A stretch of 64,000 bases of DNA, from positions 1 to 64,000 of IMG/VR virus record IMGVR_UViG_3300044986_000731, one strand, 5' to 3'. Positions 1-64,000 of the stretch are shown here, piece by piece. Both the position numbers and the translations under genes were made by a program. The notes under the pieces were generated by a model. It made no database searches. It was not told the DNA's origin and saw nothing but the letters and a program-made list of their open reading frames with translations. This DNA is from a virus. Each line of letters begins with the position of its first letter. Position 1 is the stretch's first letter.

Positions 1-24
1 GAGTCTTGAGAGGAGACACATCCC

Positions 25-267
25 ATGACCGGCCCCTGCATCGTCACGACCTATCGAGGACCGACCGAGACCCGAGGCGCGAGGATCATCTCACGGTGCC
101 TCAACCTGCGATCGATGACCATCTCGTTCAACCACGAACTGTCGGCTACGGAGAATCACGCCCTCGCGGCGAGGGTGTTCGCGTCCCGGTACTGGGGCAG
201 CGAGGTGCGGCTGGCCTCGGGGGTACTGAGGATCGGCGTCGAGGCGCACATCGTCGTGCCGGCATAG
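25..267 (+). CDS. hypothetical phage protein
   Basis: 80-aa ORF with AGGAG RBS at 11-15; ends just before a hairpin and promoter. Confidence 0.7.
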   Translation: MTGPCIVTTYRGPTETRGARIISRCLNLRSMTISFNHELSATENHALAARVFASRYWGSEVRLASGVLRIGVEAHIVVPA

Positions 268-268
268 G

Positions 269-292
269 CCCTGTTTCCCGGCCGAAACAGGG
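269..292 (+). terminator. hairpin, possible terminator
   Basis: CCCTGTTTC-N6-GAAACAGGG perfect 9-bp inverted repeat right after the stop codon; no U-tract. Confidence 0.4.
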
Positions 293-295
293 TAC

Positions 296-324
296 TTGAC
301 ACGACGTCGCGGGTAGCCTAGATT
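296..324 (+). promoter_or_regulatory. sigma70-like promoter P1 with CGACGTCG palindrome in the spacer
   Basis: TTGACA(296-301)-17 nt-TAGATT(319-324). Confidence 0.75.
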
Positions 325-364
325 TGTGTTAGTTCGAGACCATCAACCAAAGGGAGCCTGAGAC

Positions 365-850
365 ATGAGCAAGCCCACGAAGGTCGACGCCGACACTTGG
401 CAGTACGCCGGCTTCACGATCAACCGCTGCACCCATAGCCGCACGTTTCTCGCAACGCGGCCCGACGGCACGAAGACCTATGTCCGAGACCGGCTCCGCG
501 ACGTCGTGGTCGACATCGACTGCTGGCACTGGAAGCAGTGGGATGAGCGGGAGAGGGCGTCCTCAGCCGTCAATCCTGAGCCGGAGCCTGTACCCGCCCC
601 CGCCCCGACCCTCGCCGGCTTCCTGTCCGAGTGGGGCCTCGAACTCGTGTCTGATGCCAACGGCATCCAGCGGCACCGTCGCGACAATGTCGAGGTCTTC
701 ATCGACACCGTCTACGGCGGCGTCGAGATCGTCGTCTGGGAGCAGGACAGCGTCACCGAGAAGAGACGGCTCGTCCTGCCCGGCGGCAAGTGGCCCGTGC
801 ACGCTGCCGCCGAGGTTGTTCGCGCCGTGCTCCGCGAGCGGCATGCCTGA
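365..850 (+). CDS. hypothetical protein (two domains, PEPEPVPAP linker)
   Basis: 161-aa ORF with GGGAG RBS downstream of P1. Confidence 0.75.
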   Translation: MSKPTKVDADTWQYAGFTINRCTHSRTFLATRPDGTKTYVRDRLRDVVVDIDCWHWKQWDERERASSAVNPEPEPVPAPAPTLAGFLSEWGLELVSDANGIQRHRRDNVEVFIDTVYGGVEIVVWEQDSVTEKRRLVLPGGKWPVHAAAEVVRAVLRERHA

Positions 851-888
851 AGTCTGGATACATCACCCTCAAGAAAGAAAGGCAGAAG

Positions 889-1233
889 ATGACTGAGCAA
901 GAGTTCCTTCGGAATGCCAACGGACGCGCTCGACGGCGCCTGTTCGACGGCGGCGACTATCTCGCGTTTTGCGAGGCTCTCGACGAGGCGTCGGCGGCTG
1001 CCGCCCGTGGCGAGCCGTACTACTGGGAGACCAACGCCGGTGGCGTCGCCAACAGTTACGGCAGCGTCACCTCCTCGGCGAGGGCCGGCGTCTACACGAC
1101 GCCCGACGGCACCGTGATCACGGTCGTGGACCGCGCCACTGTCGGCGGTCGATCGGTCCCGTGCATCCGCCACGGCGGTGAGCGGGCCTACCACAAGTGG
1201 TTCAGAGAGAGCATCGCGCTCGCCAAGTCTTGA
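889..1233 (+). CDS. hypothetical protein
   Basis: start re-assigned to ATG 889 (MTEQEF...) after a purine-rich GAAAGG RBS. Confidence 0.7.
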   Translation: MTEQEFLRNANGRARRRLFDGGDYLAFCEALDEASAAAARGEPYYWETNAGGVANSYGSVTSSARAGVYTTPDGTVITVVDRATVGGRSVPCIRHGGERAYHKWFRESIALAKS

Positions 1234-1262
1234 AGTCTGGAAACCAGAAGGGAACCCCAACC

Positions 1263-1589
1263 ATGATCGCTGACGGCAAGTTTCACCGAGACGGCGACGG
1301 CGGATACGTCGCGTGCTTCAAGACGACGCTCGACGGCAAGCCTGCCGTCGTGACGTTCGTGACAGAGCAGGGCCTGCGGGGCAGTCGCAGGTACTGGTGG
1401 ACGACCGCCACGGTGGACGGCATCGCCGTGATCCACCGCGACGGTCACTACTGCGGCCTGCCATCAGTTGTCCGCAGTGGACCCACGAAGAGAACTGCTA
1501 CGGACGTCGCGTTTCTCGCCGAGCGAGGCTTCGAGCGGATCGCGCCGCCGGAGGGGTGGACCGGATGTTTCGCTCGACTTCAGTCCTGA
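1263..1589 (+). CDS. hypothetical protein
   Basis: ATG 1263 after the GAAGGGAACCCCAACC leader. Confidence 0.7.
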   Translation: MIADGKFHRDGDGGYVACFKTTLDGKPAVVTFVTEQGLRGSRRYWWTTATVDGIAVIHRDGHYCGLPSVVRSGPTKRTATDVAFLAERGFERIAPPEGWTGCFARLQS

Positions 1590-1608
1590 AAAGAAAGGAA
1601 CCCCAACC

Positions 1609-2010
1609 GTGAACACCTACGACCCACACGCCGCCCGCAGCCGACTGCCGACGTCTCTGACCGTCGGCTGTGACGGCAACCTGTATCGAGTGCCCGAGGG
1701 GCTTCGCGGAGACTGGCCGCTCGTCCGCTCGAACTACTGCCGCCACCACCGCGAGATCAGGACCGTCGCCGACCTCAAGGCCACGCTGCGAGCCGGCGAG
1801 TATGCGTGGCCGGGCGGCGGCGCCCTGTACTGCGTCACTGCCGACGGAGCCGTGCTCTCGTTCGCCGCCGTCCGGCAGGAATTCCGTCAGGTTGCGGAGG
1901 CCGTGCGAGACCGCGACACTCTGCGGGGTTGGTGCGTGATTGGGATCGAGAACGCGGCAGACGACGACGAGCCGACAGTGTGTGACCACACTGGCGTGGT
2001 GATCGAGTAA
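1609..2010 (+). CDS. hypothetical protein
   Basis: GTG 1609 after the GAAAGGAACCCCAACC leader; YAWPGG motif and C-terminal CDHTG. Confidence 0.7.
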   Translation: MNTYDPHAARSRLPTSLTVGCDGNLYRVPEGLRGDWPLVRSNYCRHHREIRTVADLKATLRAGEYAWPGGGALYCVTADGAVLSFAAVRQEFRQVAEAVRDRDTLRGWCVIGIENAADDDEPTVCDHTGVVIE

Positions 2011-2028
2011 CGAGCAAGGAGACAACAC

Positions 2029-2226
2029 ATGATCATTCCAGTTCGGACATATCGGCTGCGTGGCGGGTATCGGCTCCTCGTGACCAAGACTCGCGACGTC
2101 TGGCAAGAGCGAGAGGGTCGTCACACGCTGCTCGCGACCGCGAGCGAGTGGTCGAGGCGGAACGGCGGCGACCTGAGACTCAGTCGCGGCAACGCATGCC
2201 GCGCTGCGAATTTCTGGGGCTTCTGA
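2029..2226 (+). CDS. hypothetical protein
   Basis: AAGGAG RBS; 65 aa. Confidence 0.6.
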   Translation: MIIPVRTYRLRGGYRLLVTKTRDVWQEREGRHTLLATASEWSRRNGGDLRLSRGNACRAANFWGF

Positions 2227-2237
2227 GGAGACTACCC

Positions 2238-2498
2238 GTGGATACTGTCTTTACTCCCGAATCGCTGGAGCGGAGCGTGGCGAGAGGGGCCTTTGCGGTT
2301 GCCACGCTGGGTGATTTCCTGAAGATCGACGCCGACGAGGTGTTCGTCTTCCGATTTCCGGCCAGAGACTTGTGGAACCGCGAGAACGGTGACGGTGAGT
2401 TTCTTGAGGTTCTGGACGTGGCGATCGACCGATCGAGTGTCACGACCAGCCACGGAGACATCCCGACGACGTCGGAGACGACGATCTACTATCGATGA
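2238..2498 (+). CDS. hypothetical protein
   Basis: GTG 2238 after GAGGAG. Confidence 0.55.
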   Translation: MDTVFTPESLERSVARGAFAVATLGDFLKIDADEVFVFRFPARDLWNRENGDGEFLEVLDVAIDRSSVTTSHGDIPTTSETTIYYR

Positions 2499-2521
2499 CA
2501 ACCAAAACCAAAGGAGCGGCA

Positions 2522-2791
2522 ATGAAACTCAGACTCCAGTCCTACAAGCCCGAAGCCCGCGAGGGCACGTTGCCGATGAGCGTGCACGCACCGGGCTTGC
2601 TCCGCTGGGCCAAGGCCGGCTACGGCGCGAGCAAGGCCGGCGACCGCACGGTCGTCGCGATCATCGCCGAGTCGTTCGGCCTGCGTCGCGAGGTCGTGCT
2701 CGCGATCCTGACCGGCGAAGTCGACATGGTCGTCGAGGGCGACGACGTGGTCGTGGACTGGCCCGGGGATGACCCCCTGAAACCGGCCTGA
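2522..2791 (+). CDS. hypothetical protein
   Basis: ATG 2522 after AAGGAG. Confidence 0.65.
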   Translation: MKLRLQSYKPEAREGTLPMSVHAPGLLRWAKAGYGASKAGDRTVVAIIAESFGLRREVVLAILTGEVDMVVEGDDVVVDWPGDDPLKPA

Positions 2792-2801
2792 AACAGGCCA
2801 C

Positions 2802-2830
2802 TGGACACAAGCCGCGACGTCGCGTATACT
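2802..2830 (+). promoter_or_regulatory. sigma70-like promoter P2 with 12-bp palindromic operator CGCGACGTCGCG
   Basis: TGGACA(2802-2807)-17 nt-TATACT(2825-2830); 30 bp identical to 6396-6425. Confidence 0.75.
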
Positions 2831-2868
2831 CCTGTAGTCGAGATCACCCCAAACCAAAGAAACCTGAA

Positions 2869-3717
2869 ATGAGCCTCGCCAATTTCAACCCAGTCGCGAT
2901 CGACCACTCCTACCTCGACCGCCTCGCCGTGCGAGCGACCGCCGTGCGAGAGGTCGCGTACGCCGAGCATGCTGCCGTGTCCGCTGCCGGCTACACGGTG
3001 TACACGCTCAGGCCATACAGCCGGCGGGGCGAGACCGTTTACGTGCACCCGCAGAGCGGCCTGCCTCGCTACGGCAACAGGCTCGACTGGTCGGCCGTCG
3101 AGCCGCACGTCCTCACGATCGAGCGGGCACTCGCCGAGGGGCTGTGCAGCGAGGAGCACGTCGAGCGGCTCGACGCCGCGAAGGCCGCGCTCTCGCACGC
3201 GGTCGCTGCCTGCCGTGAGGTCGAGGACGAGTACCGCCGCCGGCCGTGGTCGCGGTACTGGCTCGTCACGTCCAGCGACGGGCACGTCCACCGGTCGACG
3301 TGCTGCTCGACGTGCAACAAGGGCAGGTCGGCGACTGGCTTCGCTCTGGTGCCGTACCTCAGCGGCTCGACCTCGGCCGACGCCGTGGCCGACCTCGGCC
3401 CTGCCCTGTGCAGCGTTTGCTTCCCCGAGGCCCCCGTCGAGTCTCGCGAGCAGTCGAGAGTCTCGGCAAGAGTTGCGCTCTCGCTCGCCGAGGAGGGCGT
3501 AGAGGCGTTTCAGCGAGCAAGGGCTGCTGCTGCTTCGCGACGCGCTGCACGGTGCCCCGGCACCGGCAAGCCCGGACTCGTACCGGTGGTCGCCGACGGC
3601 ACGCCGTCGCACACAGCCGCATACATCCGCAAGCGGACCGTGCAGTGTCCGCAGTGCAACGCGAGACTCGCGGCTCGCGGCCAGTCGAAGAACGTGCCGC
3701 CCCACAAACCCACTTGA
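2869..3717 (+). CDS. Cys/His-rich (probable Zn-binding) hypothetical protein
   Basis: 282 aa; HVHRSTCCSTC, LCSVCFP and CPQC motifs. Confidence 0.75.
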   Translation: MSLANFNPVAIDHSYLDRLAVRATAVREVAYAEHAAVSAAGYTVYTLRPYSRRGETVYVHPQSGLPRYGNRLDWSAVEPHVLTIERALAEGLCSEEHVERLDAAKAALSHAVAACREVEDEYRRRPWSRYWLVTSSDGHVHRSTCCSTCNKGRSATGFALVPYLSGSTSADAVADLGPALCSVCFPEAPVESREQSRVSARVALSLAEEGVEAFQRARAAAASRRAARCPGTGKPGLVPVVADGTPSHTAAYIRKRTVQCPQCNARLAARGQSKNVPPHKPT

Positions 3718-3766
3718 CTCGATAACGGTTGATCGCGTCTATTGTCTGCCCACCGGAACCCACACC

Positions 3767-3994
3767 ATGAAGACCTGCTCGATATGCCAGATGCCGATCG
3801 ACGTGATCGGCGGCGACTGGACCGACGGACACAACGCCGAGCCGGTGAACTCCGGCCGGTGCTGCTCGACCTGCAACGCCGTGGTCGTGATCCCGGCGAG
3901 GCTCAACCAGATGTACGGACACCGAAACGGCGCACCCTCGCCGCAGCGCGCTGCCAACCATCGGCCGCATGGGTCGCGCCGCCGGCGGACGTGA
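3767..3994 (+). CDS. small Zn-finger-like protein
   Basis: CSIC...GHNAEP...GRCCSTCN...VIPARL, a recurrent small phage protein pattern. Confidence 0.7.
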   Translation: MKTCSICQMPIDVIGGDWTDGHNAEPVNSGRCCSTCNAVVVIPARLNQMYGHRNGAPSPQRAANHRPHGSRRRRT

Positions 3995-4091
3995 CATCAC
4001 CGGCAGTCGAGGCAGGGTTATTCCTTTGCCCTGTGACTCGACCGTCAGCGGCACGTCACGCCGCACCATACACCCAGAGGAGGATCGAGAG

Positions 4092-4844
4092 ATGTGGAGC
4101 GCTTTCTTCACCGTCAGTGCCGGCAAGGCTACCTATATGCTGTCTCCGATCGCGTTGGTCGGCGAGGGCATGGAGCGACACGCCGACGGGACCGTGTCTC
4201 GGAGGCTGTCCGTCGACCGCACGTTCAAACGTCGCGGTGAGGCTGTCGGATTTCTCGCCGAGAAGTGCGAGCGACTGTCGGCAGGCTGCGTGCTCGCCGC
4301 GAGGCAGGCCTCGGCGAGTGTCTATCTCGGCGGCGATGACGGGCAGCACGTCGTGCACGCCTACGTCGACGACCGCGATCTGACCTGCCAATGCCTGATT
4401 GACCGAGTCGCCACGTTCGCTGGGCCGACCGGTGAGTTGCTCGCGCGTCGCGAGAACGGCGTGGTCGACCGCGTCGGCCTGCGAACGGTCTACGGCTCGC
4501 GTCGTGAGGCTGCTGTCGCGGGGATTCGCCGCCTCACGGAGATACAGCAGACGGCTGTTGAGGCGGTCGAGTCTCTATCGCAACCACCATTCGGTCTCGG
4601 CAAGGTCGTCGGCACGCCGGGCGCGCTGCGAGCGGCATCTCAGGACGAGATCAGAGAGATGCTCCGTCGCCACGAGACTTGCGACTGGGGTGCGGTGTGC
4701 GACGAGGACTGGGACGAGAACGACCTCGCTGTCGAGTCCGGCGAGCGGCTCCTCTCGTCCTACGAATCGGACGGCGAGACGGTGTGGGTGATCACCGAGG
4801 CGGATCGAAGCGTGACCACGGTCCTTCTTCCCGAGGAGTACTGA
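4092..4844 (+). CDS. hypothetical protein with a C-terminal 'plasmid-related protein' domain
   Basis: C-terminal FGLGKVVGTPGA...RH..CDWG..DED...N...RLLSSY...WVITEADRSVTTVLLPEEY motif; ATG 4092 after GAGGAGG. Confidence 0.7.
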   Translation: MWSAFFTVSAGKATYMLSPIALVGEGMERHADGTVSRRLSVDRTFKRRGEAVGFLAEKCERLSAGCVLAARQASASVYLGGDDGQHVVHAYVDDRDLTCQCLIDRVATFAGPTGELLARRENGVVDRVGLRTVYGSRREAAVAGIRRLTEIQQTAVEAVESLSQPPFGLGKVVGTPGALRAASQDEIREMLRRHETCDWGAVCDEDWDENDLAVESGERLLSSYESDGETVWVITEADRSVTTVLLPEEY

Positions 4845-4845
4845 G

Positions 4846-5034
4846 ATGCTGGCATGGAGGTCAACCGTGACGTCGCTGCGGCAAGTCGCCGACTCGCTCC
4901 AGCGGTCGCTCGATGAGGCAAACGCCGAGAGGCGGCGGCTCGAAGCGACCAACGCAAAACTGATGACGTTGCTCCGCGCGATGCGGGACGTCAATGCAGA
5001 CCTCGACGAGAAACTTCTAAGGAGCGAGCGATGA
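4846..5034 (+). CDS. small coiled-coil protein
   Basis: 62 aa, heptad-like; packed between neighbours. Confidence 0.5.
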   Translation: MLAWRSTVTSLRQVADSLQRSLDEANAERRRLEATNAKLMTLLRAMRDVNADLDEKLLRSER

Positions 5035-5474
5035 GCACCGAGAGGATCACAGTCGACGGAGAGTCTCACGTCATCGAGGCTCGCCAAGTGAACCTGATCT
5101 TCAACACCTCTCCATCGGAGGTGCACTACGAGGGTCGCGAGGTCTTCGATCCAGAGGCGTCTCTCGCGAGGTATCGAGCACTCACTGAGATCGATCCGCT
5201 CGTGGCGTCGCTGTGGCGAATCGTCATCTGCGACTTCGCAGGCGAGGTCACCAAGGAGTCGCTCGACCAGTGCCAGACGCCGTATCAGCAGGTGATCGGC
5301 CTGATCATGCTCACGGTCGAGGCGATCATAGCCAAGACTCGGTTCGTGTGGCGGCGACCCGAGTCGGGTCTCCATCCACGGCATCAGGTTGGACTCGCGG
5401 ACCTGATGCTCCTGTTCTCAGACCGCGAGCGGTTGATCGAGTTTGTCGCGTCACAGCACGGAGGTCAAAAATGA
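5031..5474 (+). CDS. hypothetical protein
   Basis: AAGGAG RBS; ATGA overlaps at both ends. Confidence 0.65.
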   Translation: MSTERITVDGESHVIEARQVNLIFNTSPSEVHYEGREVFDPEASLARYRALTEIDPLVASLWRIVICDFAGEVTKESLDQCQTPYQQVIGLIMLTVEAIIAKTRFVWRRPESGLHPRHQVGLADLMLLFSDRERLIEFVASQHGGQK

Positions 5475-6052
5475 GAGTCTTGATCCAGCGCGTCTACGAG
5501 TTTTGCCCGGAGACGAATCCGGAGATCGCGAAGGCAGTCGAGGTGTTTCGAGCGAACGGGTTTGAGGTGTTCGAGTCTGGTCGGCCGGAGAAGAAGCCTG
5601 AGCCTGAGCCTGAGCCTGAGCCGTCGGTGGACGAGCACGCATCTCGCCGTGCCTTGGTCACGCAGGCCGTAGCCAGCATGAGGTCTCGCGGTGGCCTTTC
5701 GAGCGCCGCTGCCTGCCGGCTCTTCGCCATCGACCAGACTCGGCTGGCGAAGTGGTCGCGGGGGCTTGGCCGTGTCGACGACACGACCCTCGCGAGGGTC
5801 AAGGCGGTCGAGGAGCGGCTCGCCGGCAAGTCGGCAGGCGAGATCGTGACGGTGGTCGAGGCCGTCTCGGCGCAGCAGGGAATCAGGGGTCGTCGGCAGA
5901 AACTGACCGAGACCGAGCGGGCCGAGGTCGCGCAGTTGCTTCGCGACGGGGTTCCTCCGAGGGAGATTGCCGCGACCTATCGCATGTCTCTGGGGTCGGT
6001 CGACAACTACCGTCGACGCGACGTTGGCAATGCCACGACGACGGAGGTATGA
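5471..6052 (+). CDS. helix-turn-helix DNA-binding protein (two HTH-like segments)
   Basis: ATG 5471 after GGAGG; LSSAAACRLFAIDQTRLAKW and LTETERAEVAQLLRDGVPPREIAATYRMSLGSV. Confidence 0.65.
   Translation: MRVLIQRVYEFCPETNPEIAKAVEVFRANGFEVFESGRPEKKPEPEPEPEPSVDEHASRRALVTQAVASMRSRGGLSSAAACRLFAIDQTRLAKWSRGLGRVDDTTLARVKAVEERLAGKSAGEIVTVVEAVSAQQGIRGRRQKLTETERAEVAQLLRDGVPPREIAATYRMSLGSVDNYRRRDVGNATTTEV
5597..5620 (+). repeat. (CCTGAG)4 in-frame microsatellite (PE repeat)
   Basis: direct reading. Confidence 0.9.
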
Positions 6053-6085
6053 TCGAGGTGTCCACTCGTCCCTCGGAGACAGATC

Positions 6086-6367
6086 ATGGCTCGCAAGCGC
6101 AAGCCCGCCGTCGCGGAGTCGGCGGATCATATCCCGAGCGGCGTCGAGGCAATCAGCACCCGTACAGCAGCCGAGATGCTGGGCTGCTGTACGGGGCACG
6201 TTCGGAAGTTAGTCGGTCGCGGTCGCCTCGGCGAGCGTGGCAGAGACTGGTTCCGCGTGTCGCCTCGATCGCTGCTCCTGTCTCTCAAGGCCGTGCAGCG
6301 GTACGCGAGGGATATCGAAGAGTCTCCGTACGGACGGCCTCGACTCGGGTTCTCGACCGACCGCTGA
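6086..6367 (+). CDS. excisionase-like (HTH_17/MerR-type) DNA-binding protein
   Basis: ISTRTAAEMLGCCTGHVRKLVGRGRL. Confidence 0.6.
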   Translation: MARKRKPAVAESADHIPSGVEAISTRTAAEMLGCCTGHVRKLVGRGRLGERGRDWFRVSPRSLLLSLKAVQRYARDIEESPYGRPRLGFSTDR

Positions 6368-6398
6368 TTTCGCTGGTTTTGCGGCTCTTTTGTGGCAC

Positions 6399-6427
6399 TG
6401 GACACAAGCCGCGACGTCGCGTATAGT
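6399..6427 (+). promoter_or_regulatory. sigma70-like promoter P3 with CGCGACGTCGCG operator
   Basis: TGGACA(6399-6404)-17 nt-TATAGT(6422-6427). Confidence 0.75.
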
Positions 6428-6472
6428 TGAACGTCTGGGTACGAGCACTGACACGCAAGGGAGAAGCAACAA

Positions 6473-7087
6473 ATGGTCACGAGCACATACGAGCGTTCGC
6501 GAGAGGCGACCCTTCCGATCCGCCGTGGGATCACGGTGGTCTTTCCTGTTGGCTGGACCGACCCGCAGTGCGCGGCGTGGGTACTCGATCAGGGCCTGCC
6601 ACAGCCACAGCCACAGCCACAGCCACAGCCACAGCCACAGCCACAGCCGGGCGACGTCTGGTCGCAGAACGTCGCCGCGTGCCCCTCGCTGGCGAAGGTC
6701 GAGTCGTCACCTCGCGTGCCGGCATTTGTCCGCGACATCGCGGGCAAGGCGAAGCGTTACCTGCTCTCCGAGCGGCAGCGAGCAGCGGTGACCAGTGCAG
6801 TCGAGCAGGCGGAGTCGCCGAAGAAGCCGATCGAGACTGGTCGCCGGCTCGTCGAGGGCAAGGTCGTGAAACTCAAATGGGAGACGCGAAACTCTGGATA
6901 CGGGTACGGCGCGAGGACGACTCAATCGCTCAAGGCGCTCGTCCAGTGCGACGGTTATCGCCTGTACGGAACCGTGCCGTCGGCGATCGTGAACTCGATC
7001 AGCGTCGGCGACACGCTCCGGGTCGAGGCGGAGGTCGTCGAGAAGGAGCCGGGGTTCGGATTCTTCTCGCGGCCGAGGGTGAAGTGA
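6473..7087 (+). CDS. hypothetical protein with PQ linker and C-terminal OB-fold-like domain
   Basis: GRRLVEGKVVKLK...GYRLYGTVPS...GDTLRVEAEV...FGFFSRP pattern. Confidence 0.7.
   Translation: MVTSTYERSREATLPIRRGITVVFPVGWTDPQCAAWVLDQGLPQPQPQPQPQPQPQPQPGDVWSQNVAACPSLAKVESSPRVPAFVRDIAGKAKRYLLSERQRAAVTSAVEQAESPKKPIETGRRLVEGKVVKLKWETRNSGYGYGARTTQSLKALVQCDGYRLYGTVPSAIVNSISVGDTLRVEAEVVEKEPGFGFFSRPRVK
6599..6646 (+). repeat. (CCACAG)8 in-frame microsatellite (PQ repeat)
   Basis: 8 perfect hexamer copies. Confidence 0.95.
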
Positions 7088-7123
7088 GCGAAAGTCTGGA
7101 CACAAGAAGAAAGGAGCGATTCG

Positions 7124-7456
7124 ATGGAGACGATCGACATCCACATCGACGAAGAGCGTTGCGAGCAGAGGGCGGTCCACGCGATCGGCACCGTGCTGCG
7201 AGACGCAGGTTGGCGTTACGAAACGGCGGTGATGCTCGCCACATCGGCTAAGAGACTCGCCGAGTTGGCGAGAGTGCTCGGTCAGGCGAAGGCGGAGTTC
7301 GGCGAGGCGGTTCAGGAGTTCGTGCGGAGGGTTGCCGCCAGCGGCGACGACCCTCGCGAGATCGACGGCGACGTGTATCAGGGCCTCGCGGAGGCGGTCT
7401 TCGCGAGGTGCGGTTCGAGGCTCGGAATCAAGATTCACAGAGAGGAATGCCAATGA
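7124..7456 (+). CDS. hypothetical protein
   Basis: AAAGGAG RBS. Confidence 0.65.
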   Translation: METIDIHIDEERCEQRAVHAIGTVLRDAGWRYETAVMLATSAKRLAELARVLGQAKAEFGEAVQEFVRRVAASGDDPREIDGDVYQGLAEAVFARCGSRLGIKIHREECQ

Positions 7457-7812
7457 ACGCGATCTACTCGATCCATCCGACGTGGCAGGACGGCGTGCTC
7501 GCATTCGACGACCCGGCTCGCGGGCTAGTTCGAGAGCCGTTCGTCGCGGGCGCTGATGAGGTGCTGCGATCGCTCGCCTCGCGAGTGAGCGATCGATGCC
7601 GAGAGGGGTTCACGCTGCTATTCAGCGACGGCCCGTTCCCCGGGTCGCAGATTCGTGTCGTGAGAAAAGAGGCCGACTACGGCGGCAACTGGTACGAGAG
7701 CGAGGACGGCAGCCTGCGTGGCTGGCTGTGCCCCGCGCTCTATCGGTACTACCCCGTCGCGCCGGACTCGCTGTATCTGGAGATTCGAGAGCCGAAGGGA
7801 GGTGCCGAATGA
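7453..7812 (+). CDS. DUF6717-like protein
   Basis: FDDPARGLVREPFVAGAD...FSDGPFPG...GGNWY...GWLCPAL..YY...P..LY. Confidence 0.65.
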   Translation: MNAIYSIHPTWQDGVLAFDDPARGLVREPFVAGADEVLRSLASRVSDRCREGFTLLFSDGPFPGSQIRVVRKEADYGGNWYESEDGSLRGWLCPALYRYYPVAPDSLYLEIREPKGGAE

Positions 7813-8066
7813 ACCGAGTGACTCAGGAGATTTGCAACTCAGTGCGTGGATCGGATGCGGCGGAGCGGGCGAGGCTCGTGCGGGAGATTCCGCAGGAGCG
7901 TCGAGCCGAGTACCTGCGAGTCGCGTACCTGACGGTGATCGCGCCGTCCATGATGCAGGACTCAGTGCCGAGCGTCGCAGCGAACGTGGCCTACCACGCT
8001 CTTTGCGACCACGTCGATTGGCATGCGGTGGCTGAATTCATGTCGACGGTGCCGGAGGAAAACTGA
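7809..8066 (+). CDS. hypothetical protein
   Basis: GGAGG RBS; ATGA overlap. Confidence 0.6.
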   Translation: MNRVTQEICNSVRGSDAAERARLVREIPQERRAEYLRVAYLTVIAPSMMQDSVPSVAANVAYHALCDHVDWHAVAEFMSTVPEEN

Positions 8067-8506
8067 TGCACACCGTGACGTACGAATGGCGAGTCAGCGA
8101 GCGTGTCGTGCTGAGGCCCGGCGACACGTTCCGCGCTCGCGGCGGGCCGTTTTGGAGGAGCGGCGGGCAGCGAGTCTCGCTCGCCGCTCCGGGGCCGTTC
8201 CGCTTCATCGAGGCTCACATCCACGCAGGCAAGTCCGGTCGCGTGTCGATCCTCGCGGTCGATCGCGACGGTCATCGGTGCGAACTCCGCGTCTCGGGGA
8301 CGCGGTGGACCCGCATCGACGAGTCCGTAGTCCCGAGGCTCTACACCATCACGGGGAAAAAGAGAGATGCGAAATCGCGCAAAACTACTGGCAAGGGGCG
8401 ACGCGGTGCTCCTCGAAGCCTCGGAACTAGAGACAAGTCCACCCGAGAATCTCAGCAGCACGGCGTCGCTGCGTCGGGCGGCGAGGAGATACACGACGGC
8501 TGCTGA
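8066..8506 (+). CDS. hypothetical protein
   Basis: TGATG coupling; basic tail overlaps the next ORF by 140 bp. Confidence 0.55.
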   Translation: MHTVTYEWRVSERVVLRPGDTFRARGGPFWRSGGQRVSLAAPGPFRFIEAHIHAGKSGRVSILAVDRDGHRCELRVSGTRWTRIDESVVPRLYTITGKKRDAKSRKTTGKGRRGAPRSLGTRDKSTRESQQHGVAASGGEEIHDGC

Positions 8507-8657
8507 CGCCTACAAGCGCGCAGGTCTCGGCATCATGGCGAGACGGTGCTACGCCAGCGCGGCGAGGTGCTGGTCGGCGGTCGGCGAGCAGAATCTGCAC
8601 GAGACAGCGCACGCATGGGAGACGGCGATCCCCGTCTACTGGGAGGACGACCTGTGA
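8367..8657 (+). CDS. hypothetical helical protein
   Basis: 96 aa; stop overlaps the helicase start (GTGA). Confidence 0.5.
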   Translation: MRNRAKLLARGDAVLLEASELETSPPENLSSTASLRRAARRYTTAADAYKRAGLGIMARRCYASAARCWSAVGEQNLHETAHAWETAIPVYWEDDL

Positions 8658-10030
8658 TCAAGCCGTTTCGTCACCAACTCGAAGAGGCCGACATGATCCG
8701 CCGCAGGCCAGCATGCCTGATCGCTGCGGACATGGGCACAGGCAAGAGTTACGCCACGCTGCTCGGCTTGCGAGAGCAGCGGTGCATCCTGATCGCGTGC
8801 CCAATCGCAGTCGGTGCGGCGTGGGTCAAGCAAATCGAGATGTTCGACGCAGACCGCACGGCCGTGCTGCTCGTGGACGGCACGACGGCAAGCCGAGCGG
8901 CGAGGCTCGCGAAGGTCGCCGGTGACCGGCCACTCGCCGTGATCGTGAACTACGACGCCGTGTCTCGCGCGGGGTCGGCGCTCGGGAAGGCGGTCGCGGC
9001 TCGCAAGTGGGATGCGATCGTGCTCGACGAGTCTCACCGCGTCAAAAGTCACACTGGAAAGGCGAGCAAGTATTTCTTCTCGCTCGCAAAGGCGAATCCG
9101 GGTGCGAAGCGAATATGCCTGAGCGGCACGCCGACGCCGCACAGCCCGCTGGACTGGTGGTCGCAGTTTCGCTTTCTCGACCCGGCCATCCTCGGCGAAA
9201 ACTTCACGGCTTTCCGTAACCGAGTGGCGATCATGCACCCGTGGGTGAAGGGCTGGGTCACCGGATTCCGGCCAGACGCACTCGCGGCTATGGCGACTCG
9301 CATTGATCCGCTGATCTATCGCGTCCGTGCCGATGACGTGCTCGACTTGCCGGATCAGATACACACGCAGGTTCCTGTGACGCTGCCGCCGAAGAGCCTC
9401 GCGTTCTATCGCGCGATAGAAGACGAGATGATCGCAATCGTCGAGACGGGCGAGGTGGTGTCGGCGCAGAATGCACTCGTGGTCGTGACGAGACTCCAGC
9501 AGGCGACGTCGGGGTTCGCGGTGTCAGAGCAGGGCGACGTCGTGCCCGTGTGTGAGACAAATGCGAAAGCGGCGGCTGTGCGAGACCTGATTGAAGACCT
9601 CGACGAGCCTGTGGTGGTCTTTGCAAAGTTCGTTCACGACCTCGACTGCATCGCAGCCGCTTGCAAGTCTTGCAATCGCAAGAGTCTGGAACTCAGCGGA
9701 CGAAAAAAGGAGTTAGCCGAGTGGCAGTCGGCGACAGGCAATGAGGTGATCGTCGTTCAGCAGCAGGCAGGCGGATGCGGAATCGATTTGACCCGATCGA
9801 GCGCCGGCATATACTTCTCGCTCTCGCACTCGCTCGGCGACTACTCGCAGTCGCTCGCTCGCCTGCGAAGGCCCGGTCAGACACGGACGGTCAGGTACTG
9901 GCACCTCGTCGCATCAGAGACGGTCGACGAGGCGATCTACGCCGCCATCGAGCGGAAAGCCGACATCACGGAAGCGGTCATCTCGCGGCTCACACGGAGG
10001 GTTACTGGCAATGCTCGTCGCCACAAATAG
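8654..10030 (+). CDS. SNF2-family (SF2) helicase
   Basis: ADMGTGKS (motif I), LDESH (II), LSGTP (III), GIDLT, ARLRRPGQ (VI). Confidence 0.9.
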   Translation: MIKPFRHQLEEADMIRRRPACLIAADMGTGKSYATLLGLREQRCILIACPIAVGAAWVKQIEMFDADRTAVLLVDGTTASRAARLAKVAGDRPLAVIVNYDAVSRAGSALGKAVAARKWDAIVLDESHRVKSHTGKASKYFFSLAKANPGAKRICLSGTPTPHSPLDWWSQFRFLDPAILGENFTAFRNRVAIMHPWVKGWVTGFRPDALAAMATRIDPLIYRVRADDVLDLPDQIHTQVPVTLPPKSLAFYRAIEDEMIAIVETGEVVSAQNALVVVTRLQQATSGFAVSEQGDVVPVCETNAKAAAVRDLIEDLDEPVVVFAKFVHDLDCIAAACKSCNRKSLELSGRKKELAEWQSATGNEVIVVQQQAGGCGIDLTRSSAGIYFSLSHSLGDYSQSLARLRRPGQTRTVRYWHLVASETVDEAIYAAIERKADITEAVISRLTRRVTGNARRHK

Positions 10031-10853
10031 TCTGGAAACGGTACTCACCACGGACGACATGACGAACGAGGCGTATCACGCCGAGCGAGATCACATCTCG
10101 CGTTCGACGGCGTTTCGCTTCGCTGGGCCGCACGGCGCCGTCGCTCAGAAGTTCCACGACGCCGGCGGCGTGATCTTCTCGGGCAACTCGTCCACGGACT
10201 TCGGCTCGGCAGTCGATCGAGCGGTCGGCGCCCTAATGTCTGGAATCGATTACCGCAGCCTCGTCACGGTGTGCCCGCCGGAGTGCCTGACGAGCAACGG
10301 CCAGCGCAGGGGGAAGGCGTACGAGCAGTGGAAGCAAAGCATCTCGGCTGATGCCATCGAGGTCAGTGCGAGTGACGCGACGAAGGTCGACGCGATGATC
10401 GCGTCTCTTCTGGAGCATGACCAAGCGAGATCGCTCATCGAGACCTGCGAAAGTTCGCAGCGGTCGGTGTTCTGGATCGACGACGACGGCCACAAGAGAA
10501 AGGCTCGCGCCGACGGCGTGTCGAAGTCGGGACAGTGGTGGGACTTGAAAACGACTTCTTCCGAGTGGGACGTGATCCGCCACTCGTTCCGCCGGTTCGG
10601 CTACCACTGGCAGGCGGCGTGGTACTCGGACGCGAGAGACGCCGCTGCCGGCGGGCCTCTCGGGTTCGCGTTCCCTTTCGTCGTGATCCAGACGTTCGCG
10701 CCGTTCTGCGTCTCCGTGATCGAGATCACGGAGGACAGCCTCGCGAGAGCACGCGAAGAGATTCGTGAGACGCTCTCGCTCATCAAGACTCGCCGGGAGA
10801 CCGGCGTGTATCTGCCCGCCTCGTATCACGAGACCGTGCGGATCGACGTGTGA
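10011..10853 (+). CDS. RecE/exonuclease VIII-like PD-(D/E)XK nuclease
   Basis: YHA...ISRS, KARAD, DLKTT, YHWQAAWY motifs. Confidence 0.8.
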   Translation: MLVATNSLETVLTTDDMTNEAYHAERDHISRSTAFRFAGPHGAVAQKFHDAGGVIFSGNSSTDFGSAVDRAVGALMSGIDYRSLVTVCPPECLTSNGQRRGKAYEQWKQSISADAIEVSASDATKVDAMIASLLEHDQARSLIETCESSQRSVFWIDDDGHKRKARADGVSKSGQWWDLKTTSSEWDVIRHSFRRFGYHWQAAWYSDARDAAAGGPLGFAFPFVVIQTFAPFCVSVIEITEDSLARAREEIRETLSLIKTRRETGVYLPASYHETVRIDV

Positions 10854-10885
10854 CCCTTGTTTTCCTTTTCTACGGAGGTGTCGAT

Positions 10886-11641
10886 ATGACTGCGATTTCC
10901 ACGACGACCGGGCCGAGCATGGCTGATCTCGCGAGGGCGAACCTCGGCGAGGACGCCTCGCTGACGGCGAAAGACCTGACGCGGATCAAGATTCCTGCCG
11001 GCGGCTCCACGATCTGGACGTGGTCCGAGCAGGGCGAGGACCGCAGCGACAAGAGCCTCGTCGGCCGTCTCGTCGTCGTCTGCCGCGAGGAGCAGATTCT
11101 CTGGCCCTCGCTTCAGGCGACGACCGGAAGTCCTCCCCTAATGACCGCGCACGGGCAACTCGCCGTGCGGCAGGGCAGCGACTACGGCGACCTCGACGCC
11201 GAAGTCATCGAGGCGGCTCGTCGGGACGACGGTCTGTACGACACGGCGAAAATCCCGTACTTCTCGTGGGTGAACAACACCTGCCGCGCGAAGTCTCGTC
11301 GCGTCGTTGGTCTGCTGCGTGAGGGCGACGTCCTGCCGGTGTTCGTCTCGCTCCCGGGCACCTCGCTCCGCGCGATGAACACGCTGCTGCGTGAGATCAC
11401 GAAGCGTGGCCTGTACCACTGGCAGGCCACGGTGGAACTGGTGCTGGAGCGACGCAAGGGATCGCGGTCCGACTACAGCGTCCTCTCCGAGTCGCGGTGC
11501 CGCGTCGTCAGCGAAGACCGGTCGGCTGAGAGCGTGACCTTCAAGTCTCGCTACACCGACGTGTTCACCACGGTGGTCTGCCCACCGCTGGAGTCGCGAG
11601 TGCGTTCCGTCGCGGCGATCTCCAGCGACGTGCCGTTCTGA
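10886..11641 (+). CDS. putative ssDNA-binding/annealing protein
   Basis: RIKIPAGG motif; C-terminal DVPF tail; lies between exonuclease and primase; GGAGG RBS. Confidence 0.6.
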   Translation: MTAISTTTGPSMADLARANLGEDASLTAKDLTRIKIPAGGSTIWTWSEQGEDRSDKSLVGRLVVVCREEQILWPSLQATTGSPPLMTAHGQLAVRQGSDYGDLDAEVIEAARRDDGLYDTAKIPYFSWVNNTCRAKSRRVVGLLREGDVLPVFVSLPGTSLRAMNTLLREITKRGLYHWQATVELVLERRKGSRSDYSVLSESRCRVVSEDRSAESVTFKSRYTDVFTTVVCPPLESRVRSVAAISSDVPF

Positions 11642-11678
11642 GCCTGAGCCTGCCTCGCACGCAGCGAAAGGGCTTCAC

Positions 11679-11714
11679 AACCCCCGGCGGTGATCATGCC
11701 GCCGGGGGTTTTCT
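11679..11714 (+). terminator. Rho-independent terminator
   Basis: AACCCCCGGCGG-TGATCATG-CCGCCGGGGGTT followed by TTCT. Confidence 0.75.
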
Positions 11715-11743
11715 CTCTCACGACTGACACGGAGGCAGTCTGC

Positions 11744-13405
11744 ATGTCCAGCAGTGACTACGACGTTGACTCTCTTTTCAAGTCGGCCTCGTCGCTCGGC
11801 GCGAGAGGCTGGAAGATCGTCCGACTCTACGGTGTCACGTCGCAGGGAAAGTGCACCTGCGACAAGGGTTCGGCCTGCACAACACCGGGCAAGCACCCGT
11901 CGAGCGGCGTCGGCTGGCAACACCGAGCGACCGACTCGGAGGACGAGATCGAGAGATTCTTCACGGGGGACGGCAGGCAGAACGAACTCGAACGTGTGAA
12001 CATCGGCGTGCGTCTCGGGCCGACGAGCGGCATCGTAGACCTAGAGTATGACGACGAGCGAGGCGAGGAGGACATCCGCCGCTGGGGCCTCGACGCGATA
12101 GACACCCCCGCGTACACGTCGGGTCGCGGCATCCACCGCATCTTCCGCTGGGCGTCTTGGATGCCGACCGAGACTGCCGTCCTCAAGGCAGGCTCGATCG
12201 AGGTGAGGCTGGGCGGCGGAGACCGCGCTCTCCAGTCGGTGGTGCCACCGTCTCGTCATCACTCGGGAAGAAACTACGCATGGCTCCCCGGCCGCTCGCC
12301 CGATGACATCCCGCCGGCTGAGATACCGCAGGCGTTCCGCGACGAGTTACTGCGGCTCAACGCAGGCAAGGCCACGAGCGGTGCTATTGCGAGGGCAAAA
12401 AGGACGGTCGCCGCAGGACGAAAATGCGGAGTGGGCGAGCGGCATGACTTCCTCGTAGGCATGGCTTCTTACCACTCAGGCCGGTGCCACAAGTTCAATG
12501 ACGCCGAGTACACGATCGTGTATCACACTATGCTCGCGCTGAACGCATATCACTGCGATCCGCCGAAGGCCGACGACGAGGTCGCCACGATATCGAGATC
12601 GCAGTTCGAGCACTATCGGCTCAGGAAGGAAGCCCGGCGGCGAGGCAACACGTACGAGCGGTACGGGTTGGAGTACTCGCACGAAGATCGGTGCTGGACC
12701 CCGGGGTCGTGGCGGGCGACGATCGTCCGCAGCCAGCCGCCGATCTACAAACTGTACATTCCGAACGCCGACGCCCCGAGCGACCCACCTCACTGCGTGA
12801 GGCTCACCGTCGAGCAGTGGAACAACGCGAGAGACACGGCGTGCGCCGTCCAGAAGGTCGCGCCGAGAGTCACGCTCCTCGATCCATCGTCGGCGAGGTG
12901 GAACGCGACGTGGTCAGGCATGTCCGTGAAGGACGATCTCGGCAACTACACGGACATCCGAGGCATCGCGGCCATTCTCGCCGAGGAGGCCGACGAGGAG
13001 GCTGCTCCGAGCGAGTACTCCGTGATCGCGAGACATGCTGGCATATTGCTCGCGTATCTGAACGGGTTCGTCGCCGCAGAGAGCGAGAGCGAGGACGACA
13101 AGGCACCGAACTCGAACGGCGTGCCGAAATGGATTCGCGACGACGAGACAGGCGAGTGGGTGCTCTGGCTGCGGTGGCATGAGACTCTCGACCATGCCGA
13201 GCGTCGTCAGGGCAACTACCGGATCGGCGACGCCGAGCGTGCGATCCTCGCCGAGGAGATTCGCCGCCGAGCGGGACTCAAGGAAATCCCGAGCGGACGT
13301 CCGCCGAAAAACATCAAGCCTCGATCGCGGTACTGGCTGTTCTCTCGCGGCATCGTCGATGCGGTGCGGTCGATCGTCGGTGAGTCTGCGGAGGACGAGG
13401 CATGA
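11744..13405 (+). CDS. bifunctional primase/polymerase (Prim-Pol, AEP) with PriCT-like domain
   Basis: CxC...C..PGKHP, NIG, DLEYD, TSGRGIH, VVPPSRH motifs; GERHDFL...CDPP..DDEV..I PriCT pattern. Confidence 0.85.
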   Translation: MSSSDYDVDSLFKSASSLGARGWKIVRLYGVTSQGKCTCDKGSACTTPGKHPSSGVGWQHRATDSEDEIERFFTGDGRQNELERVNIGVRLGPTSGIVDLEYDDERGEEDIRRWGLDAIDTPAYTSGRGIHRIFRWASWMPTETAVLKAGSIEVRLGGGDRALQSVVPPSRHHSGRNYAWLPGRSPDDIPPAEIPQAFRDELLRLNAGKATSGAIARAKRTVAAGRKCGVGERHDFLVGMASYHSGRCHKFNDAEYTIVYHTMLALNAYHCDPPKADDEVATISRSQFEHYRLRKEARRRGNTYERYGLEYSHEDRCWTPGSWRATIVRSQPPIYKLYIPNADAPSDPPHCVRLTVEQWNNARDTACAVQKVAPRVTLLDPSSARWNATWSGMSVKDDLGNYTDIRGIAAILAEEADEEAAPSEYSVIARHAGILLAYLNGFVAAESESEDDKAPNSNGVPKWIRDDETGEWVLWLRWHETLDHAERRQGNYRIGDAERAILAEEIRRRAGLKEIPSGRPPKNIKPRSRYWLFSRGIVDAVRSIVGESAEDEA

Positions 13406-15078
13406 CGACGAAGCCGAAGGTCACACGCACGATCGGCGGTCCGGGCACCGGCAAGACACGGCTGATCCTCAGCCAACTCACGGCCGCGAGAGATGAGATG
13501 CGGCTCGCGACGGACGAGGTCGCCCTGTGCACGTTCTCGGTCGCAGGCCGTGCCGAGATCAGCGAGCGTGCGTCTCGCGAGTGGGGCGTCGGTGTAGAGA
13601 CGCTCACGCGAGACGGGTGGTTTCGTACGGCGCACTCGATTGCATACAAGCAGTGCGAGACTCGCAGAGGCCAGTTGATCAGCGAATCGGACACTGAGTG
13701 GCTCGCGGCTGCCGTCGGCGCGAAGATCGGCGTGGCGATGGACGAGCGAGGTGAGCGTCGGTACATGCAGGGCGCCGACGACACTCCCGTGACGCTCGCA
13801 CTCACGGCATGGGACGTCGCGAGAAACATGTGCGTGCCGCTTCGACGAGTCGTGTCACGGATCAACCTCCAGACACCGGGCTGCCAGATCGACGAGGACG
13901 GCGCGAAGCGAGTGATCGAGCGATACGAGTCCGCGAAGCGTCGCGAGGACCGGCTCGACTTCGTCGACCTCATCAGCGCATTCGCCGGCATCAGGCACAC
14001 GGTGGAAGGCTCGTCGCCGTGCGAGCCTGTGGGAGACGTCCCCGAGTCGATCCGTGTTTTGGCCGTCGACGAGGCGCAGGACTCTTCTCGTCTGGTCGAT
14101 GCCGTCTGCCGTAGACTGGCTTACGGAGGCAATGTCGAGCGAGTCTATATCACTGGCGACCCATTTCAATCGTGCCACGGATTTGCTGGCGGCGACTACC
14201 GGCTGTTTCTCGGCTGGGAAGTCGACGAAGAGTGCGTGATGCCGCAGAGTTACCGCTGCCCGCCCGAGGTCATGCGGCTGGGGGAATCATGCCTGCGACG
14301 CATGAGGCAGGGCTACCGCGACAGGAAGATCAACCCGGCGACGCACGTCGGACGGGTTCGCTCGTTTATGTCGGCCGAGGAGGCCATGCGGGGCATCAAC
14401 GCGGACACGTCTACGCTCGTGCTCGGCCGGTGCGTCCACTCACTGTCTGGATACCTGCACTATCTCGACTCGCACTCGCTCCCGTGGTCGTGGGCGTCTT
14501 CGAGTGCGTCGAGCGACGCAAACTCTGGATACCGTGCCCTGTACGACCTGTCTCGCGGGATGCCCGTGTCGGGCGACTCGTGGAGAGCCGCCATCGCGAT
14601 GCTGTCGGTGAGAAGCGAGGAGCACGGAGAGTTGCTCGCGAGGGGGGAGAAGGCCGCGTGGCAGGACGGCCGTCGCCGGCACATCGACGTCGCGAGGCCA
14701 TGCGAGGAGGACTACGGGCTGCTCGGAGTCCAGCCGGCGCTCCGATCGCTGATCGAGTCCGGGCGTTGGACTTTTGCCGTCGATCCACGACGCCGCGATC
14801 GCGCCGTGAAGTGGCTCGCGGTCGCGGAGAAGCACGGCCCGGACCTCGCAGGGAGTCCACGTATCCGCGTGTCGACCATACACGGCGCGAAGGGGCTGGA
14901 GGCCGACCTCGTGGTCATGTCGTCACGCACGAGCGCGGCTGTCGAGCGTGGCCGAGACCTTTTCGAGGAGTCGCACGATGAGGAGTGCCGTCTCGCCTAC
15001 GTAGGCGTGACGCGAGCGAGGTACGAGTTCCGGTACGCAGACGAGGGCGGCTCGCAGAGCATGCAGTTGCCCCTCTGA
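13402..15078 (+). CDS. UvrD/Rep-like SF1 helicase
   Basis: GGPGTGKT, TAHS, VDEAQD, GDPFQS, QSYRCP, STIHGAKGLEAD, YVGVTRAR. Confidence 0.9.
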   Translation: MTTKPKVTRTIGGPGTGKTRLILSQLTAARDEMRLATDEVALCTFSVAGRAEISERASREWGVGVETLTRDGWFRTAHSIAYKQCETRRGQLISESDTEWLAAAVGAKIGVAMDERGERRYMQGADDTPVTLALTAWDVARNMCVPLRRVVSRINLQTPGCQIDEDGAKRVIERYESAKRREDRLDFVDLISAFAGIRHTVEGSSPCEPVGDVPESIRVLAVDEAQDSSRLVDAVCRRLAYGGNVERVYITGDPFQSCHGFAGGDYRLFLGWEVDEECVMPQSYRCPPEVMRLGESCLRRMRQGYRDRKINPATHVGRVRSFMSAEEAMRGINADTSTLVLGRCVHSLSGYLHYLDSHSLPWSWASSSASSDANSGYRALYDLSRGMPVSGDSWRAAIAMLSVRSEEHGELLARGEKAAWQDGRRRHIDVARPCEEDYGLLGVQPALRSLIESGRWTFAVDPRRRDRAVKWLAVAEKHGPDLAGSPRIRVSTIHGAKGLEADLVVMSSRTSAAVERGRDLFEESHDEECRLAYVGVTRARYEFRYADEGGSQSMQLPL

Positions 15079-15092
15079 CATGGAGGTCAGGC

Positions 15093-15842
15093 ATGCGTGG
15101 CATCATGTTCGCGGTGGCTGCTGCTCTGTTCGCATTGATCGCCGAGGCGGGCACGATCCAGCCCGGCAGGAAGGACTCTGAGCACATCGAGTACGGGTCT
15201 CGGTTCCATTCCGTCGCGAGGATACGGTGCCGTGAGATCGAGAGCGGAGCGTGGCAGTCTGCGTCGTGCGTGCTCGTCTCGGAGCGTACGGCACTCACGG
15301 CCGCGCATGTGGTTGTTGGCACGGACCAATGGCAGGTGTCCACGCCTTCTGGCGAATGGGTCGCCGCGACGTGGGTGGTCATGCACCCGCAGTTCAACCG
15401 TGAGAAGCCCGGTTCGTTCGACGTCGCAGTCGTGCGTCTCAATGATGCGATCGAGATCGACTACTACCCAGCGATCTACGAGGGCGACGACGAGCAGGGG
15501 CAGGTGTGCAGTCTCGCCGGTTACGGGATCACGGGAAGCATGGTCACAGGACACACGATCTCGGACGGCATCCGTCGAGGTGGCTCGAACATCGTCGAGG
15601 AGATCGAGCACGGCGTGCTCGTGTGCACCGCAGGCGGGAGGCCGACGCAACTGGAGTTCTGCATCGCACCCGGAGACTCGGGCGGCGGGCTGTTTCTCGG
15701 GCGGTACCTCGCAGGCATCCATTCTTTCGTTTCGGCGACGGGAAGATTGCCAAAGTCGCGATACGGTGACGAGTCGGCTCACACTCGGCTGTCGCCCCCG
15801 GAGATGAGGTCATGGATCAGCGAGACAGCGTCGCGAAAGTAG
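15093..15842 (+). CDS. secreted trypsin-like (S1) serine protease
   Basis: signal-peptide-like N-terminus; catalytic triad motifs LTAAHV, FDVAVV, PGDSGG. Confidence 0.85.
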   Translation: MRGIMFAVAAALFALIAEAGTIQPGRKDSEHIEYGSRFHSVARIRCREIESGAWQSASCVLVSERTALTAAHVVVGTDQWQVSTPSGEWVAATWVVMHPQFNREKPGSFDVAVVRLNDAIEIDYYPAIYEGDDEQGQVCSLAGYGITGSMVTGHTISDGIRRGGSNIVEEIEHGVLVCTAGGRPTQLEFCIAPGDSGGGLFLGRYLAGIHSFVSATGRLPKSRYGDESAHTRLSPPEMRSWISETASRK

Positions 15843-16324
15843 CGGGCCTGCTCTTCGACGTGTCCCCAGAGGACGACGCGCCGAAGAAGAAGTCGAAGAA
15901 GAAGAAGCCGGCCGAGGCCGTCGCAGTGGTTCGAGAAGCGAGGCCTGCGGACCTTCTGCCGAAGGCGATTGAGTTCGTCGCGACTGCCGTTGATGAGGCG
16001 AGGTGCCCTGCATGCGGGTGCTGCGGCGACATCGACGTCGCAGAGCGTGGCATGTGGCGGGTGATCTGCGGTTGGTCGTGCGGCCTCGCGTGGTGGCAGC
16101 CGGCCGTAGCAGGAGTCTTGGAGAGGATCGAGTCTCTGAAGATGGATGACCTACGGAAAGCAGACCCGGGCCACCATGTCGTGCGCAGTGGAAGATTCTG
16201 CAACAAGACTTTGCGAGAGTTGTGGGAGAGCGAGCACAGGTGGTACGTCGAGTGGGCAGCGACGAACGCGACGAGTGAGTTCGATCGAAACGCGGCACGA
16301 GATTTTTTGTCGCGTGTCGGTTGA
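15812..16324 (+). CDS. Zn-ribbon protein with C-terminal G-x-F-x-x-K-T-L-x-E-L motif
   Basis: CPAC, CGWSC; SGRFCNKTLRELW...WYVEWA. Confidence 0.55.
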   Translation: MDQRDSVAKVAGLLFDVSPEDDAPKKKSKKKKPAEAVAVVREARPADLLPKAIEFVATAVDEARCPACGCCGDIDVAERGMWRVICGWSCGLAWWQPAVAGVLERIESLKMDDLRKADPGHHVVRSGRFCNKTLRELWESEHRWYVEWAATNATSEFDRNAARDFLSRVG

Positions 16325-16650
16325 CGATCGCTGTCTGGATACGCTACCCTGCCGCCTTCCAAGGATGGGACGCTCCGGCGGGCCACATGGACGGTGGCTC
16401 GCCGGAGTTGTTTTTCGCGAAGGGTGATCGCGTGATCGAAGGCGACCTTCAGCCGCAGTCGACGACCCAGCGAGTGGTGCCTGCGTTCTATGGCGGGCCG
16501 TGGGACGGACTCGTCGACGAGAAGCCGATTGACGTGAGCAACGTGCTCGGCACCGTCCGCGCGAGGCACGGAACCTATCAACTCAGCGGGTTTCGTCCGA
16601 CCAACAAGTACGACCGTGCGGTGTACGTGTGGGAGGCGAAGAATGGATAA
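16321..16650 (+). CDS. hypothetical protein
   Basis: fills the gap with overlaps at both ends; FYGGPWDG motif. Confidence 0.5.
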   Translation: MTIAVWIRYPAAFQGWDAPAGHMDGGSPELFFAKGDRVIEGDLQPQSTTQRVVPAFYGGPWDGLVDEKPIDVSNVLGTVRARHGTYQLSGFRPTNKYDRAVYVWEAKNG

Positions 16651-16900
16651 CCCAATAGTCGAAGAACTCCGCGAAGCGAACCCCGACGCCCTACTCGCAG
16701 ATGGCCTCGAAGAAGCGCTGATCGGATACACGATCAACACGCATTTTCAGCATGTCGCCGTCTACTCGACTCGGAAGTGCGTCGAGATTCTCGTGGGTCG
16801 CGACGGCATGACGCACGAGGAAGCGGAGGAGTTTCTCGAATTCAACACGTACTGCGCGTACGTGGGGCCGCACGGGCCGCTCTATGTCTGGACACGCTAA
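16643..16900 (+). CDS. conserved phage hypothetical protein (paralog of 23640-23921)
   Basis: ADGLEEALIG...AVYS..KCVEIL..DGM..EEAEEF.EFN...AYVG..GP. Confidence 0.75.
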   Translation: MDNPIVEELREANPDALLADGLEEALIGYTINTHFQHVAVYSTRKCVEILVGRDGMTHEEAEEFLEFNTYCAYVGPHGPLYVWTR

Positions 16901-16913
16901 TAGAGGGACGGAT

Positions 16914-17222
16914 ATGCACACGCCTGTGACGGTCGTGGATAGCAAGAAGCAGCGATGGTGGGATTGGCATCGGGCGAACCCGTCTGTCTACGAGTATTTC
17001 GAGCGGTTCACTTTCGAGGCGATTGAAAAGGGGCATCGAAAACTCAGCGCGTGGTTGATCGTCAATCGCATCCGATGGGAAACGACCGTCGTCACGAGCG
17101 GCGGCGACTTCAAGATCAGCAACGACTTCATTGCCTACTACGCCCGTCTGTTCATGCACCTCCATCCAGAACATCGTGGGTTCTTTCGGACGCGGCCAAT
17201 GAAAGGTGAGTCGCTGAAATGA
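16914..17222 (+). CDS. conserved phage hypothetical protein
   Basis: WH.ANP.VYEYF..F...IVNRIRWE...FKISN...AYYARLF. Confidence 0.75.
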   Translation: MHTPVTVVDSKKQRWWDWHRANPSVYEYFERFTFEAIEKGHRKLSAWLIVNRIRWETTVVTSGGDFKISNDFIAYYARLFMHLHPEHRGFFRTRPMKGESLK

Positions 17223-17950
17223 GCCACACCATCCACACCGGCGACTGCCTCGAAGTCCTGTCGACGATCCCGGCAGCGAGCGTCGACCTCGTCGTAGCCG
17301 ATCCGCCGTACAACATCGGCATCGACTACGGCGAGGGGGCGAAGGCCGACCGTCGCGGCGACTACTGGCCGTGGTGTCGGCAGTGGATATGGCTCTGCGA
17401 TCGCGTGCTCAGGCCGCACGGGTCGCTCTGGATCATCAGCGGGCAGGAGCATGGCGCCGAGATCGACCTCTCGATCCAGTTGCAGGGACTCACGGTCCGC
17501 AACCGCATCACATGGCATGAGACGTTCGGCGTCTACTGCCACCGGAAATTCGGACGCACGAGCAGGCCGATCTACTACGCGGTGAAAGACCCGCATCACT
17601 TCACGTTCAACCGCGAGGCTGTGCTCGTGCCGTCCGCGAGACAGACGAAGTATCGAGATCGCCGTGCCGCTGCCGGCGGCAAAATCATGGGCGACGTCTG
17701 GGAGATACCTCGCGTGTGCGGCACGTTCGGCGAGCGAGTCGCCGGCGTACCGACGCAACTGCCGCTCTCGCTCGTCGAGCGGATCATTCGCGTGTCGAGC
17801 AACCCGGGCGACACCGTGCTCGATCCGTTCGCCGGCTCAGGCACGACGCTCGTTGCCGCTCAGAGCCTCGGCCGTGAGGCAATCGGCATCGAGAAGAGCG
17901 AGTCATACGCGGACATCGCGAGAGGTCGCCTGCTGGAGGCAGCGTCGTGA
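17219..17950 (+). CDS. DNA N6-adenine/N4-cytosine methyltransferase (beta class)
   Basis: GDCLE, ADPPY near the N-terminus; DPFAGSGTT near the C-terminus. Confidence 0.9.
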   Translation: MSHTIHTGDCLEVLSTIPAASVDLVVADPPYNIGIDYGEGAKADRRGDYWPWCRQWIWLCDRVLRPHGSLWIISGQEHGAEIDLSIQLQGLTVRNRITWHETFGVYCHRKFGRTSRPIYYAVKDPHHFTFNREAVLVPSARQTKYRDRRAAAGGKIMGDVWEIPRVCGTFGERVAGVPTQLPLSLVERIIRVSSNPGDTVLDPFAGSGTTLVAAQSLGREAIGIEKSESYADIARGRLLEAAS

Positions 17951-18693
17951 ACCTCAAGACTCTCGCAGTGAAAACGAAGACCGCGTTTGAGGCTGCCGGC
18001 CTGCTCGCGGAAAAGGAGAACCCGTTCTCAACGAACAAGGTGACGCGGCACTCGATCAACTATCCGATCACCTCGACGTGCAAGCCCACAACCGTGTGCG
18101 GGAAGACGTGCTACTTCGGCGCAGGCCCGTCTACGTGGCCCGCGTCGCTCCAGAAGCAGGCCCGTCTGTACAACTCGACGGTCGACGACCCGGCGGGCAC
18201 TGCCGAGAGGATCGTGGAGTGGACCCGCAGGCTGCGGCTCTCGTTTGTTCGGTGGAACGGCGGAGGAGACCTCTTCGCCGAGAGCGTCGAGTGCATCAAC
18301 GCCGCAGCCGCCGCGATGCCGGACGTCCCGCAGTGGGTGGTGACGCGGCTGGCCGACCATGCGGTCAAGATTGAGCCTCGCGCGAACGTGTACGTGCACT
18401 TCTCGCTCGACCGATCATCGTGGGATCGAGTCGAGGGAATGTATGGATACGCAGGCCAGTGGTTCTGGTCGTATCAGTGCGATGCCGGAGAGCAGCCGCC
18501 GAAGAGTCTCGCGCCGGTTGTCTTCTATGACCACTACTCCCCCGATGCGGCGACGCCGCTGAACGAGGACGACTGTCCGCTGAATTGTGCGGACACGATC
18601 ACCGACGTGTGTGAGTCGTGCCGACGGTGTTTCGACGGCCGTGCGGTCGCGAGGGCGAAAGAACTGTCGATCGTGCTGAGGAGCAAGACATGA
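17947..18693 (+). CDS. Gp88-like protein
   Basis: TC..T.VC.K.CY, VRWNGGGD, C-terminal CP...C..CRRCF. Confidence 0.6.
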   Translation: MNLKTLAVKTKTAFEAAGLLAEKENPFSTNKVTRHSINYPITSTCKPTTVCGKTCYFGAGPSTWPASLQKQARLYNSTVDDPAGTAERIVEWTRRLRLSFVRWNGGGDLFAESVECINAAAAAMPDVPQWVVTRLADHAVKIEPRANVYVHFSLDRSSWDRVEGMYGYAGQWFWSYQCDAGEQPPKSLAPVVFYDHYSPDAATPLNEDDCPLNCADTITDVCESCRRCFDGRAVARAKELSIVLRSKT

Positions 18694-19016
18694 AACGAGT
18701 GATCTTCCTGAGTGTGGTCTGCCTCGGTTGCGCGAAGCCGCCGCAGGAGGCCCCGAGGCTCGCGCCTTCGCCTACTCCCGCCGGCATCGTCGTCGAGGCT
18801 GATGCCGGGTACGAGGCCGGGTGGCAACGCGGGTACGAGGCGTATATCGAGCAGGTCGGCCTCCCGGGAACGCCGCATCCGACCGCCACGTACACGTCGC
18901 AACCGGCCGCGATGAACGCCGAGCAGTCGAAGGCCGCAGAAGCCGGCTACGTCGACGGCTACCACCGTGCATCCGAGTCGCTGGTCTGTCCATATGCAGG
19001 AGCAAAGCACCGATGA
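18690..19016 (+). CDS. putative lipoprotein
   Basis: MKRVIFLSVVCLGC lipobox-like start; GY..G repeats. Confidence 0.55.
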   Translation: MKRVIFLSVVCLGCAKPPQEAPRLAPSPTPAGIVVEADAGYEAGWQRGYEAYIEQVGLPGTPHPTATYTSQPAAMNAEQSKAAEAGYVDGYHRASESLVCPYAGAKHR

Positions 19017-19327
19017 GCAAGAATTTTGACGAACTGACCACGCTGGTCGAGCAGTGGGCGAGCGATCGCGGGATCATCGCCTTCTCGTCCCCGTCCGCTC
19101 AACTGCTCAAGACCATGAGCGAGTTGGGAGAACTGGCCGACGCCACGATCAAACTCGACTCTCACGAGATCGTCGACGGAATTGGCGACGTGCTCGTGAC
19201 CCTGATCATCTACGCGAGGATGCAGGGCTTCACGCTCACGGAGTGCCTCGACGCGGCCTACGCCGAGATCAAGGACCGCCGGGGGCAACTCTCGGCGTCT
19301 GGCGTGTTCGTGAAGGAGCAGAGTTGA
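19013..19327 (+). CDS. MazG-like nucleotide pyrophosphohydrolase
   Basis: WA.DRG, ELGELADA, DGIGDVLVTL, AYAEIKDR.G. Confidence 0.85.
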   Translation: MSKNFDELTTLVEQWASDRGIIAFSSPSAQLLKTMSELGELADATIKLDSHEIVDGIGDVLVTLIIYARMQGFTLTECLDAAYAEIKDRRGQLSASGVFVKEQS

Positions 19328-19530
19328 CCGAGGACATTGAGACGCTTCGCGATCAACTGAACGAGTCGGTGGCCGAGTGCCACAGGCTCAAGGTGCTGTG
19401 CGTGTCCTCTCAGTGGCTGACAGACGAGGAGGTCGCCGTGCTCGTTGAGATCAGGGACCGTCACGGCCTGCCCCCACGGCTCGCGGCCACGATCAACTCC
19501 ATCCTGACGCGACTGGGGAGTAACGGATGA
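19324..19530 (+). CDS. hypothetical protein (LT-x-x-E-motif family)
   Basis: TTG start after AAGGAG; WLTDEEV...AATINSILTRL. Confidence 0.55.
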   Translation: MTEDIETLRDQLNESVAECHRLKVLCVSSQWLTDEEVAVLVEIRDRHGLPPRLAATINSILTRLGSNG

Positions 19531-19601
19531 AGTTCGCGTTATTCGAGTGCGTCGCGTTGTACGTGGCGCTGTGCGCGTTGCTGGTGCCGTGGTTTCTGTA
19601 A
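19527..19601 (+). CDS. 24-aa hydrophobic peptide MKFALFECVALYVALCALLVPWFL
   Basis: GGGAG RBS, ATGA overlap, fills the gap exactly; below the ORF-track cutoff. Confidence 0.45.
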   Translation: MKFALFECVALYVALCALLVPWFL

Positions 19602-19608
19602 GAAAATC

Positions 19609-20145
19609 ATGCACTTTTTTACTTCCGATTTGCACCTCGGCCACGGGAACATCATCCGCCATTGTTCTCGCGATTTCGGCACCGTGGCCGCGATGGATGC
19701 GGGAATCATCGCCGCGATCAACGCCATTGTGACGCACAGAGACATCCTATGGGTGCTCGGAGACTTCGCGTTTCGAGGCCGAGACCCGTGCCACTACAGG
19801 CAGCAAATCAACTGCCCGGACGTGCGGCTGATCCTCGGGAACCACGACCGGCGTGTCCGATCCATGAAGGCGGGATTTCGGCAGGTCAGCGATGTGGCTG
19901 AGATCAGCGTCGGCAGGCAGAGAATCTGGATGAGCCACTACGCCCACCGCTCGTGGCCTGCGTCACACCGAGGCTCGTGGCATCTCTACGGTCACTCGCA
20001 TGGATCGCTCGACGCCGAGGACCGCGAGAAGCAGACCAACTCGCTCGACGTTGGCGTGGACAACTTCTACCAGTGCGGACCGCCGCAGTGGTCTCCGTGG
20101 TCTCTGGACGACGTCTCGCGAGTCCTGCCGAGGGCTTCGCGATGA
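19609..20145 (+). CDS. calcineurin-like metallophosphoesterase
   Basis: SDLHLGH, LGD, GNHD, HY, GHSH. Confidence 0.9.
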   Translation: MHFFTSDLHLGHGNIIRHCSRDFGTVAAMDAGIIAAINAIVTHRDILWVLGDFAFRGRDPCHYRQQINCPDVRLILGNHDRRVRSMKAGFRQVSDVAEISVGRQRIWMSHYAHRSWPASHRGSWHLYGHSHGSLDAEDREKQTNSLDVGVDNFYQCGPPQWSPWSLDDVSRVLPRASR

Positions 20146-20372
20146 CATGCCCGATCTGCGACCAGAAGACGATCAACTGCGACTGCACGGATGCAGATCG
20201 TCGCAATGCGGAACTCGAAGAACTCGTCGAGGTGCTGAGGGCAGAGGTCGAGCGGCTCAAACTCACGTACTCAGAGCGAGAAGCGATTGCTGCGGCGATT
20301 GACGCCGAGCATCGGCGAGGTGCGTGGCGGTGGGCCGATTCGCTGCGTGGGCTGCTGGAGAGGACTCGATGA
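20142..20372 (+). CDS. hypothetical protein (LRGLLERT family)
   Basis: CPIC..CDC; C-terminal LTYSERE...LRGLLERTR. Confidence 0.6.
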   Translation: MTCPICDQKTINCDCTDADRRNAELEELVEVLRAEVERLKLTYSEREAIAAAIDAEHRRGAWRWADSLRGLLERTR

Positions 20373-20884
20373 GCACGCTCGCCGTCTACACGGATCGTGG
20401 ACGCCAGTACTCCGACGAGGCGGACGCCGCGATGGAGGCCTACTGTGAGTTGCAGATGCTCAAGCCCGGAGACTCGATATGGGACGGATTCTCGTATGCC
20501 AAGACCGTCGAGCCGTGCCCGTTCGATTTCGTCATAATCAAGCACGGTCGCATTGCGGCGATCGTCGAGGTCAAGGCCCGCAACATGACGTCAGCGCAGT
20601 TGTTCAAGGAGTACGGCGGAGAGTGGCTCCTGTCGCTGCGGAAATACGCTGATCTCAGGACTGCATCCGAGATGCTCCGCGTTCCTGCCTACGGGCTGCT
20701 GTATCTCCTCGGGGACGGCACCCTGCTCCGCCAGCGGCTGTGCGGCCCGGATCAAGACTCGTGCCGCATGCGGGTCGAGACCTCGCCCACACAGGCGACG
20801 TGCAATGGCGGGACGAAGAGCATTGCCAATTGCTACATCTGCATGCAGACCGCGAAAGCGATCGAGATTCCGAGGGTGAAGTGA
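20369..20884 (+). CDS. PD-(D/E)XK nuclease-like protein
   Basis: PFDF...IVEVKAR. Confidence 0.6.
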   Translation: MSTLAVYTDRGRQYSDEADAAMEAYCELQMLKPGDSIWDGFSYAKTVEPCPFDFVIIKHGRIAAIVEVKARNMTSAQLFKEYGGEWLLSLRKYADLRTASEMLRVPAYGLLYLLGDGTLLRQRLCGPDQDSCRMRVETSPTQATCNGGTKSIANCYICMQTAKAIEIPRVK

Positions 20885-21135
20885 TGCCAATTTCGCTGAC
20901 GATCGCCGCCCTCTGGTTGCTCGTGTTTGTAACGCTGCTCGCGGTGGTGTGGAGCAGGCCGATGCCTGTCGCTACCGAACCGCCAGACGACGCGGTCGCG
21001 ATAGGCGACGGCTACATGCGAGTGTGGGCCACTCCACGTCGCGTGCACGTTCGGTTTCGCAACACCGGAGTGACGGTTCTCTTCGACCGGAGAGCGTCAA
21101 AAGAGTTCGGAGAGTGGCTTGCTTCGTTGGAGTAG
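20884..21135 (+). CDS. membrane-anchored hypothetical protein
   Basis: N-terminal hydrophobic helix. Confidence 0.55.
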   Translation: MPISLTIAALWLLVFVTLLAVVWSRPMPVATEPPDDAVAIGDGYMRVWATPRRVHVRFRNTGVTVLFDRRASKEFGEWLASLE

Positions 21136-21136
21136 C

Positions 21137-21229
21137 CAGCGAACGCCCGCGATCCCCAGCGGCGAGGAAAGGACGATGACTGAACAGAAAGACAATGCCG
21201 GGCCGTCTGGTGCATCCGCTGGTTATGCC
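21137..21229. mobile_element. attC-like recombination hairpin 1
   Basis: AAC(21142)-N6-GATCCCCAGCGGC...GCCG-T-CTGGTG-C-ATC-N5-GTT(21222); two extra bases on the 3' arm; RBS and ATG in the loop. Confidence 0.65.
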
Positions 21230-21670
21230 GCGCTGCTTCGCGACCCGCGATGGCAGCGGCGGCGGCTTCACATACTTCAGCGAGACGATTTCTGCTGCAC
21301 GGCCTGCGGCAACGGAGAATCGACGCTACATGTTCACCACAAGAGATACAGCGGAAAGCCTTGGGAGGCTGCGGACGACGATCTCCAAACACTGTGCGAA
21401 CAGTGCCACGCTGCGATTGGTCCGCACCCAAAGGGTGGCGTTTTCTACGAGTGGTGGATACTGGACGACGACAACAAAATGCTTTCAATCGCCTATGAGC
21501 ATTGCCCGCTATGCGGCGACGCCAAGGATGCCAGCCACAGCGGGATCGTGGCGTTTTCGTGCGGCCACAGTTTCTACTTGTCAGAACTACACGGCACTGG
21601 GATTGAGACGCAGTGGCAGGGAACTCACCGGGACGCCGAGTGCGGACCACCTGCTTTTGTCATGGCATAA
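21176..21670 (+). CDS. HNH endonuclease (cassette 1)
   Basis: PRWQRRR..ILQRD.F.CTAC...LHVHH..Y...LQTLCEQCH; stop codon lies within the GGCATAAC box. Confidence 0.8.
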   Translation: MTEQKDNAGPSGASAGYAALLRDPRWQRRRLHILQRDDFCCTACGNGESTLHVHHKRYSGKPWEAADDDLQTLCEQCHAAIGPHPKGGVFYEWWILDDDNKMLSIAYEHCPLCGDAKDASHSGIVAFSCGHSFYLSELHGTGIETQWQGTHRDAECGPPAFVMA

Positions 21671-21756
21671 CACGCGAGATCAACAGCCGCGAACGAAGGA
21701 GGCGGCAACCATGAGCGACGAGAATGAGCGGTCTGTTGCATCGGCTGGTTCTGCGA
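21664..21756. mobile_element. attC-like recombination hairpin 2
   Basis: AAC(21669)-N6-GATCAACAGCCGC...GCGG-T-CTGTTG-C-ATC-N5-GTT(21748); perfect stem apart from the extra C and T. Confidence 0.7.
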
Positions 21757-21983
21757 TCACCGCACGCGAACTGTTTGAGTCGCTCACCCATCGGCAGCGA
21801 GTGCTGTTGCTGGAATCGATAGGAAGCGTGCCGCGATGGGTGGTGTGCGGAAACGCGATCCAGAGGACGGCGGCGGCTCCCGTGGTGTTCGTCAGGGCGT
21901 ACCGATCGCATAGGCGTGGAGGGATGACGGTGCGACAGGCGGCGTACTGGGCATGGAGATGGGCGCAGGCGTTTTGCCTGTGA
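21711..21983 (+). CDS. hypothetical protein (cassette 2)
   Basis: ATG inside hairpin 2 after AAGGAGG; begins MSDENERSVASAGS. Confidence 0.6.
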   Translation: MSDENERSVASAGSAITARELFESLTHRQRVLLLESIGSVPRWVVCGNAIQRTAAAPVVFVRAYRSHRRGGMTVRQAAYWAWRWAQAFCL

Positions 21984-21987
21984 GGAT

Positions 21988-22080
21988 TCGCAGAACGCGC
22001 AGGATCAGGACAGGCGAACGATGAACACTGACGAACCAAAAAACGCGGCCGAGCCGTCTCCTGCATCGGCTGGTTCTGTG
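21988..22080. mobile_element. attC-like recombination hairpin 3
   Basis: AAC(21994)-N6-GATCAGGACAGGC...GCCG-T-CTCCTG-C-ATC-N5-GTT(22073). Confidence 0.65.
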
Positions 22081-22341
22081 GCTGGCAAGCCTGTGGCGGC
22101 GTGGGCGGTGGTCTGCGGAGATTGCGTCGATTCGACGTTCACCGACCGAGACGAGGCAATTGAGTGGGCATGTGGGCTTATCCCACCGGCGCATATCGTC
22201 CCGCTCTATCGCAGGCATGACGCGATGAGCCTGACAGCCGATGAGCGGGTTTCGCTTCAGTGGGTCGTCGGAGACGCACTGTCCGTTGACGGGATTTCGA
22301 TTCAAGCAACGCTGCGGGGCTTGCTGGAGCGGACGAAGTGA
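22021..22341 (+). CDS. hypothetical protein (cassette 3; LRGLLERT family)
   Basis: begins MNTDEPKNAAEPSPASAGS; PVAAW...PLYR; ends TLRGLLERTK. Confidence 0.7.
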   Translation: MNTDEPKNAAEPSPASAGSVAGKPVAAWAVVCGDCVDSTFTDRDEAIEWACGLIPPAHIVPLYRRHDAMSLTADERVSLQWVVGDALSVDGISIQATLRGLLERTK

Positions 22342-22389
22342 CGCAGAACCAGTGTTTATCGAGAACCGCCTAGTTGCGTTATCGCTGCA

Positions 22390-22602
22390 ATGCCCGCCAT
22401 CACCATAAAATTCATACTCCCCGACGAGCAGGCCGAGTTTGACGCCGCGCGCACGGGGGTGGAGTCTCGCCGAGTCCTGTGGCAGATCGATCAGCACTGC
22501 CGGTCGATCTGCAAGCACGGTGAGCCAACCGCAGAAGAGAGGCGGCTGGCCGAAGAGATACGGGAAATGATCCGCGACTCGTGCGAGAATCTACTGGACT
22601 AA
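22390..22602 (+). CDS. conserved phage hypothetical protein
   Basis: F.LPDE..EF..A..G....VLW.IDQ..RS..KHG. Confidence 0.7.
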   Translation: MPAITIKFILPDEQAEFDAARTGVESRRVLWQIDQHCRSICKHGEPTAEERRLAEEIREMIRDSCENLLD

Positions 22603-22835
22603 TGAGCGTATCGATCATCAGGCCGGGAACGAAGGTCACCATCGGCGGTCGCGAGTTTCCGATCTCAGCGACCGTCGTCGCGGTGTGCATGCGAGGCGAG
22701 GAATGTTCCCCTACTTACCAAGTCGCATACTGGGCAGGTGAGTTGCGGATGAAGGCATGGCTATCACCGTCTGAACTCACCACTCGCTCGCAAAAGTGTG
22801 CTAGGATTGGCTTTCTCGCGGAGGGGACGCCGTGA
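22602..22835 (+). CDS. hypothetical protein
   Basis: TAATG coupling; C-terminal RIGF. Confidence 0.55.
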   Translation: MSVSIIRPGTKVTIGGREFPISATVVAVCMRGEECSPTYQVAYWAGELRMKAWLSPSELTTRSQKCARIGFLAEGTP

Positions 22836-22844
22836 GAATGCGAG

Positions 22845-23270
22845 ATGCAATTATCGTCGTCGGTGATCGGCGAGATCGGCCGGCTCCTCGTATCGGCCGA
22901 ACTGCTGCGCCGCGGATACTCAGTCTCCCGTCCGGAGGCTGATGTCGGCCACGACATCGTCTCGATCTCTCCGAGCGGCGCCGCGTGGCGACTGCAAATC
23001 AAGGCACGTAGCGGCTATCCGCAGTTCGTCGTGCGGAGAGGCTCCCGGCGTAATCAGGCATACAGCCGCGAGGACGCTGACGGATTCGTATTCGCCGAGT
23101 TGACCAGTCATCGCTTCTGGATCATCCCGATCGACTGCGTCGGGGAGTCTCGCAGCGTTTCGATGAAGCGAAACTCGCCGTGGCTCTCGGCGTGGGGAAT
23201 CCTCGACAGCAGTCCGTGCCCGATCGCAGCCGCGATATCGCAACTCGGGAGGCTCGGAAATGCCACTTGA
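22845..23270 (+). CDS. PD-(D/E)XK endonuclease (PDDEXK_5-like)
   Basis: GEIG...ELLRRGY.VS.P....GHD...RLQIKA. Confidence 0.7.
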   Translation: MQLSSSVIGEIGRLLVSAELLRRGYSVSRPEADVGHDIVSISPSGAAWRLQIKARSGYPQFVVRRGSRRNQAYSREDADGFVFAELTSHRFWIIPIDCVGESRSVSMKRNSPWLSAWGILDSSPCPIAAAISQLGRLGNAT

Positions 23271-23643
23271 GTCAGCGATCACGCGATCGATCCAGCGGTA
23301 CGCGCACGGCCACGGGTGGTGGACGCTGAAAATTCACGGCGGTCCGTTTCAGACCGCCGGAATCCCCGACCTGCTCTGCGTGAAGTACGGTCGGGCAGTT
23401 TTTCTCGAAGTGAAGCAGCCGGGCAAGTCTGCGACAAAACTCCAAGACCACCGCATCGGCGAGATCAGGTCGGTCGGCGGCGCAGTTGCCGAAGTCGTCA
23501 AAAGTCTGGATGAGGCTCGGGAGGTGCTCGATGGGGTCGATCACAAGCAAGCAGCCGCCGCAACCTCCGCGACGGAGATGGGTGTGGCGTCTCGTGGAGC
23601 GAGAGGACGGGACAACGACACGAAGACTGGTGCAGGTCGATGA
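23260..23643 (+). CDS. VRR-NUC domain nuclease (putative resolvase)
   Basis: ES.I...I, GIPDL, FLEVK.PG...T.LQ. Confidence 0.85.
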   Translation: MPLESAITRSIQRYAHGHGWWTLKIHGGPFQTAGIPDLLCVKYGRAVFLEVKQPGKSATKLQDHRIGEIRSVGGAVAEVVKSLDEAREVLDGVDHKQAAAATSATEMGVASRGARGRDNDTKTGAGR

Positions 23644-23921
23644 TCTCAGCGAACTCGTACCCAAGCGAAGAGCCGAGCGTGGTGTACGCGACGCTGATGG
23701 AGGTGAACCCCGAGGCGAAGGTCGCGGTCGGGTTTGAGCGGGCGTACCTTGGATGCACGGTCGGGACTCGCCCCGTCGCCGTCTACGAGTACGAGACTTG
23801 CATCGAGATCATCCGCAGCAAGGGCGACATCAGCGAAGAAGACGCCGTGCTCTACTTCTACTACCACACAGTGTCCCAGTGCACATGCGAAGACTCGCCA
23901 CACTTCGTGAGGGTGACGTGA
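23640..23921 (+). CDS. hypothetical protein (paralog of 16643-16900)
   Basis: NPEA...GFERA.LG...VAVY....CIEI....SEEDA. Confidence 0.65.
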   Translation: MISANSYPSEEPSVVYATLMEVNPEAKVAVGFERAYLGCTVGTRPVAVYEYETCIEIIRSKGDISEEDAVLYFYYHTVSQCTCEDSPHFVRVT

Positions 23922-24031
23922 TGCAGATCGAATGGAAGGCTCCTGCGACGACTCAGCCGCAGGTCATCAGAGTGAAGGTGGGCAAGCCCGAGACGACCGT
24001 GATCAAGGTGGTGACCGTTGACACCAAGTAG
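23921..24031 (+). CDS. 36-aa hypothetical protein
   Basis: ATG 23921 coupled to the upstream stop. Confidence 0.4.
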   Translation: MQIEWKAPATTQPQVIRVKVGKPETTVIKVVTVDTK

Positions 24032-24440
24032 TCTGGAAGCGATAACTTCCGCCGTTGGTTCGTTGTCGGACTACGACGCAACCGAGATCGCGACGCACCT
24101 GACGCGAGCCGGCAGCGAGTTCCAGTCCGAGGTCCGCGACCGCAGCGGATCGACGACGGCGATCGCGATCATGCGAGAGCCTCCGTACCGGATCGTGTCA
24201 TGGACGGCGACACATCGATGGCAGGGACTGCAAACGATCGAGGGCTTCACGCGAGCAACCCATCGTCGTCGTGGGCTGTTTCGTTGTGGCGTCTCGCTGC
24301 TCGTCTCTTGCGGTGCGCTCACTCCGGCAGAGCCGGTGGCCGTCTTCAACCCAGCCTGCATCTCGATCGCGCGGTTCGCCGGCTTTCGAGACGTCCGACT
24401 ATACGAGCGCCGCGACGGCGAGTGGCGGCGGAACTCGTAG
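24018..24440 (+). CDS. GNAT-like acetyltransferase
   Basis: IEGFTRATHRRRGLF acetyl-CoA-binding-like motif. Confidence 0.5.
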   Translation: MTPSSLEAITSAVGSLSDYDATEIATHLTRAGSEFQSEVRDRSGSTTAIAIMREPPYRIVSWTATHRWQGLQTIEGFTRATHRRRGLFRCGVSLLVSCGALTPAEPVAVFNPACISIARFAGFRDVRLYERRDGEWRRNS

Positions 24441-24543
24441 GCAAGCCCCTCCGGTGGTCACCCTCGGCGGCGTGCGGAATCCCCGTCCCGCACGTCGCCG
24501 AGGGGCCATTGGATGCGGGAGACCACGGAGGAGGAGACGACGA

Positions 24544-24816
24544 ATGATCTCGTTGAAGGAGTTGCGGACGGTGTGGGGCACGGCGACAGTCACCCAGATC
24601 GCACGCCTGTACAAGATCAAGCCCAGCACGGTGAGGAGACTGGCCGACTCGATCAATCTGATCGAGGAAGGCCCGGACGACGACGATCCTCGCCCGGAAG
24701 AGATCGCCGAGAGAGCAGAGAGCGTACGCAGTACGTGGACTCCAGAGGAGGAGTCACGGCGGGTTGTCGGCGGAAGAGCGAGGCGAGAATGGACACCACC
24801 GTCGATACGCTGCTGA
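24544..24816 (+). CDS. small HTH-like protein (paralog of 27445-27837)
   Basis: GGAGGAG RBS; TVTQIARLYKIKPSTV; DPRPEEIAERA..VR..W..EEE.RR. Confidence 0.6.
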   Translation: MISLKELRTVWGTATVTQIARLYKIKPSTVRRLADSINLIEEGPDDDDPRPEEIAERAESVRSTWTPEEESRRVVGGRARREWTPPSIRC

Positions 24817-25352
24817 CTGGCCTGTTCGACGCTCTTGGCTCCGATAAAGGGTCGCAAGGGCACGCACACCAGTACTCGCAGGACTACGCGAGGCTCGTCG
24901 GCCGCGACATCGAGCGGCTCGTCGAGATCGGCATCGGCACGCACCTGAACTTCAACGGCTCGTGCGGCTCGATCAGGGCGTGGCTGGAGTGGCTCCCGAA
25001 CACCGAGATCGTCGGGTTCGACCTCCTGCCGCCGACCGTCGCGATCGAGAATCCGCGATTTCGTTTCGTGCAGGGCGATCAGGGGTCGCGGGACAGCCTC
25101 TCGCGTCTCGCCGCCGTGGTGTCGCCGGCGGACGTGATCATCGACGACGGCTCGCACCTGTCGGAGCACCAGAGACTCACGCTCGAAGTCTTGTGGGACT
25201 CACTGCGTCCCGGCGGCATATACGTGATTGAAGACGCGCACTTCCGCTGGGGGTCGCCTCCGCACCCGATCGACTACCTGCCGCAGGACGCAAGATTCGA
25301 GCGGTTCATCGGGCAGCACAGCGGGGGCATCGTGTTGCGGAGGCCTGTGTGA
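24789..25352 (+). CDS. class I SAM-dependent methyltransferase
   Basis: GSDK, VEIGIG, GFD, QGDQ, IIDDGSH, LRPGGIYVIED. Confidence 0.85.
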   Translation: MDTTVDTLLTGLFDALGSDKGSQGHAHQYSQDYARLVGRDIERLVEIGIGTHLNFNGSCGSIRAWLEWLPNTEIVGFDLLPPTVAIENPRFRFVQGDQGSRDSLSRLAAVVSPADVIIDDGSHLSEHQRLTLEVLWDSLRPGGIYVIEDAHFRWGSPPHPIDYLPQDARFERFIGQHSGGIVLRRPV

Positions 25353-25924
25353 CGACGCGGGCTGTGATCAGCATGGCGACAGGCGGGCGTTGGCAGAAGA
25401 TCGCCGACGTGACGTGGCCTGCCATGAGACGCTACTCGCATTCAATCGGAGCGATCTGGTGCGGCTACATGGCAGGGTGGCCCACGAGCCGGCCTGATCC
25501 GTGGAGGAAACTCTGCTGCATTGCCGACACGCTCGCGTACGCGGATGAAGTCCTCTGGCTCGACGCGGACGTGGTGGTGTGCGGCTCGCCGCCGAACATC
25601 TTCGAGGAGTTCGATCCCGAGTGCGATCAGGCAATGGCGATGCACCCGAATCCAGAGCACCACAACACGGGTGTGTGGCTGTTGCGACGGTCGATGCTGC
25701 CACACCTCGTGTCGGCGGCGATGCAGGACGAGTTCGTGCATCACCGCTGGTGGGAGCAGGCTGCGATTCATCGGGTCATGGAGTCCATGAGCATCGAGAC
25801 GCAGACGCTGCCCGAGCGGTGGAACTGCTGGAGCGGCTCTCCGGCTGACATCGAGCCGTGCTTCCGGCATGCGTGCGGGATGCCCGATCAACTCGCCGCC
25901 GTCACGGAGTGGGCCTCCCGATGA
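25349..25924 (+). CDS. GT-A glycosyltransferase (GT34-like)
   Basis: WRK, WLDAD, NTGVW, WWEQAA, WN, FRH. Confidence 0.75.
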   Translation: MTTRAVISMATGGRWQKIADVTWPAMRRYSHSIGAIWCGYMAGWPTSRPDPWRKLCCIADTLAYADEVLWLDADVVVCGSPPNIFEEFDPECDQAMAMHPNPEHHNTGVWLLRRSMLPHLVSAAMQDEFVHHRWWEQAAIHRVMESMSIETQTLPERWNCWSGSPADIEPCFRHACGMPDQLAAVTEWASR

Positions 25925-26592
25925 TCCTGCTTTCGCAGTGGTACGAGCCGGAGGACGCCGACAGACTCAGCGAACTGCGGCACGCGAGGAAGTTCAACGA
26001 GAGTTCTCCGCTCTTCGACGAGTGCGTCTATCTGGATGGCACGAAGTCTCGGAGGACGTTTCGAGACCTCTTTGATCTGGCCGCGACGCACTACCGCGAC
26101 TCCGTGTGTGTCATCGCGAACGCTGACATCACGTTCGAGGACGGGTGCGAGATGCTCCCCGACATTGCAGACGCAGGGAGACTCATCGCGTTGACGCGGT
26201 GGGAGGACGAGTGCAGTCCGAGGCTGCTCGGGCACCTGCTCGACGAGTCTCGGGCGTTCTTTTCTGGCACGCAAGACTCGTGGGTATTCGTCGGCGACAG
26301 ACTCCCGCACCTCAACGAAATCATCACTTTTGGACACACCGGATGCGACCAAAGGATCGTCGGCTGGGCAGCAAAGAACGGTGTCGAGGTCATCGACCCG
26401 GCCATCGACATCAGGTCTCGCCATCATCATTGGGAGCGGTCGCGACCGCATCGAGAGGCGTGCTTCGGCACGTACGGATACCCGCACCTGACGGGGCTGT
26501 CCTACACAGGACTAGTGCTGCTGCATGAGTGGATGTCCGACGTGCCGACGTACATCGGCGAAATCAAGGACACGAAGAAATGCCCACGGTGA
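25921..26592 (+). CDS. glycosyltransferase-like protein
   Basis: ANADI, ALTRW, TQDSWVF, GCDQRI, NP/DP...HHH. Confidence 0.55.
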   Translation: MILLSQWYEPEDADRLSELRHARKFNESSPLFDECVYLDGTKSRRTFRDLFDLAATHYRDSVCVIANADITFEDGCEMLPDIADAGRLIALTRWEDECSPRLLGHLLDESRAFFSGTQDSWVFVGDRLPHLNEIITFGHTGCDQRIVGWAAKNGVEVIDPAIDIRSRHHHWERSRPHREACFGTYGYPHLTGLSYTGLVLLHEWMSDVPTYIGEIKDTKKCPR

Positions 26593-27467
26593 CATTCGAC
26601 GACGTCGTGTCGCACGACCCGGACACGCTCCTGCCGCCCGACGAGGAGTTCGCGGCCGAGTACGACTCACGAGTGGCAGCCGGCGAGGAGGCCGCGTCGA
26701 AACTCGATGTGTGCTTCACAGCGATCTGCCGCAACGCGATGCCGTGGTTGCCGTTGACGCTCGACCGCGTGGCGAAGACCGCGAGCAAGTTTCGCTCGGC
26801 CAAGGTCTTCGTGTTCGAGAACGACTCGCAAGATGGCACAGACGAGTTCCTGCGGCAGGCCGCAGCGGAGAACGACTGGCTCGAAGTCAAGTCGACGAAG
26901 AACGGGCGACCGCATCTGAACTACACCAAGTCATCCGAGCGGACAGTCGCGCTTGCTGAGTATCGCAATGCGTGCCGCGAGTGGGTCGCCGAGCACTGCG
27001 GCAGCACGGACATCACCGTGGTCTTCGACACGGACCCGTGGGGCGGGTGGTCGATCAGCGGCGTGATGAACACGATCGGCCATCTCGTCGACCCCGCGTA
27101 CGAGTCCGCAGCCGGCATGGCGGCGTACTCGTGGTGTGAATGGGAGAGGCCGCACTGGTACCGGCGAGATGCTTGCCACTACGACGCCTTCGCCTGTCGG
27201 TGGACGTGGTGGCGAGAGCATCTCGACATGCGGTGGTTCCACATGTGGCACCCTCCAGTGGGGTCGCCGCCGGTGCGGGTGAATTCTGCTTTCGGACAAC
27301 TGGGGGTGTATCGCACGAGGAACTACGTCCTCGGGCGGTACGAGGGCGGTGACTGCGAGCACGTCTCGCATTGGAAAACATGCGGCGGGGGCTGCTTCCT
27401 GAATCCATCCCAGAGGGTGGTTTCGTTCTGGGTGCCCCGGTCCGATGAAGAAAAACAACCAGCCTGA
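26580..27467 (+). CDS. glycosyltransferase (CAP59/GT69-like)
   Basis: CRN, FENDSQDGT, LAEYRN, YDAFA, VNSAFG.LGVY, CEHV. Confidence 0.7.
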   Translation: MPTVTFDDVVSHDPDTLLPPDEEFAAEYDSRVAAGEEAASKLDVCFTAICRNAMPWLPLTLDRVAKTASKFRSAKVFVFENDSQDGTDEFLRQAAAENDWLEVKSTKNGRPHLNYTKSSERTVALAEYRNACREWVAEHCGSTDITVVFDTDPWGGWSISGVMNTIGHLVDPAYESAAGMAAYSWCEWERPHWYRRDACHYDAFACRWTWWREHLDMRWFHMWHPPVGSPPVRVNSAFGQLGVYRTRNYVLGRYEGGDCEHVSHWKTCGGGCFLNPSQRVVSFWVPRSDEEKQPA

Positions 27468-27837
27468 CGTCTGCACGGCCACATTTTCTCAGATGTGGCT
27501 CGCCGGGACTCCGACCCGGATCATCGCCGAGACGCTGAAGATCAGCGCAGATCGCTGCGATGTCACAAGGAAAACCCTCGGGCTTCCTCCGCGTGAGTCT
27601 TGGCACGGCTCGAAAACAGGCCACCGCAAGGCCTACCTGCCGACGCCGGAGGAAATACGGGAAAAGTGCCTTGAGTTTCAGCGGGGCTGGAGCGACGAAG
27701 AACGGGAGAAGCGTCGGGTCGGCGCGAAGGTGCAGGAATACGAGATGCCGATCATCTCGGAATCCTCGTTTCGAGTGTCGTCATTTTCTGACGACGCCCC
27801 CTCGATCGAAGACCTCGCCGACACTTCGGGTGGATAA
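27445..27837 (+). CDS. HTH-like (GcrA-like) putative regulator
   Basis: F.QMW.AG......IA......LGLP.R; PTPEEI...C...Q.GWSDEE...RR. Confidence 0.55.
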   Translation: MKKNNQPDVCTATFSQMWLAGTPTRIIAETLKISADRCDVTRKTLGLPPRESWHGSKTGHRKAYLPTPEEIREKCLEFQRGWSDEEREKRRVGAKVQEYEMPIISESSFRVSSFSDDAPSIEDLADTSGG

Positions 27838-27883
27838 GTCGCGGTCTTTACTATGGATGTAGCACTCAAGGAGGAGCGCATCC

Positions 27884-28159
27884 GTGGACGACGACAAGAC
27901 TTTCCTTCCCAAGGTCTCGATCTGGGAAAAAATCCGCCTGCTGCAAGAGTGGTCGCCTGCCGCGACCTACCTACAGGCGTTTCTGGCGACCGACGACCCA
28001 CACCGACGCACGATCATCGTGTCGGATGCGTGCGAGTGGCTCGCCTCGAAGACCGACACGACGCTCGACGACGAGTTCGTGCGGCATATCGCCGCCGTCC
28101 TCCGGTCGAACGAGGGCACGGCTCTCGTCAAGTGGCTCGCGGAGAGGGTGAACGCATGA
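27884..28159 (+). CDS. hypothetical protein
   Basis: AAGGAGGAG RBS, GTG start. Confidence 0.65.
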   Translation: MDDDKTFLPKVSIWEKIRLLQEWSPAATYLQAFLATDDPHRRTIIVSDACEWLASKTDTTLDDEFVRHIAAVLRSNEGTALVKWLAERVNA

Positions 28160-28389
28160 CCGAGCACGCACTGCGTCTCGTGGCCGGGACCGTCGGGGCC
28201 GTGATCGTGGCGTGGCCGAATGTCGCGTCGGCAGCGACGTGGCTCACGTCGAAGAAGACGGTCACGCCGCAGGACGACGCCGTGGCGGTCGTGGGAATCG
28301 CGAGGCGTTTGCAGGCAGCCGGCAACAAGAGCGGAGTCTCGCTGTGCCAGCAACTGCTCGCGGTCTTGCTGGAGGCCGACAAGCGATGA
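28156..28389 (+). CDS. membrane protein
   Basis: N-terminal hydrophobic helix; ATGA overlaps. Confidence 0.6.
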   Translation: MTEHALRLVAGTVGAVIVAWPNVASAATWLTSKKTVTPQDDAVAVVGIARRLQAAGNKSGVSLCQQLLAVLLEADKR

Positions 28390-28850
28390 AGTGGGTGCGA
28401 CTCGCCGTGGCCGGGCTTCTCATCGCGTACGCGAGCGGTGTGGTTCGCGTGCCGAAGCCGCAGGAGCCTGTTGTTCAGCCGCTGACGGAGATGCAGATGT
28501 CCGCGAAGACTCTCCGAGACATCATGTCCACGGTGCCCATGACCGACAGGCTCTGGGTGAAGACGATCTATACGAGCGCCGCGAAGGTCACCCGCGCTGA
28601 CGGCGAGGAGGAGTCCCCGGAGATTCAGACGACTGAGTCTCTGCGAGACGTGCATATCGCGATCCTGAAGTTCGTGTGGAAGCACCTCGCCGGCAACGAG
28701 CCGGGCAAATACGCAGGGCTTGCCGACGCCGTGTCGACCGTGATCACGCATGCCGTCGGCACGGACAACAGGCCTCTCACGCCAGAACTGCGAGAGAAGG
28801 CTGCTGAGGCGTTTGACGCGATCGCATGGGCAGGACTCGGGGAGGGCTGA
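28386..28850 (+). CDS. exported/membrane-anchored protein
   Basis: MKWVRLAVAGLLIAYA signal-like start. Confidence 0.65.
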   Translation: MKWVRLAVAGLLIAYASGVVRVPKPQEPVVQPLTEMQMSAKTLRDIMSTVPMTDRLWVKTIYTSAAKVTRADGEEESPEIQTTESLRDVHIAILKFVWKHLAGNEPGKYAGLADAVSTVITHAVGTDNRPLTPELREKAAEAFDAIAWAGLGEG

Positions 28851-28855
28851 CCCCG

Positions 28856-29770
28856 ATGACTAAAAGACCCCAAGGCTGGGTGCCGAACCCTGCCGAGACG
28901 GAGCGGTTCGTCTCGCGGCTGCGATATCCGACGATGTCCGACGCGATGCCTGTCGGCAACACAGGGCAGGACGTGCTGCTCTATGTTCCCCTGCTCAAGG
29001 TCTGTCCGACGTACAGCCGCGTTGCTCAGGGTATTGGGTCGTGTGTCGGGCATGGTTACGCCGGATGCGGGGACGCCTTAGCCTCGACGGAAATTGTCAT
29101 CCACGGAGACCCGGAGGACTGGCGAGGTCGCATCCTCGAAGCGTCGATCTACGCATTCTCCCGCGTGGAGGCGAGAGGGCGGACACGCGCGGGTTTGTCC
29201 GACGGCTCTTTCGGCGCCGCTGCATGCAAGGCCGTGATGCACTGGGGACTGCTCCATTACGACGTTGACTACGACGGCAATAAGTTCACCGCGTACTCGG
29301 CCGAACGAGAGAAGTCGTGGGGTGACACGGGAGTTCCAGACGAGTACGAGAAGTACTCGAAGCACCGTCTCATTCGCGAGACCACACTTGTACGAAATTT
29401 CAGCGAATATGCGCGGGCGTTAGGGTCGGGCTATCCGGTGTCAATTTGCAGCAACGTGGGCTTCACGTTTACCCGAGACTCAGAGGGCTTCTGTCGTCCT
29501 CGCGGGAACTGGAGTCATTGCATGGCCGGGATCGGCGTGAGGCATGGCAATAGGCCCGGCGGATTGATCTGGAATTCATGGGGTCCATCGTCGAACTCGG
29601 GGCCTCACTATCCAGAGAACATGCCGTCGCCCTTTCGCGGATCGACCTTCTGGGTCGACGCTTCCGTTCTGGATCGCATGCTCGGGCAGGGCGATAGTTT
29701 CTCCCTGTCGAGTTACGACGGATTCCCGGCGCGAAAACTTCCTTCCGACTGGACAGGGGGCGTGCTGTGA
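28856..29770 (+). CDS. papain-like (C1) cysteine peptidase
   Basis: QGIGSCVGH (Cys), WSHCM (His), WNSWG (Asn). Confidence 0.85.
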   Translation: MTKRPQGWVPNPAETERFVSRLRYPTMSDAMPVGNTGQDVLLYVPLLKVCPTYSRVAQGIGSCVGHGYAGCGDALASTEIVIHGDPEDWRGRILEASIYAFSRVEARGRTRAGLSDGSFGAAACKAVMHWGLLHYDVDYDGNKFTAYSAEREKSWGDTGVPDEYEKYSKHRLIRETTLVRNFSEYARALGSGYPVSICSNVGFTFTRDSEGFCRPRGNWSHCMAGIGVRHGNRPGGLIWNSWGPSSNSGPHYPENMPSPFRGSTFWVDASVLDRMLGQGDSFSLSSYDGFPARKLPSDWTGGVL

Positions 29771-30060
29771 GGCTGATCGCCATCGCTCTGATCGTGTTGT
29801 GCTGCGGATGCCAGACACGCGAGGCCGTGACGCAGGCGGAACTCGCGGAGTGCTTCGCCGAGGCAGCCTACGCAGCCGTGTGTGCGAGGAAGACTCCGCC
29901 GGCTCCGCCGTCGCCAGATCAGTGCTGCTCGAAGTGCGGCAAAGATGGTCTGCCGCCCGGCAAAGTTCGCTCTGGAGATGGTCTGGCGATCGTTTCGTGC
30001 CCGTGCCCGGACACATGCAAATGCAAGGTGCCGCGTGAGCAGCCTCGACGAACTCGCTGA
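29767..30060 (+). CDS. Cys-rich putative lipoprotein
   Basis: MRLIAIALIVLCCGC; CCSKC...GDG...CPCPDTCKC. Confidence 0.65.
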   Translation: MRLIAIALIVLCCGCQTREAVTQAELAECFAEAAYAAVCARKTPPAPPSPDQCCSKCGKDGLPPGKVRSGDGLAIVSCPCPDTCKCKVPREQPRRTR

Positions 30061-30403
30061 TGACATCTGGCGAGACCTGCCGTTCTTCCGCCGGCAGTTG
30101 CTCGGCCGGGAGCGCGTCAAAGACATGGTGCTGATCGCCGTCGAGCAGTGTCCGCTCGACCTGTGCGGGCACGTCCAGCCCGGCTCCACCGAGAGCGAGG
30201 TACTGGTCGCAGCGTGGTCGCAGGACGTGAAGCGATCGTATTGCCTTCTCTACACCGGAGACGAGGCGAAGTTCGGGCCTCTGTTCTGGATTCTTCTGTC
30301 TCCAGTCCTGCACTACGTGATCCAAAAGATTCTCGACTGGTACTTCGAGTCGCGGTCGAACCGTGCCCTGCTCCGACGTTGGCGAAAGGAACTAACCCAG
30401 TGA
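30035..30403 (+). CDS. membrane-associated hypothetical protein
   Basis: C-terminal hydrophobic segment FGPLFWILLSPVL. Confidence 0.6.
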   Translation: MSSLDELADDIWRDLPFFRRQLLGRERVKDMVLIAVEQCPLDLCGHVQPGSTESEVLVAAWSQDVKRSYCLLYTGDEAKFGPLFWILLSPVLHYVIQKILDWYFESRSNRALLRRWRKELTQ

Positions 30404-30648
30404 GCGCATCGGACGTGTCAGAGGCAGTCAAGACGATCCTCGAACGGTGGGGACTGCCCACGCTGTTCTGCCTAGTCCTCATGTTCGTGATCAGGAACGA
30501 CCTGATCATTCCGCTCGTCGAGCAGCATGGAGCGTTTCTCCGTGCCATCTCCGACTCGCAGAAGGAGATCGCCGAAGCCGTGAAGGATCAGACAAGACTC
30601 CTCTACGCGCTTCAGCCGCAACTCGCGAAGGAAGGAGCGAAAGAGTAG
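30400..30648 (+). CDS. holin-like single-TM protein
   Basis: ERWGLPTLFCLVLMFVIR followed by a coiled coil. Confidence 0.5.
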   Translation: MSASDVSEAVKTILERWGLPTLFCLVLMFVIRNDLIIPLVEQHGAFLRAISDSQKEIAEAVKDQTRLLYALQPQLAKEGAKE

Positions 30649-30969
30649 GTGGGCACTTACAACCAACTGCCGGGGCTTCTGAATCTCTCGCTGCGTCGCG
30701 GGGACTCGTTCGGCACCACAGTCGACTTCGACGTGAGTCTCGCGAGTCACACCGTGGCTTCGTACCTGTCGTCGCCGATCACCGGCCAGACGACCGGGAC
30801 CATGACGGCGTCGATCACGAATGCAACTGCGGGCGTCGTCGCGATCTCGATGACAGACCTTCAGACGTCTTCGCTGCGAGTCGGTACGCATGGGTGGCGT
30901 CTGGAGTGGACAGCCCCCGGCGGCGTGAAGCGGACAGTCCTGTCGGGTCATATGGAGGTGACCAGATGA
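30649..30969 (+). CDS. BppU-like tail fibre adaptor domain protein
   Basis: L..RGD.F...VDF...G.V.IS.TD.QT..L..G...W.L.W....R..LSG. Confidence 0.55.
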   Translation: MGTYNQLPGLLNLSLRRGDSFGTTVDFDVSLASHTVASYLSSPITGQTTGTMTASITNATAGVVAISMTDLQTSSLRVGTHGWRLEWTAPGGVKRTVLSGHMEVTR

Positions 30970-31337
30970 GCGGCGTAAGCGCGACCGTTACGGGAGGCTC
31001 TGTCTCGGCTTCTGTCTCTGGAGGAAGAGTCGTCGCGAGCGTAGCCCTTCCTCCTGCGAGTGGGCACTCCGTGAGTGGAGGTACCGTCTCAGTTGGCGTG
31101 CCGAACTCGTTGGCAAACGTCTCGGTGTCGGGAGGGAGCATTGCGGCTGAAATCTTCGCCGGAACCGGGCCGCAGGGACCGGCCGGGCCTGTGGGGCCTG
31201 CTGGAGGAGTGTCGTACCTCGCGGAACTACTCGACGTGCAGATCACGTCAGCGTCAAACGGCGACGTTCTTCGTTGGAACGGCATTGCGTGGACGGACTA
31301 TGCAGAATCAGGACTCACAGACGGCGGCGCATTCTAA
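30966..31337 (+). CDS. virion fibre-associated protein with short collagen-like repeat
   Basis: GPQGPAGPVGPAG; LLDV...GDVL.WNG..W; DGG.F end. Confidence 0.6.
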   Translation: MSGVSATVTGGSVSASVSGGRVVASVALPPASGHSVSGGTVSVGVPNSLANVSVSGGSIAAEIFAGTGPQGPAGPVGPAGGVSYLAELLDVQITSASNGDVLRWNGIAWTDYAESGLTDGGAF

Positions 31338-31355
31338 AAGCAAGAGAGGTGTAAC

Positions 31356-32789
31356 TTGGCGAATGTAATCAGGATAAAGAGGCGATCGGCGTCCGGCGGT
31401 GCAGGGTCGCCCGCGAGTCTTGCCAATGGAGAGTTGGCTTACAACGAATCTTCAGATATTTGCTACTACGGCTCAGGCACGGGAGGACAGAACGGATCGG
31501 CGACTACGATCGTCGCGATCGCAGGGCCGGGTGCGTATCTGGGGCTTTCGAGCGGCCTGACTCAGACTGCGGCCGGCACGTACACGTACACGGGAAGCGT
31601 GACGTTCTCCAGCACGGTTGCGTTGGGTGCATCGGCGACAGCCACGACCCCGGCGACGAGCGACAACTCGACCTCGGTCGCGACGACCGCCTTCGTCAAG
31701 GCTCAGAACTACATCACCGGCAACCAGTCGATCACGATCTCCGGAGACGTGACAGGCACGGGCGCCACGTCGATCACGGCCACGATCTCGAACGACGCCG
31801 TGACGAACGCGAAACTCGCCAACATGGCGACCGGGACGATCAAGGGCCGAGTATCGTCTGGGACCGGAGACCCCGAGGACTTGTCGGCCTCGTCGGTCAA
31901 GAGCATTCTCGCCATCGTCAAGGCCGACATCTCGGACTTCGACACCGGAGTGCAGGCGAATCGGCTCGACCAGTTGTCGTCGCCGACTGCGTCCGTGTCG
32001 ATGAACTCGCAGCGGGTCACGAACGTCGCTGCGCCGGTCGACGCAGGCGACGCGGCGAATAAGGGATACGTCGATGCAGCGAGGAGCGGACTCGACGTCA
32101 AGCAGTCGGTGCGTGTCGCCACCACGGCGAACGTCGACCTGTCGAGCGAACTGGAGAATGGAGACGTCGTCGACGGCGTCACGCTCGCGACGGGAGACCG
32201 GGTGCTCGTCCGAAGCCAGACGACCGGCTCGCAAAACGGCATCTACGTTGTGCAGGCCACGGGCGCTGCGGTCCGGGCGGCAGACTTCGACTCTGCGGAC
32301 GAAGTCACGCCGGGTGCGTTCGTGTTCGTCGAGGAGGGATCGCTCGCCGACTCGGGGTGGGTGCTGACGAACGACGGAACGATCACGCTCGGCTCCACGG
32401 CACTGACGTTCGCCCAGTTCTCAGGGGCCGGGCAGGTTGTGGCCGGGGACGGCCTGACGAAGACAGCGAACACCCTGAATGTCGTCGGGACGGCCGACAG
32501 GATCACGGCGAACGCGGACTCGATCGATATCGCGTCGACATACGCCGGGCAGTCGTCGATTACGACGCTGGGTACTGTCACCACGGGCGTCTGGTCAGCG
32601 ACGACGATCGGTGTCGGAAAGGGTGGGACCGGGATTACCTCCACGCCGAAGGGAAGCGTGCTTGTAGCCAATACTTTGGATACACTCACTGCCCTCGACG
32701 GCGGAGGATCGTCCGACGGGATTCTCGCCTACACGGCGTCGAGTGACACGATTGCGTGGGCAACGTCTATCGACGGCGGAGTCTTCTAA
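31356..32789 (+). CDS. tail fibre/structural protein
   Basis: IRIKR...L.NGELAY N-terminus; DAANKGYVD, VKQSVRVATT, GDRVLV..Q....NGIYVV; Ser/Thr-rich. Confidence 0.75.
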   Translation: MANVIRIKRRSASGGAGSPASLANGELAYNESSDICYYGSGTGGQNGSATTIVAIAGPGAYLGLSSGLTQTAAGTYTYTGSVTFSSTVALGASATATTPATSDNSTSVATTAFVKAQNYITGNQSITISGDVTGTGATSITATISNDAVTNAKLANMATGTIKGRVSSGTGDPEDLSASSVKSILAIVKADISDFDTGVQANRLDQLSSPTASVSMNSQRVTNVAAPVDAGDAANKGYVDAARSGLDVKQSVRVATTANVDLSSELENGDVVDGVTLATGDRVLVRSQTTGSQNGIYVVQATGAAVRAADFDSADEVTPGAFVFVEEGSLADSGWVLTNDGTITLGSTALTFAQFSGAGQVVAGDGLTKTANTLNVVGTADRITANADSIDIASTYAGQSSITTLGTVTTGVWSATTIGVGKGGTGITSTPKGSVLVANTLDTLTALDGGGSSDGILAYTASSDTIAWATSIDGGVF

Positions 32790-32792
32790 GAC

Positions 32793-35288
32793 ATGCCGCA
32801 ATTCCCGGTGCAGATCAAGCGGAGCGGAACGGCGTCCTCTGCGCCGACCTCGCTCTTACATGGCGAGTTGGCGATCAACTACAACGTCGCCGACGGCAAA
32901 CTGTTCTGGAAGGACTCGTCGGACGTCATCCAGTCGTTCACCTTCCAGAGTTACGCGCTCGCGTCGCACTCTCACGATTCGTCCGGCATCACATCGACTG
33001 GCGTGACGAACGGCCACGTCCTGACGGCCAATGGAAGCGGAGGCGCGTCGTGGCAGGCACCGGCTGGCGGGGCGCCGTCAGGCGCTGCCGGCGGAGACCT
33101 GACGGGCACCTACCCTAACCCGCAGATCGCTGCGGGGGCGATTGTCACTGCGGACCTAGCCAATTCTGCGGTCACATACGCCAAAATCCAGAATGTCTCA
33201 GCGACAGACAGGCTGCTCGGGCGATCGTCAGCGGGGGCTGGCGTAATCGAAGAGGTGACCTGCACGAGTTTCGCGAGAAGTATTTTGGATGACGCTTCGG
33301 CGGCTGATGTCAGAACCACCATCTCGGTGCTTGCGACAAGCGGCGGCACGTTCACAGGGCCAGTAGAAATATCTACGGGCGCCACGAACAACAACTACAA
33401 CGAAGGGCTGAGACTGACTGCCGCCAACAACGGATGGACCGGAATTACCTTTGCCGGCACAGGACTTAGCGGCGCGCCTACCAATGGATGGTTTGCGGCG
33501 AGAAACCCGTCCAATCAATTTATTATCTCACCAGCAGACAGTAACTCCACAACCGGACTGACGCTCAACTCTGGTGGAAATGCGGCATGGCGAAACAACA
33601 TCATGCTGCACGCAGGCAACTACAACTCCTACTCGCCGACGCTGACGGGAGGCGGGGCGAGTGGTACGTGGGCCATCTCCATCAGCGGCAGCGCCGCTCA
33701 ACTCGGTGGCGTGACGGCTGCGAACTACTTCCGCGTGGACGGAAGTTACCCTAACGCCGACATGAACGTGCCGGTCGAGGGTTACTGGCACGTCGCGTCT
33801 AATGCGGCCAATCTTCCTGACGGGGCGCAGTACGGACATCGCTGGGACTACGACCACGCTGGTGACGGCGTGTGGGTCGCGCAGTTCTACACGCCCACGT
33901 CAGGCGACGCCGGGATGTGGTTCCGCCAGCGTCGCGGCGGGACGTGGCAGACGTGGCGGAAGTTTCTCGATTCGACCACCTACAACTCGTACTCGCCGAC
34001 GTTGACGGGCGGCGGTGCCAGTGGTACGTGGACTATCAACGTGACGGGAACCGCCGCCACAGCGACTCGCTCGACAATCCAAGACACGCGAGCGGCGCAG
34101 AGGACGCCCAACGACTACGACGATTTTCAAGCCAGTTACGAGTTCACGAATCAGTTCACCGGCCTGCCCGATTGGCACACTGCATTCACGATGCAAGGCT
34201 GGCACAACGGATACGCCTCATGGCAAATCATTGGCCCCGCGTCCACGACGGCGCACGAGAACTTTTACCTGCGCAGCGGGATCAACACCACATGGAACTC
34301 CGTTCGCGCGATCCTTCATAGCGGGAACTACAACTCCTACTCGCCGACCCTCACGGGCGGCGGCGCGAGTGGTACGTGGGGGGTCAACGTCACCGGGACC
34401 GCAGCGAGCGAGACGCTGGCTACAGTGACTGGGCGAGGGGCGAGCACCTCGACGAACATCACGACGACGGGCGCGATGTTCGCGAGCAACTGGTACCGCT
34501 CGTATGGAGCGACCGGGTGGTACAACGAGTCGTATGGCGGCGGCATCTGGATGAGTGATTCCACGTATGTCCGCGTCTACAACAACAAGGTTTTCTACGC
34601 AGACAATTTTATTTGGTCTGGAACTGACGTTCGCGCCCCGATCTTCTACGACTCGCAAAACACCGCATTCTATTGCGATCCCAACGGCACGAGCCGTATG
34701 TCGGGGATGAACATCGATAGTGTAGTAGTTCTCGGAGCGGACCTGTACGTAGGTGGGATAGGCATTGGGGGGACCACGTACAGTACTATCTCCATGAATG
34801 ACGCGGATGAGGGCGCGCGGCAAATCCACTGCAACTCAAATCGAATTGGATTCCTCACGCAAGCAGGCGGGTGGGGAGCGTGGTGCAACGACGACGGCAG
34901 TTGGGAGAGCGTGGGCCGTGTCACCGCAACGGAATTCTATGAGTCAGGCTTTGCGGGGAGGATTTTTGGCGCTAAGGCGTGGTGCATTCATTTTGGGAAT
35001 ACTAGTCCGACCTTGTTGGCGAACAGCAGCGGCAATGTCTCAAGCATTACATACCGCAATACTGGCAGATATCGAGTCAACTTTTTGACGGGAATCCTTC
35101 CGACGGGTGCGGTTATGCTTGGAACAGCGTATGATGTTGTTAGTCCGGGCGACAGTGCATCGGCAACAATGGTGAGAATAGGCCAGCGATACATCAGCAG
35201 CAGCCGATTGACCGGCATCGACTACGCGGTGTCAGTCGGCGGTGCGTATTCAGGCGCGCTAGATGTCGCTCTTATCGTTGTAGGGTAG
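32793..35288 (+). CDS. tail fibre / receptor-binding protein
   Basis: IKRSG...L.HGELAIN; three YNSYSPTLTGGGASGTW repeats; NWYRS.G.TGWYN..YGGGIWM.DS shufflon-like segment. Confidence 0.8.
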   Translation: MPQFPVQIKRSGTASSAPTSLLHGELAINYNVADGKLFWKDSSDVIQSFTFQSYALASHSHDSSGITSTGVTNGHVLTANGSGGASWQAPAGGAPSGAAGGDLTGTYPNPQIAAGAIVTADLANSAVTYAKIQNVSATDRLLGRSSAGAGVIEEVTCTSFARSILDDASAADVRTTISVLATSGGTFTGPVEISTGATNNNYNEGLRLTAANNGWTGITFAGTGLSGAPTNGWFAARNPSNQFIISPADSNSTTGLTLNSGGNAAWRNNIMLHAGNYNSYSPTLTGGGASGTWAISISGSAAQLGGVTAANYFRVDGSYPNADMNVPVEGYWHVASNAANLPDGAQYGHRWDYDHAGDGVWVAQFYTPTSGDAGMWFRQRRGGTWQTWRKFLDSTTYNSYSPTLTGGGASGTWTINVTGTAATATRSTIQDTRAAQRTPNDYDDFQASYEFTNQFTGLPDWHTAFTMQGWHNGYASWQIIGPASTTAHENFYLRSGINTTWNSVRAILHSGNYNSYSPTLTGGGASGTWGVNVTGTAASETLATVTGRGASTSTNITTTGAMFASNWYRSYGATGWYNESYGGGIWMSDSTYVRVYNNKVFYADNFIWSGTDVRAPIFYDSQNTAFYCDPNGTSRMSGMNIDSVVVLGADLYVGGIGIGGTTYSTISMNDADEGARQIHCNSNRIGFLTQAGGWGAWCNDDGSWESVGRVTATEFYESGFAGRIFGAKAWCIHFGNTSPTLLANSSGNVSSITYRNTGRYRVNFLTGILPTGAVMLGTAYDVVSPGDSASATMVRIGQRYISSSRLTGIDYAVSVGGAYSGALDVALIVVG

Positions 35289-35293
35289 TTGCA

Positions 35294-35611
35294 ATGGCAG
35301 CAGTTATCGTCCACCCAGCGCCCGCTCCAGAACCCGGCGTGTGGGTCATTATCCCGGCAACCGACTGCCCCCTCTCCATCGAGGAGATCGCAAGGAAAGA
35401 CGTTCCCGCCGGGCTTCCGTACGTTTTCGTGGACACATCTGAACTGCCCGACCCGGCGTATCGGGAGGCGTGGGATTGCGACTTCTCCGAGCCGGATGGA
35501 TTCGGCATCGGCCACGAGGCGTGGTTTGCAGAGCAGGAGGCCAAGCGTGTCGAAAATGAGCATCAACCCGACGGTGGCGGCGGCGATAGACCAGCAGAAC
35601 CACCGGCTTGA
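35294..35611 (+). CDS. tail fibre assembly-type protein
   Basis: IEEIARKDVPAG.PY..VD..ELP...YREAW..DF..PDG.G. Confidence 0.6.
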   Translation: MAAVIVHPAPAPEPGVWVIIPATDCPLSIEEIARKDVPAGLPYVFVDTSELPDPAYREAWDCDFSEPDGFGIGHEAWFAEQEAKRVENEHQPDGGGGDRPAEPPA

Positions 35612-35897
35612 AGTCGAGTCTTGGTTTGCGGACAGACTCGCGGAAGGCTACGACGTTTCGGAACACGGGTTCCGTCTCGGCCTCAAGCAAGAGGACGTGA
35701 CGCTGCTCACCGGCGCGTTCGTCCTTGCGAAAGAGGCGGCGGCGATTGGCATGCCGGTGCCTCCGATCATCGACGCAGAAGGCAGGCCGCACACGCTCAC
35801 GATCGAGCAACTTACTGCCGTCATGCTGGGATACGGGCATCATAGGGCGTCGCTGTCTGCCGAGTACGCATCGAGGCTCGACGAGGCGAGGCAGTGA
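35556..35897 (+). CDS. tail fibre-associated protein (DUF4376-like)
   Basis: GGAGG RBS; H.LT.EQL..V...YG. Confidence 0.5.
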   Translation: MSINPTVAAAIDQQNHRLEVESWFADRLAEGYDVSEHGFRLGLKQEDVTLLTGAFVLAKEAAAIGMPVPPIIDAEGRPHTLTIEQLTAVMLGYGHHRASLSAEYASRLDEARQ

Positions 35898-36127
35898 TGG
35901 AGTCGCTCGCTCTGCTCGCCGCTGCGATCACAGCCACTGTGCTGCTTCTAGGCGCGATCGCATCCCTCCTGTCTGCCATCGGATGGAGGACTGCCGGCGC
36001 GATCGTCGGTGTGCTCGCGATGGTCGCAGCCGGCTCGCTCGGGTGGCGAGTTCCGCAGGCGTGGGCGATCTGGCTGCCGCCCCTGATTGCCGGTGCGTGG
36101 TCTTTCTGGCGGGGCCGCGACACTTAG
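35897..36127 (+). CDS. three-TM membrane protein
   Basis: almost entirely hydrophobic; holin candidate. Confidence 0.55.
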   Translation: MESLALLAAAITATVLLLGAIASLLSAIGWRTAGAIVGVLAMVAAGSLGWRVPQAWAIWLPPLIAGAWSFWRGRDT

Positions 36128-36179
36128 GGTCGATGTTTCACGTCCGGTAACCTGATGGTGGTTCCCCGGAGGTGAGACA

Positions 36180-36530
36180 TTGGCGACCTACTCGGTCCTA
36201 CCAGACACACTCGACGTAGTCTTCGTGCAGGGCGATGAACTCAGCCTGCTCTTAGACTTCGACCAAGACCTTTCCGGGTATGTTTTCGAGACCCGGATTA
36301 TCGAAGTTCTGGGCGTCTCGGGCGGAAACGTGACGTCATATAACAACGTCATGGTCTTCACGCAGACCATCGTGTCGCTCCCAGACGGACGCATCAATCT
36401 TTCGCTCACAGAGTTGCAGACGCAGTCCCTTAGCCTGACAGGCAACTATCGCTGGTTCATGCGATGGGTCGCGCCGGGGTTCATTACGCGGACTGTCCTG
36501 AGCGGAACCATCTCAGTGAGGAGTCCGTGA
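36180..36530 (+). CDS. BppU-like adaptor (paralog of 30649-30969)
   Basis: QGDEL...LDF...G.INLSLTE.QT..L...RW..RW...RT.LSG. Confidence 0.6.
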   Translation: MATYSVLPDTLDVVFVQGDELSLLLDFDQDLSGYVFETRIIEVLGVSGGNVTSYNNVMVFTQTIVSLPDGRINLSLTELQTQSLSLTGNYRWFMRWVAPGFITRTVLSGTISVRSP

Positions 36531-36531
36531 C

Positions 36532-38412
36532 ATGCCCGTGAGCGTCACAGCCGCGCCGTTGATCAACGTCTCTATCTCTGGAGGCATCGGGCCGGCAATT
36601 ATCGTCGACGGCTCCGCGACGAGCGTCGTGGGCGTCATCGGCGTCAACCCATTCATCGCCGGTCCGAACATCTCTCTGGCGACGTCGAGCCTCGGGATCA
36701 CGATCTCGGCAGCGAATCCACCTGTTTCGAGCGTGCAGTCGAGGACAGGCACGGTCGTCATCACGCTCGCGGACCTCACCGGGGCTGCGGCAGTCCACAC
36801 ACACGGGACTGCGAGCATCACAGGCCTGACCGCCGCGATCGTCGCGAACTCGCCGGTCTCCAGCGTGCAGTCGAGGACCGGAGACGTCGTCCTCACCCTT
36901 GCAGACCTCACGGGGGCTGCGGCAGTCCACACGCACGCGACGAGCGATGTGGTTGGTTTGACCACGGCGATCTCGGCGAACTCCCCCGTGTCCAGCGTTC
37001 AGTCGAGGACAGGGGCAGTGGTGCTGACCCTTGCCGACCTCACCGGCGCAGCGGCAGTCCACACACACTCGACGAGCGACGTGGTGGGGCTGACCACGGC
37101 GATCTCGGCGAACTCGCCCGTGTCCAGTGTTCAGTCGAGGACAGGGGCTGTGGTTTTGTCGCTCGCCGACTTTACTGGCGCTGCGGCCATTCACACGCAC
37201 TCCACGAACGATGTTGTCGGGCTGACCACCATCCCGAGCGTCGTCTCGGTGAACGGCATCACGGGCAAGCCCACGATCGTGGCCGGAAATGGCGTGACGG
37301 TCAGCACGTCAGGGTCGAACATCACGATCGAGTCTGGCAGTGGGCTGCCGTCGCAGGGAGGAAACGCCGACAGAGTCTTGGCGACCGACGGCACGTCGGC
37401 AGTCTGGGCCACGAGGTACAGCATCGTCGACCCGGTGATCGTGCAGGGAGATGGAGTCACGATCACACGGGACACGACGAGCGGAAGCATCACGATCGAG
37501 GCTGCCGGCGGGACGTCAGGTGTCACACTCGGCAGTGGCACGCCTCAGCCTCTCGGAGTGGCTGCCTCCGGGTCTAGTTCTCTTGCGTCACGGCAAGACC
37601 ACGTCCATCAACTGCCGACGATCGCCGACATCACGGCGGCGGCTGCCTCGCACACCCACCTCGCTGCGAGCGTGACTGATCTGACCACGGTCGCCAATGT
37701 CGTCTCTGTCAATGGGCAGACTGGCGTCGTGACAGTGACTGGCGGCTCGGGGTCTACGGCGGCTTCTGTATCGACCAAGACTCCAACCTTGAACCCGTCC
37801 AACGACTACGACGCAGGCACCACCGACGTCGTGCGAGTCGACCCGACGACGAGCATCACGCTCACAGGCCTCGCTGGAGGGGCGTCTGGCGTGGTGAAAC
37901 TGCTCGTCAACGTGAGCACGAACGACGTGCTGCTCTCGTCGTCGAACACGAACAGCAGTTCCACGAATCGGTTCTTGTTCACGGGCACAGAGCGAGTGCT
38001 CGGAGAGAATGACTCGGCGTCGACGTTCTACGATGCGACCAGTTCGAGGTGGAGGCTCGTCGGGCACGAGCCGGCCGGTCCTCCGCTGCTCTGGACCGGG
38101 GTCACGATCAACACAAACCTCAACAACTACTCGATGGGCACGGCGACAGTGCTGCTCGCGTATGTCGTTGGGTCGAGGCAGATCACGGGCTTTTCGGGCG
38201 GTGCCGAGAACAGGGCCATTCGAGTCGTGAATGCCTCGACGAACTCACTAACGCTCGTGCACAACAGCAATTCCAGCGACCTCAGCAACAGGCTCCTGAT
38301 CGACACGGGCACTGATCGCACCCTCGACGAGAACGATCAGGCGGAACTCCTCTACGACCCGATCACGATGCGGTGGAGGGTGACGCCGTGCTGCGGCCAG
38401 CCCAGCAGTTGA
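36532..38412 (+). CDS. Ser/Thr-rich fibre protein with 44-aa tandem repeats and a duplicated C-terminal domain
   Basis: PVSSVQSRTG.VVLTLAD.TGAAAVHTH x4; two ITG..GG...LVN...NR...L.END...YD...RWR domains. Confidence 0.75.
   Translation: MPVSVTAAPLINVSISGGIGPAIIVDGSATSVVGVIGVNPFIAGPNISLATSSLGITISAANPPVSSVQSRTGTVVITLADLTGAAAVHTHGTASITGLTAAIVANSPVSSVQSRTGDVVLTLADLTGAAAVHTHATSDVVGLTTAISANSPVSSVQSRTGAVVLTLADLTGAAAVHTHSTSDVVGLTTAISANSPVSSVQSRTGAVVLSLADFTGAAAIHTHSTNDVVGLTTIPSVVSVNGITGKPTIVAGNGVTVSTSGSNITIESGSGLPSQGGNADRVLATDGTSAVWATRYSIVDPVIVQGDGVTITRDTTSGSITIEAAGGTSGVTLGSGTPQPLGVAASGSSSLASRQDHVHQLPTIADITAAAASHTHLAASVTDLTTVANVVSVNGQTGVVTVTGGSGSTAASVSTKTPTLNPSNDYDAGTTDVVRVDPTTSITLTGLAGGASGVVKLLVNVSTNDVLLSSSNTNSSSTNRFLFTGTERVLGENDSASTFYDATSSRWRLVGHEPAGPPLLWTGVTINTNLNNYSMGTATVLLAYVVGSRQITGFSGGAENRAIRVVNASTNSLTLVHNSNSSDLSNRLLIDTGTDRTLDENDQAELLYDPITMRWRVTPCCGQPSS
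36715..37230 (+). repeat. 132-bp coding tandem repeat, about 4 copies
   Basis: units start at 36715, 36847, 36979 and 37111. Confidence 0.85.
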
Positions 38413-39512
38413 TTGGTTCGCGAATCGTCTCCGTGTGCTCCCGCCTCGCGAGGGCACCTCTCTCTGGGAAGACGCTCTCGGCGAGGCAGCGTGTCGTCGA
38501 CTCGCTCGGATGCGACGAGCGGCTGCCGCAATGGATCGCAGAGGAGGCCGAGAAGCGTGGATACTCGCTGTCAGACGACGCGATCTCTCGGATTATCGCC
38601 ATTGCCAGCCGCCGCCGAGGTGGTGGCTACTGGAAGTCGAAGCGGCAAGACCTCTCGGTCGTGATGTGCCACTACAACCCAGCAAGATGGGAGACGACTC
38701 CGAGACTGCTCTACGAGACATGCGAATCGGTCGTCGAGGCAGGCATCTCGCCTCTGGTCTTGCAGGTCACATTGCCCGGGCAGTCGCCCGCTGCCGTGCC
38801 TGATGGCGTTCAGAGCGTCTATTTCGAGAGCGATTCTGTGCTCTTCCTCAAAGAGAATCTCTGGAACATCGCCTACAGAATGACGACGACCCCGAAGGTA
38901 CTTTTCCTCGACGGGGACGTGCTCTTCACTCGCAGGGACTTGTTTGACGCTGTGAGCGAGAGCCTCGACGAGAAAGACGTGATCCAGCCGTATGCGATCG
39001 CAACGTGGCTCGATCGCGATGGCAAGATCGACCTCGTCCGCGAGCCTTCGGTTCAGGCAATCGAGCGTGGCGAGCAGCCGCTCCTCGGAAGGTACCACCC
39101 GGGCTTCGCGTGGGCGATGACTCGCGAGTTCTTCGATCGCTGCGGGGGGTTCTATGAGCGGCACCCGATGGGCGGCGGAGACGCTGCTTTCGTGTTCGCG
39201 ATGACTCCCGGCGTGCCGAAATTACCGAAGAGCGACTCGCACGCATTCGCAGAGACGCAGTCGTACAAGTCATATCGCGAGAAGATGCTCTCGCTGAAGC
39301 CGGCCGTCGGCTACATCGCAGGGACTGTGTATCACAAGTGGCACGGGACTCGCGAAAATAGAAAATACGAGGAGCGATACAAGTACATGCCGAGGATGGT
39401 CAACGGCGAGTATCCTCTCGCGAACCGCGAGGACGGGCTTCTCGTCTGGGAGTCGCGAGAGCACAGCGACCTCGCGTTTCGGTACTTCGTTGGACGTCAG
39501 GAGGACGGATGA
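38373..39512 (+). CDS. GT-A glycosyltransferase (start uncertain)
   Basis: KENLWN, FLDGDVLF, VIQPY, HPGFAWA, GGGD, H.WHG...NR.Y..R. Confidence 0.7.
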   Translation: MEGDAVLRPAQQLIGSRIVSVCSRLARAPLSGKTLSARQRVVDSLGCDERLPQWIAEEAEKRGYSLSDDAISRIIAIASRRRGGGYWKSKRQDLSVVMCHYNPARWETTPRLLYETCESVVEAGISPLVLQVTLPGQSPAAVPDGVQSVYFESDSVLFLKENLWNIAYRMTTTPKVLFLDGDVLFTRRDLFDAVSESLDEKDVIQPYAIATWLDRDGKIDLVREPSVQAIERGEQPLLGRYHPGFAWAMTREFFDRCGGFYERHPMGGGDAAFVFAMTPGVPKLPKSDSHAFAETQSYKSYREKMLSLKPAVGYIAGTVYHKWHGTRENRKYEERYKYMPRMVNGEYPLANREDGLLVWESREHSDLAFRYFVGRQEDG

Positions 39513-40060
39513 GCACGTACACGGCGGACTGGTTTTCGTACTCGATTCCTGTCTGGAAGAACGTCGTCGTCCCGAATCTGCGTCAGGGAGCCGGAAGAAA
39601 GTTTCTTGAACTTGGCTCATACGAGGGGCGATCGGCCGAGTGGCTGCTCGACAACGTCATGTCGCCGGGGGACGAACTGACGTGCGTTGATATCTGGAGA
39701 TCAGACGACGCTGAGAAAAGATTCGACGAAAACGTCGGCGACCGAGTCAAGAAAGTGAAGCGAGACGGAACGCAGGCACTGCTCTCTCTCGTGCAGATGG
39801 GCGAGAAGTTCGACTGCATCTATATCGACGGCGACCACAACGGCCGGGTCGTCCTCGAAAACGCCGTGATCGCGTGGATGCTGCTGCCAATTGGCGGAGT
39901 CATGGTGTTCGACGACTATCGCTATGCCGTGCCCATGCAGTACTCGATGGGTTCGATCGACACTCGGTTTGGGATCGATGCGTTCCTCGACTGCTACACG
40001 CTGAAAATTCGCGTGCTGCATAAGACCGCGCAGGTTGTCATCGTGAGGTGTGAGCAATGA
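39509..40060 (+). CDS. class I SAM methyltransferase (Methyltransf_24-like)
   Basis: LELGSYEGRS, CVDIW, IYIDGDH, GG.MVFDDY. Confidence 0.85.
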   Translation: MSTYTADWFSYSIPVWKNVVVPNLRQGAGRKFLELGSYEGRSAEWLLDNVMSPGDELTCVDIWRSDDAEKRFDENVGDRVKKVKRDGTQALLSLVQMGEKFDCIYIDGDHNGRVVLENAVIAWMLLPIGGVMVFDDYRYAVPMQYSMGSIDTRFGIDAFLDCYTLKIRVLHKTAQVVIVRCEQ

Positions 40061-40401
40061 TGAAAATGCTGCTGCTTCGCCCGTCGCAGGGTGTGCCGAA
40101 GGCACCTGACAGGATTCAGCCCATCACGGCGAGCGGGTGGTCTGGGCTTGCCGTGGAGTACGATCCTCTGACTGGTCCGGCGACGAGCGACGTGACGTTC
40201 ACCGTTGGGGTCGCCGGGACGTTTCGTCTTGCCGGGTACACGCAGACAGGGTGGACGGTCAGGAAGAACGGAACCGTGCTCCACTCCGAGGCTGATTCTT
40301 TCCCATACGGGACTGTCGCGGTCGCGGTCGGAGACCTGATCAGACTGACATCGTCGAGCGGCAACTTCGCAGCCGGCTACATCGAGGTCTGGATCGAGTG
40401 A
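40057..40401 (+). CDS. hypothetical beta-rich protein
   Basis: GAGG RBS; overlaps at both ends. Confidence 0.55.
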   Translation: MMKMLLLRPSQGVPKAPDRIQPITASGWSGLAVEYDPLTGPATSDVTFTVGVAGTFRLAGYTQTGWTVRKNGTVLHSEADSFPYGTVAVAVGDLIRLTSSSGNFAAGYIEVWIE

Positions 40402-40718
40402 TGCCGAAGAGACTCGAATTCCATCGCGCGAAGAAACCCCGCTACCGCGAAGGACGCCCCTCGTCGTTCGCCCGGGGCTATGGAGGCCCCGAGTGGTCGA
40501 GCCTCCGCCGGCAGGTGCTCATCAGGGACGCATGGCAATGCAGGCAGTGTGGGAAGATTTGCGAAGATGGGGGAGATGCACAGGTTGACCACATTTTGGC
40601 AAAACGGGCAGGTGGGGCAGACTCGCTAGACAACCTCCAGACGCTGTGCAGGCGGTGCCACGGAAAGAAGACGAAATGCGATCTGAGGGGCCTAGCAGGC
40701 CCTGAGAAGGCCACTTAG
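40401..40718 (+). CDS. HNH endonuclease (terminase-associated, HK97 gp74-like)
   Basis: RGYG..W..LR..VL.RD...CRQC...VDHI...GG.D..DNLQTLC..CH..KT; position upstream of terS. Confidence 0.85.
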   Translation: MPKRLEFHRAKKPRYREGRPSSFARGYGGPEWSSLRRQVLIRDAWQCRQCGKICEDGGDAQVDHILAKRAGGADSLDNLQTLCRRCHGKKTKCDLRGLAGPEKAT

Positions 40719-41775
40719 GGTCTGGTGGCTATCCTGACACCCCTGAGACCATCGGGCTTTATAGGCCCGGGACCAGCCCTCTCTCGTTTTTCGAGAACCT
40801 CTGGTCCCCTCTAAGTCCCTGTCAGCATTGGACTTACGACGACTGGGACCAAAAAATCGATTTTTTCGGGCGCGTACGCACACGGAAAAAAGTCGTGGTC
40901 CCTTGGTCCCCGGTCCCAGCAGCGCGTAAGTGCTTGATTTACAAGGACTTAGGTGGGGACCACCCAAAAAAGTTGACTGGTCCCTTTCATAAGGATGACA
41001 GATATCTTCCATAAGTGATTCTGGGGTCTGGAATCGAGGTCAGGAGGGGGTCGTTTTCGCGTGTGCACACGCACGCGAGCGCGAGACTTCGCGTGGTCCC
41101 TCTCACGAATCCTCTGTTTTTCCCGGGAAATACAAATCGCTTAGTACGCGGGCGTGATCACATACACACACACGCGCGCCTGCGAGGGGGTGGAGGAGGC
41201 AGGAGCGCGGGCAGGAGGCAGGCACCTGAGTGATCGCAGGGTCTCCTGTGATCGCGCGGCAGCGCGGCAGGAACAAAATCTTCCTGCCGCGCTTCCTGCC
41301 GCGCATAAAACCCCGGAAAATGCGACACTTTCTCACGCGCGCGGCAGCGCGGCAGCAAAAACCAGATTTTTTCTTCGCGCGTGTCGCGAATTTTTTTCTT
41401 CCTGCCGCGCCTCGCCCAGACACACAAAGCATCACGCGAGAAGCGATCGCGAAGGCGAGGCGACCTCGCAGAGCCTTTAGGTTTCGCGCGATCAAACTCA
41501 CTCGTTTGCAGAACCTCCAAGGTTTTGCAAAGCCCTCGCGAGTCTCGTTTGCAGAACCTCCAAGGTTTTGCAAAACCTCGCGTTTGCAGAACCTCCAAGG
41601 TTTTGCAAAGCCCTCGCGAGTCGCGAACTTTACGTGCGAAAGCCCTCTCGCGAGAATGAATGAGCGGGCCTACTCCCGGGGAGTGTCGCGTTTGTGCGCG
41701 AACGCAAACGCAAGCCCGAGCGTGCGTCGTTCCGTGAGCGCCCGCAGAATTTTGGACCGGGGTTTTCCGGCAAAA
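40719..41775. other. non-coding repeat-rich region, putative cos/packaging and/or origin region
   Basis: about 1 kb with A/T tracts and three repeat families, between HNH and terS. Confidence 0.6.
41503..41609. repeat. three copies of the 29-bp palindromic repeat CGTTTGCAGAACCTCCAAGGTTTTGCAAA
   Basis: 41503-41531, 41546-41574, 41581-41609. Confidence 0.9.
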
Positions 41776-42240
41776 ATGGGCAGAACTCCCGCCCCGACCT
41801 CGCTCAAGGTTCTCCGGGGCAATCCGGGTCAGCGACCGCTGAACGCCGAGGAGCCAATTCCGCCCCCGGCCGACCCGAACCCACCCTCGAACCTCGCCGG
41901 CGTCGCTCTTGAGAAGTGGGACGAGATGGTCGACCTGCTCTCGAAGATGGGCGTGTTCACTGCCGCCGATCGGCAGCCGCTCCAGCGGTACTGCCTCATG
42001 TACGAGCAGTGGCTCGCGCTCGAAGCGCACTGCCGTGAGCATGGTTGGACTCAGGTGACGCAGTCTGGCTACAGCCAGATCACCGCCGAGGCCACGCTCA
42101 TCAAATCTCTTCGGGCCGACATGCTCGCGATCGAGCGACAGTTCGGCATGACACCCGCCGCACGTTCCTCGATCAAGGCTCCCGGTGCCTCTGCCCCCGA
42201 AAATCCTCTTGCCGCGTATATCTCGCGACGAGGCGGTTGA
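41776..42240 (+). CDS. terS: terminase small subunit (P27 family)
   Basis: MGR.P.PT.LK.LRGNPG.RPLN..EP; FGMTPAARS. Confidence 0.9.
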   Translation: MGRTPAPTSLKVLRGNPGQRPLNAEEPIPPPADPNPPSNLAGVALEKWDEMVDLLSKMGVFTAADRQPLQRYCLMYEQWLALEAHCREHGWTQVTQSGYSQITAEATLIKSLRADMLAIERQFGMTPAARSSIKAPGASAPENPLAAYISRRGG

Positions 42241-43804
42241 ACAAGGCGAGCCGTTCTACTTCGACGAGGACAAGGCCGCACACGCGGTCGGGTTCTTCGA
42301 GAAGTTCTTGATCCACTCGAAGGGTCGCTTCGCCGGCAAGCCCTTCACGCTCTTGCCGTGGCAGAGGCACGACGTCATCGAGGAACTCTTCGGCTGGATG
42401 AGGGTCGACAACGACCGGAGGAAGTACAGGGTCGGGTACATCGAGGTTCCCAAAAAAAACGGAAAATCGACCCTCCTCTCCGGCATTGGACTCTACATGC
42501 TGATTGCTGACGGCGAGCCGTCGGCCGAGTGCTTCGGGGCGGCGAATTCCCGCGATCAGGCTGGCATCGTCTACAAGCAGATGAAAGAGTTGGTGCAGGC
42601 CAGCCCCTACCTCTCGTCGATGCTGGAGATCGTCGACTCTCGCAAGACCATCGCGTGCGTCCCGACGAACTCTTTCTGGCGTGTGATCTCGTCTGACGCC
42701 GGCCGTCAGGAAGGTCTGAATATTCACTCGCTCTGTTATGACGAAATCCATCAGAGCCGCGACCGGGCGCTATGGGATGCGGTTCGCTACGGTTCTATCT
42801 CCAGAGATCAGGGCCTCGTTCTGGCGATTACCACGGCCGGCGTCGACCGGGACTCGATCGGCTACGAGTTGCACTCGCAGGCGATCAAGGTCATGGAAGA
42901 CCCCTCGTACGATCACCAGTTCTTCGCCTACGTGCGTGCTGCGTCTCAGGACGACGACTACCGCAGCCCGGCCGTCTGGAAGGCCGCAAATCCTTCGTTC
43001 GGCGTCACGATGGACGAGGAGACGTTCAAGGCAGACGTGCTCGAAGCCGAGAGGTCCGGCGGCTCGAAACTCGCCGGCTTCCTGCGATACAGGCTCAATA
43101 TCTGGGTGCACGGCGAGAACAAGTTCGTGAACCTGACCCAGTGGGACAAGTGCAAGGGCCGGTCCGGCCACCTCGACAAGTCCCGTGTCTGGTACTGCGG
43201 ACTCGACCTCGCTCAGACGTGGGACGTGAACGCATTCGTCGCCGTCTCGAAGGCTCACGACGACGTCTACGACTGCCTGTTCAAGTTCTGGATTCCAGCC
43301 GATAACGCTCATCAACGCCGCGAGGAAGTGCCGTACGTGCTCTGGGCGAAAGACGAGTCGACCGGACTCGTGATGACGCCCGGGGACACCTGCGACTACG
43401 AATTCATCAAGCGAGACATACTCGCGTTCGCCAAGGAGCGTCAGGTCGCGAAGGTTCTCTGCGACCCGCACAACGCCCACTACCTCACGCAACAACTTCA
43501 GGCCGAGGGCCTGACAGTGCTAGGCTTTTCACAGTCGTTCGCCTCGATGAACTCGTCGACGCGAATGCTGGAGACATTGATCAGTCAAGGTCGTCTGAGG
43601 ACTCAGGACAACCCTGTCATCAACTGGATGGCCGGCAATGCGGTGACGAAGACCTCGGCCGAGGGGTACATCAAGATCGTGAAGCCCGCATCTACCAGCC
43701 CGGCGAGAGTCGACGGAATGGTCGCGCTCGTGATGGCACTCGCTGGCGCCAGTGACGCCGAGGCTGCCGCCAAGACTCCAGAGCCGGAGATTCTCGTCCT
43801 ATGA
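42185..43804 (+). CDS. terL: terminase large subunit
   Basis: LLPWQ, VPKKNGKST (Walker A), YDEIH, ITTAG, ANPS, GLDLA, RVDG. Confidence 0.95.
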   Translation: MPLPPKILLPRISRDEAVEQGEPFYFDEDKAAHAVGFFEKFLIHSKGRFAGKPFTLLPWQRHDVIEELFGWMRVDNDRRKYRVGYIEVPKKNGKSTLLSGIGLYMLIADGEPSAECFGAANSRDQAGIVYKQMKELVQASPYLSSMLEIVDSRKTIACVPTNSFWRVISSDAGRQEGLNIHSLCYDEIHQSRDRALWDAVRYGSISRDQGLVLAITTAGVDRDSIGYELHSQAIKVMEDPSYDHQFFAYVRAASQDDDYRSPAVWKAANPSFGVTMDEETFKADVLEAERSGGSKLAGFLRYRLNIWVHGENKFVNLTQWDKCKGRSGHLDKSRVWYCGLDLAQTWDVNAFVAVSKAHDDVYDCLFKFWIPADNAHQRREEVPYVLWAKDESTGLVMTPGDTCDYEFIKRDILAFAKERQVAKVLCDPHNAHYLTQQLQAEGLTVLGFSQSFASMNSSTRMLETLISQGRLRTQDNPVINWMAGNAVTKTSAEGYIKIVKPASTSPARVDGMVALVMALAGASDAEAAAKTPEPEILVL

Positions 43805-46800
43805 GCGAAGAGCGAGTTCTCTCTGACGTAGTCTGGACACCGGAACGCGGCTCTGCCGACCAGCCCGAAGTGCGGTCGATGTATTGGAACAACCTGCTCT
43901 TCGGCGACGACGGCTTCAACGGCCGGACCCAGACATCTGCGGATATCAGGATCACGCCCGACACGGCCCTTCAGAGCACTGTCGTGCTCGCTGCGTGTCG
44001 CATCCTCGCCGAGTCGATCGCGAGCATGCCTCTCCACGTCTACCGCAGGACGAAGGACGGCTACCGCGAGATCGCGAGCGACGTGCCGCTCTACAAGGTT
44101 CTCTCGTTTGCGCCCAACGAGTGGCAGACGAAGTTCGAGTTCTTCGAGCAGATGGTGATGAACCTCACCCTGTGGGGTAACTCATACAGCCGCATTCGCT
44201 CGGGCAGGTACGGAGCCGTCTCGGCTCTCGACAACTTCCACCCGTCGAACATGGAAGTTGAGCGTCTTGAGAACGGCCGACTGCGGTACTCGTACATGAA
44301 CCCTGAGACCGGGCGAGTCGAGAGGTACTCGCAAGACGACATCATGCACGTCCGGTGGACGCCCGAGCCGAACGGCATCAAGGGCATGGTGCCTGTCGAG
44401 ATCGCGAGAGAAGCGATCGCGCTGGCTCGTGCGTGCGAGATTCACGCCGGCCGGTTCTGGGCGAACTCAGCACGCCCGGGGATCGTGCTCCAGACGGACA
44501 GTTCTCTCTCGCCGGAGGCTGCCGAGAGGCTCCGCGACAACTGGGAGCGGATTCATAGGGGAGTCGATCGAGCGAGCCGCACAGCGATCCTCACGAATGG
44601 ACTCCGCGTCGAGCAGGTCGGATTCAACGCCGAGCAGTCCCAGTACGAGTCGACACGCCGCTTTCAGAGTGAGGAGATCGCGAGAGTCTACAGGTTGCCG
44701 CTCTCGCTCATTCAGGGCCAGTCCTCCGGAAGCATCGAGGAGAACGGTCAAGAGTTCGTCACCTACACGCTCGTGCCGTGGCTCCGACGCATCGAGTCGG
44801 CCATCTCGCGAAGCCTGATCTACAACGACGACGTGTTCTTCGCGGAGTTCGACACGAAGGGCCTGATGCGGGGCAACTCAAACGCCCGCGCGGGCTTCTA
44901 TTCGACGATGATCAACCTCGGCTTGATGACTCACAACGAATGCCGTCGCGCCGAGAACCTTCCACCCATCGGAGAGATCGGCGACCACCACCTCGTCGCG
45001 ATGAATCTCCAGCCGCTCGAAGCGGCGACGAAGCCGAAGGAGCCGCCGCCGGGGATGCCGGGGATGCCGGGGCCACCGCCGGAGGCTGCCGGAGGCGTGC
45101 CGAGCCTGCCCGGGGTCAAGACTGGCAAGACTCCGACCGAGTCCGAGCAGGGCGAGGCCTCCGAGAAGAAGCCGGACGAGCCGCTCGTCGAGTACGCCGA
45201 GGGCAAGTTCGGCCGGGTCAAGCACGTCATGGAGGAAGGCACGCTCGACCTGAAGTCCGGCGAGAAGATCGAGGTCGAGCCGGGCAAGCCCGTGGCTCTC
45301 GTCGTCGACGAGGAGACCGGAGAAGAGGTCGGCGTCGAGGCGTCAAAACTCAAGCCAGTCGAGGAGAAGCCGGCCGTCGAGGAGAAGCGAGGCCTCACGC
45401 CACAGAGCGAGGCCCTGTACAAGTCGCAGGAAGAGATCGCGAGGAAGCACGGTCGGTGGAAGCAGGCCGACGCACACTACGTGCCACGCTCGCCGTTTGC
45501 CACCAAGGGCATGGTGTGCCGCAACTGCGTCTACTACGAGGACGGCGGCGCGTGCGAGATCGTCAAGGGTGGCATCAACCCGGACGGCATCTGCAAACTC
45601 TGGGTGATCCCGAGCGAGAAACTCGTCGAGACGCGATCGCCGGAGGAGGAGGCCCGCTCCGCCGACTGCGGTCGAGACGAGGGCGGCAGGTTCGGCTCTG
45701 GAAACAAATGCCAAGAGGACGGCAGCGGAGGTGGAGGCTCCGGGGGAGGAATGTCGTCGCCGGCCGGCGGCGAGCCAGACAAGGTGTACGGGAGCGTATC
45801 CCCGGACGTGAAACTTCCGCCGCCTGTCCGCACGATCGACGCCGAGGCGTTGCTCGAACAAATCTCGAAGAACCCGAACGGATTCACGCTCGACCCGTAC
45901 TCGGCTGAGTCTCCGTCCGACGGAATCATGGTGAGCGAGTTCAAAAACGACTCGCGTCGCTCGGTGAAACTCAGTGCCAAGGACATCGTCACTAAGGAAG
46001 GGCGAGACTCGTTCGCAAACTGGCTGAAGTCAAACTCGGACGTGCTTCAGGGCTTCGAGGGCGAGCGGTTCGTCGGAGGGTGGAGAGCGGGCGACGACTT
46101 CTACATCGACATCAGCACTCGGTTCTCGCCGGAAGAGGCGGAGCGAGCACTGGAGGTCGGACGCGACTCGGGCCAGTTGGCTGTGTTCAACTTGGGCACG
46201 CTCAAGGAAACGTGGGTGCAGTACGACTCGGGCGACGACAGGAAGCCTCCTGAGTGGGACCGGGCGTTCGCACGCGCGAGGAAGGACGCTCAGGTCGATC
46301 AGGTCTACGGCGACGCTCCCGATCTTCAGGATGAGGACATCGCTGCCGACCTCTCGAAGCACGGCAAAAAGACCGTTCGGGCGTATAATCTCGCCGAGGA
46401 GACAGAGAATGGAACAGCCGCAGCGGTTCGACGTGCCGGCGAAGAAGAAGAGCCTGTTGGAGACGTACCGCGCGATGCGGACGTACTTCGAGAAGGTCGC
46501 GGAGAGCCAAGGCAAGACTCTCGATCCGTCGTGGTACGAGGACGGGCCGGACCAGATGCCGCAACTGTACGAGGATCAGACGCCGCAAGACGGCTGATCG
46601 AGAACGCCGAGGCCGCATACCGAGCGGCGTTCGGCAGCACGCCCTTCCCTCGCGTGGAGTTCCGCGACATCGGCGACGCATACGCCTACTACTCGCCAGA
46701 AGACGACACGCTCTACGTGTCACCTGACGCAGGCGAGCCAGACGACTCAGACGGCTGGACGTCGAGCGGCAACCCCCTGCTCCACGAGGCATGCCACCGC

Positions 46801-47007
46801 ATCCACCGCACATCCGACGCCGACTCTTATCGAGACTCCGAGAGCGTCACGTTCACGCCCGAGCAGCGTGAACTGATCGAGGCCGAGGTCTCTCGGTACG
46901 CGGCAGTCAACGCCCGCGAGTTCATCGCGGAATACATCGCAGGACAGTTGTCTGGAAAGATTTACTCTCCTGATATCACAGCGATCGCAAGGTCGATCTG
47001 GCGATGA
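43801..47007 (+). CDS. HK97-family portal protein with a C-terminal multi-domain extension of about 650 aa
   Basis: portal motifs in aa 1-410 (ACRILAESIASMPL, LWGN, IARVYRLP, NE.RR.ENLPP); then HiPIP-like, tag, unknown and zincin (HEACH) domains. Confidence 0.9.
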   Translation: MSEERVLSDVVWTPERGSADQPEVRSMYWNNLLFGDDGFNGRTQTSADIRITPDTALQSTVVLAACRILAESIASMPLHVYRRTKDGYREIASDVPLYKVLSFAPNEWQTKFEFFEQMVMNLTLWGNSYSRIRSGRYGAVSALDNFHPSNMEVERLENGRLRYSYMNPETGRVERYSQDDIMHVRWTPEPNGIKGMVPVEIAREAIALARACEIHAGRFWANSARPGIVLQTDSSLSPEAAERLRDNWERIHRGVDRASRTAILTNGLRVEQVGFNAEQSQYESTRRFQSEEIARVYRLPLSLIQGQSSGSIEENGQEFVTYTLVPWLRRIESAISRSLIYNDDVFFAEFDTKGLMRGNSNARAGFYSTMINLGLMTHNECRRAENLPPIGEIGDHHLVAMNLQPLEAATKPKEPPPGMPGMPGPPPEAAGGVPSLPGVKTGKTPTESEQGEASEKKPDEPLVEYAEGKFGRVKHVMEEGTLDLKSGEKIEVEPGKPVALVVDEETGEEVGVEASKLKPVEEKPAVEEKRGLTPQSEALYKSQEEIARKHGRWKQADAHYVPRSPFATKGMVCRNCVYYEDGGACEIVKGGINPDGICKLWVIPSEKLVETRSPEEEARSADCGRDEGGRFGSGNKCQEDGSGGGGSGGGMSSPAGGEPDKVYGSVSPDVKLPPPVRTIDAEALLEQISKNPNGFTLDPYSAESPSDGIMVSEFKNDSRRSVKLSAKDIVTKEGRDSFANWLKSNSDVLQGFEGERFVGGWRAGDDFYIDISTRFSPEEAERALEVGRDSGQLAVFNLGTLKETWVQYDSGDDRKPPEWDRAFARARKDAQVDQVYGDAPDLQDEDIAADLSKHGKKTVRAYNLAEETENGTAAAVRRAGEEEEPVGDVPRDADVLREGRGEPRQDSRSVVVRGRAGPDAATVRGSDAARRLIENAEAAYRAAFGSTPFPRVEFRDIGDAYAYYSPEDDTLYVSPDAGEPDDSDGWTSSGNPLLHEACHRIHRTSDADSYRDSESVTFTPEQRELIEAEVSRYAAVNAREFIAEYIAGQLSGKIYSPDITAIARSIWR
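46409..46597 (+). CDS. nested out-of-frame 62-aa ORF within the portal linker
   Basis: TATAAT 46384-46389, GAGGAG 46396-46401, ATG 46409. Confidence 0.5.
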   Translation: MEQPQRFDVPAKKKSLLETYRAMRTYFEKVAESQGKTLDPSWYEDGPDQMPQLYEDQTPQDG

Positions 47008-50000
47008 TTTTCCTAGAGAAGAAATACTCGGCTGCCGAGTATCGCAGTCTCGTCGAGGCTCGCGGAGACGGGCAGTGCACGGACAGTGATCGCCAAGAAG
47101 GCGGCAGGTTCGGCGATGGGAACGACTGCCAGAAGGAAGGAAGCGGTAGCGGCGATAGTTCCCAGACGAAAACGAAGTCCAAGGCGAAGTCCGGAGGCTC
47201 TGATGTCAAGGAGCCTCTCTCGTGGAGTCGCGGAAAGCCTCACATAACTCCGTTCGAGTCGGTTTCAAGCAACAACCCGACCCGGAGGTCTGAGGACGGA
47301 AAGAAGATTGAGTCCACGTCCATCGAAGGCGCCGTTGTCACTCAGGCAATCGCCGGAAAAGACGAGGTCGACCCAATATCTGTGGGCCGACACCTGCTTT
47401 CGGTTCAGGCAGAGCATCGCGGAAGGCCGATCGACACAACTGAAGAACTTCAGGGCGATGATTTCGAGTACATGGTCTCTGGTGTCGCTGCTCAGGTCGA
47501 AGCGGCTATGGCGAGAGGAGTGAGACCTAACTTTTACAGCCCGCAAGATCGCAAGGCCCAGATGGACGAGTACGCGAAGATTCAGCCTCTCATGCGAGGC
47601 GGAAGAACAGCGTCTGGATTTTGCATCGGCGTGGAAGGCCCGAACGGAGAGTGCGATCCGGGGAGTGATATATCTCCACAGGCTGAGTTCCTTTTCAGGG
47701 CCGCACAGGCTCTCACATCGCCAGAAGCAAACCCGTTCGAGAACATGCTCCGGGCGGACAAGGTATTGACTGCTTTCTTTGAGCAGCCGGACCCGGATAA
47801 AGCGAAACTTGGACTCGGACTGAGTATGCCCGGAGCCGGTGCCGGCGAGGCGATCAAAAACTTCTCTCGACTGCAAAAGATCATCGACAGGGTAGGGCTT
47901 GATGAGGCAAGGCGGCTTTTCTCCGAGCCGCCTCTCAGGGCCGGAGACTTCGAGAGATACTTTCTGGACAGGATACCGGGGACTGAGGGGGATCGTTACA
48001 AGGCAAACGACTACGCCGTCGACGAGGTCGTTCCTCTGTTCAGCATCTTTGGCCCGAAGGTTGGGCCTTTCTTCGCGAACAACACAGGAGACCTCGATGC
48101 GCTAACTGCGGACATCTGGTTCACTCGAACATGGGGAAGACTCTCCGGCGAGTTGATCGAGCAGACAAAGCCGTCGCTGGCAAAGACTCACGCTTCAAAA
48201 CTCATGTCGATGACGTCAGAAGTTCCAAGAAAGGAACTCTCCGCAATAGGCGTGGACGGCAGGCAGTTCAGGACTGCCATCTCAGGAATGAAAAAGAGCG
48301 GCGTCATTCCGCAGACTGTGATTTCTTGGGCAGAGAAAAGAATCAAGCAGTACTCAAAGGACGGGTTCCCGAGTCCGGAGAAAAAAACAGGAACGCAGGA
48401 GCGGTACGAACTCGACAGGCTTGCTATAGCAATCTCCAAAAATCAAACGAGAGTTCTCAAGACCCCAACAACAACCGTCATGCGGTCAAACATGATCCGC
48501 GTGATGAAGGAGGCGTCCGCTCGCACGGGAGTCCCCGTCGCGTACATGCAGGACATCCTGTGGCAAGACGAACAGGACGCTTGGGGGTCGCTCGGCTCTC
48601 GCACGACGACAACGCCGGGCGAACCGTCGCTTTACTCGGATGTGATCCGCAAGATCGTCGAGAACCCCCAGTACCGCGAAAAGCGACGAGCAAACAAGCG
48701 ATCGACTGACGACGTCGGCGAGCCGCAGGAGTACGAGTACCTCACTGACCAGAAGGGTGGACTGGAGCAGTCGCTGTACGAGGCGTTTATTCAGAACTTG
48801 AGCGACGACGAGTTCGCAGACCTCGCCATCGACCTGCTTACTCGCAATGCCGAGAAGAACGACGAGCAGAGAAACTTCGCAGCCCTCGACGTCGAGCAAC
48901 GCGCCGGCCTCGACTGCGGTCGGCAAGAAGGCGGCAGGTTCGGCCCGAAGAACATGTGCGCCGCAGATGACGGCGGCGCGAACGTGACTGGTGGCGGAGC
49001 GACAGCAACAGCACCGACAGCACCGAGCACGAGATGGCAGTCCAGCAATCGCGGCATCGTCAAGTGGTCTGGCAGCAGCCTCGCGAAGGACAGCCCGATT
49101 AGCGGAGGCGAGAAACTCCGCTCTGTCGAGATCAGGAGGCCGAAGGAACTCGCCAAGGCGATGGGTGACGTCCTTCCTGAGTCAGCGACGCTAGACGACG
49201 TCGTGACGATCGGCGGTGGTGCCGTGCGAGGGTCTGACCTGATGGTCACTGGCGTCGGAGACACGATCTCCACGCAGATGACTACGCCCGTCGATCCTTC
49301 GGAGCCTGAAGGCTGGAGGGTGTACTCCGACGTGCACATGTCAGGCGCAGACGGCGTGATCACCGCCGTCGATTACGGACTCCTCGAAATCTATCCGCCC
49401 GGAGCAGACGGCGATGATCCGTTCTATGACCCGCCGTCGCCGGACGACGCGGTCGTCAGTCGCATCACATCCATGATGATGGAGAGAATGACCGACTCGC
49501 TGATGACAGCAGAGAGGCTCGGTGCAGAGCAAGCAACGACGACGGCCATCGGGGATGGGCACTCTGACGCCCAGTGGAAGGGGTACCGACTCTGGCCGCA
49601 GTTCGGGTTCGACGGCCCGATCACTCCACGCACGGTGAGCATGATCGAGGACGAGCCGGACCTGACGTTCCTCTCGGACGAAGCCAGAGACAAGTGGGAC
49701 GCTGGCGAGCAACTCACAGTGCAGGACATCATCGCAACGCGAGAGGGCCGGCTCTGGTGGGACGAGAATGGATCGTCCACCGATATGTCATTCGACTTCA
49801 GCGACAAGTCATCGAAGGGCTACCGGCAGTTCGAGCGGATGAAGCGGCTCCTGCCGAAACTTCGCGAGCGAAACAAGAGCCGGAGTTGGATCGAGGCGTC
49901 CGAGTCTCGCAACTGCGCGAGAGAGGCGACCGGGCAGTTCGCCGACGGCAACGAATGCCAAGAGAAGGGCACCGGGACTGCCGAGTCGCAAGACTCGTGG

Positions 50001-53000
50001 CGGGAAGATGGCGGCACCGTCCTGTGGGACAGCGAGCGGCCTCCTGTTCGAGGCGAACTCGCCTCGCTGGAGGTGCAGGGCGGAAGAGACGTGGCGAAGG
50101 CGATGGAGTCGGTCGGCGTCGACTCTCTCGATAAGGTCGTCTCGCTCGGAGGCGGCACGGCGAGAGGCGCCGAGGTCCGCGTCTCTGCGTACGGCACGCA
50201 CACCGTAGCCGTGTCCACGCGAATTCCAATCGACCCGCAGGCCCCGCAGAGCGACGACCCGTACGAAGGTGCGGTGACATCCAGCGTGATGATCTCTCGC
50301 GGAAGGGACGGCAAGTCCACCCTGCACTACGGCAGCCTCTACACACCCATGTCGGTGTCGTCGGCCTCCGCCACGAAAGAGGACCGGCTTCGCATCGCGA
50401 GCCTGCTCAAGGAGCACTTCCTCGAATCGCTCTCGACCGCCGAGGCCGTTGGCATCTCGTCTGCGGACATGGCAGCAGCCGGAGACGCCGAGGACAAGTA
50501 TTTGCAGGGCTACCGGCTCTGGCCTCAGTTCGGCTTCGACGGCGAGGTGCCGAATCTCTCGGAGGTGCCAGACGAGATCGTGCTCAGGGCAGCAGGCATC
50601 GACATCCCACCCGCAGGCTCAACTCGAATCCCTCATGCGACCGTGATCCGCAGCCTCCGCAGCCGCGTCAGGAGCCTCACGGTGCAGCAACTCATCTCAG
50701 TCCGCGAGGGCGATCGCTGGTGGGACGAGAACGGCACTGACGTCTCGCTCTCGCTCGATCTCACGGACAAGACCTCGCTGGGATACAAGCGATATCAGGA
50801 AGCAAAGAAGTCCCTCGCCCGCCTGAAGGAACGCAACAAGTCTCGCGATTGGCTCGATTGGCTCGACGATTTGGAGTCGCGAGACGCCGACTGCGGACGC
50901 GACGAGAGCGGGCGTTTCGGCACCGGCAACGACTGCGGCGCCGGCGACGGGCAGCCGTCGGCCAAGGAGGACTCCAAGGCCAGAGACGCACGAATCAAGC
51001 AGGCGTCAAAATCTCTTCCACAATCAATAGCAGCGACTGACGCAAAGTCTCTCGGACTCGCCGCTCACAAGCAGTTCTCTCCAGTTGGTGTATCGAAAAA
51101 TTCAGACAATCTGCCGATCAAATCCGACGACGAACTTCGACGCGCGCTGCGCGGAATGACCGGACCGAAAGGAAGCCAAGTCCCGCAGCGCGACCTCGTC
51201 GGCGCGCATAGAAGGCTCGACAAGGGGCACCCAGTTGATCTCCGCATTGACATCAATGCGTTCGAGGATTTTGACACTTATGCCGTGACTGTGCACGAGC
51301 ACGCAGGAGGCAAGGGGGTCGGAAAGCCAATTGGGTTTGACTCGCTCGTGCGGCTGGGAGGTCGGGTTTCGTTCTCGTCTGACGAAAACGTAGCAACAAA
51401 AATCGCAATGGGCATCGGGAAGACGCCGATTGCGACTGTCAAGGGAATGTTCGACCCTTCTCGCGACATACCGAGCGACATCGATTCGTGGACTCCCGTC
51501 GGATTTGATCCAAAGAAGGCCGCGTACTTCTACGACAAGAGGACAGGAGACGAAGTCACAGGCGGAACAGACGCCGTGAGTGTTGGCAACTCGGTATTCG
51601 TCAGAGTCCCAGAGTACGCGAACCCTCCACGCAACGCCGCCCGTCAGTACCGCAACGCGGGCTTCTGGGGCCTCGAATCTCGCGACGCCGACTGCGGACG
51701 CGACGAAGGCGGGCGTTTCGGCTCCGGCAACAAGTGCCAAGAAGACGGCGAAGGCCCGGCCGCTGAGAAAGTGACGTGGTCTGCCGGCAGCGGCGAGCCG
51801 CCGTTCGAGGGCGCTGAGAAAGCAGCGAGCGTCTCGGTGAGCGGCAACAAAGAAGTGACCGATAGTCTGGATACGCTCGGAGTCGACAAGTCCAGCATCG
51901 TCGACCTCGCCGGTGCGGCCGGCGGATCAGTGTTCATTCGCCCGGCCCCGGACCTCACCACGAAACTCCCCGGAGGCGTGCTTCCGGTCCTGATCAGTTG
52001 GGACCGTCCGTTCGGGGGCGTGGACTACGGCATCGAGGGATCGTCTGCCGTCGGTAAGAACGACAAAGGCGAGTCGATCCTGTACCACTCCACGGTGACC
52101 GTCGATCCACGCGCGAAGGACACGCCGGCGAAGAGGCACGCAGCCGCGACCGCCTTCTACTCGATGATGAGCGAGAGCGTGCAGGCCGCGAGAAAGGCCG
52201 GCATCTCCGAGGTGCGATTCAATGCGTCCGGAAGCAAGGTCGACAAGTCGTGGAAGGGTTACACGATATGGCCCCGCATGGGCTTCGACGCACCGCTCCC
52301 CGCCGACCTCAAGGCGAAACTACCCGAGACTCTCTCGCACGCGAAGAGCCTCCTCGACCTCCACGCCACGCGAGAGGGCACGCAGTGGTGGAGCGAGAAC
52401 GGACGCGAGGTCGACGTGAGTTTCCGGCTCGACGACCCTTCGTCGCCGCAGGCCCGGATCATGTCGCGATTCATCAAGCGATTCTCGACCAACCGCCGAG
52501 ACATGCCTCTCGGCGCCGGCGACGGCTGGCTCTCTCCGGCCGACCTCGCGAGGTTCGATGAGTTGTGGGAAGAGATATGGGACGAGGGTGATCTCGACGA
52601 GTACGAATTCGCCGAGTCTCGCTCGGCTGATTGCGGGCGAGACGTGGGCGGTAGGTTTGACCAAGGGAATCAGTGCCAAAGAGGGGCAGGGAAAGTGGCA
52701 TCCCTCGCCCGGTCTGGTGCGAGCCACGAGGAACTGGTGTCTGCAATCTCTGAAGCCATCGGAACAAAGCGAGGTTGGTTCAGTGGCCCAGAGAAAGGCG
52801 AGTCGTCTCCGTCCGAGGTATGCGCTGCTCTCGGTCTCAACGTGGAGAACGACTGGATCGTAGATCAGCAGCACGAAGAGGCGTCGCAGTCCGATAGAGA
52901 GGCAATTGCAAGAACGATCGCTGAGTGCTACTCGGCTGTCCAGTCCTCTCCATCGCTGAAGGACGTCTCGTTTCACATTCAGACGGCAAGTTCGATGGCT

Positions 53001-53510
53001 AAATGGTCTGGCTTGCCTGCATCTGATTACGAGGGAACTCAGGGCACATACTTCCCCGGAGACGATGCGGTTCATGTCGTAGCCGGAACAATGCCTCAGT
53101 ATGTGACGCCTGAGTATCTTTACGAGACAGAGTACTCCTCCACTCCATCTCCCGCTCACACGCTCGTGCACGAAGTCGCGCATAAGGAGCACTACGAGAA
53201 CGCCAGCCGCGAACTTGGAATGCCGAGGCAAGCCAACGCAACCGACGCGCAGTCGCTGCGATGGGCGAAAAAAGTCGAGTCCGCGATTGAGCAAAACTTA
53301 GAGCGCGAAGGAGAAAAAGACCCCGCATGGGCTGAGAGGGTTACGTCGAAGGTTCCGACCTTGGGGTTTTATGCGACAACCGACCCGTTTGAGTTTGTGG
53401 CCGAGTACTCGACGGCGGTGAAACTGGGTTACAAGAAAAACGATGCCGACCTCGACAGAATGTGCAAGGCACTTCTAGCACCAGTTCCCAGAAAGGAGAA
53501 GCGAGCATGA
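47004..53510 (+). CDS. 2168-aa polyvalent head-associated polyprotein (six tagged modules)
   Basis: six C..R...G.F..[GK]N.C tags; HhH-like domain, three GY.[LI]WP..GFD domains, an unknown domain, zincin HEVAH. Confidence 0.85.
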   Translation: MIFLEKKYSAAEYRSLVEARGDGQCTDSDRQEGGRFGDGNDCQKEGSGSGDSSQTKTKSKAKSGGSDVKEPLSWSRGKPHITPFESVSSNNPTRRSEDGKKIESTSIEGAVVTQAIAGKDEVDPISVGRHLLSVQAEHRGRPIDTTEELQGDDFEYMVSGVAAQVEAAMARGVRPNFYSPQDRKAQMDEYAKIQPLMRGGRTASGFCIGVEGPNGECDPGSDISPQAEFLFRAAQALTSPEANPFENMLRADKVLTAFFEQPDPDKAKLGLGLSMPGAGAGEAIKNFSRLQKIIDRVGLDEARRLFSEPPLRAGDFERYFLDRIPGTEGDRYKANDYAVDEVVPLFSIFGPKVGPFFANNTGDLDALTADIWFTRTWGRLSGELIEQTKPSLAKTHASKLMSMTSEVPRKELSAIGVDGRQFRTAISGMKKSGVIPQTVISWAEKRIKQYSKDGFPSPEKKTGTQERYELDRLAIAISKNQTRVLKTPTTTVMRSNMIRVMKEASARTGVPVAYMQDILWQDEQDAWGSLGSRTTTTPGEPSLYSDVIRKIVENPQYREKRRANKRSTDDVGEPQEYEYLTDQKGGLEQSLYEAFIQNLSDDEFADLAIDLLTRNAEKNDEQRNFAALDVEQRAGLDCGRQEGGRFGPKNMCAADDGGANVTGGGATATAPTAPSTRWQSSNRGIVKWSGSSLAKDSPISGGEKLRSVEIRRPKELAKAMGDVLPESATLDDVVTIGGGAVRGSDLMVTGVGDTISTQMTTPVDPSEPEGWRVYSDVHMSGADGVITAVDYGLLEIYPPGADGDDPFYDPPSPDDAVVSRITSMMMERMTDSLMTAERLGAEQATTTAIGDGHSDAQWKGYRLWPQFGFDGPITPRTVSMIEDEPDLTFLSDEARDKWDAGEQLTVQDIIATREGRLWWDENGSSTDMSFDFSDKSSKGYRQFERMKRLLPKLRERNKSRSWIEASESRNCAREATGQFADGNECQEKGTGTAESQDSWREDGGTVLWDSERPPVRGELASLEVQGGRDVAKAMESVGVDSLDKVVSLGGGTARGAEVRVSAYGTHTVAVSTRIPIDPQAPQSDDPYEGAVTSSVMISRGRDGKSTLHYGSLYTPMSVSSASATKEDRLRIASLLKEHFLESLSTAEAVGISSADMAAAGDAEDKYLQGYRLWPQFGFDGEVPNLSEVPDEIVLRAAGIDIPPAGSTRIPHATVIRSLRSRVRSLTVQQLISVREGDRWWDENGTDVSLSLDLTDKTSLGYKRYQEAKKSLARLKERNKSRDWLDWLDDLESRDADCGRDESGRFGTGNDCGAGDGQPSAKEDSKARDARIKQASKSLPQSIAATDAKSLGLAAHKQFSPVGVSKNSDNLPIKSDDELRRALRGMTGPKGSQVPQRDLVGAHRRLDKGHPVDLRIDINAFEDFDTYAVTVHEHAGGKGVGKPIGFDSLVRLGGRVSFSSDENVATKIAMGIGKTPIATVKGMFDPSRDIPSDIDSWTPVGFDPKKAAYFYDKRTGDEVTGGTDAVSVGNSVFVRVPEYANPPRNAARQYRNAGFWGLESRDADCGRDEGGRFGSGNKCQEDGEGPAAEKVTWSAGSGEPPFEGAEKAASVSVSGNKEVTDSLDTLGVDKSSIVDLAGAAGGSVFIRPAPDLTTKLPGGVLPVLISWDRPFGGVDYGIEGSSAVGKNDKGESILYHSTVTVDPRAKDTPAKRHAAATAFYSMMSESVQAARKAGISEVRFNASGSKVDKSWKGYTIWPRMGFDAPLPADLKAKLPETLSHAKSLLDLHATREGTQWWSENGREVDVSFRLDDPSSPQARIMSRFIKRFSTNRRDMPLGAGDGWLSPADLARFDELWEEIWDEGDLDEYEFAESRSADCGRDVGGRFDQGNQCQRGAGKVASLARSGASHEELVSAISEAIGTKRGWFSGPEKGESSPSEVCAALGLNVENDWIVDQQHEEASQSDREAIARTIAECYSAVQSSPSLKDVSFHIQTASSMAKWSGLPASDYEGTQGTYFPGDDAVHVVAGTMPQYVTPEYLYETEYSSTPSPAHTLVHEVAHKEHYENASRELGMPRQANATDAQSLRWAKKVESAIEQNLEREGEKDPAWAERVTSKVPTLGFYATTDPFEFVAEYSTAVKLGYKKNDADLDRMCKALLAPVPRKEKRA

Positions 53511-53641
53511 CTCAGGTCGTGAAGACAGACAAGAACGAGAGCACTGAAAGCATTCGCAAGAGGCTTGAGAAGATCGGCGACCGGAAGGTTCCTGAGTTCT
53601 GGAAGAAGATGTTCACTGGAAAAAACGATGGCAAAGCCTGA
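53507..53641 (+). CDS. 44-aa hypothetical protein MTQVVKTDK...
   Basis: GAAAGGAG RBS; ATGA overlap with the polyprotein stop; below the ORF-track cutoff. Confidence 0.55.
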   Translation: MTQVVKTDKNESTESIRKRLEKIGDRKVPEFWKKMFTGKNDGKA

Positions 53642-55694
53642 AAAATACGCGCACATCGACTTCAAGCCTCCCAACGGCGTTCGCCGCGAGGCCGAGTACG
53701 GATTGAAACTCCGCCGCGAGCACGGACGCGGAGGCACGGCCGTGGGCATCGCCCGCGCGAGAGACTTGTCGAACGGAGTTGAAGTCTCGCCGAGCACGGT
53801 GCGGCGGATGAAGGCGTTCTTCGATAGGCATGCGTCGGATGCGAAGGCGCCCGGTTTCAATCGCGGTGACGAGCAGTATCCCTCAAACGGGCTGATAGCC
53901 AACAAATTGTGGGGTGGCCCGAGTGGCTACTCGTGGTCAAAGAAGGTAGTCGCACAAATGGAAGCGGCCGACCGCAAGGCCGGAGACAGCCGCTCGCTCC
54001 GCCCGTACGGCTCGACGCACGGCATGAAACCGCGAGTCAAGGTCGTTTACGGTGCCCCCGGCTCTGGCAAGAGCGATTACGTGTGGGCGAAGAAACGCGA
54101 TGACGATGTCGTCTTCGACTTCGATCGGATCATGTCTGCAATCTCCGGCCTGCCGTATCGCCAGCACAACAAGAGACTGATCTCTTACTGCACAGACATT
54201 CGAGCGCTTATCCTGAAAAAAGCGTTGTACGGAAACGATAATACGACGTGGATCATCACGACTCGTGTGAACGATGACTTGGCTGATTCGCTCGGAGACA
54301 TACCGGTCGAGTACATCGAGATGGAGGCGACGAAGGACGAGTGCCTGAAGCGGGTCAACGAGTCACCCGAGTGGCAACCAGTCATCGAGGAGATCAAACA
54401 GGTGATCGACGAATACTTTTCCGATCGCGAAGAGCAGCGTTCCGCAGACACCCGCGCGGGCGTCGAGCGCCGGTACCTCGGCAACTTCTCGCAGACAGAG
54501 AAGGCCGACCCGGGCATGCTGCGAGTCGAGCGTCGCGCTGATCCGTCGACTGGAAAGCCACGGACGTACCTTGTCGGCTATGCGGCCGTGTTTCACAAGG
54601 ACAGTTTGATGCTGGGTGATTTCATCGAGCGCATTCACCCGGACGCATTCCAGATTGTGAAGGACCGTCAGGACGAGGACGGAAAGCCTCTGGAAACGCG
54701 ATGCCTTTTCAACCACAGCGCCGATCACCTCCTCGGCAGGTTCCCGACGACGATGCGAATGACGGTCGACGACAAGGGACTGCGGTACGAGTGCCTGCTG
54801 CCAGAGTCTCGCGCGGACGTTGCAGAGTTGGTGGAAAGAGGCGACCTCAAGGGTTCAAGTTTCAGTTTCGTCGTGCACCCGGACGGTGGAGAGGAATGGA
54901 AGACCGAGGACGGGCAGTCAATTAGAGTCGTAAAAAAAATAAAGGCGCTCCTCGATTGTGGCCCAGTCACCTACCCGGCGTATGGCGATGCCAGCGTTGC
55001 AGTCGCGAAGAGAAGTTACGAGACGCACGTCATTGAGCGACGCAGTGACGTGAAAATGGCAGGAGCCAAGAAGACGAAGCGTCCTCGCCGGCCTGACGTG
55101 TCCTCTTCGGTCGACAGCCTGAAGGCTTTCCTCGCAGAGCGGCGAAGCGGCGAGTGCGGCCGTGACGAGTCAGGCCGGTTCGGCTCGGGCAACAAGTGCC
55201 AAGACGACGGCGGAGGAGACGAAGACTCTGATCCGCCTGCCGAGCAGCCCGCATCCGACAGCGGCAAGGGCGTCGCTGAGTTGTCTCCGAAGCCGAAGTC
55301 ATCTCGCCCCAACTACATGGAAGTCTCCGGTCCGATGACCAAGGCCAAGGCAAAGGCCGCTCAGAAATTCATCGACGACGCGCGTCAGGGGCAACTCGAA
55401 CGCGGCGGCAAGGACGGAGGTCAGTCCGACGACGGAGGTGGTGTGCAGACGTGGAGCAAGGGCGACTCGTATCCGTGGACGACGAAGCAGGTCGGCACCG
55501 ACTCTGGGTACCTGCAAGCACAGCACCCAGACGGATCGAAGACTCAGAAGTACACGTTCGAGCGTGGCGACACAAAGCCAGCACTGGACGCGCTAAACGC
55601 CGAACTGAAGAAGAAGGGCAAGAAGCCGGACACCCGTAGTCTGGTTACGCACACTATCGCAGAGACCATGAAGTTCTTGCGGGAGCGACGCTGA
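53628..55694 (+). CDS. HK97-type prohead protease (S78) fused to an N-terminal domain, a P-loop kinase-like domain and a tagged C-terminal extension
   Basis: LVGYAAVF, FIERI..DAF, LFNH, LLGR, DDKGL, RGDLKGSSFSF, VTYPAY; GAPGSGKS upstream. Confidence 0.88.
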   Translation: MAKPEKYAHIDFKPPNGVRREAEYGLKLRREHGRGGTAVGIARARDLSNGVEVSPSTVRRMKAFFDRHASDAKAPGFNRGDEQYPSNGLIANKLWGGPSGYSWSKKVVAQMEAADRKAGDSRSLRPYGSTHGMKPRVKVVYGAPGSGKSDYVWAKKRDDDVVFDFDRIMSAISGLPYRQHNKRLISYCTDIRALILKKALYGNDNTTWIITTRVNDDLADSLGDIPVEYIEMEATKDECLKRVNESPEWQPVIEEIKQVIDEYFSDREEQRSADTRAGVERRYLGNFSQTEKADPGMLRVERRADPSTGKPRTYLVGYAAVFHKDSLMLGDFIERIHPDAFQIVKDRQDEDGKPLETRCLFNHSADHLLGRFPTTMRMTVDDKGLRYECLLPESRADVAELVERGDLKGSSFSFVVHPDGGEEWKTEDGQSIRVVKKIKALLDCGPVTYPAYGDASVAVAKRSYETHVIERRSDVKMAGAKKTKRPRRPDVSSSVDSLKAFLAERRSGECGRDESGRFGSGNKCQDDGGGDEDSDPPAEQPASDSGKGVAELSPKPKSSRPNYMEVSGPMTKAKAKAAQKFIDDARQGQLERGGKDGGQSDDGGGVQTWSKGDSYPWTTKQVGTDSGYLQAQHPDGSKTQKYTFERGDTKPALDALNAELKKKGKKPDTRSLVTHTIAETMKFLRERR

Positions 55695-58084
55695 TGCCGA
55701 GTCTTTCGACACAGGCCCGTATCGCGAGCCTGACGGCGTTTGCCGAGGCCCGAGCAGGCGACTGCGGGCGGGACAGCGGGCGGTTCGCGAAGGGGAATAA
55801 CTGCCAGTCATCGGCTGCTTCGCCGCCACGGCCGAAGACTCTTGAGCAGGAGCGGATCGACGCTGCGAGAGACGAGGGCGAGGAGCCTGAGCAGGCCACG
55901 AAGGCTGACGTCACTGAAGACGTGAAGACGTACATCCGACTGTCCGGCTACGGCTGGGCTGAGTTCGTGCGCAAGTCTCAGTCGCACAGCCCCGACACGA
56001 TTCGCAATGCGAGGCACGCGAAGAACAAGGCCGTGCAAATCTACCGCGAAGAGGGCGCCGCCGGTTTCGGGCGATACCTCGAAGAGATCGGCCTGCGAAG
56101 TCTAAGCCCGACCGAGGCTCGCCGCATCAGGCCGATCAGGCAACGCCCGTCCCTGCCGGGACAGATGCGGCTGCCTCTCTCCGGTGACAACTGCGAGCGA
56201 AATCCGGGGGGCACGTTCGCGAAGGGCAATACGTGCCAAGAAGGCGCCGGCCTGTCGCGAGATGAGCAGGAGAATACTGGGAGGCTTTACGACAGACTGT
56301 CCTCGACTGAAGAGCCATTTATTACGCTGGGGCCGAGCGAGGCTGCCAAGACTCCGGGGTTTGAAAAAGCCCATCAGGTGAGCGTAAGTAGCCCGAACGA
56401 CGTATCGCGGATACTTCGCGAGAACAGCGTAAACACAAAGCAACTCGCCGCGCTTGGTGTCGCCACTGAGCCGGGCGCGAAAGTTACAGTGTCGGGATAC
56501 GGAAACAGGCTTGTCGTTAGGTCAAATATCCCGGTCCCTATTTCAGCCGAAGAACTAGTCGCAGCCGGGGCTGTCAGCCCCGGACAATCCGCGCAGGAAA
56601 AGGCAGCAGAAGTAATCGCAGATACAGGCGCCCACATCAGCATTGACATGACGCTTGGTGGCGTCGACAGCCAAATTCATTACGGACTCTTTCAGGTCAG
56701 CCACAGTATTCAAAACGCTATCGCCATGCACGCATCTGTTCAGGAGTCGCCAGACGGCCCTTGGACTGACGAGCAAAAGGCTCTTGCGGAACTGGGAAAT
56801 AAAGCCAACCGTTTTTTCGGCGGCGCAATCATAGACCTCATGGGCCAGTCTCTTTTTGAGGCTGAAAAAGCGGGAATTCATACGGCCGAGACAAGCGCCG
56901 TTGGTCGTGGACGAGGGGGCGGTCAAGGAGCAGGTCGGGCCGACTCATTTACTTTCAAAGGGTACTCGCTGTGGCCGAGGTTCGGGTTCGACGGCGAGAT
57001 TCCTTCTTCTACTCAGATTCAGATCGACCCGATTCTGCGGGAAATTTTCGCGGAGGGGCCTGACTCTCCGAGGCGTCGCGTTCTCACTGAGGATGGCTGG
57101 GAAAAATGGCAGAGCGGCTCGATGCGTATTCAAGACCTCGTCGAGACTCCGCAGGGCGAACGGATGTGGCGAGACTACGGATCGTCAGCCCACATGTCTA
57201 TCGACTTTCGCGACAAGGAGTCGAAGGGATACAAGAAATTCACAGAGGCAAAGGAAACGGCTTCTCGCGCGAAGCGGCGGCGAGAAAGACGCGACTTGTC
57301 TCAGTGGCTCTGGGACACTGACTTCCGCTTCGATCCCGAGATTTTCTTCGTCGAACGACGAATGACTCGGTTTCTCGAATCGCGAAACTGCGGCACCGGA
57401 GCCGGCGGCTTCCAGAAGGGCAACACCTGCGGAGGCGTCGCTGCCGACGTCGCCGCATCGGCAGCCGAGGGTGCAGTCACAGGCGCTGCCGTGGCTGCCG
57501 GCAAGACGGCGTTCTTCCCGCCGACCGTTGCGACGGGAGCCGCCGTCGGCGCTGCATACGGCGTGATCGGTGGTCTCTACGACGCAGCGATGTCCCCTAC
57601 GCGGGCTGGCAAAGCCATCGCGGCTGTCGGCAGCACGGACGAGAAGGTCGCGACTCTCGTGAAAGGCCTCGGAGGCTCACCGAAGTCTGTGGCGAAGTCG
57701 AAAGACGGCAAGAGGCTGACGCTCGATATCAAGGGCAGCAAGGGCGAGTCAAAGTTCCGGGTCGAGATCGAGAAGGACTCGATCACCATCACGCCGTCGA
57801 AAGAAAAACTGAGCGACGACGAGGTCGAGACGATCAAGCAGGTGGCGGCTGATCACTCCGGCAGAGAGGTGAGGGTCATCGTCGACAAGGTGCCTGTCTC
57901 GACCATGAGCAAACTGGCGAAGGCCGGGTTCCGAATCGGCGTGACGGTGACTGGCGCAATGGCCGCAGGCCTGCTGGTCCCCATGATTCCGTCGGTGGCC
58001 GGCACCGCAATCGAGAAGGTGGGCGGTCTCGACATCGAGAAGTCCGGAGTGCTGAAGCCGATCGACAAGGTGTTCGGTCTGTAA
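55694..58084 (+). CDS. 796-aa tagged polyprotein (three tags; GY.LWP.FGFD domain; Gly/Ala-rich hydrophobic C-terminal module)
   Basis: tags at 55763, 56192 and 57389. Confidence 0.8.
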   Translation: MPSLSTQARIASLTAFAEARAGDCGRDSGRFAKGNNCQSSAASPPRPKTLEQERIDAARDEGEEPEQATKADVTEDVKTYIRLSGYGWAEFVRKSQSHSPDTIRNARHAKNKAVQIYREEGAAGFGRYLEEIGLRSLSPTEARRIRPIRQRPSLPGQMRLPLSGDNCERNPGGTFAKGNTCQEGAGLSRDEQENTGRLYDRLSSTEEPFITLGPSEAAKTPGFEKAHQVSVSSPNDVSRILRENSVNTKQLAALGVATEPGAKVTVSGYGNRLVVRSNIPVPISAEELVAAGAVSPGQSAQEKAAEVIADTGAHISIDMTLGGVDSQIHYGLFQVSHSIQNAIAMHASVQESPDGPWTDEQKALAELGNKANRFFGGAIIDLMGQSLFEAEKAGIHTAETSAVGRGRGGGQGAGRADSFTFKGYSLWPRFGFDGEIPSSTQIQIDPILREIFAEGPDSPRRRVLTEDGWEKWQSGSMRIQDLVETPQGERMWRDYGSSAHMSIDFRDKESKGYKKFTEAKETASRAKRRRERRDLSQWLWDTDFRFDPEIFFVERRMTRFLESRNCGTGAGGFQKGNTCGGVAADVAASAAEGAVTGAAVAAGKTAFFPPTVATGAAVGAAYGVIGGLYDAAMSPTRAGKAIAAVGSTDEKVATLVKGLGGSPKSVAKSKDGKRLTLDIKGSKGESKFRVEIEKDSITITPSKEKLSDDEVETIKQVAADHSGREVRVIVDKVPVSTMSKLAKAGFRIGVTVTGAMAAGLLVPMIPSVAGTAIEKVGGLDIEKSGVLKPIDKVFGL

Positions 58085-58099
58085 TCACGGAGGCACATC

Positions 58100-58273
58100 G
58101 TGCAATCAGGCGACAGGTGTCGCATCTGCGGCAAGGGCCGCATGACCACTCGCACCAGCAAGCCCGCTGGCGACAACCAAGTGCGATACCTGCGATGCGG
58201 GTGCTGCGGCGCTCAGGCGCGGTCAGTTGTCCCCGTCGACCGAGCGTGGCGTCGCGCGGAAAAAGTTGTGTGA
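58100..58273 (+). CDS. Ogr/Delta-like zinc-finger transcriptional activator
   Basis: GGAGG RBS, GTG; CRIC...TTRTS....VRY..CGCC; 57 aa, not in the ORF track. Confidence 0.55.
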   Translation: MQSGDRCRICGKGRMTTRTSKPAGDNQVRYLRCGCCGAQARSVVPVDRAWRRAEKVV

Positions 58274-58287
58274 AACAACTTTTTTTT
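58260..58287 (+). terminator. AT-rich inverted repeat with T-tract (terminator or protein-binding site)
   Basis: AAAAAGTTGT-GTGAA-ACAACTTTTT-TTT. Confidence 0.5.
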
Positions 58288-58382
58288 GCTTTCGCCTTCT
58301 TGGGGGCGTGTGTGCGAGAGATGTAGTGTGAGGAAAGCCCGCCACAGGGGCGCTCACACACACCCGCAGGGACATACCAGTC

Positions 58383-59894
58383 ATGGACTCGTCTGCCAAG
58401 GTCAAGTCGCTCCTCGATGAACTCGCCGCCGTTCTCGCTGAGATGGGCGCGATGCAGGACGAGGAGGCCCCCGCCGAGCGCATGTACGGCGAGGACGAGC
58501 CGAAGGAAGACGAGAAGCGGGAGATGCCCGAGGGCGAGGGCGAGGACGAGGACGAGGACGAGGTCGAGGAGAACGGCTACGCCCCGAAGGACGTCGAGGA
58601 CACCGAGGCCACTCCTGCCGAGGGCGACGACGAGAAGGAGCGGAAACTCCGCTGCCTCTGCTCCCGCGCGGAGAAACTCCGCAAGAGGATCACCTTCTAC
58701 GAAGGCATCCAGAAGAAAGAACTCGAACTGCGATCGGTGCTCGATAAGGCGACCCCGGCCGAGGTCGCTGGTTACCCCACTCGGGAGAAGCGGAACGTGC
58801 ACATCTACCACAACCTGCCGGGCGCCGGCCGTCTGAAGAACTTCAAGGGCGCGAACGCCGAGGAGCGGGCTTACCGCGCCGGCCAGTACTTCCGCGCCAC
58901 GCTGCTCGGCGACAAGAACGCCGCTCGGTGGTGTTCTGACCACGGCGTCGAGTCTCGTGCACAGTCCGAAGGCGTGAACTCGAAGGGCGGTGTGTTTTTG
59001 CAGGAGGAGGTTCTCAACGAGGTGATCGTCCTCACCGAGGAGTATGGGGCCTTCCCTGCGAACGCTCGAAACATCCAGATGAAGTCGGACACCCTCGTGG
59101 TGCCTCGACGGACTGGCGGTCTCAGCGCGTATTTCGTCGGGGAGAATTCGAGTATCCCCGATTCCGACGCTAGTTGGGATCGCGTGCAGATCGTAGCCAA
59201 GAAGGCTGCGGTCTCGAACCGCCTCAGCACCGAGGTGATGGACGACTCTGCGATTTCTCTCGGTGACTATTTGGTAGGCGAAATTTCGAGAAGCCTCAGC
59301 GAACTCGTGGACACCGTCGGGTTCGTGGGGACAGGGAGCGGTGACCACGGTGGAATCGTCGGAGCATGCACCAAGATCGTCGACGGCACGCATGACGCCA
59401 GCGTCGTGACCGCCGCCGCCGGCAACACCGGTGCCCTGACCCTCGACATCGACGACCTGATCGCTTGTGCAGGTCGACTCCCGCTCTTTGCGAGGGCGAA
59501 TGCCAAGTGGTATTGCAGTCCCGCAGTTTTCGCGGCCTCCGTGCAGCGGCTCGGCCTCGTGAACAACGTCGGACTCTCGGGTGGCAACACGGCTGCGAAC
59601 CTCGCTTCGCCCGCCGAACTTCGCCTGCTCGGTGCCCCGGTGGTGTTCGTCCACACGATGAGCAACGTGATCGGCGCCGACCCCGGCGTGGTCAAGTTTC
59701 TCTACGGTGACCTCTCCATGTCGTCGATGTACGCGACTCGTCGCGGCCTGACCGTGAAGAAGTCGGACGAGCGGTACATCGAGCAGGATCAGTCGTTGAT
59801 CGTCTGTTCAATGAGGTTTGACTGCGTTACGCATGACTGCGGCGACCAAGTCAAGGCCGGACCGATCGTGGCTCTCAAGACTGCGGCTTCGTGA
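58383..59894 (+). CDS. major capsid protein, HK97 fold, with acidic N-terminal delta/scaffold domain
   Basis: ESRAQSEG..SKGG.F predicted mature start; AYFVGE, S.EVMDDS, G.G...GI, LLGAPV, YGDLS. Confidence 0.92.
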   Translation: MDSSAKVKSLLDELAAVLAEMGAMQDEEAPAERMYGEDEPKEDEKREMPEGEGEDEDEDEVEENGYAPKDVEDTEATPAEGDDEKERKLRCLCSRAEKLRKRITFYEGIQKKELELRSVLDKATPAEVAGYPTREKRNVHIYHNLPGAGRLKNFKGANAEERAYRAGQYFRATLLGDKNAARWCSDHGVESRAQSEGVNSKGGVFLQEEVLNEVIVLTEEYGAFPANARNIQMKSDTLVVPRRTGGLSAYFVGENSSIPDSDASWDRVQIVAKKAAVSNRLSTEVMDDSAISLGDYLVGEISRSLSELVDTVGFVGTGSGDHGGIVGACTKIVDGTHDASVVTAAAGNTGALTLDIDDLIACAGRLPLFARANAKWYCSPAVFAASVQRLGLVNNVGLSGGNTAANLASPAELRLLGAPVVFVHTMSNVIGADPGVVKFLYGDLSMSSMYATRRGLTVKKSDERYIEQDQSLIVCSMRFDCVTHDCGDQVKAGPIVALKTAAS

Positions 59895-59919
59895 TAACTC
59901 TCTCTCGGAGACTCTGAAC

Positions 59920-60345
59920 GTGAATCATCTGGAAGGCACCAAGACCGTCGCGAAGATCGCAACCGTGGCCGCTGACGGCGGCGCGTTCTCCCACGAGATC
60001 GACACGCTGTACAGCGACTACGTCTCGATCGACGTCGTTTACTCGACGTTGACCGCGACTGCTGCGGCGTACTCGACGAGCCTGAAACTCCAGCAGAGCG
60101 ACACGGCAGGGAGCGGCCAGACCGACATCGGCGGCGTGTTCACCGTGACGCCTGTTGCTGGCGTGACGACCGGCAACCACATCTGCCGGTTCAACGTCGA
60201 CATGCGTGGCAAGAAGCGATACCTGACGGTCGTCGCCAACCCGGCGAAGCCCGCCACGGTCGCCAGCGTCGCGCGTCTCGACAAGATCGAGGACATGCCG
60301 ACGACTGCGGCCAAGGCCGGCGTGAGCAATTACGTCAGCGGCTGA
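59920..60345 (+). CDS. putative head decoration/cement protein
   Basis: directly after the capsid gene; IDT...D, KLQQSD, KKRYL.V. Confidence 0.55.
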   Translation: MNHLEGTKTVAKIATVAADGGAFSHEIDTLYSDYVSIDVVYSTLTATAAAYSTSLKLQQSDTAGSGQTDIGGVFTVTPVAGVTTGNHICRFNVDMRGKKRYLTVVANPAKPATVASVARLDKIEDMPTTAAKAGVSNYVSG

Positions 60346-60370
60346 TCGCAGCACGCGAGACTCTAGGTCG

Positions 60371-60419
60371 AGCCAAGGACGGCTGGGCCACGGAGGGTCA
60401 CAGCGGGCAGGGAAGCCCG
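60371..60419 (+). promoter_or_regulatory. three tandem ANGGAN-hexaloop hairpins (CsrA/RsmA-binding-like)
   Basis: AGCC-AAGGAC-GGCT, GGCC-ACGGAG-GGTC, CGGGC-AGGGAA-GCCCG. Confidence 0.55.
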
Positions 60420-60447
60420 AGCCGCCACCACGAGGCTCTGGGTACCT

Positions 60448-61239
60448 ATGCGCATCGTAGTCGGAAACGTCGAGCACGATATCAAGATCGCGGCCGTACT
60501 CTCGGCGCCGCGACTTGGTTTCATGGACAACTACTACTGCTCCGTGCAGGCGTTCACTCAGTTCCAGATTCCTATCACCAAAGGGACTGGCGCGTTCTGG
60601 GACCAGACCATGTCGCGGCTCCTCGACGAAGCGTCGAAGCCCGAGCACGGCAATACGTTCGTGATCACGATGGATTACGACAGCGTGTTCGAGCCGGAGT
60701 GCGTCTCTCGCCTCGTTTCGACGGCCCTGATCTCTGGATACGATGCCGTGGCGCCGCTCCAGACGAAGCGAGACGACCAGAAACTCATGTTCACGCCTGC
60801 CGGCATGGCGGGGCACACAGGCGAAGTCACGCTGCCGCTCGACTGGTGGGAGAAGCCCGCGCAGCCAGCCGACACAGCGCACTTCGGTTTGACGGTGCTG
60901 CGTTGCGAGGCGATTCGCCGAATGCCGAAGCCGTGGTTCCTCGGCACGCCAAACTCTCGCGGAGACTGGGGTGACGTCGGGGAGGGCGAGACTGCCCGCA
61001 CCGACCCGGACATCCACTACTGGAGGCAGTGGCGGGCGTGCGGCAATACGCTCGCGATCAGCCCACAAGTCTCGATCGGCCACGCCGAACTCGTGATCAC
61101 ATGGCCGGATCAGCGTCTGAAGGCCATCCACCAGTACCCGACGCATTTTTGGCACGCTGGAGGCCGTCGACCGGCCGAGGCGTGGGGTTCCCCAGAGCAC
61201 GCAGTTGCGTCGTCGAACAGACAGCAGGGAGGTAACTGA
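60448..61239 (+). CDS. GT-A glycosyltransferase-like protein in the head module
   Basis: ITMDYDSVF (DxD), HFGLTVL, MPKPWF, DPDIHYW, IGH. Confidence 0.65.
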   Translation: MRIVVGNVEHDIKIAAVLSAPRLGFMDNYYCSVQAFTQFQIPITKGTGAFWDQTMSRLLDEASKPEHGNTFVITMDYDSVFEPECVSRLVSTALISGYDAVAPLQTKRDDQKLMFTPAGMAGHTGEVTLPLDWWEKPAQPADTAHFGLTVLRCEAIRRMPKPWFLGTPNSRGDWGDVGEGETARTDPDIHYWRQWRACGNTLAISPQVSIGHAELVITWPDQRLKAIHQYPTHFWHAGGRRPAEAWGSPEHAVASSNRQQGGN

Positions 61240-61481
61240 TGGAAGTGCGAATGCTCCGAGACTGGTCGTATCACAAGCAGGGCGAGATCGTTGAGGTGTG
61301 GGAGCCGACGGCTCGAAACTGGATGCTCAATGGCATCGCGGAAGAGGTCGTCGTTCGCCCGCCAGCCCCAGAGCCGACCCCCGAGGTGCGTGACGTCGCC
61401 CCCGAGCCTGTCGTCGAGTCGGCAGAGGCACCTGAGCCGGACGACGTCGAGCGGGCTGATCGTCGCCCGAAGCGGCGATGA
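61239..61481 (+). CDS. small head-associated hypothetical protein
   Basis: GEIVEV....A..W...GIAE; acidic Pro-rich tail. Confidence 0.65.
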   Translation: MEVRMLRDWSYHKQGEIVEVWEPTARNWMLNGIAEEVVVRPPAPEPTPEVRDVAPEPVVESAEAPEPDDVERADRRPKRR

Positions 61482-62104
61482 ACTCGTACTTCGTCTCCGG
61501 GGCCGGTCCGTTTCGGTACCGGTCGCTGACCGTAGCCACGCCACCGGTGATCTACCCGGTGTCTCTGGCTGCGGCAAAGGCCCACCTGCGAGTCGACGAG
61601 GACTTCCTCGACGACGACGCCTATATCCAGACCCTGATCGCAGCCGCGACTGACCACGTTGAGGGCGTGTCTGATCGCACGCTGATCAGGCGTCAGTACC
61701 GCATGCGGTTCGATCTCTTCCCGGCATGGGACATCCCGCTGCCAAGGCCACCGATCGCGACCGGCCCGATCGAGGTCTCGTACATCCCGTCGGACGGCGT
61801 TTACTCGCCTGTCTCGCACACGAACTTTCGCGAGGACCGAGACGCGACGCCGGCGGTCATCAGACCTCAGTGGAACGGCACATGGCCGACCGCTCGCGGT
61901 GCCGAGAACGACGTGACGGTGACCTATTGGGCGGGCTACGGCGAGGACACGACTTCGTGCCCGACGCCGGCTAGGCACTGCATCTTGATGATCGCGTCGC
62001 ACTGGTACTCGACGAGAGAGTCGGTGATCCAAGGCGGCATGAACCCGGTTCCGATGTCAGTCGAGGTGCTCCTCGGCTCGATCAACTGGGGGCAGTACCG
62101 CTGA
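61478..62104 (+). CDS. head-tail connector (gp6/phiE125 gp8-like)
   Basis: PVSLAAAKAHLRVD...DD.YI..LI.AA...E; V.VTY.AGYG; HWY..RE. Confidence 0.88.
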   Translation: MNSYFVSGAGPFRYRSLTVATPPVIYPVSLAAAKAHLRVDEDFLDDDAYIQTLIAAATDHVEGVSDRTLIRRQYRMRFDLFPAWDIPLPRPPIATGPIEVSYIPSDGVYSPVSHTNFREDRDATPAVIRPQWNGTWPTARGAENDVTVTYWAGYGEDTTSCPTPARHCILMIASHWYSTRESVIQGGMNPVPMSVEVLLGSINWGQYR

Positions 62105-62445
62105 TGGAAAGGCCACTGCGAGCCGGAGACTTGCGAGAGTCGGTGGTAGTCGAGCAGCCGACGGAGACGACGAACGACTACGGCGAGACCACGGCATCAT
62201 GGTCAACGAAGGCCCGGCGGCGGGCGGCGATTCGCGGGCTTCGCGTTGACGAACTGATGATGGCTCAGGGCATGTATACGGTTGCGACGCACGAGGTCGA
62301 GTTCCGTTACGTCGACGGCCTGACGAATGACATGCGGCTGATTTGGACGAGCCGCACACCGTCGCGAACGCTCGACATTGTCTCGATCACGGAAGTGAAC
62401 AATCGCGAGTACCACAGGCTCGTTGTCAAGGAGCAGGTGGGATGA
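62104..62445 (+). CDS. head closure protein (SPP1 gp16-like)
   Basis: AGDLRE.V.VEQ.....DYG....W; THEV..RY..G....MR. Confidence 0.85.
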   Translation: MERPLRAGDLRESVVVEQPTETTNDYGETTASWSTKARRRAAIRGLRVDELMMAQGMYTVATHEVEFRYVDGLTNDMRLIWTSRTPSRTLDIVSITEVNNREYHRLVVKEQVG

Positions 62446-62858
62446 CGCAGTCGTTTGTACTGGAAGGCAGCGAGGCCCTTTTTGAGGCACTGCGTGAGAT
62501 TCCAGAGAAACTTCCTGTCAGCAGCGAGACCGAGCGGACCGCCGCGATTCTTGCGGACAGGGTCAAGGAAAGCACTCCGCCCGGCTACAACAAGAAACTC
62601 GACCAGTCCGTCCTGTATGTCGCCGAATCTCCAGACGAGTACCTGATCGGCTACGAACGCGGAGTAGAGACGGCAGGAGGCCCGGACCTCGACAGCGTCA
62701 CTCGCCCCCGCACCAGAGGCAGGAGCGTTCTGAGTCGCCCACGGCGTGAATGGGTCGACACCGACAGGCTCGCGTCCGTGCTGGAGCAGACGTTCGAGGA
62801 TTACGCCAAGGAAACCGTGAGGAGCCTCGCCGATGGCGTCGCCCGAGGTCTGGCTTAG
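62442..62858 (+). CDS. HK97 gp10-like neck/tail component
   Basis: position; LEG.EAL..AL......AA.I...VK..TP. Confidence 0.55.
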   Translation: MTQSFVLEGSEALFEALREIPEKLPVSSETERTAAILADRVKESTPPGYNKKLDQSVLYVAESPDEYLIGYERGVETAGGPDLDSVTRPRTRGRSVLSRPRREWVDTDRLASVLEQTFEDYAKETVRSLADGVARGLA

Positions 62859-63240
62859 AAGCCGCATCGACGCTGCCACGACGGCCGGCGTCCATCCGCT
62901 CCTCGCCCCGCAAAACACGGCATTCCCAGTGGTCGTCTACCGACGCACGGGAACCCGCCGTGAGCGGGACATGATTGGAAACGTCGGTCGCCCGGTGGCG
63001 ACGTTTTCCGTGTCGATGGTTGCCGAAACGTACACAGAGGTAAAGGACATAGCCGACTCTGTTCGTCTTTCGGTCGACAACTTTACGGGCACCCACCCGG
63101 GCGTGACAATTGTAAATACATCGCTTGTTTCCGAATCGGACAACATGGAGCGTCCGAACGAGGGGCAGGCGAAGCCACTGTACAGGGTCGATCAGGTCTA
63201 CGAGGTGCGGTTTCACGAGAGCGTCCAAGGAGGGGCGTGA
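62833..63240 (+). CDS. tail terminator (DUF3168-like)
   Basis: VHPL.AP....P.VVY.R; ETY.EVK.IAD.VR. Confidence 0.75.
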   Translation: MASPEVWLRSRIDAATTAGVHPLLAPQNTAFPVVVYRRTGTRRERDMIGNVGRPVATFSVSMVAETYTEVKDIADSVRLSVDNFTGTHPGVTIVNTSLVSESDNMERPNEGQAKPLYRVDQVYEVRFHESVQGGA

Positions 63241-63243
63241 CAC

Positions 63244-63615
63244 ATGGCTTACGAGTCTTCACAGGGAATCTCGTTCGTTTTTTCGGGGGACGAGTTCGCG
63301 CTCACCTCAATCAGCGTCAGCAAGGGCGCTGCCGAAGTCGACACGAGCGACCTGAAGTTGGCGTACGGCTCCGAGCGCAAGTATCGCATCTCGCCGCTTC
63401 GCGACGGCGCGGAACTTCAGGTCGAGTTCTTCGGCATGAAACTCCCGCAGCAGACGGCGACCGGTGCGATTACGTGGTCGGTCGACGGCAGCGGAAGCAA
63501 TGCGGCCTTCACGACCGGACTCCCGACGGTGGCTCTGTGCACGTCGGCGTCCGTGCAGGCTGCGGCCGGCGAACTCATCAGGGGTTCGGCGACCTTCCGT
63601 CTGACGGCCGGCTAG
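63244..63615 (+). CDS. putative tail tube protein
   Basis: position; SQG..F, E.D.S.L, AGELIRGSATF. Confidence 0.55.
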   Translation: MAYESSQGISFVFSGDEFALTSISVSKGAAEVDTSDLKLAYGSERKYRISPLRDGAELQVEFFGMKLPQQTATGAITWSVDGSGSNAAFTTGLPTVALCTSASVQAAAGELIRGSATFRLTAG

Positions 63616-63618
63616 TCC

Positions 63619-64000
63619 ATGTCGAGGATCACGTCTCAGGGCACGATAGTGGTCTGGGCGGGGGTCACGCTGGAAGCGACATCGGTCACGTACTCTGCGA
63701 GTGCAGGAGACGAGATCGAGATTACGTCGCTTGCGTCCAGTGTGATCACTGATCCGAACAACTCGTATCGGAAGTACGTGCGTCGTGAGTACGATACGTG
63801 CTTCGCCGGCGAGGCTGCGGAAGTAACAGTAGAGTTCTTCGCGAAATCGGGCGCTAATTTGACTGCTCTTGTCGGACACAAGAGGCCTCTGTCTGTTACA
63901 ATGCCCGGAGGAGAGTTCGGAGAGACAGTTACGACCATTTCAAACGGCGGACTGGCCGACGTCAATCGAGCACATTCGTTCGGAATGGACGCGATCCTTT
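63619..64000 (+). CDS. tail-tube-like paralog, truncated by the window end
   Basis: open frame MSRITSQGT...EIEITSL...VEFF to the window edge; resembles the upstream gene. Confidence 0.55.
   Translation, partial: MSRITSQGTIVVWAGVTLEATSVTYSASAGDEIEITSLASSVITDPNNSYRKYVRREYDTCFAGEAAEVTVEFFAKSGANLTALVGHKRPLSVTMPGGEFGETVTTISNGGLADVNRAHSFGMDAIL

Follow-up and report, generated by a model that had tools for sequence, protein, structure and literature searches.

The stretch of DNA analyzed here (the window, 64,000 nt) belongs to the 90,351-bp genome of an uncultured freshwater phage and carries an array of three small genes over 1.2 kb, each of which begins inside a hairpin on the + strand. The first attC-type hairpin (21142–21224, 83 nt from AAC to GTT) runs from AAC-N6-GATC through a 5′ arm, a loop with an RBS and an ATG at 21176, and a 3′ arm with unpaired T and C to ATC-N5-GTT. 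With the ORF that starts in its loop (21176–21670, an HNH-domain protein; Pfam HNH, E = 1.8e-4) it makes up cassette 1 (21144–21670, +), and the TAA stop codon of this ORF overlaps the following AAC. The second hairpin (21669–21750, +, 82 nt; loop GAAGGAGG and ATG 21711) is identical to positions 2510–2591 of viral contig L100 and forms cassette 2 (21671–21995, +) together with a 90-aa ORF of no family (21711–21983). The third (21994–22075, +, 82 nt; ATG 22021 in the loop) opens cassette 3 (21996–22348, +), which holds a 106-aa ORF, likewise of no family (22021–22341). The array ends in a putative attI-like terminal site (22347–22395, +) that reads AAC CAGTGT TTATCGAG followed by a second TTATCG copy, and directly after it comes a 70-aa ORF without a Pfam family (22390–22602, +), a homologue of which is found in 16 of 87 related loci, downstream of the array in 12.

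The three sites lie within 934 bp and have the common layout AAC-N6-GAT-stem-loop-stem-ATC-N5-GTT, with an unpaired T on the 3′ arm and an unpaired C six bases on. The box that closes each hairpin is paired with the box at the end of the same cassette: GTTATGCC (21222) with GGCATAAC (21664) in cassette 1, GTTCTGCGA (21748) with TCGCAGAAC (21988) in cassette 2, and GTTCTG (22073) with CAGAAC (22344) in cassette 3. Translation from the loop ATGs reads through ASAG(S/Y) in three of three proteins. A sequence-only reading of this DNA had described the hairpins and their layout, the unpaired T and C, the box pairs, the ATGs in the loops, and the ASAG(S/Y) motif, and all are present in the sequence. 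An exact 14-mer from the 3′ arm occurs three times in the whole 90,351-bp genome, each time in one of these hairpins, and a search of the genome with a covariance model of the element yields no more than these three, with E values of 8.5e-19 (65.8 bits), 3.5e-26 (88.1 bits), and 4.1e-22 (75.8 bits) for hairpins 1, 2, and 3, respectively; the next best match has an E value of 0.43.

A search of IMG/VR with a 17-mer of the 3′ arm gave matches in at least 119 contigs, and a filter on layout plus stem retained, among the matches listed, 257 elements in 88 of 120 sources. At least 87 further contigs of uncultured viruses carry the element, which within any one source is confined to a single strand and occurs, among the matches listed, in arrays of up to 14. 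Because the filter demanded AAC and GTT, the constancy of these triplets in the phage copies is by construction; as an independent check, 27 of 27 bacterial matches of a model built from phage copies only (R1, described below) begin with AAC and end with GTT. In the 111 distinct 82-nt copies, 98.4% of cells are paired as compared with 86.4% in shuffles (0 of 500 shuffles reach 98.4%), double-change cells number 188 versus 52 in shuffles, with slid controls at 22–48%, and compensatory change is seen at 8 of 13 inner pairs. The central spacer is mostly unpaired in these copies (pair 7:78 is open in 101 of 111 and pair 8:77 in 94 of 111). The unpaired C is kept in 256 of 257 copies, and the terminal loop varies from 3 to about 38 nt, the shortest copies measuring 41–48 nt overall. 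Wobbles comprise 23 G:T and 2 A·C, which argues that the + strand is the folded one. The elements combine the structural features of attC sites, namely an imperfect hairpin, a paired R box (AAC...GTT), an L box, an open spacer, extrahelical bases, and a variable loop. Folding of the three elements, which had been suggested as a check, gave energies no better than those of shuffles (z from −1.34 to +1.47; MFE, DNA and RNA parameters, both strands), whereas the stems covary strongly. As judged from sequence comparison, the hairpin structure is backed by covariation in relatives, not by stability.

The sequence-only reading had also taken the units to be mobile cassettes bounded at AAC/GTT, with complementary boxes at the start and end of each gene. 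Both parts of this proposal extend to the wider family. For the five nucleotides beyond AAC/GTT, complementarity across the cassette (148 pairs) is 0.97, 0.98, 0.91, 0.88, and 0.73, whereas the same five nucleotides within a hairpin (229 pairs) give 0.68, 0.83, 0.45, 0.31, and 0.40, which is the level of shuffled partners. All five positions are complementary in 61% of pairs across the cassette, as compared with at most 14% in 1000 shuffles, and a true integron examined as a positive control gives the same across-cassette pattern.

Borders were located by pairwise breakpoint mapping instead of by clustering bodies against hairpin types, since too few bodies are repeated (146 clusters for 169 cassettes). 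At the right border, where 19 non-syntenic pairs sharing a body were compared, 14 match at 19–20 of 20 nt before AAC and at 1–14 of 20 after it; at the left border, four pairs match at 3–9 of 20 before the upstream AAC and at 19–20 of 20 after it. The body of cassette 1 and the unit nearest to attI in viral contig L017 are 98% identical up to a sharp end directly after AAC. Turnover at cassette boundaries, as expected among relatives, shows in such identical units, which stand in unrelated contexts and break exactly at AAC. In 14 of 21 non-syntenic pairs, the gene body is the same and the upstream hairpin is different or chimeric, diverging from the loop or 3′ arm onwards, so that the break falls inside the hairpin and not at AAC. 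A second process therefore also acts, probably exchange between repeated hairpins.

Neither circle junctions (such as 21670 to 21144) nor precise deletions were seen in the assembled contigs of four lake, freshwater, and aquaculture metagenomes. Joints at the array in metagenome contigs (sides of 25–51 nt at a 90% threshold, the intervening DNA not being known) were discounted as signs of excision or circles and are probably other cassettes with shared hairpins. Depth spikes over the hairpins in metagenome contigs show only that the repeat is abundant. Single-contig loose ends in run X4 at 22344, 22345, and 22349 fit alternative AAC/attI neighbors, a weak observation.

The far end of the arrays is conserved in a different manner. 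In 49 of 65 arrays, the last hairpin has a matching box and AAC downstream of it, and in most cases a conserved site that is not a hairpin comes next; in most arrays this terminal site is on the side expected from attC polarity. The site at 22347 in the window has its first 14–16 nt in common with the conserved family site and is without its inverted partner. A comparison by eye only with two bacterial attI regions shows a likeness to the putative attI-like site. In four contig pairs, the DNA downstream of the array is 87–96% identical, yet the last units are unrelated.

The proposed relationship to attC is supported by sites that stand beside true IntI genes in Planctomycetota. Model R1, built from phage copies only, was run on 151 sampled genomes of Planctomycetota and 151 of Pseudomonadota and matched 12 of the former and 2 of the latter. 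Genome G098 carries, on contig C8, at least 27 co-oriented sites that end about 800 nt from an IntI gene (TIGR02249, 351.7 bits) and, on contig C22, 6 R1 sites beside an IntI of 363.8 bits. Three R1 sites lie beside an IntI of 402.1 bits in genome G168, and one lies 1.7 kb from an IntI of 420.8 bits in Rohdeia mirabilis (Pla163). The bacterial copies score 33–52 bits as compared with 65–95 bits for the phage copies. Planctomycete regions totalling about 200 kb, which include several integron arrays, were sampled for relatives of 150 phage cassette proteins, and none was found at E ≤ 1e-5. Since the site family is common to the phages and the sedentary chromosomal integrons of Planctomycetota, a planctomycete host is likely. 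An exact-pattern scan of one genome for each of 185,579 bacterial and archaeal species gave 39 matches, 36 of which proved to be chance matches in which the element is absent. The three true matches are on a 1.3-kb contig of a Methylocystis bin, a 3-kb contig of a Pirellulales bin, and a 15.8-kb contig of a Cyanobium culture assembly; all are short or phage-like contigs, and none of the three shows a host.

Each phage unit has one ORF, with a median length of 105 aa, that fills 87% of the unit, and in most units the stop codon lies 1–10 nt before the end of AAC. The cargo across arrays comprises DNA methyltransferases, HNH and AP2 proteins, DUF551 proteins, and many unknowns. The claim that each hairpin contains the start codon of its gene applies to 157 of 230 units and to 96 of the 111 distinct 82-nt elements; it does not extend to the 41–48-nt copies, which have no start codon and are placed between genes. 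That the sites are inverted with respect to classical cassettes, as had been suggested from the geometry of the extrahelical bases, is borne out by the coding strands. The longest ORF lies on the hairpin strand in 116 of 157 phage cassettes, whereas in 25 of 26 cassettes of the integron on contig C8 of G098 it lies opposite the hairpin strand. GC content at the three codon positions of the phage cassettes is of the coding type on the hairpin strand (0.63/0.49/0.69), as compared with 0.60/0.59/0.63 on the other strand. The classical layout has the ORF on the top strand and attC at its 3′ end; here the unit opens with the hairpin at its 5′ end and the ORF is encoded by the bottom-like strand, so the hairpin travels with the downstream gene. 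An N-terminal targeting peptide, of which the T4 capsid-targeting sequence is an example, was considered for the common N-terminus and dropped, because a G/V/P codon covaries with the non-coding 5′ arm and the peptide is explained by a DNA constraint.

We conclude that these units are probably integron-type mobile cassettes bounded at AAC. On this reading, the three hairpins are attC recombination sites, and the 1.2-kb array of three mobile cassettes closes in a putative attI-like receptor at 22347. A cassette comprises a single hairpin and the small ORF behind it; its first base is the C of an AAC, and its last two are the AA of the following one. The strand that folds would be the + (coding) strand, equivalent to the “bottom” strand of a bacterial attC, with AAC on the 5′ arm and the extrahelical bases on the 3′ arm, and a tyrosine recombinase would cut within AAC of the folded single strand. 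Recombination between two hairpins could release cassettes as circles, and recombination between a hairpin and the attI-like site could insert them at the terminal site, as in integrons. The genes, on the opposite strand relative to bacterial cassettes, are read toward the attI-like site by rightward phage transcription. The variable loop of most long copies has been turned into a translation start (RBS, ATG, and about 12 codons), with the consequence that ...PS.ASAG(S/Y) is what the conserved 3′ arm encodes. The recombinase itself may be the IntI of the likely planctomycete host, supplied in trans during infection.

A broader interpretation, to which we give somewhat less than even credence, is that tailed phages of Planctomycetota keep a mirror-image integron platform, with its own attI-like site, arrays of up to 14 or more units, and attC loops rebuilt as starts so that captured genes use the phage transcript. 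Driven by host IntI (or by a phage Xer-like enzyme), such a platform would sustain a cassette pool among phages that may connect with bacterial integrons.

A CALIN is a cluster of two or more attC sites that lacks an integrase, and the sequence-only reading had called this array CALIN-like. No gene of the Phage_integrase family (PF00589) is in the window, and no match to IntI (TIGR02249) was found in the genome at E ≤ 1; the array has three sites and no intI nearby. The genome does encode one tyrosine recombinase outside the window: its sole PF00589 match, at 79,714–80,196 (gene at 79.4–80.3 kb), is 57 kb from the array and is Xer-like, not IntI. Neither a Y1 transposase nor a resolvase was found in the genome. 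Transposition of the IS200/IS605 type, which proceeds through single strands, was considered and dropped, as no HUH gene was found.

The same cassettes could instead be run by this small Xer-like recombinase of the phage acting on the folded hairpins, which would make the array an autonomous integron analogue without IntI. It is the only recombinase gene of the searched families in the genome. Of 49 records with arrays, 28 have a Phage_integrase gene, among them all 13 that are at least 90% complete; 11 of these recombinases belong to one family in which all catalytic residues are invariant, with XerA and XerD as the nearest solved relatives. However, the gene never adjoins the array, from which it lies 12–57 kb away, and among 32 records picked only for the recombinase family, hairpins are present in 6 (in 1 of 9 of those at least 90% complete), so the enzyme could simply be the lysogeny integrase of the phage group. 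The phage recombinase is also without an insertion of roughly 45–50 residues, between the Lys hairpin and HxxR, that is present in two planctomycete IntIs and that we infer to hold the I2 helix, to which single-strand recombination by IntI is tied in the accessible part of PMC7790495. Its 25% identity to the hairpin-adjacent recombinase of a Phycisphaerales genome reflects general family likeness only. A generic scan for strict AAC...GTT hairpins in eight complete genomes with the recombinase and without the hairpins gave 0–1 per strand, with a control in which one of three sites was found, and a 12-mer repeat census of the same eight genomes was too noisy to read. We consider operation by the phage enzyme unlikely; host IntI is the favored candidate for the recombining enzyme, and we put its chances at about even.

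That the arrays are fossils, with cassettes taken from chromosomal integrons of the host and now inert, and with variation due to ordinary phage mosaicism, would fit the absence of IntI from the phage, the lack of a recombination event in the assembled metagenome contigs, and the partly degenerate terminal site in the window. We regard this as improbable. The hairpins are intact and covary in 257 copies, last units differ beside downstream DNA that is 87–96% identical, and a search of the sampled bacterial arrays for phage cassette proteins found none. Coding polarity runs systematically against that of bacterial arrays, and most long loops hold a start codon, both of which suggest that the arrays have long resided in phages and been under selection there.

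Shuffling between conserved intergenic repeats by homologous recombination or by replication slippage, with no site-specific enzyme, has been proposed for the PeSL motifs of T4-type phages; as an account of the whole it is very improbable here. It draws on the fact that the arrays are direct repeats with identical arms of 15–30 nt and on the 14 of 21 pairs in which the hairpin differs from the loop or 3′ arm on. It leaves unexplained the box complementarity across cassettes, the conserved non-hairpin terminal site, and the homology to IntI-linked attC sites, and breaks fall exactly at a 3-nt AAC where the flanks share no homology. Nor do the hairpins resemble the promoter-terminator motifs of phage repeats: between 20500 and 23000, 0 sigma-70-like promoters were found as compared with 0.7 expected (a consensus that may not suit the host), and neither of the two terminator-like sites in this region is at a hairpin. 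A purely RNA function of the hairpins (translational operator, processing site, or leader, with the common N-terminus as a peptide tag) would suit a folded strand that is the mRNA strand, tolerates G:U pairs, and has RBS and AUG in the loop, but is scarcely credible given the 41–48-nt copies between genes, bacterial relatives that are antisense to their genes, no Rfam family at E ≤ 1 save two chance matches elsewhere, and a cassette signature and AAC borders that it does not predict. An RNA role may exist alongside recombination.

Integrons count as devices of bacteria, and the attC clusters reported from phages, few in number, look like stray pieces. Here, a whole lineage of uncultured freshwater phages maintains arrays that are ordered and co-oriented, have a receptor site, and turn over steadily at exact borders. 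Were an enzyme shown to act on them, it would follow that phages trade accessory genes by integron chemistry, that an attC site can double as coding sequence and translation start, and that cassette polarity can be reversed where transcription arrives from the opposite direction; the arrays would also give the cassette pools of phages and bacteria a way to mix and supply a compact set of natural sites on which tools for structure-specific recombination could be built.

No description of such a system was found in the literature, supplementary files aside, and searches of 50,697 GenBank phage records with the array (blastn) and with the recombinase (tblastn) gave no match. In the CTX-type filamentous phages, a folded single-stranded attP is used by host XerCD, and the whole genome is integrated at dif. 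The likeness lies in a phage DNA hairpin that rebuilds the core site of a tyrosine recombinase and needs a host enzyme; here, however, a tailed-phage genome has many sites, which delimit individual genes within it. The PeSL of T4-type phages are likewise repeated stem-loops that flank small accessory ORFs in hyperplastic regions, and the available text of PMC2839356 and PMC4122927 describes them as promoter-terminator motifs thought to work by homologous recombination. The present elements differ from that description in having no promoter-like site, AAC borders, across-cassette box complementarity, and homology to attC.

In deposited phage genomes, Qi et al. (2023, PMC9892861) found 17 CALINs, for every one of which two or more attC sites were predicted, and tested six sites with IntI1. 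Clusters of attC without an integrase and orphan DNA methyltransferases in the cargo are common to both; compared with those CALINs, as far as they are described in the accessible part of that report, the present arrays have up to 14 units, a conserved attI-like end, sites inverted to the genes, and a start codon in the loop.

With classical integrons, as covered in the available portion of Nivina et al. 2016 (PMC5027507), the phage arrays have in common a folded bottom strand, an AAC crossover triplet in the R box, extrahelical bases opposite AAC, an unpaired central spacer, a variable terminal loop, and similar attC sites within one array. They differ in that they are without IntI or a Pc-type arrangement, their genes are read towards the attI-like site and not away from it, and the shortest sites are 41 nt. 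The R box beyond AAC differs as well: the attC R′/R″ consensus is RYYYAAC/GTTRRRY (PMC5027507), to which the bacterial boxes of the planctomycete relatives (gcccAAC/GTTgggc) conform and the phage boxes ([C/G]A[G/T]AAC on the left and GTT[C/A]T[G/C] on the right) do not.

The attC sites of Planctomycetota integrons are the same as those of the phage base for base in layout, AAC-N6-GATC-A-stem...stem-T-stem-G-C-ATC-N5-GTT, with the same two unpaired bases, and the cassettes share within-cassette box complementarity and one compact ORF. Peculiar to the phage are the RBS and ATG in most long loops, an array with no IntI beside it, and a cargo in which nothing common with the sampled bacterial arrays was found. 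In Planctomycetota, the hairpin follows the gene, and the gene is opposite the hairpin strand, whereas in the phage, the hairpin precedes the gene and lies on the same strand.

The three hairpins of the window extend from AAC to GTT at 21142-21224, 21669-21750 and 21994-22075, and direct reading of the sequence bears out their features as proposed in the sequence-only reading. All three have the layout AAC-N6-GAT, 5' arm, loop, 3' arm, ATC-N5-GTT; the 3' arm of each holds an unpaired T and, six bases on, an unpaired C; the ATGs at 21176, 21711 and 22021 are located in the loops, and the stretch ...ASAG(S/Y) is common to the N-termini of all three proteins. For each of the three genes, the box after GTT is the reverse complement of the box preceding the next AAC. 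In the whole 90,351-bp record (G000), the 3'-arm 14-mer has these three copies and no others, and a covariance-model search of G000 returned the same three sites only. The predicted folding energies of the three hairpins are ordinary and lend no support to structure. Across the three copies, the 3'-arm codon that varies (GGT/GTT/CCT) does so together with the non-coding 5' arm (CC/AA/AGG), which indicates pairing rather than a peptide motif. PD-(D/E)XK-type nuclease genes lie on both sides of the array (20324-20884 and 22845-23270; Pfam E = 8e-4 and 6.4e-5, both weak and below cut-off), and at 20917, in a small gene upstream, a relative in metagenome run X4 has 18 inserted nt that repeat the adjacent letters.

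The 17-mer of the 3' arm has matches in at least 119 IMG/VR contigs. A family census was seeded by this one exact 17-mer, with elements picked by a layout filter and a stem check; its counts are among the matches listed, and related contigs are partly non-independent. On that basis, 257 elements were found in 88 of 120 sources, on a single strand per source without exception, in length classes of 79–83 nt (214 copies), 41–42 nt (24) and 47–48 nt (17), the longest arrays having 14 (L014) and 13 (L066) elements; the unpaired C is conserved in 256 of the 257 copies. For 111 distinct 82-nt copies, 98.4% of cells are paired versus 86.4% in shuffles, compensatory cells number 188 versus 52, and slid controls reach 22–48% pairing. 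Around the unpaired C, the base that follows GAT (C/A/G) changes in step with the one two positions before ATC (G/T/C), and the R-L spacer is largely unpaired. The excess of G:T wobbles (23) over A·C mismatches (2) identifies the plus strand as the folding strand.

At the array ends of five contigs (L026, L036, L058, L119 and L043), a variant hairpin, AAC GGCTGC ATTGAGCAGC ... GCTCCAATGCTTGGTT, carries ATT...AAT where the L box is otherwise GAT...ATC; this variant escaped the layout filter, so the true arrays are longer than counted. Phage-grade hairpins (65–69 bits) are also present at both ends of a 42.8-kb contig (C24; 53-133, 42340-42422 and 42741-42782) in a Pirellulales bin, G083, which contains an IntI on a separate 1.6-kb contig; C24 is possibly an entire phage genome that was binned with its host. 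The assembly of Cyanobium sp. FGCU52 has six phage-grade hairpins (L148, a 15.8-kb contig; contigs C13, C44 and C10 of G239), indicating that a phage of this family was present in the culture.

The five bases beyond AAC/GTT are complementary across the gene at frequencies of 0.97, 0.98, 0.91, 0.88 and 0.73 (148 distinct pairs), whereas within one hairpin the values are 0.68, 0.83, 0.45, 0.31 and 0.40 (229 pairs), the level of shuffled partners. Units recur in unrelated contexts, and their identity breaks at AAC, as expected from the earlier proposal of mobile cassettes bounded at AAC/GTT. The HNH cassette of the window and the last unit of another contig, L017, share 98% identity, which ends exactly after GGCATAAC, where hairpin 2 follows in the window and a terminal site in L017. 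Of 19 non-syntenic pairs sharing a body, 14 match at 19–20 of 20 nt before the downstream AAC and at 1–14 of 20 after it; the upstream AAC is the start of identity in four pairs, and no pair has the downstream hairpin in common. These borders define the unit as a hairpin plus the gene 3' of it. Counting against a simple AAC-only picture, 14 of 21 non-syntenic pairs lose their identity within the upstream hairpin (seven in the loop, seven in the 3' arm), which we read as apparent secondary exchange between repeated hairpins.

Each of 230 units has one ORF (median 105 aa), which fills 87% of the unit; its stop codon mostly finishes 1–10 nt short of where AAC ends. The proposed placement of the start codon in the hairpin holds for 157 of the 230 units, where the ORF starts inside the element, and fails for the rest. 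Among 150 cassette proteins, 19 have DUF551, about six are DNA methyltransferases, two are HNH and two AP2 proteins, and most have no Pfam family.

The box that pairs with the last hairpin's box, together with AAC, was found within 1.5 kb downstream in 49 of 65 arrays. A corresponding match upstream of the first hairpin was found in 17 of 66, and 15 of these 17 are, by eye, diverged hairpins overlooked by the filter. Most arrays share a non-hairpin site 3' of the terminal AAC: CAGTGT, then TT(C/A)T(G/A)CGG and an inverted partner ending in ATAAC, often with a second ATAAC copy. The window has AAC CAGTGT TTATCGAG at 22347, without the inverted partner. In ten contig pairs at least 85% identical over 400 nt after the terminal AAC, the last unit is the same in six and unrelated in four.

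By analogy with integron recombination as described in PMC5027507, the folded plus strand would be cut within AAC; exchange between two hairpins would yield a circle, the unit's own ends rebuilding the 8-bp R box, and exchange between hairpin and terminal site would insert the circle at the array's downstream end. No recombination event was seen in the assembled contigs. Whereas the cassette borders, the box complementarity and the homology to IntI-linked sites are demonstrated, we infer this chemistry, the form of its substrate and its enzyme, which is most likely the IntI of the host.

The main rival is that the phage's own Xer-like enzyme, not a host IntI, acts on the hairpins. The window indeed lacks an integrase, as noted from its sequence: the one tyrosine recombinase of G000 sits at 79.7 kb, and the suggested look elsewhere in the genome yielded this Xer-like protein only, with no IntI, Y1 transposase or resolvase in G000. 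Of 49 array-bearing records, 28 have PF00589, among them all 13 with a completeness of at least 90%, and relatives of the G000 recombinase in such records lie far from the arrays. Conversely, hairpins occur in only six of 32 records chosen for a G000-type recombinase (one of nine near-complete ones), so the link between recombinase and array is not specific. The Xer-like family is without the insertion between the Lys hairpin and HxxR that planctomycete IntIs have. The recombinase frame (G000 79.4–80.7 kb; L123 1435-2682, minus strand) continues without a stop through about 130 Arg/Pro-rich codons ahead of the conserved Met; the true start is probably the Met at L123 2310. Two phage genomes with the recombinase and without hairpins have dense, closely spaced clusters of 12-mers repeated at least three times (G057 5880-6483; G058 14693-15093).

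PMC9892861 describes integron parts and 17 CALINs (clusters of attC sites lacking an integrase) in deposited phage genomes. GenBank phage records gave no match to the array or its recombinase, and our literature search found no account of inverted arrays, loop-embedded starts or a phage attI-like site.

The phage hairpins have counterparts in planctomycete chromosomal integrons. The covariance model built only from phage hairpins matches five of five hand-picked Planctomycetota genomes and, at E <= 1e-6, 12 of 151 sampled Planctomycetota and two of 151 sampled Pseudomonadota genomes. On one contig, G098:C8, at least 27 co-oriented matches occupy 16 kb, stopping about 800 nt short of an IntI gene that scores over the curated cut-off; hairpins and IntI are likewise paired in G098:C22, G168 and Rohdeia mirabilis. 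In a Phycisphaerales genome, G085 (L304 10198-11285; L306 9121-10275; L305 7784-7877), a hairpin of this type lies about 140 nt upstream of a recombinase of about 306 aa, whose match to the IntI model is split in two (positions 4-181 and 244-315) and below cut-off; with at least two near-identical copies in the genome, the locus looks like a small mobile unit of a hairpin and an IntI-like gene without the middle segment.

The bacterial IntI-linked sites equal the phage copies in layout and in both unpaired bases, and the complementarity test on the G098:C8 array gave the integron signature. The two differ in polarity, in agreement with the earlier suggestion that the phage sites are inverted relative to classical cassettes: the coding strand is opposite the hairpin strand in 25 of 26 bacterial cassettes on G098:C8, whereas 116 of 157 phage cassettes code on the hairpin strand, with coding-type GC by codon position. 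The one bacterial cassette in the phage polarity is attI-proximal (L313 16360-16650) and has a Cys-rich ORF of 75 aa. The way the arrays face with respect to IntI confirms the strand used by the model as the bottom strand, and confirms that the phage terminal site occupies the position expected of attI; by eye, this site resembles two bacterial attI regions.
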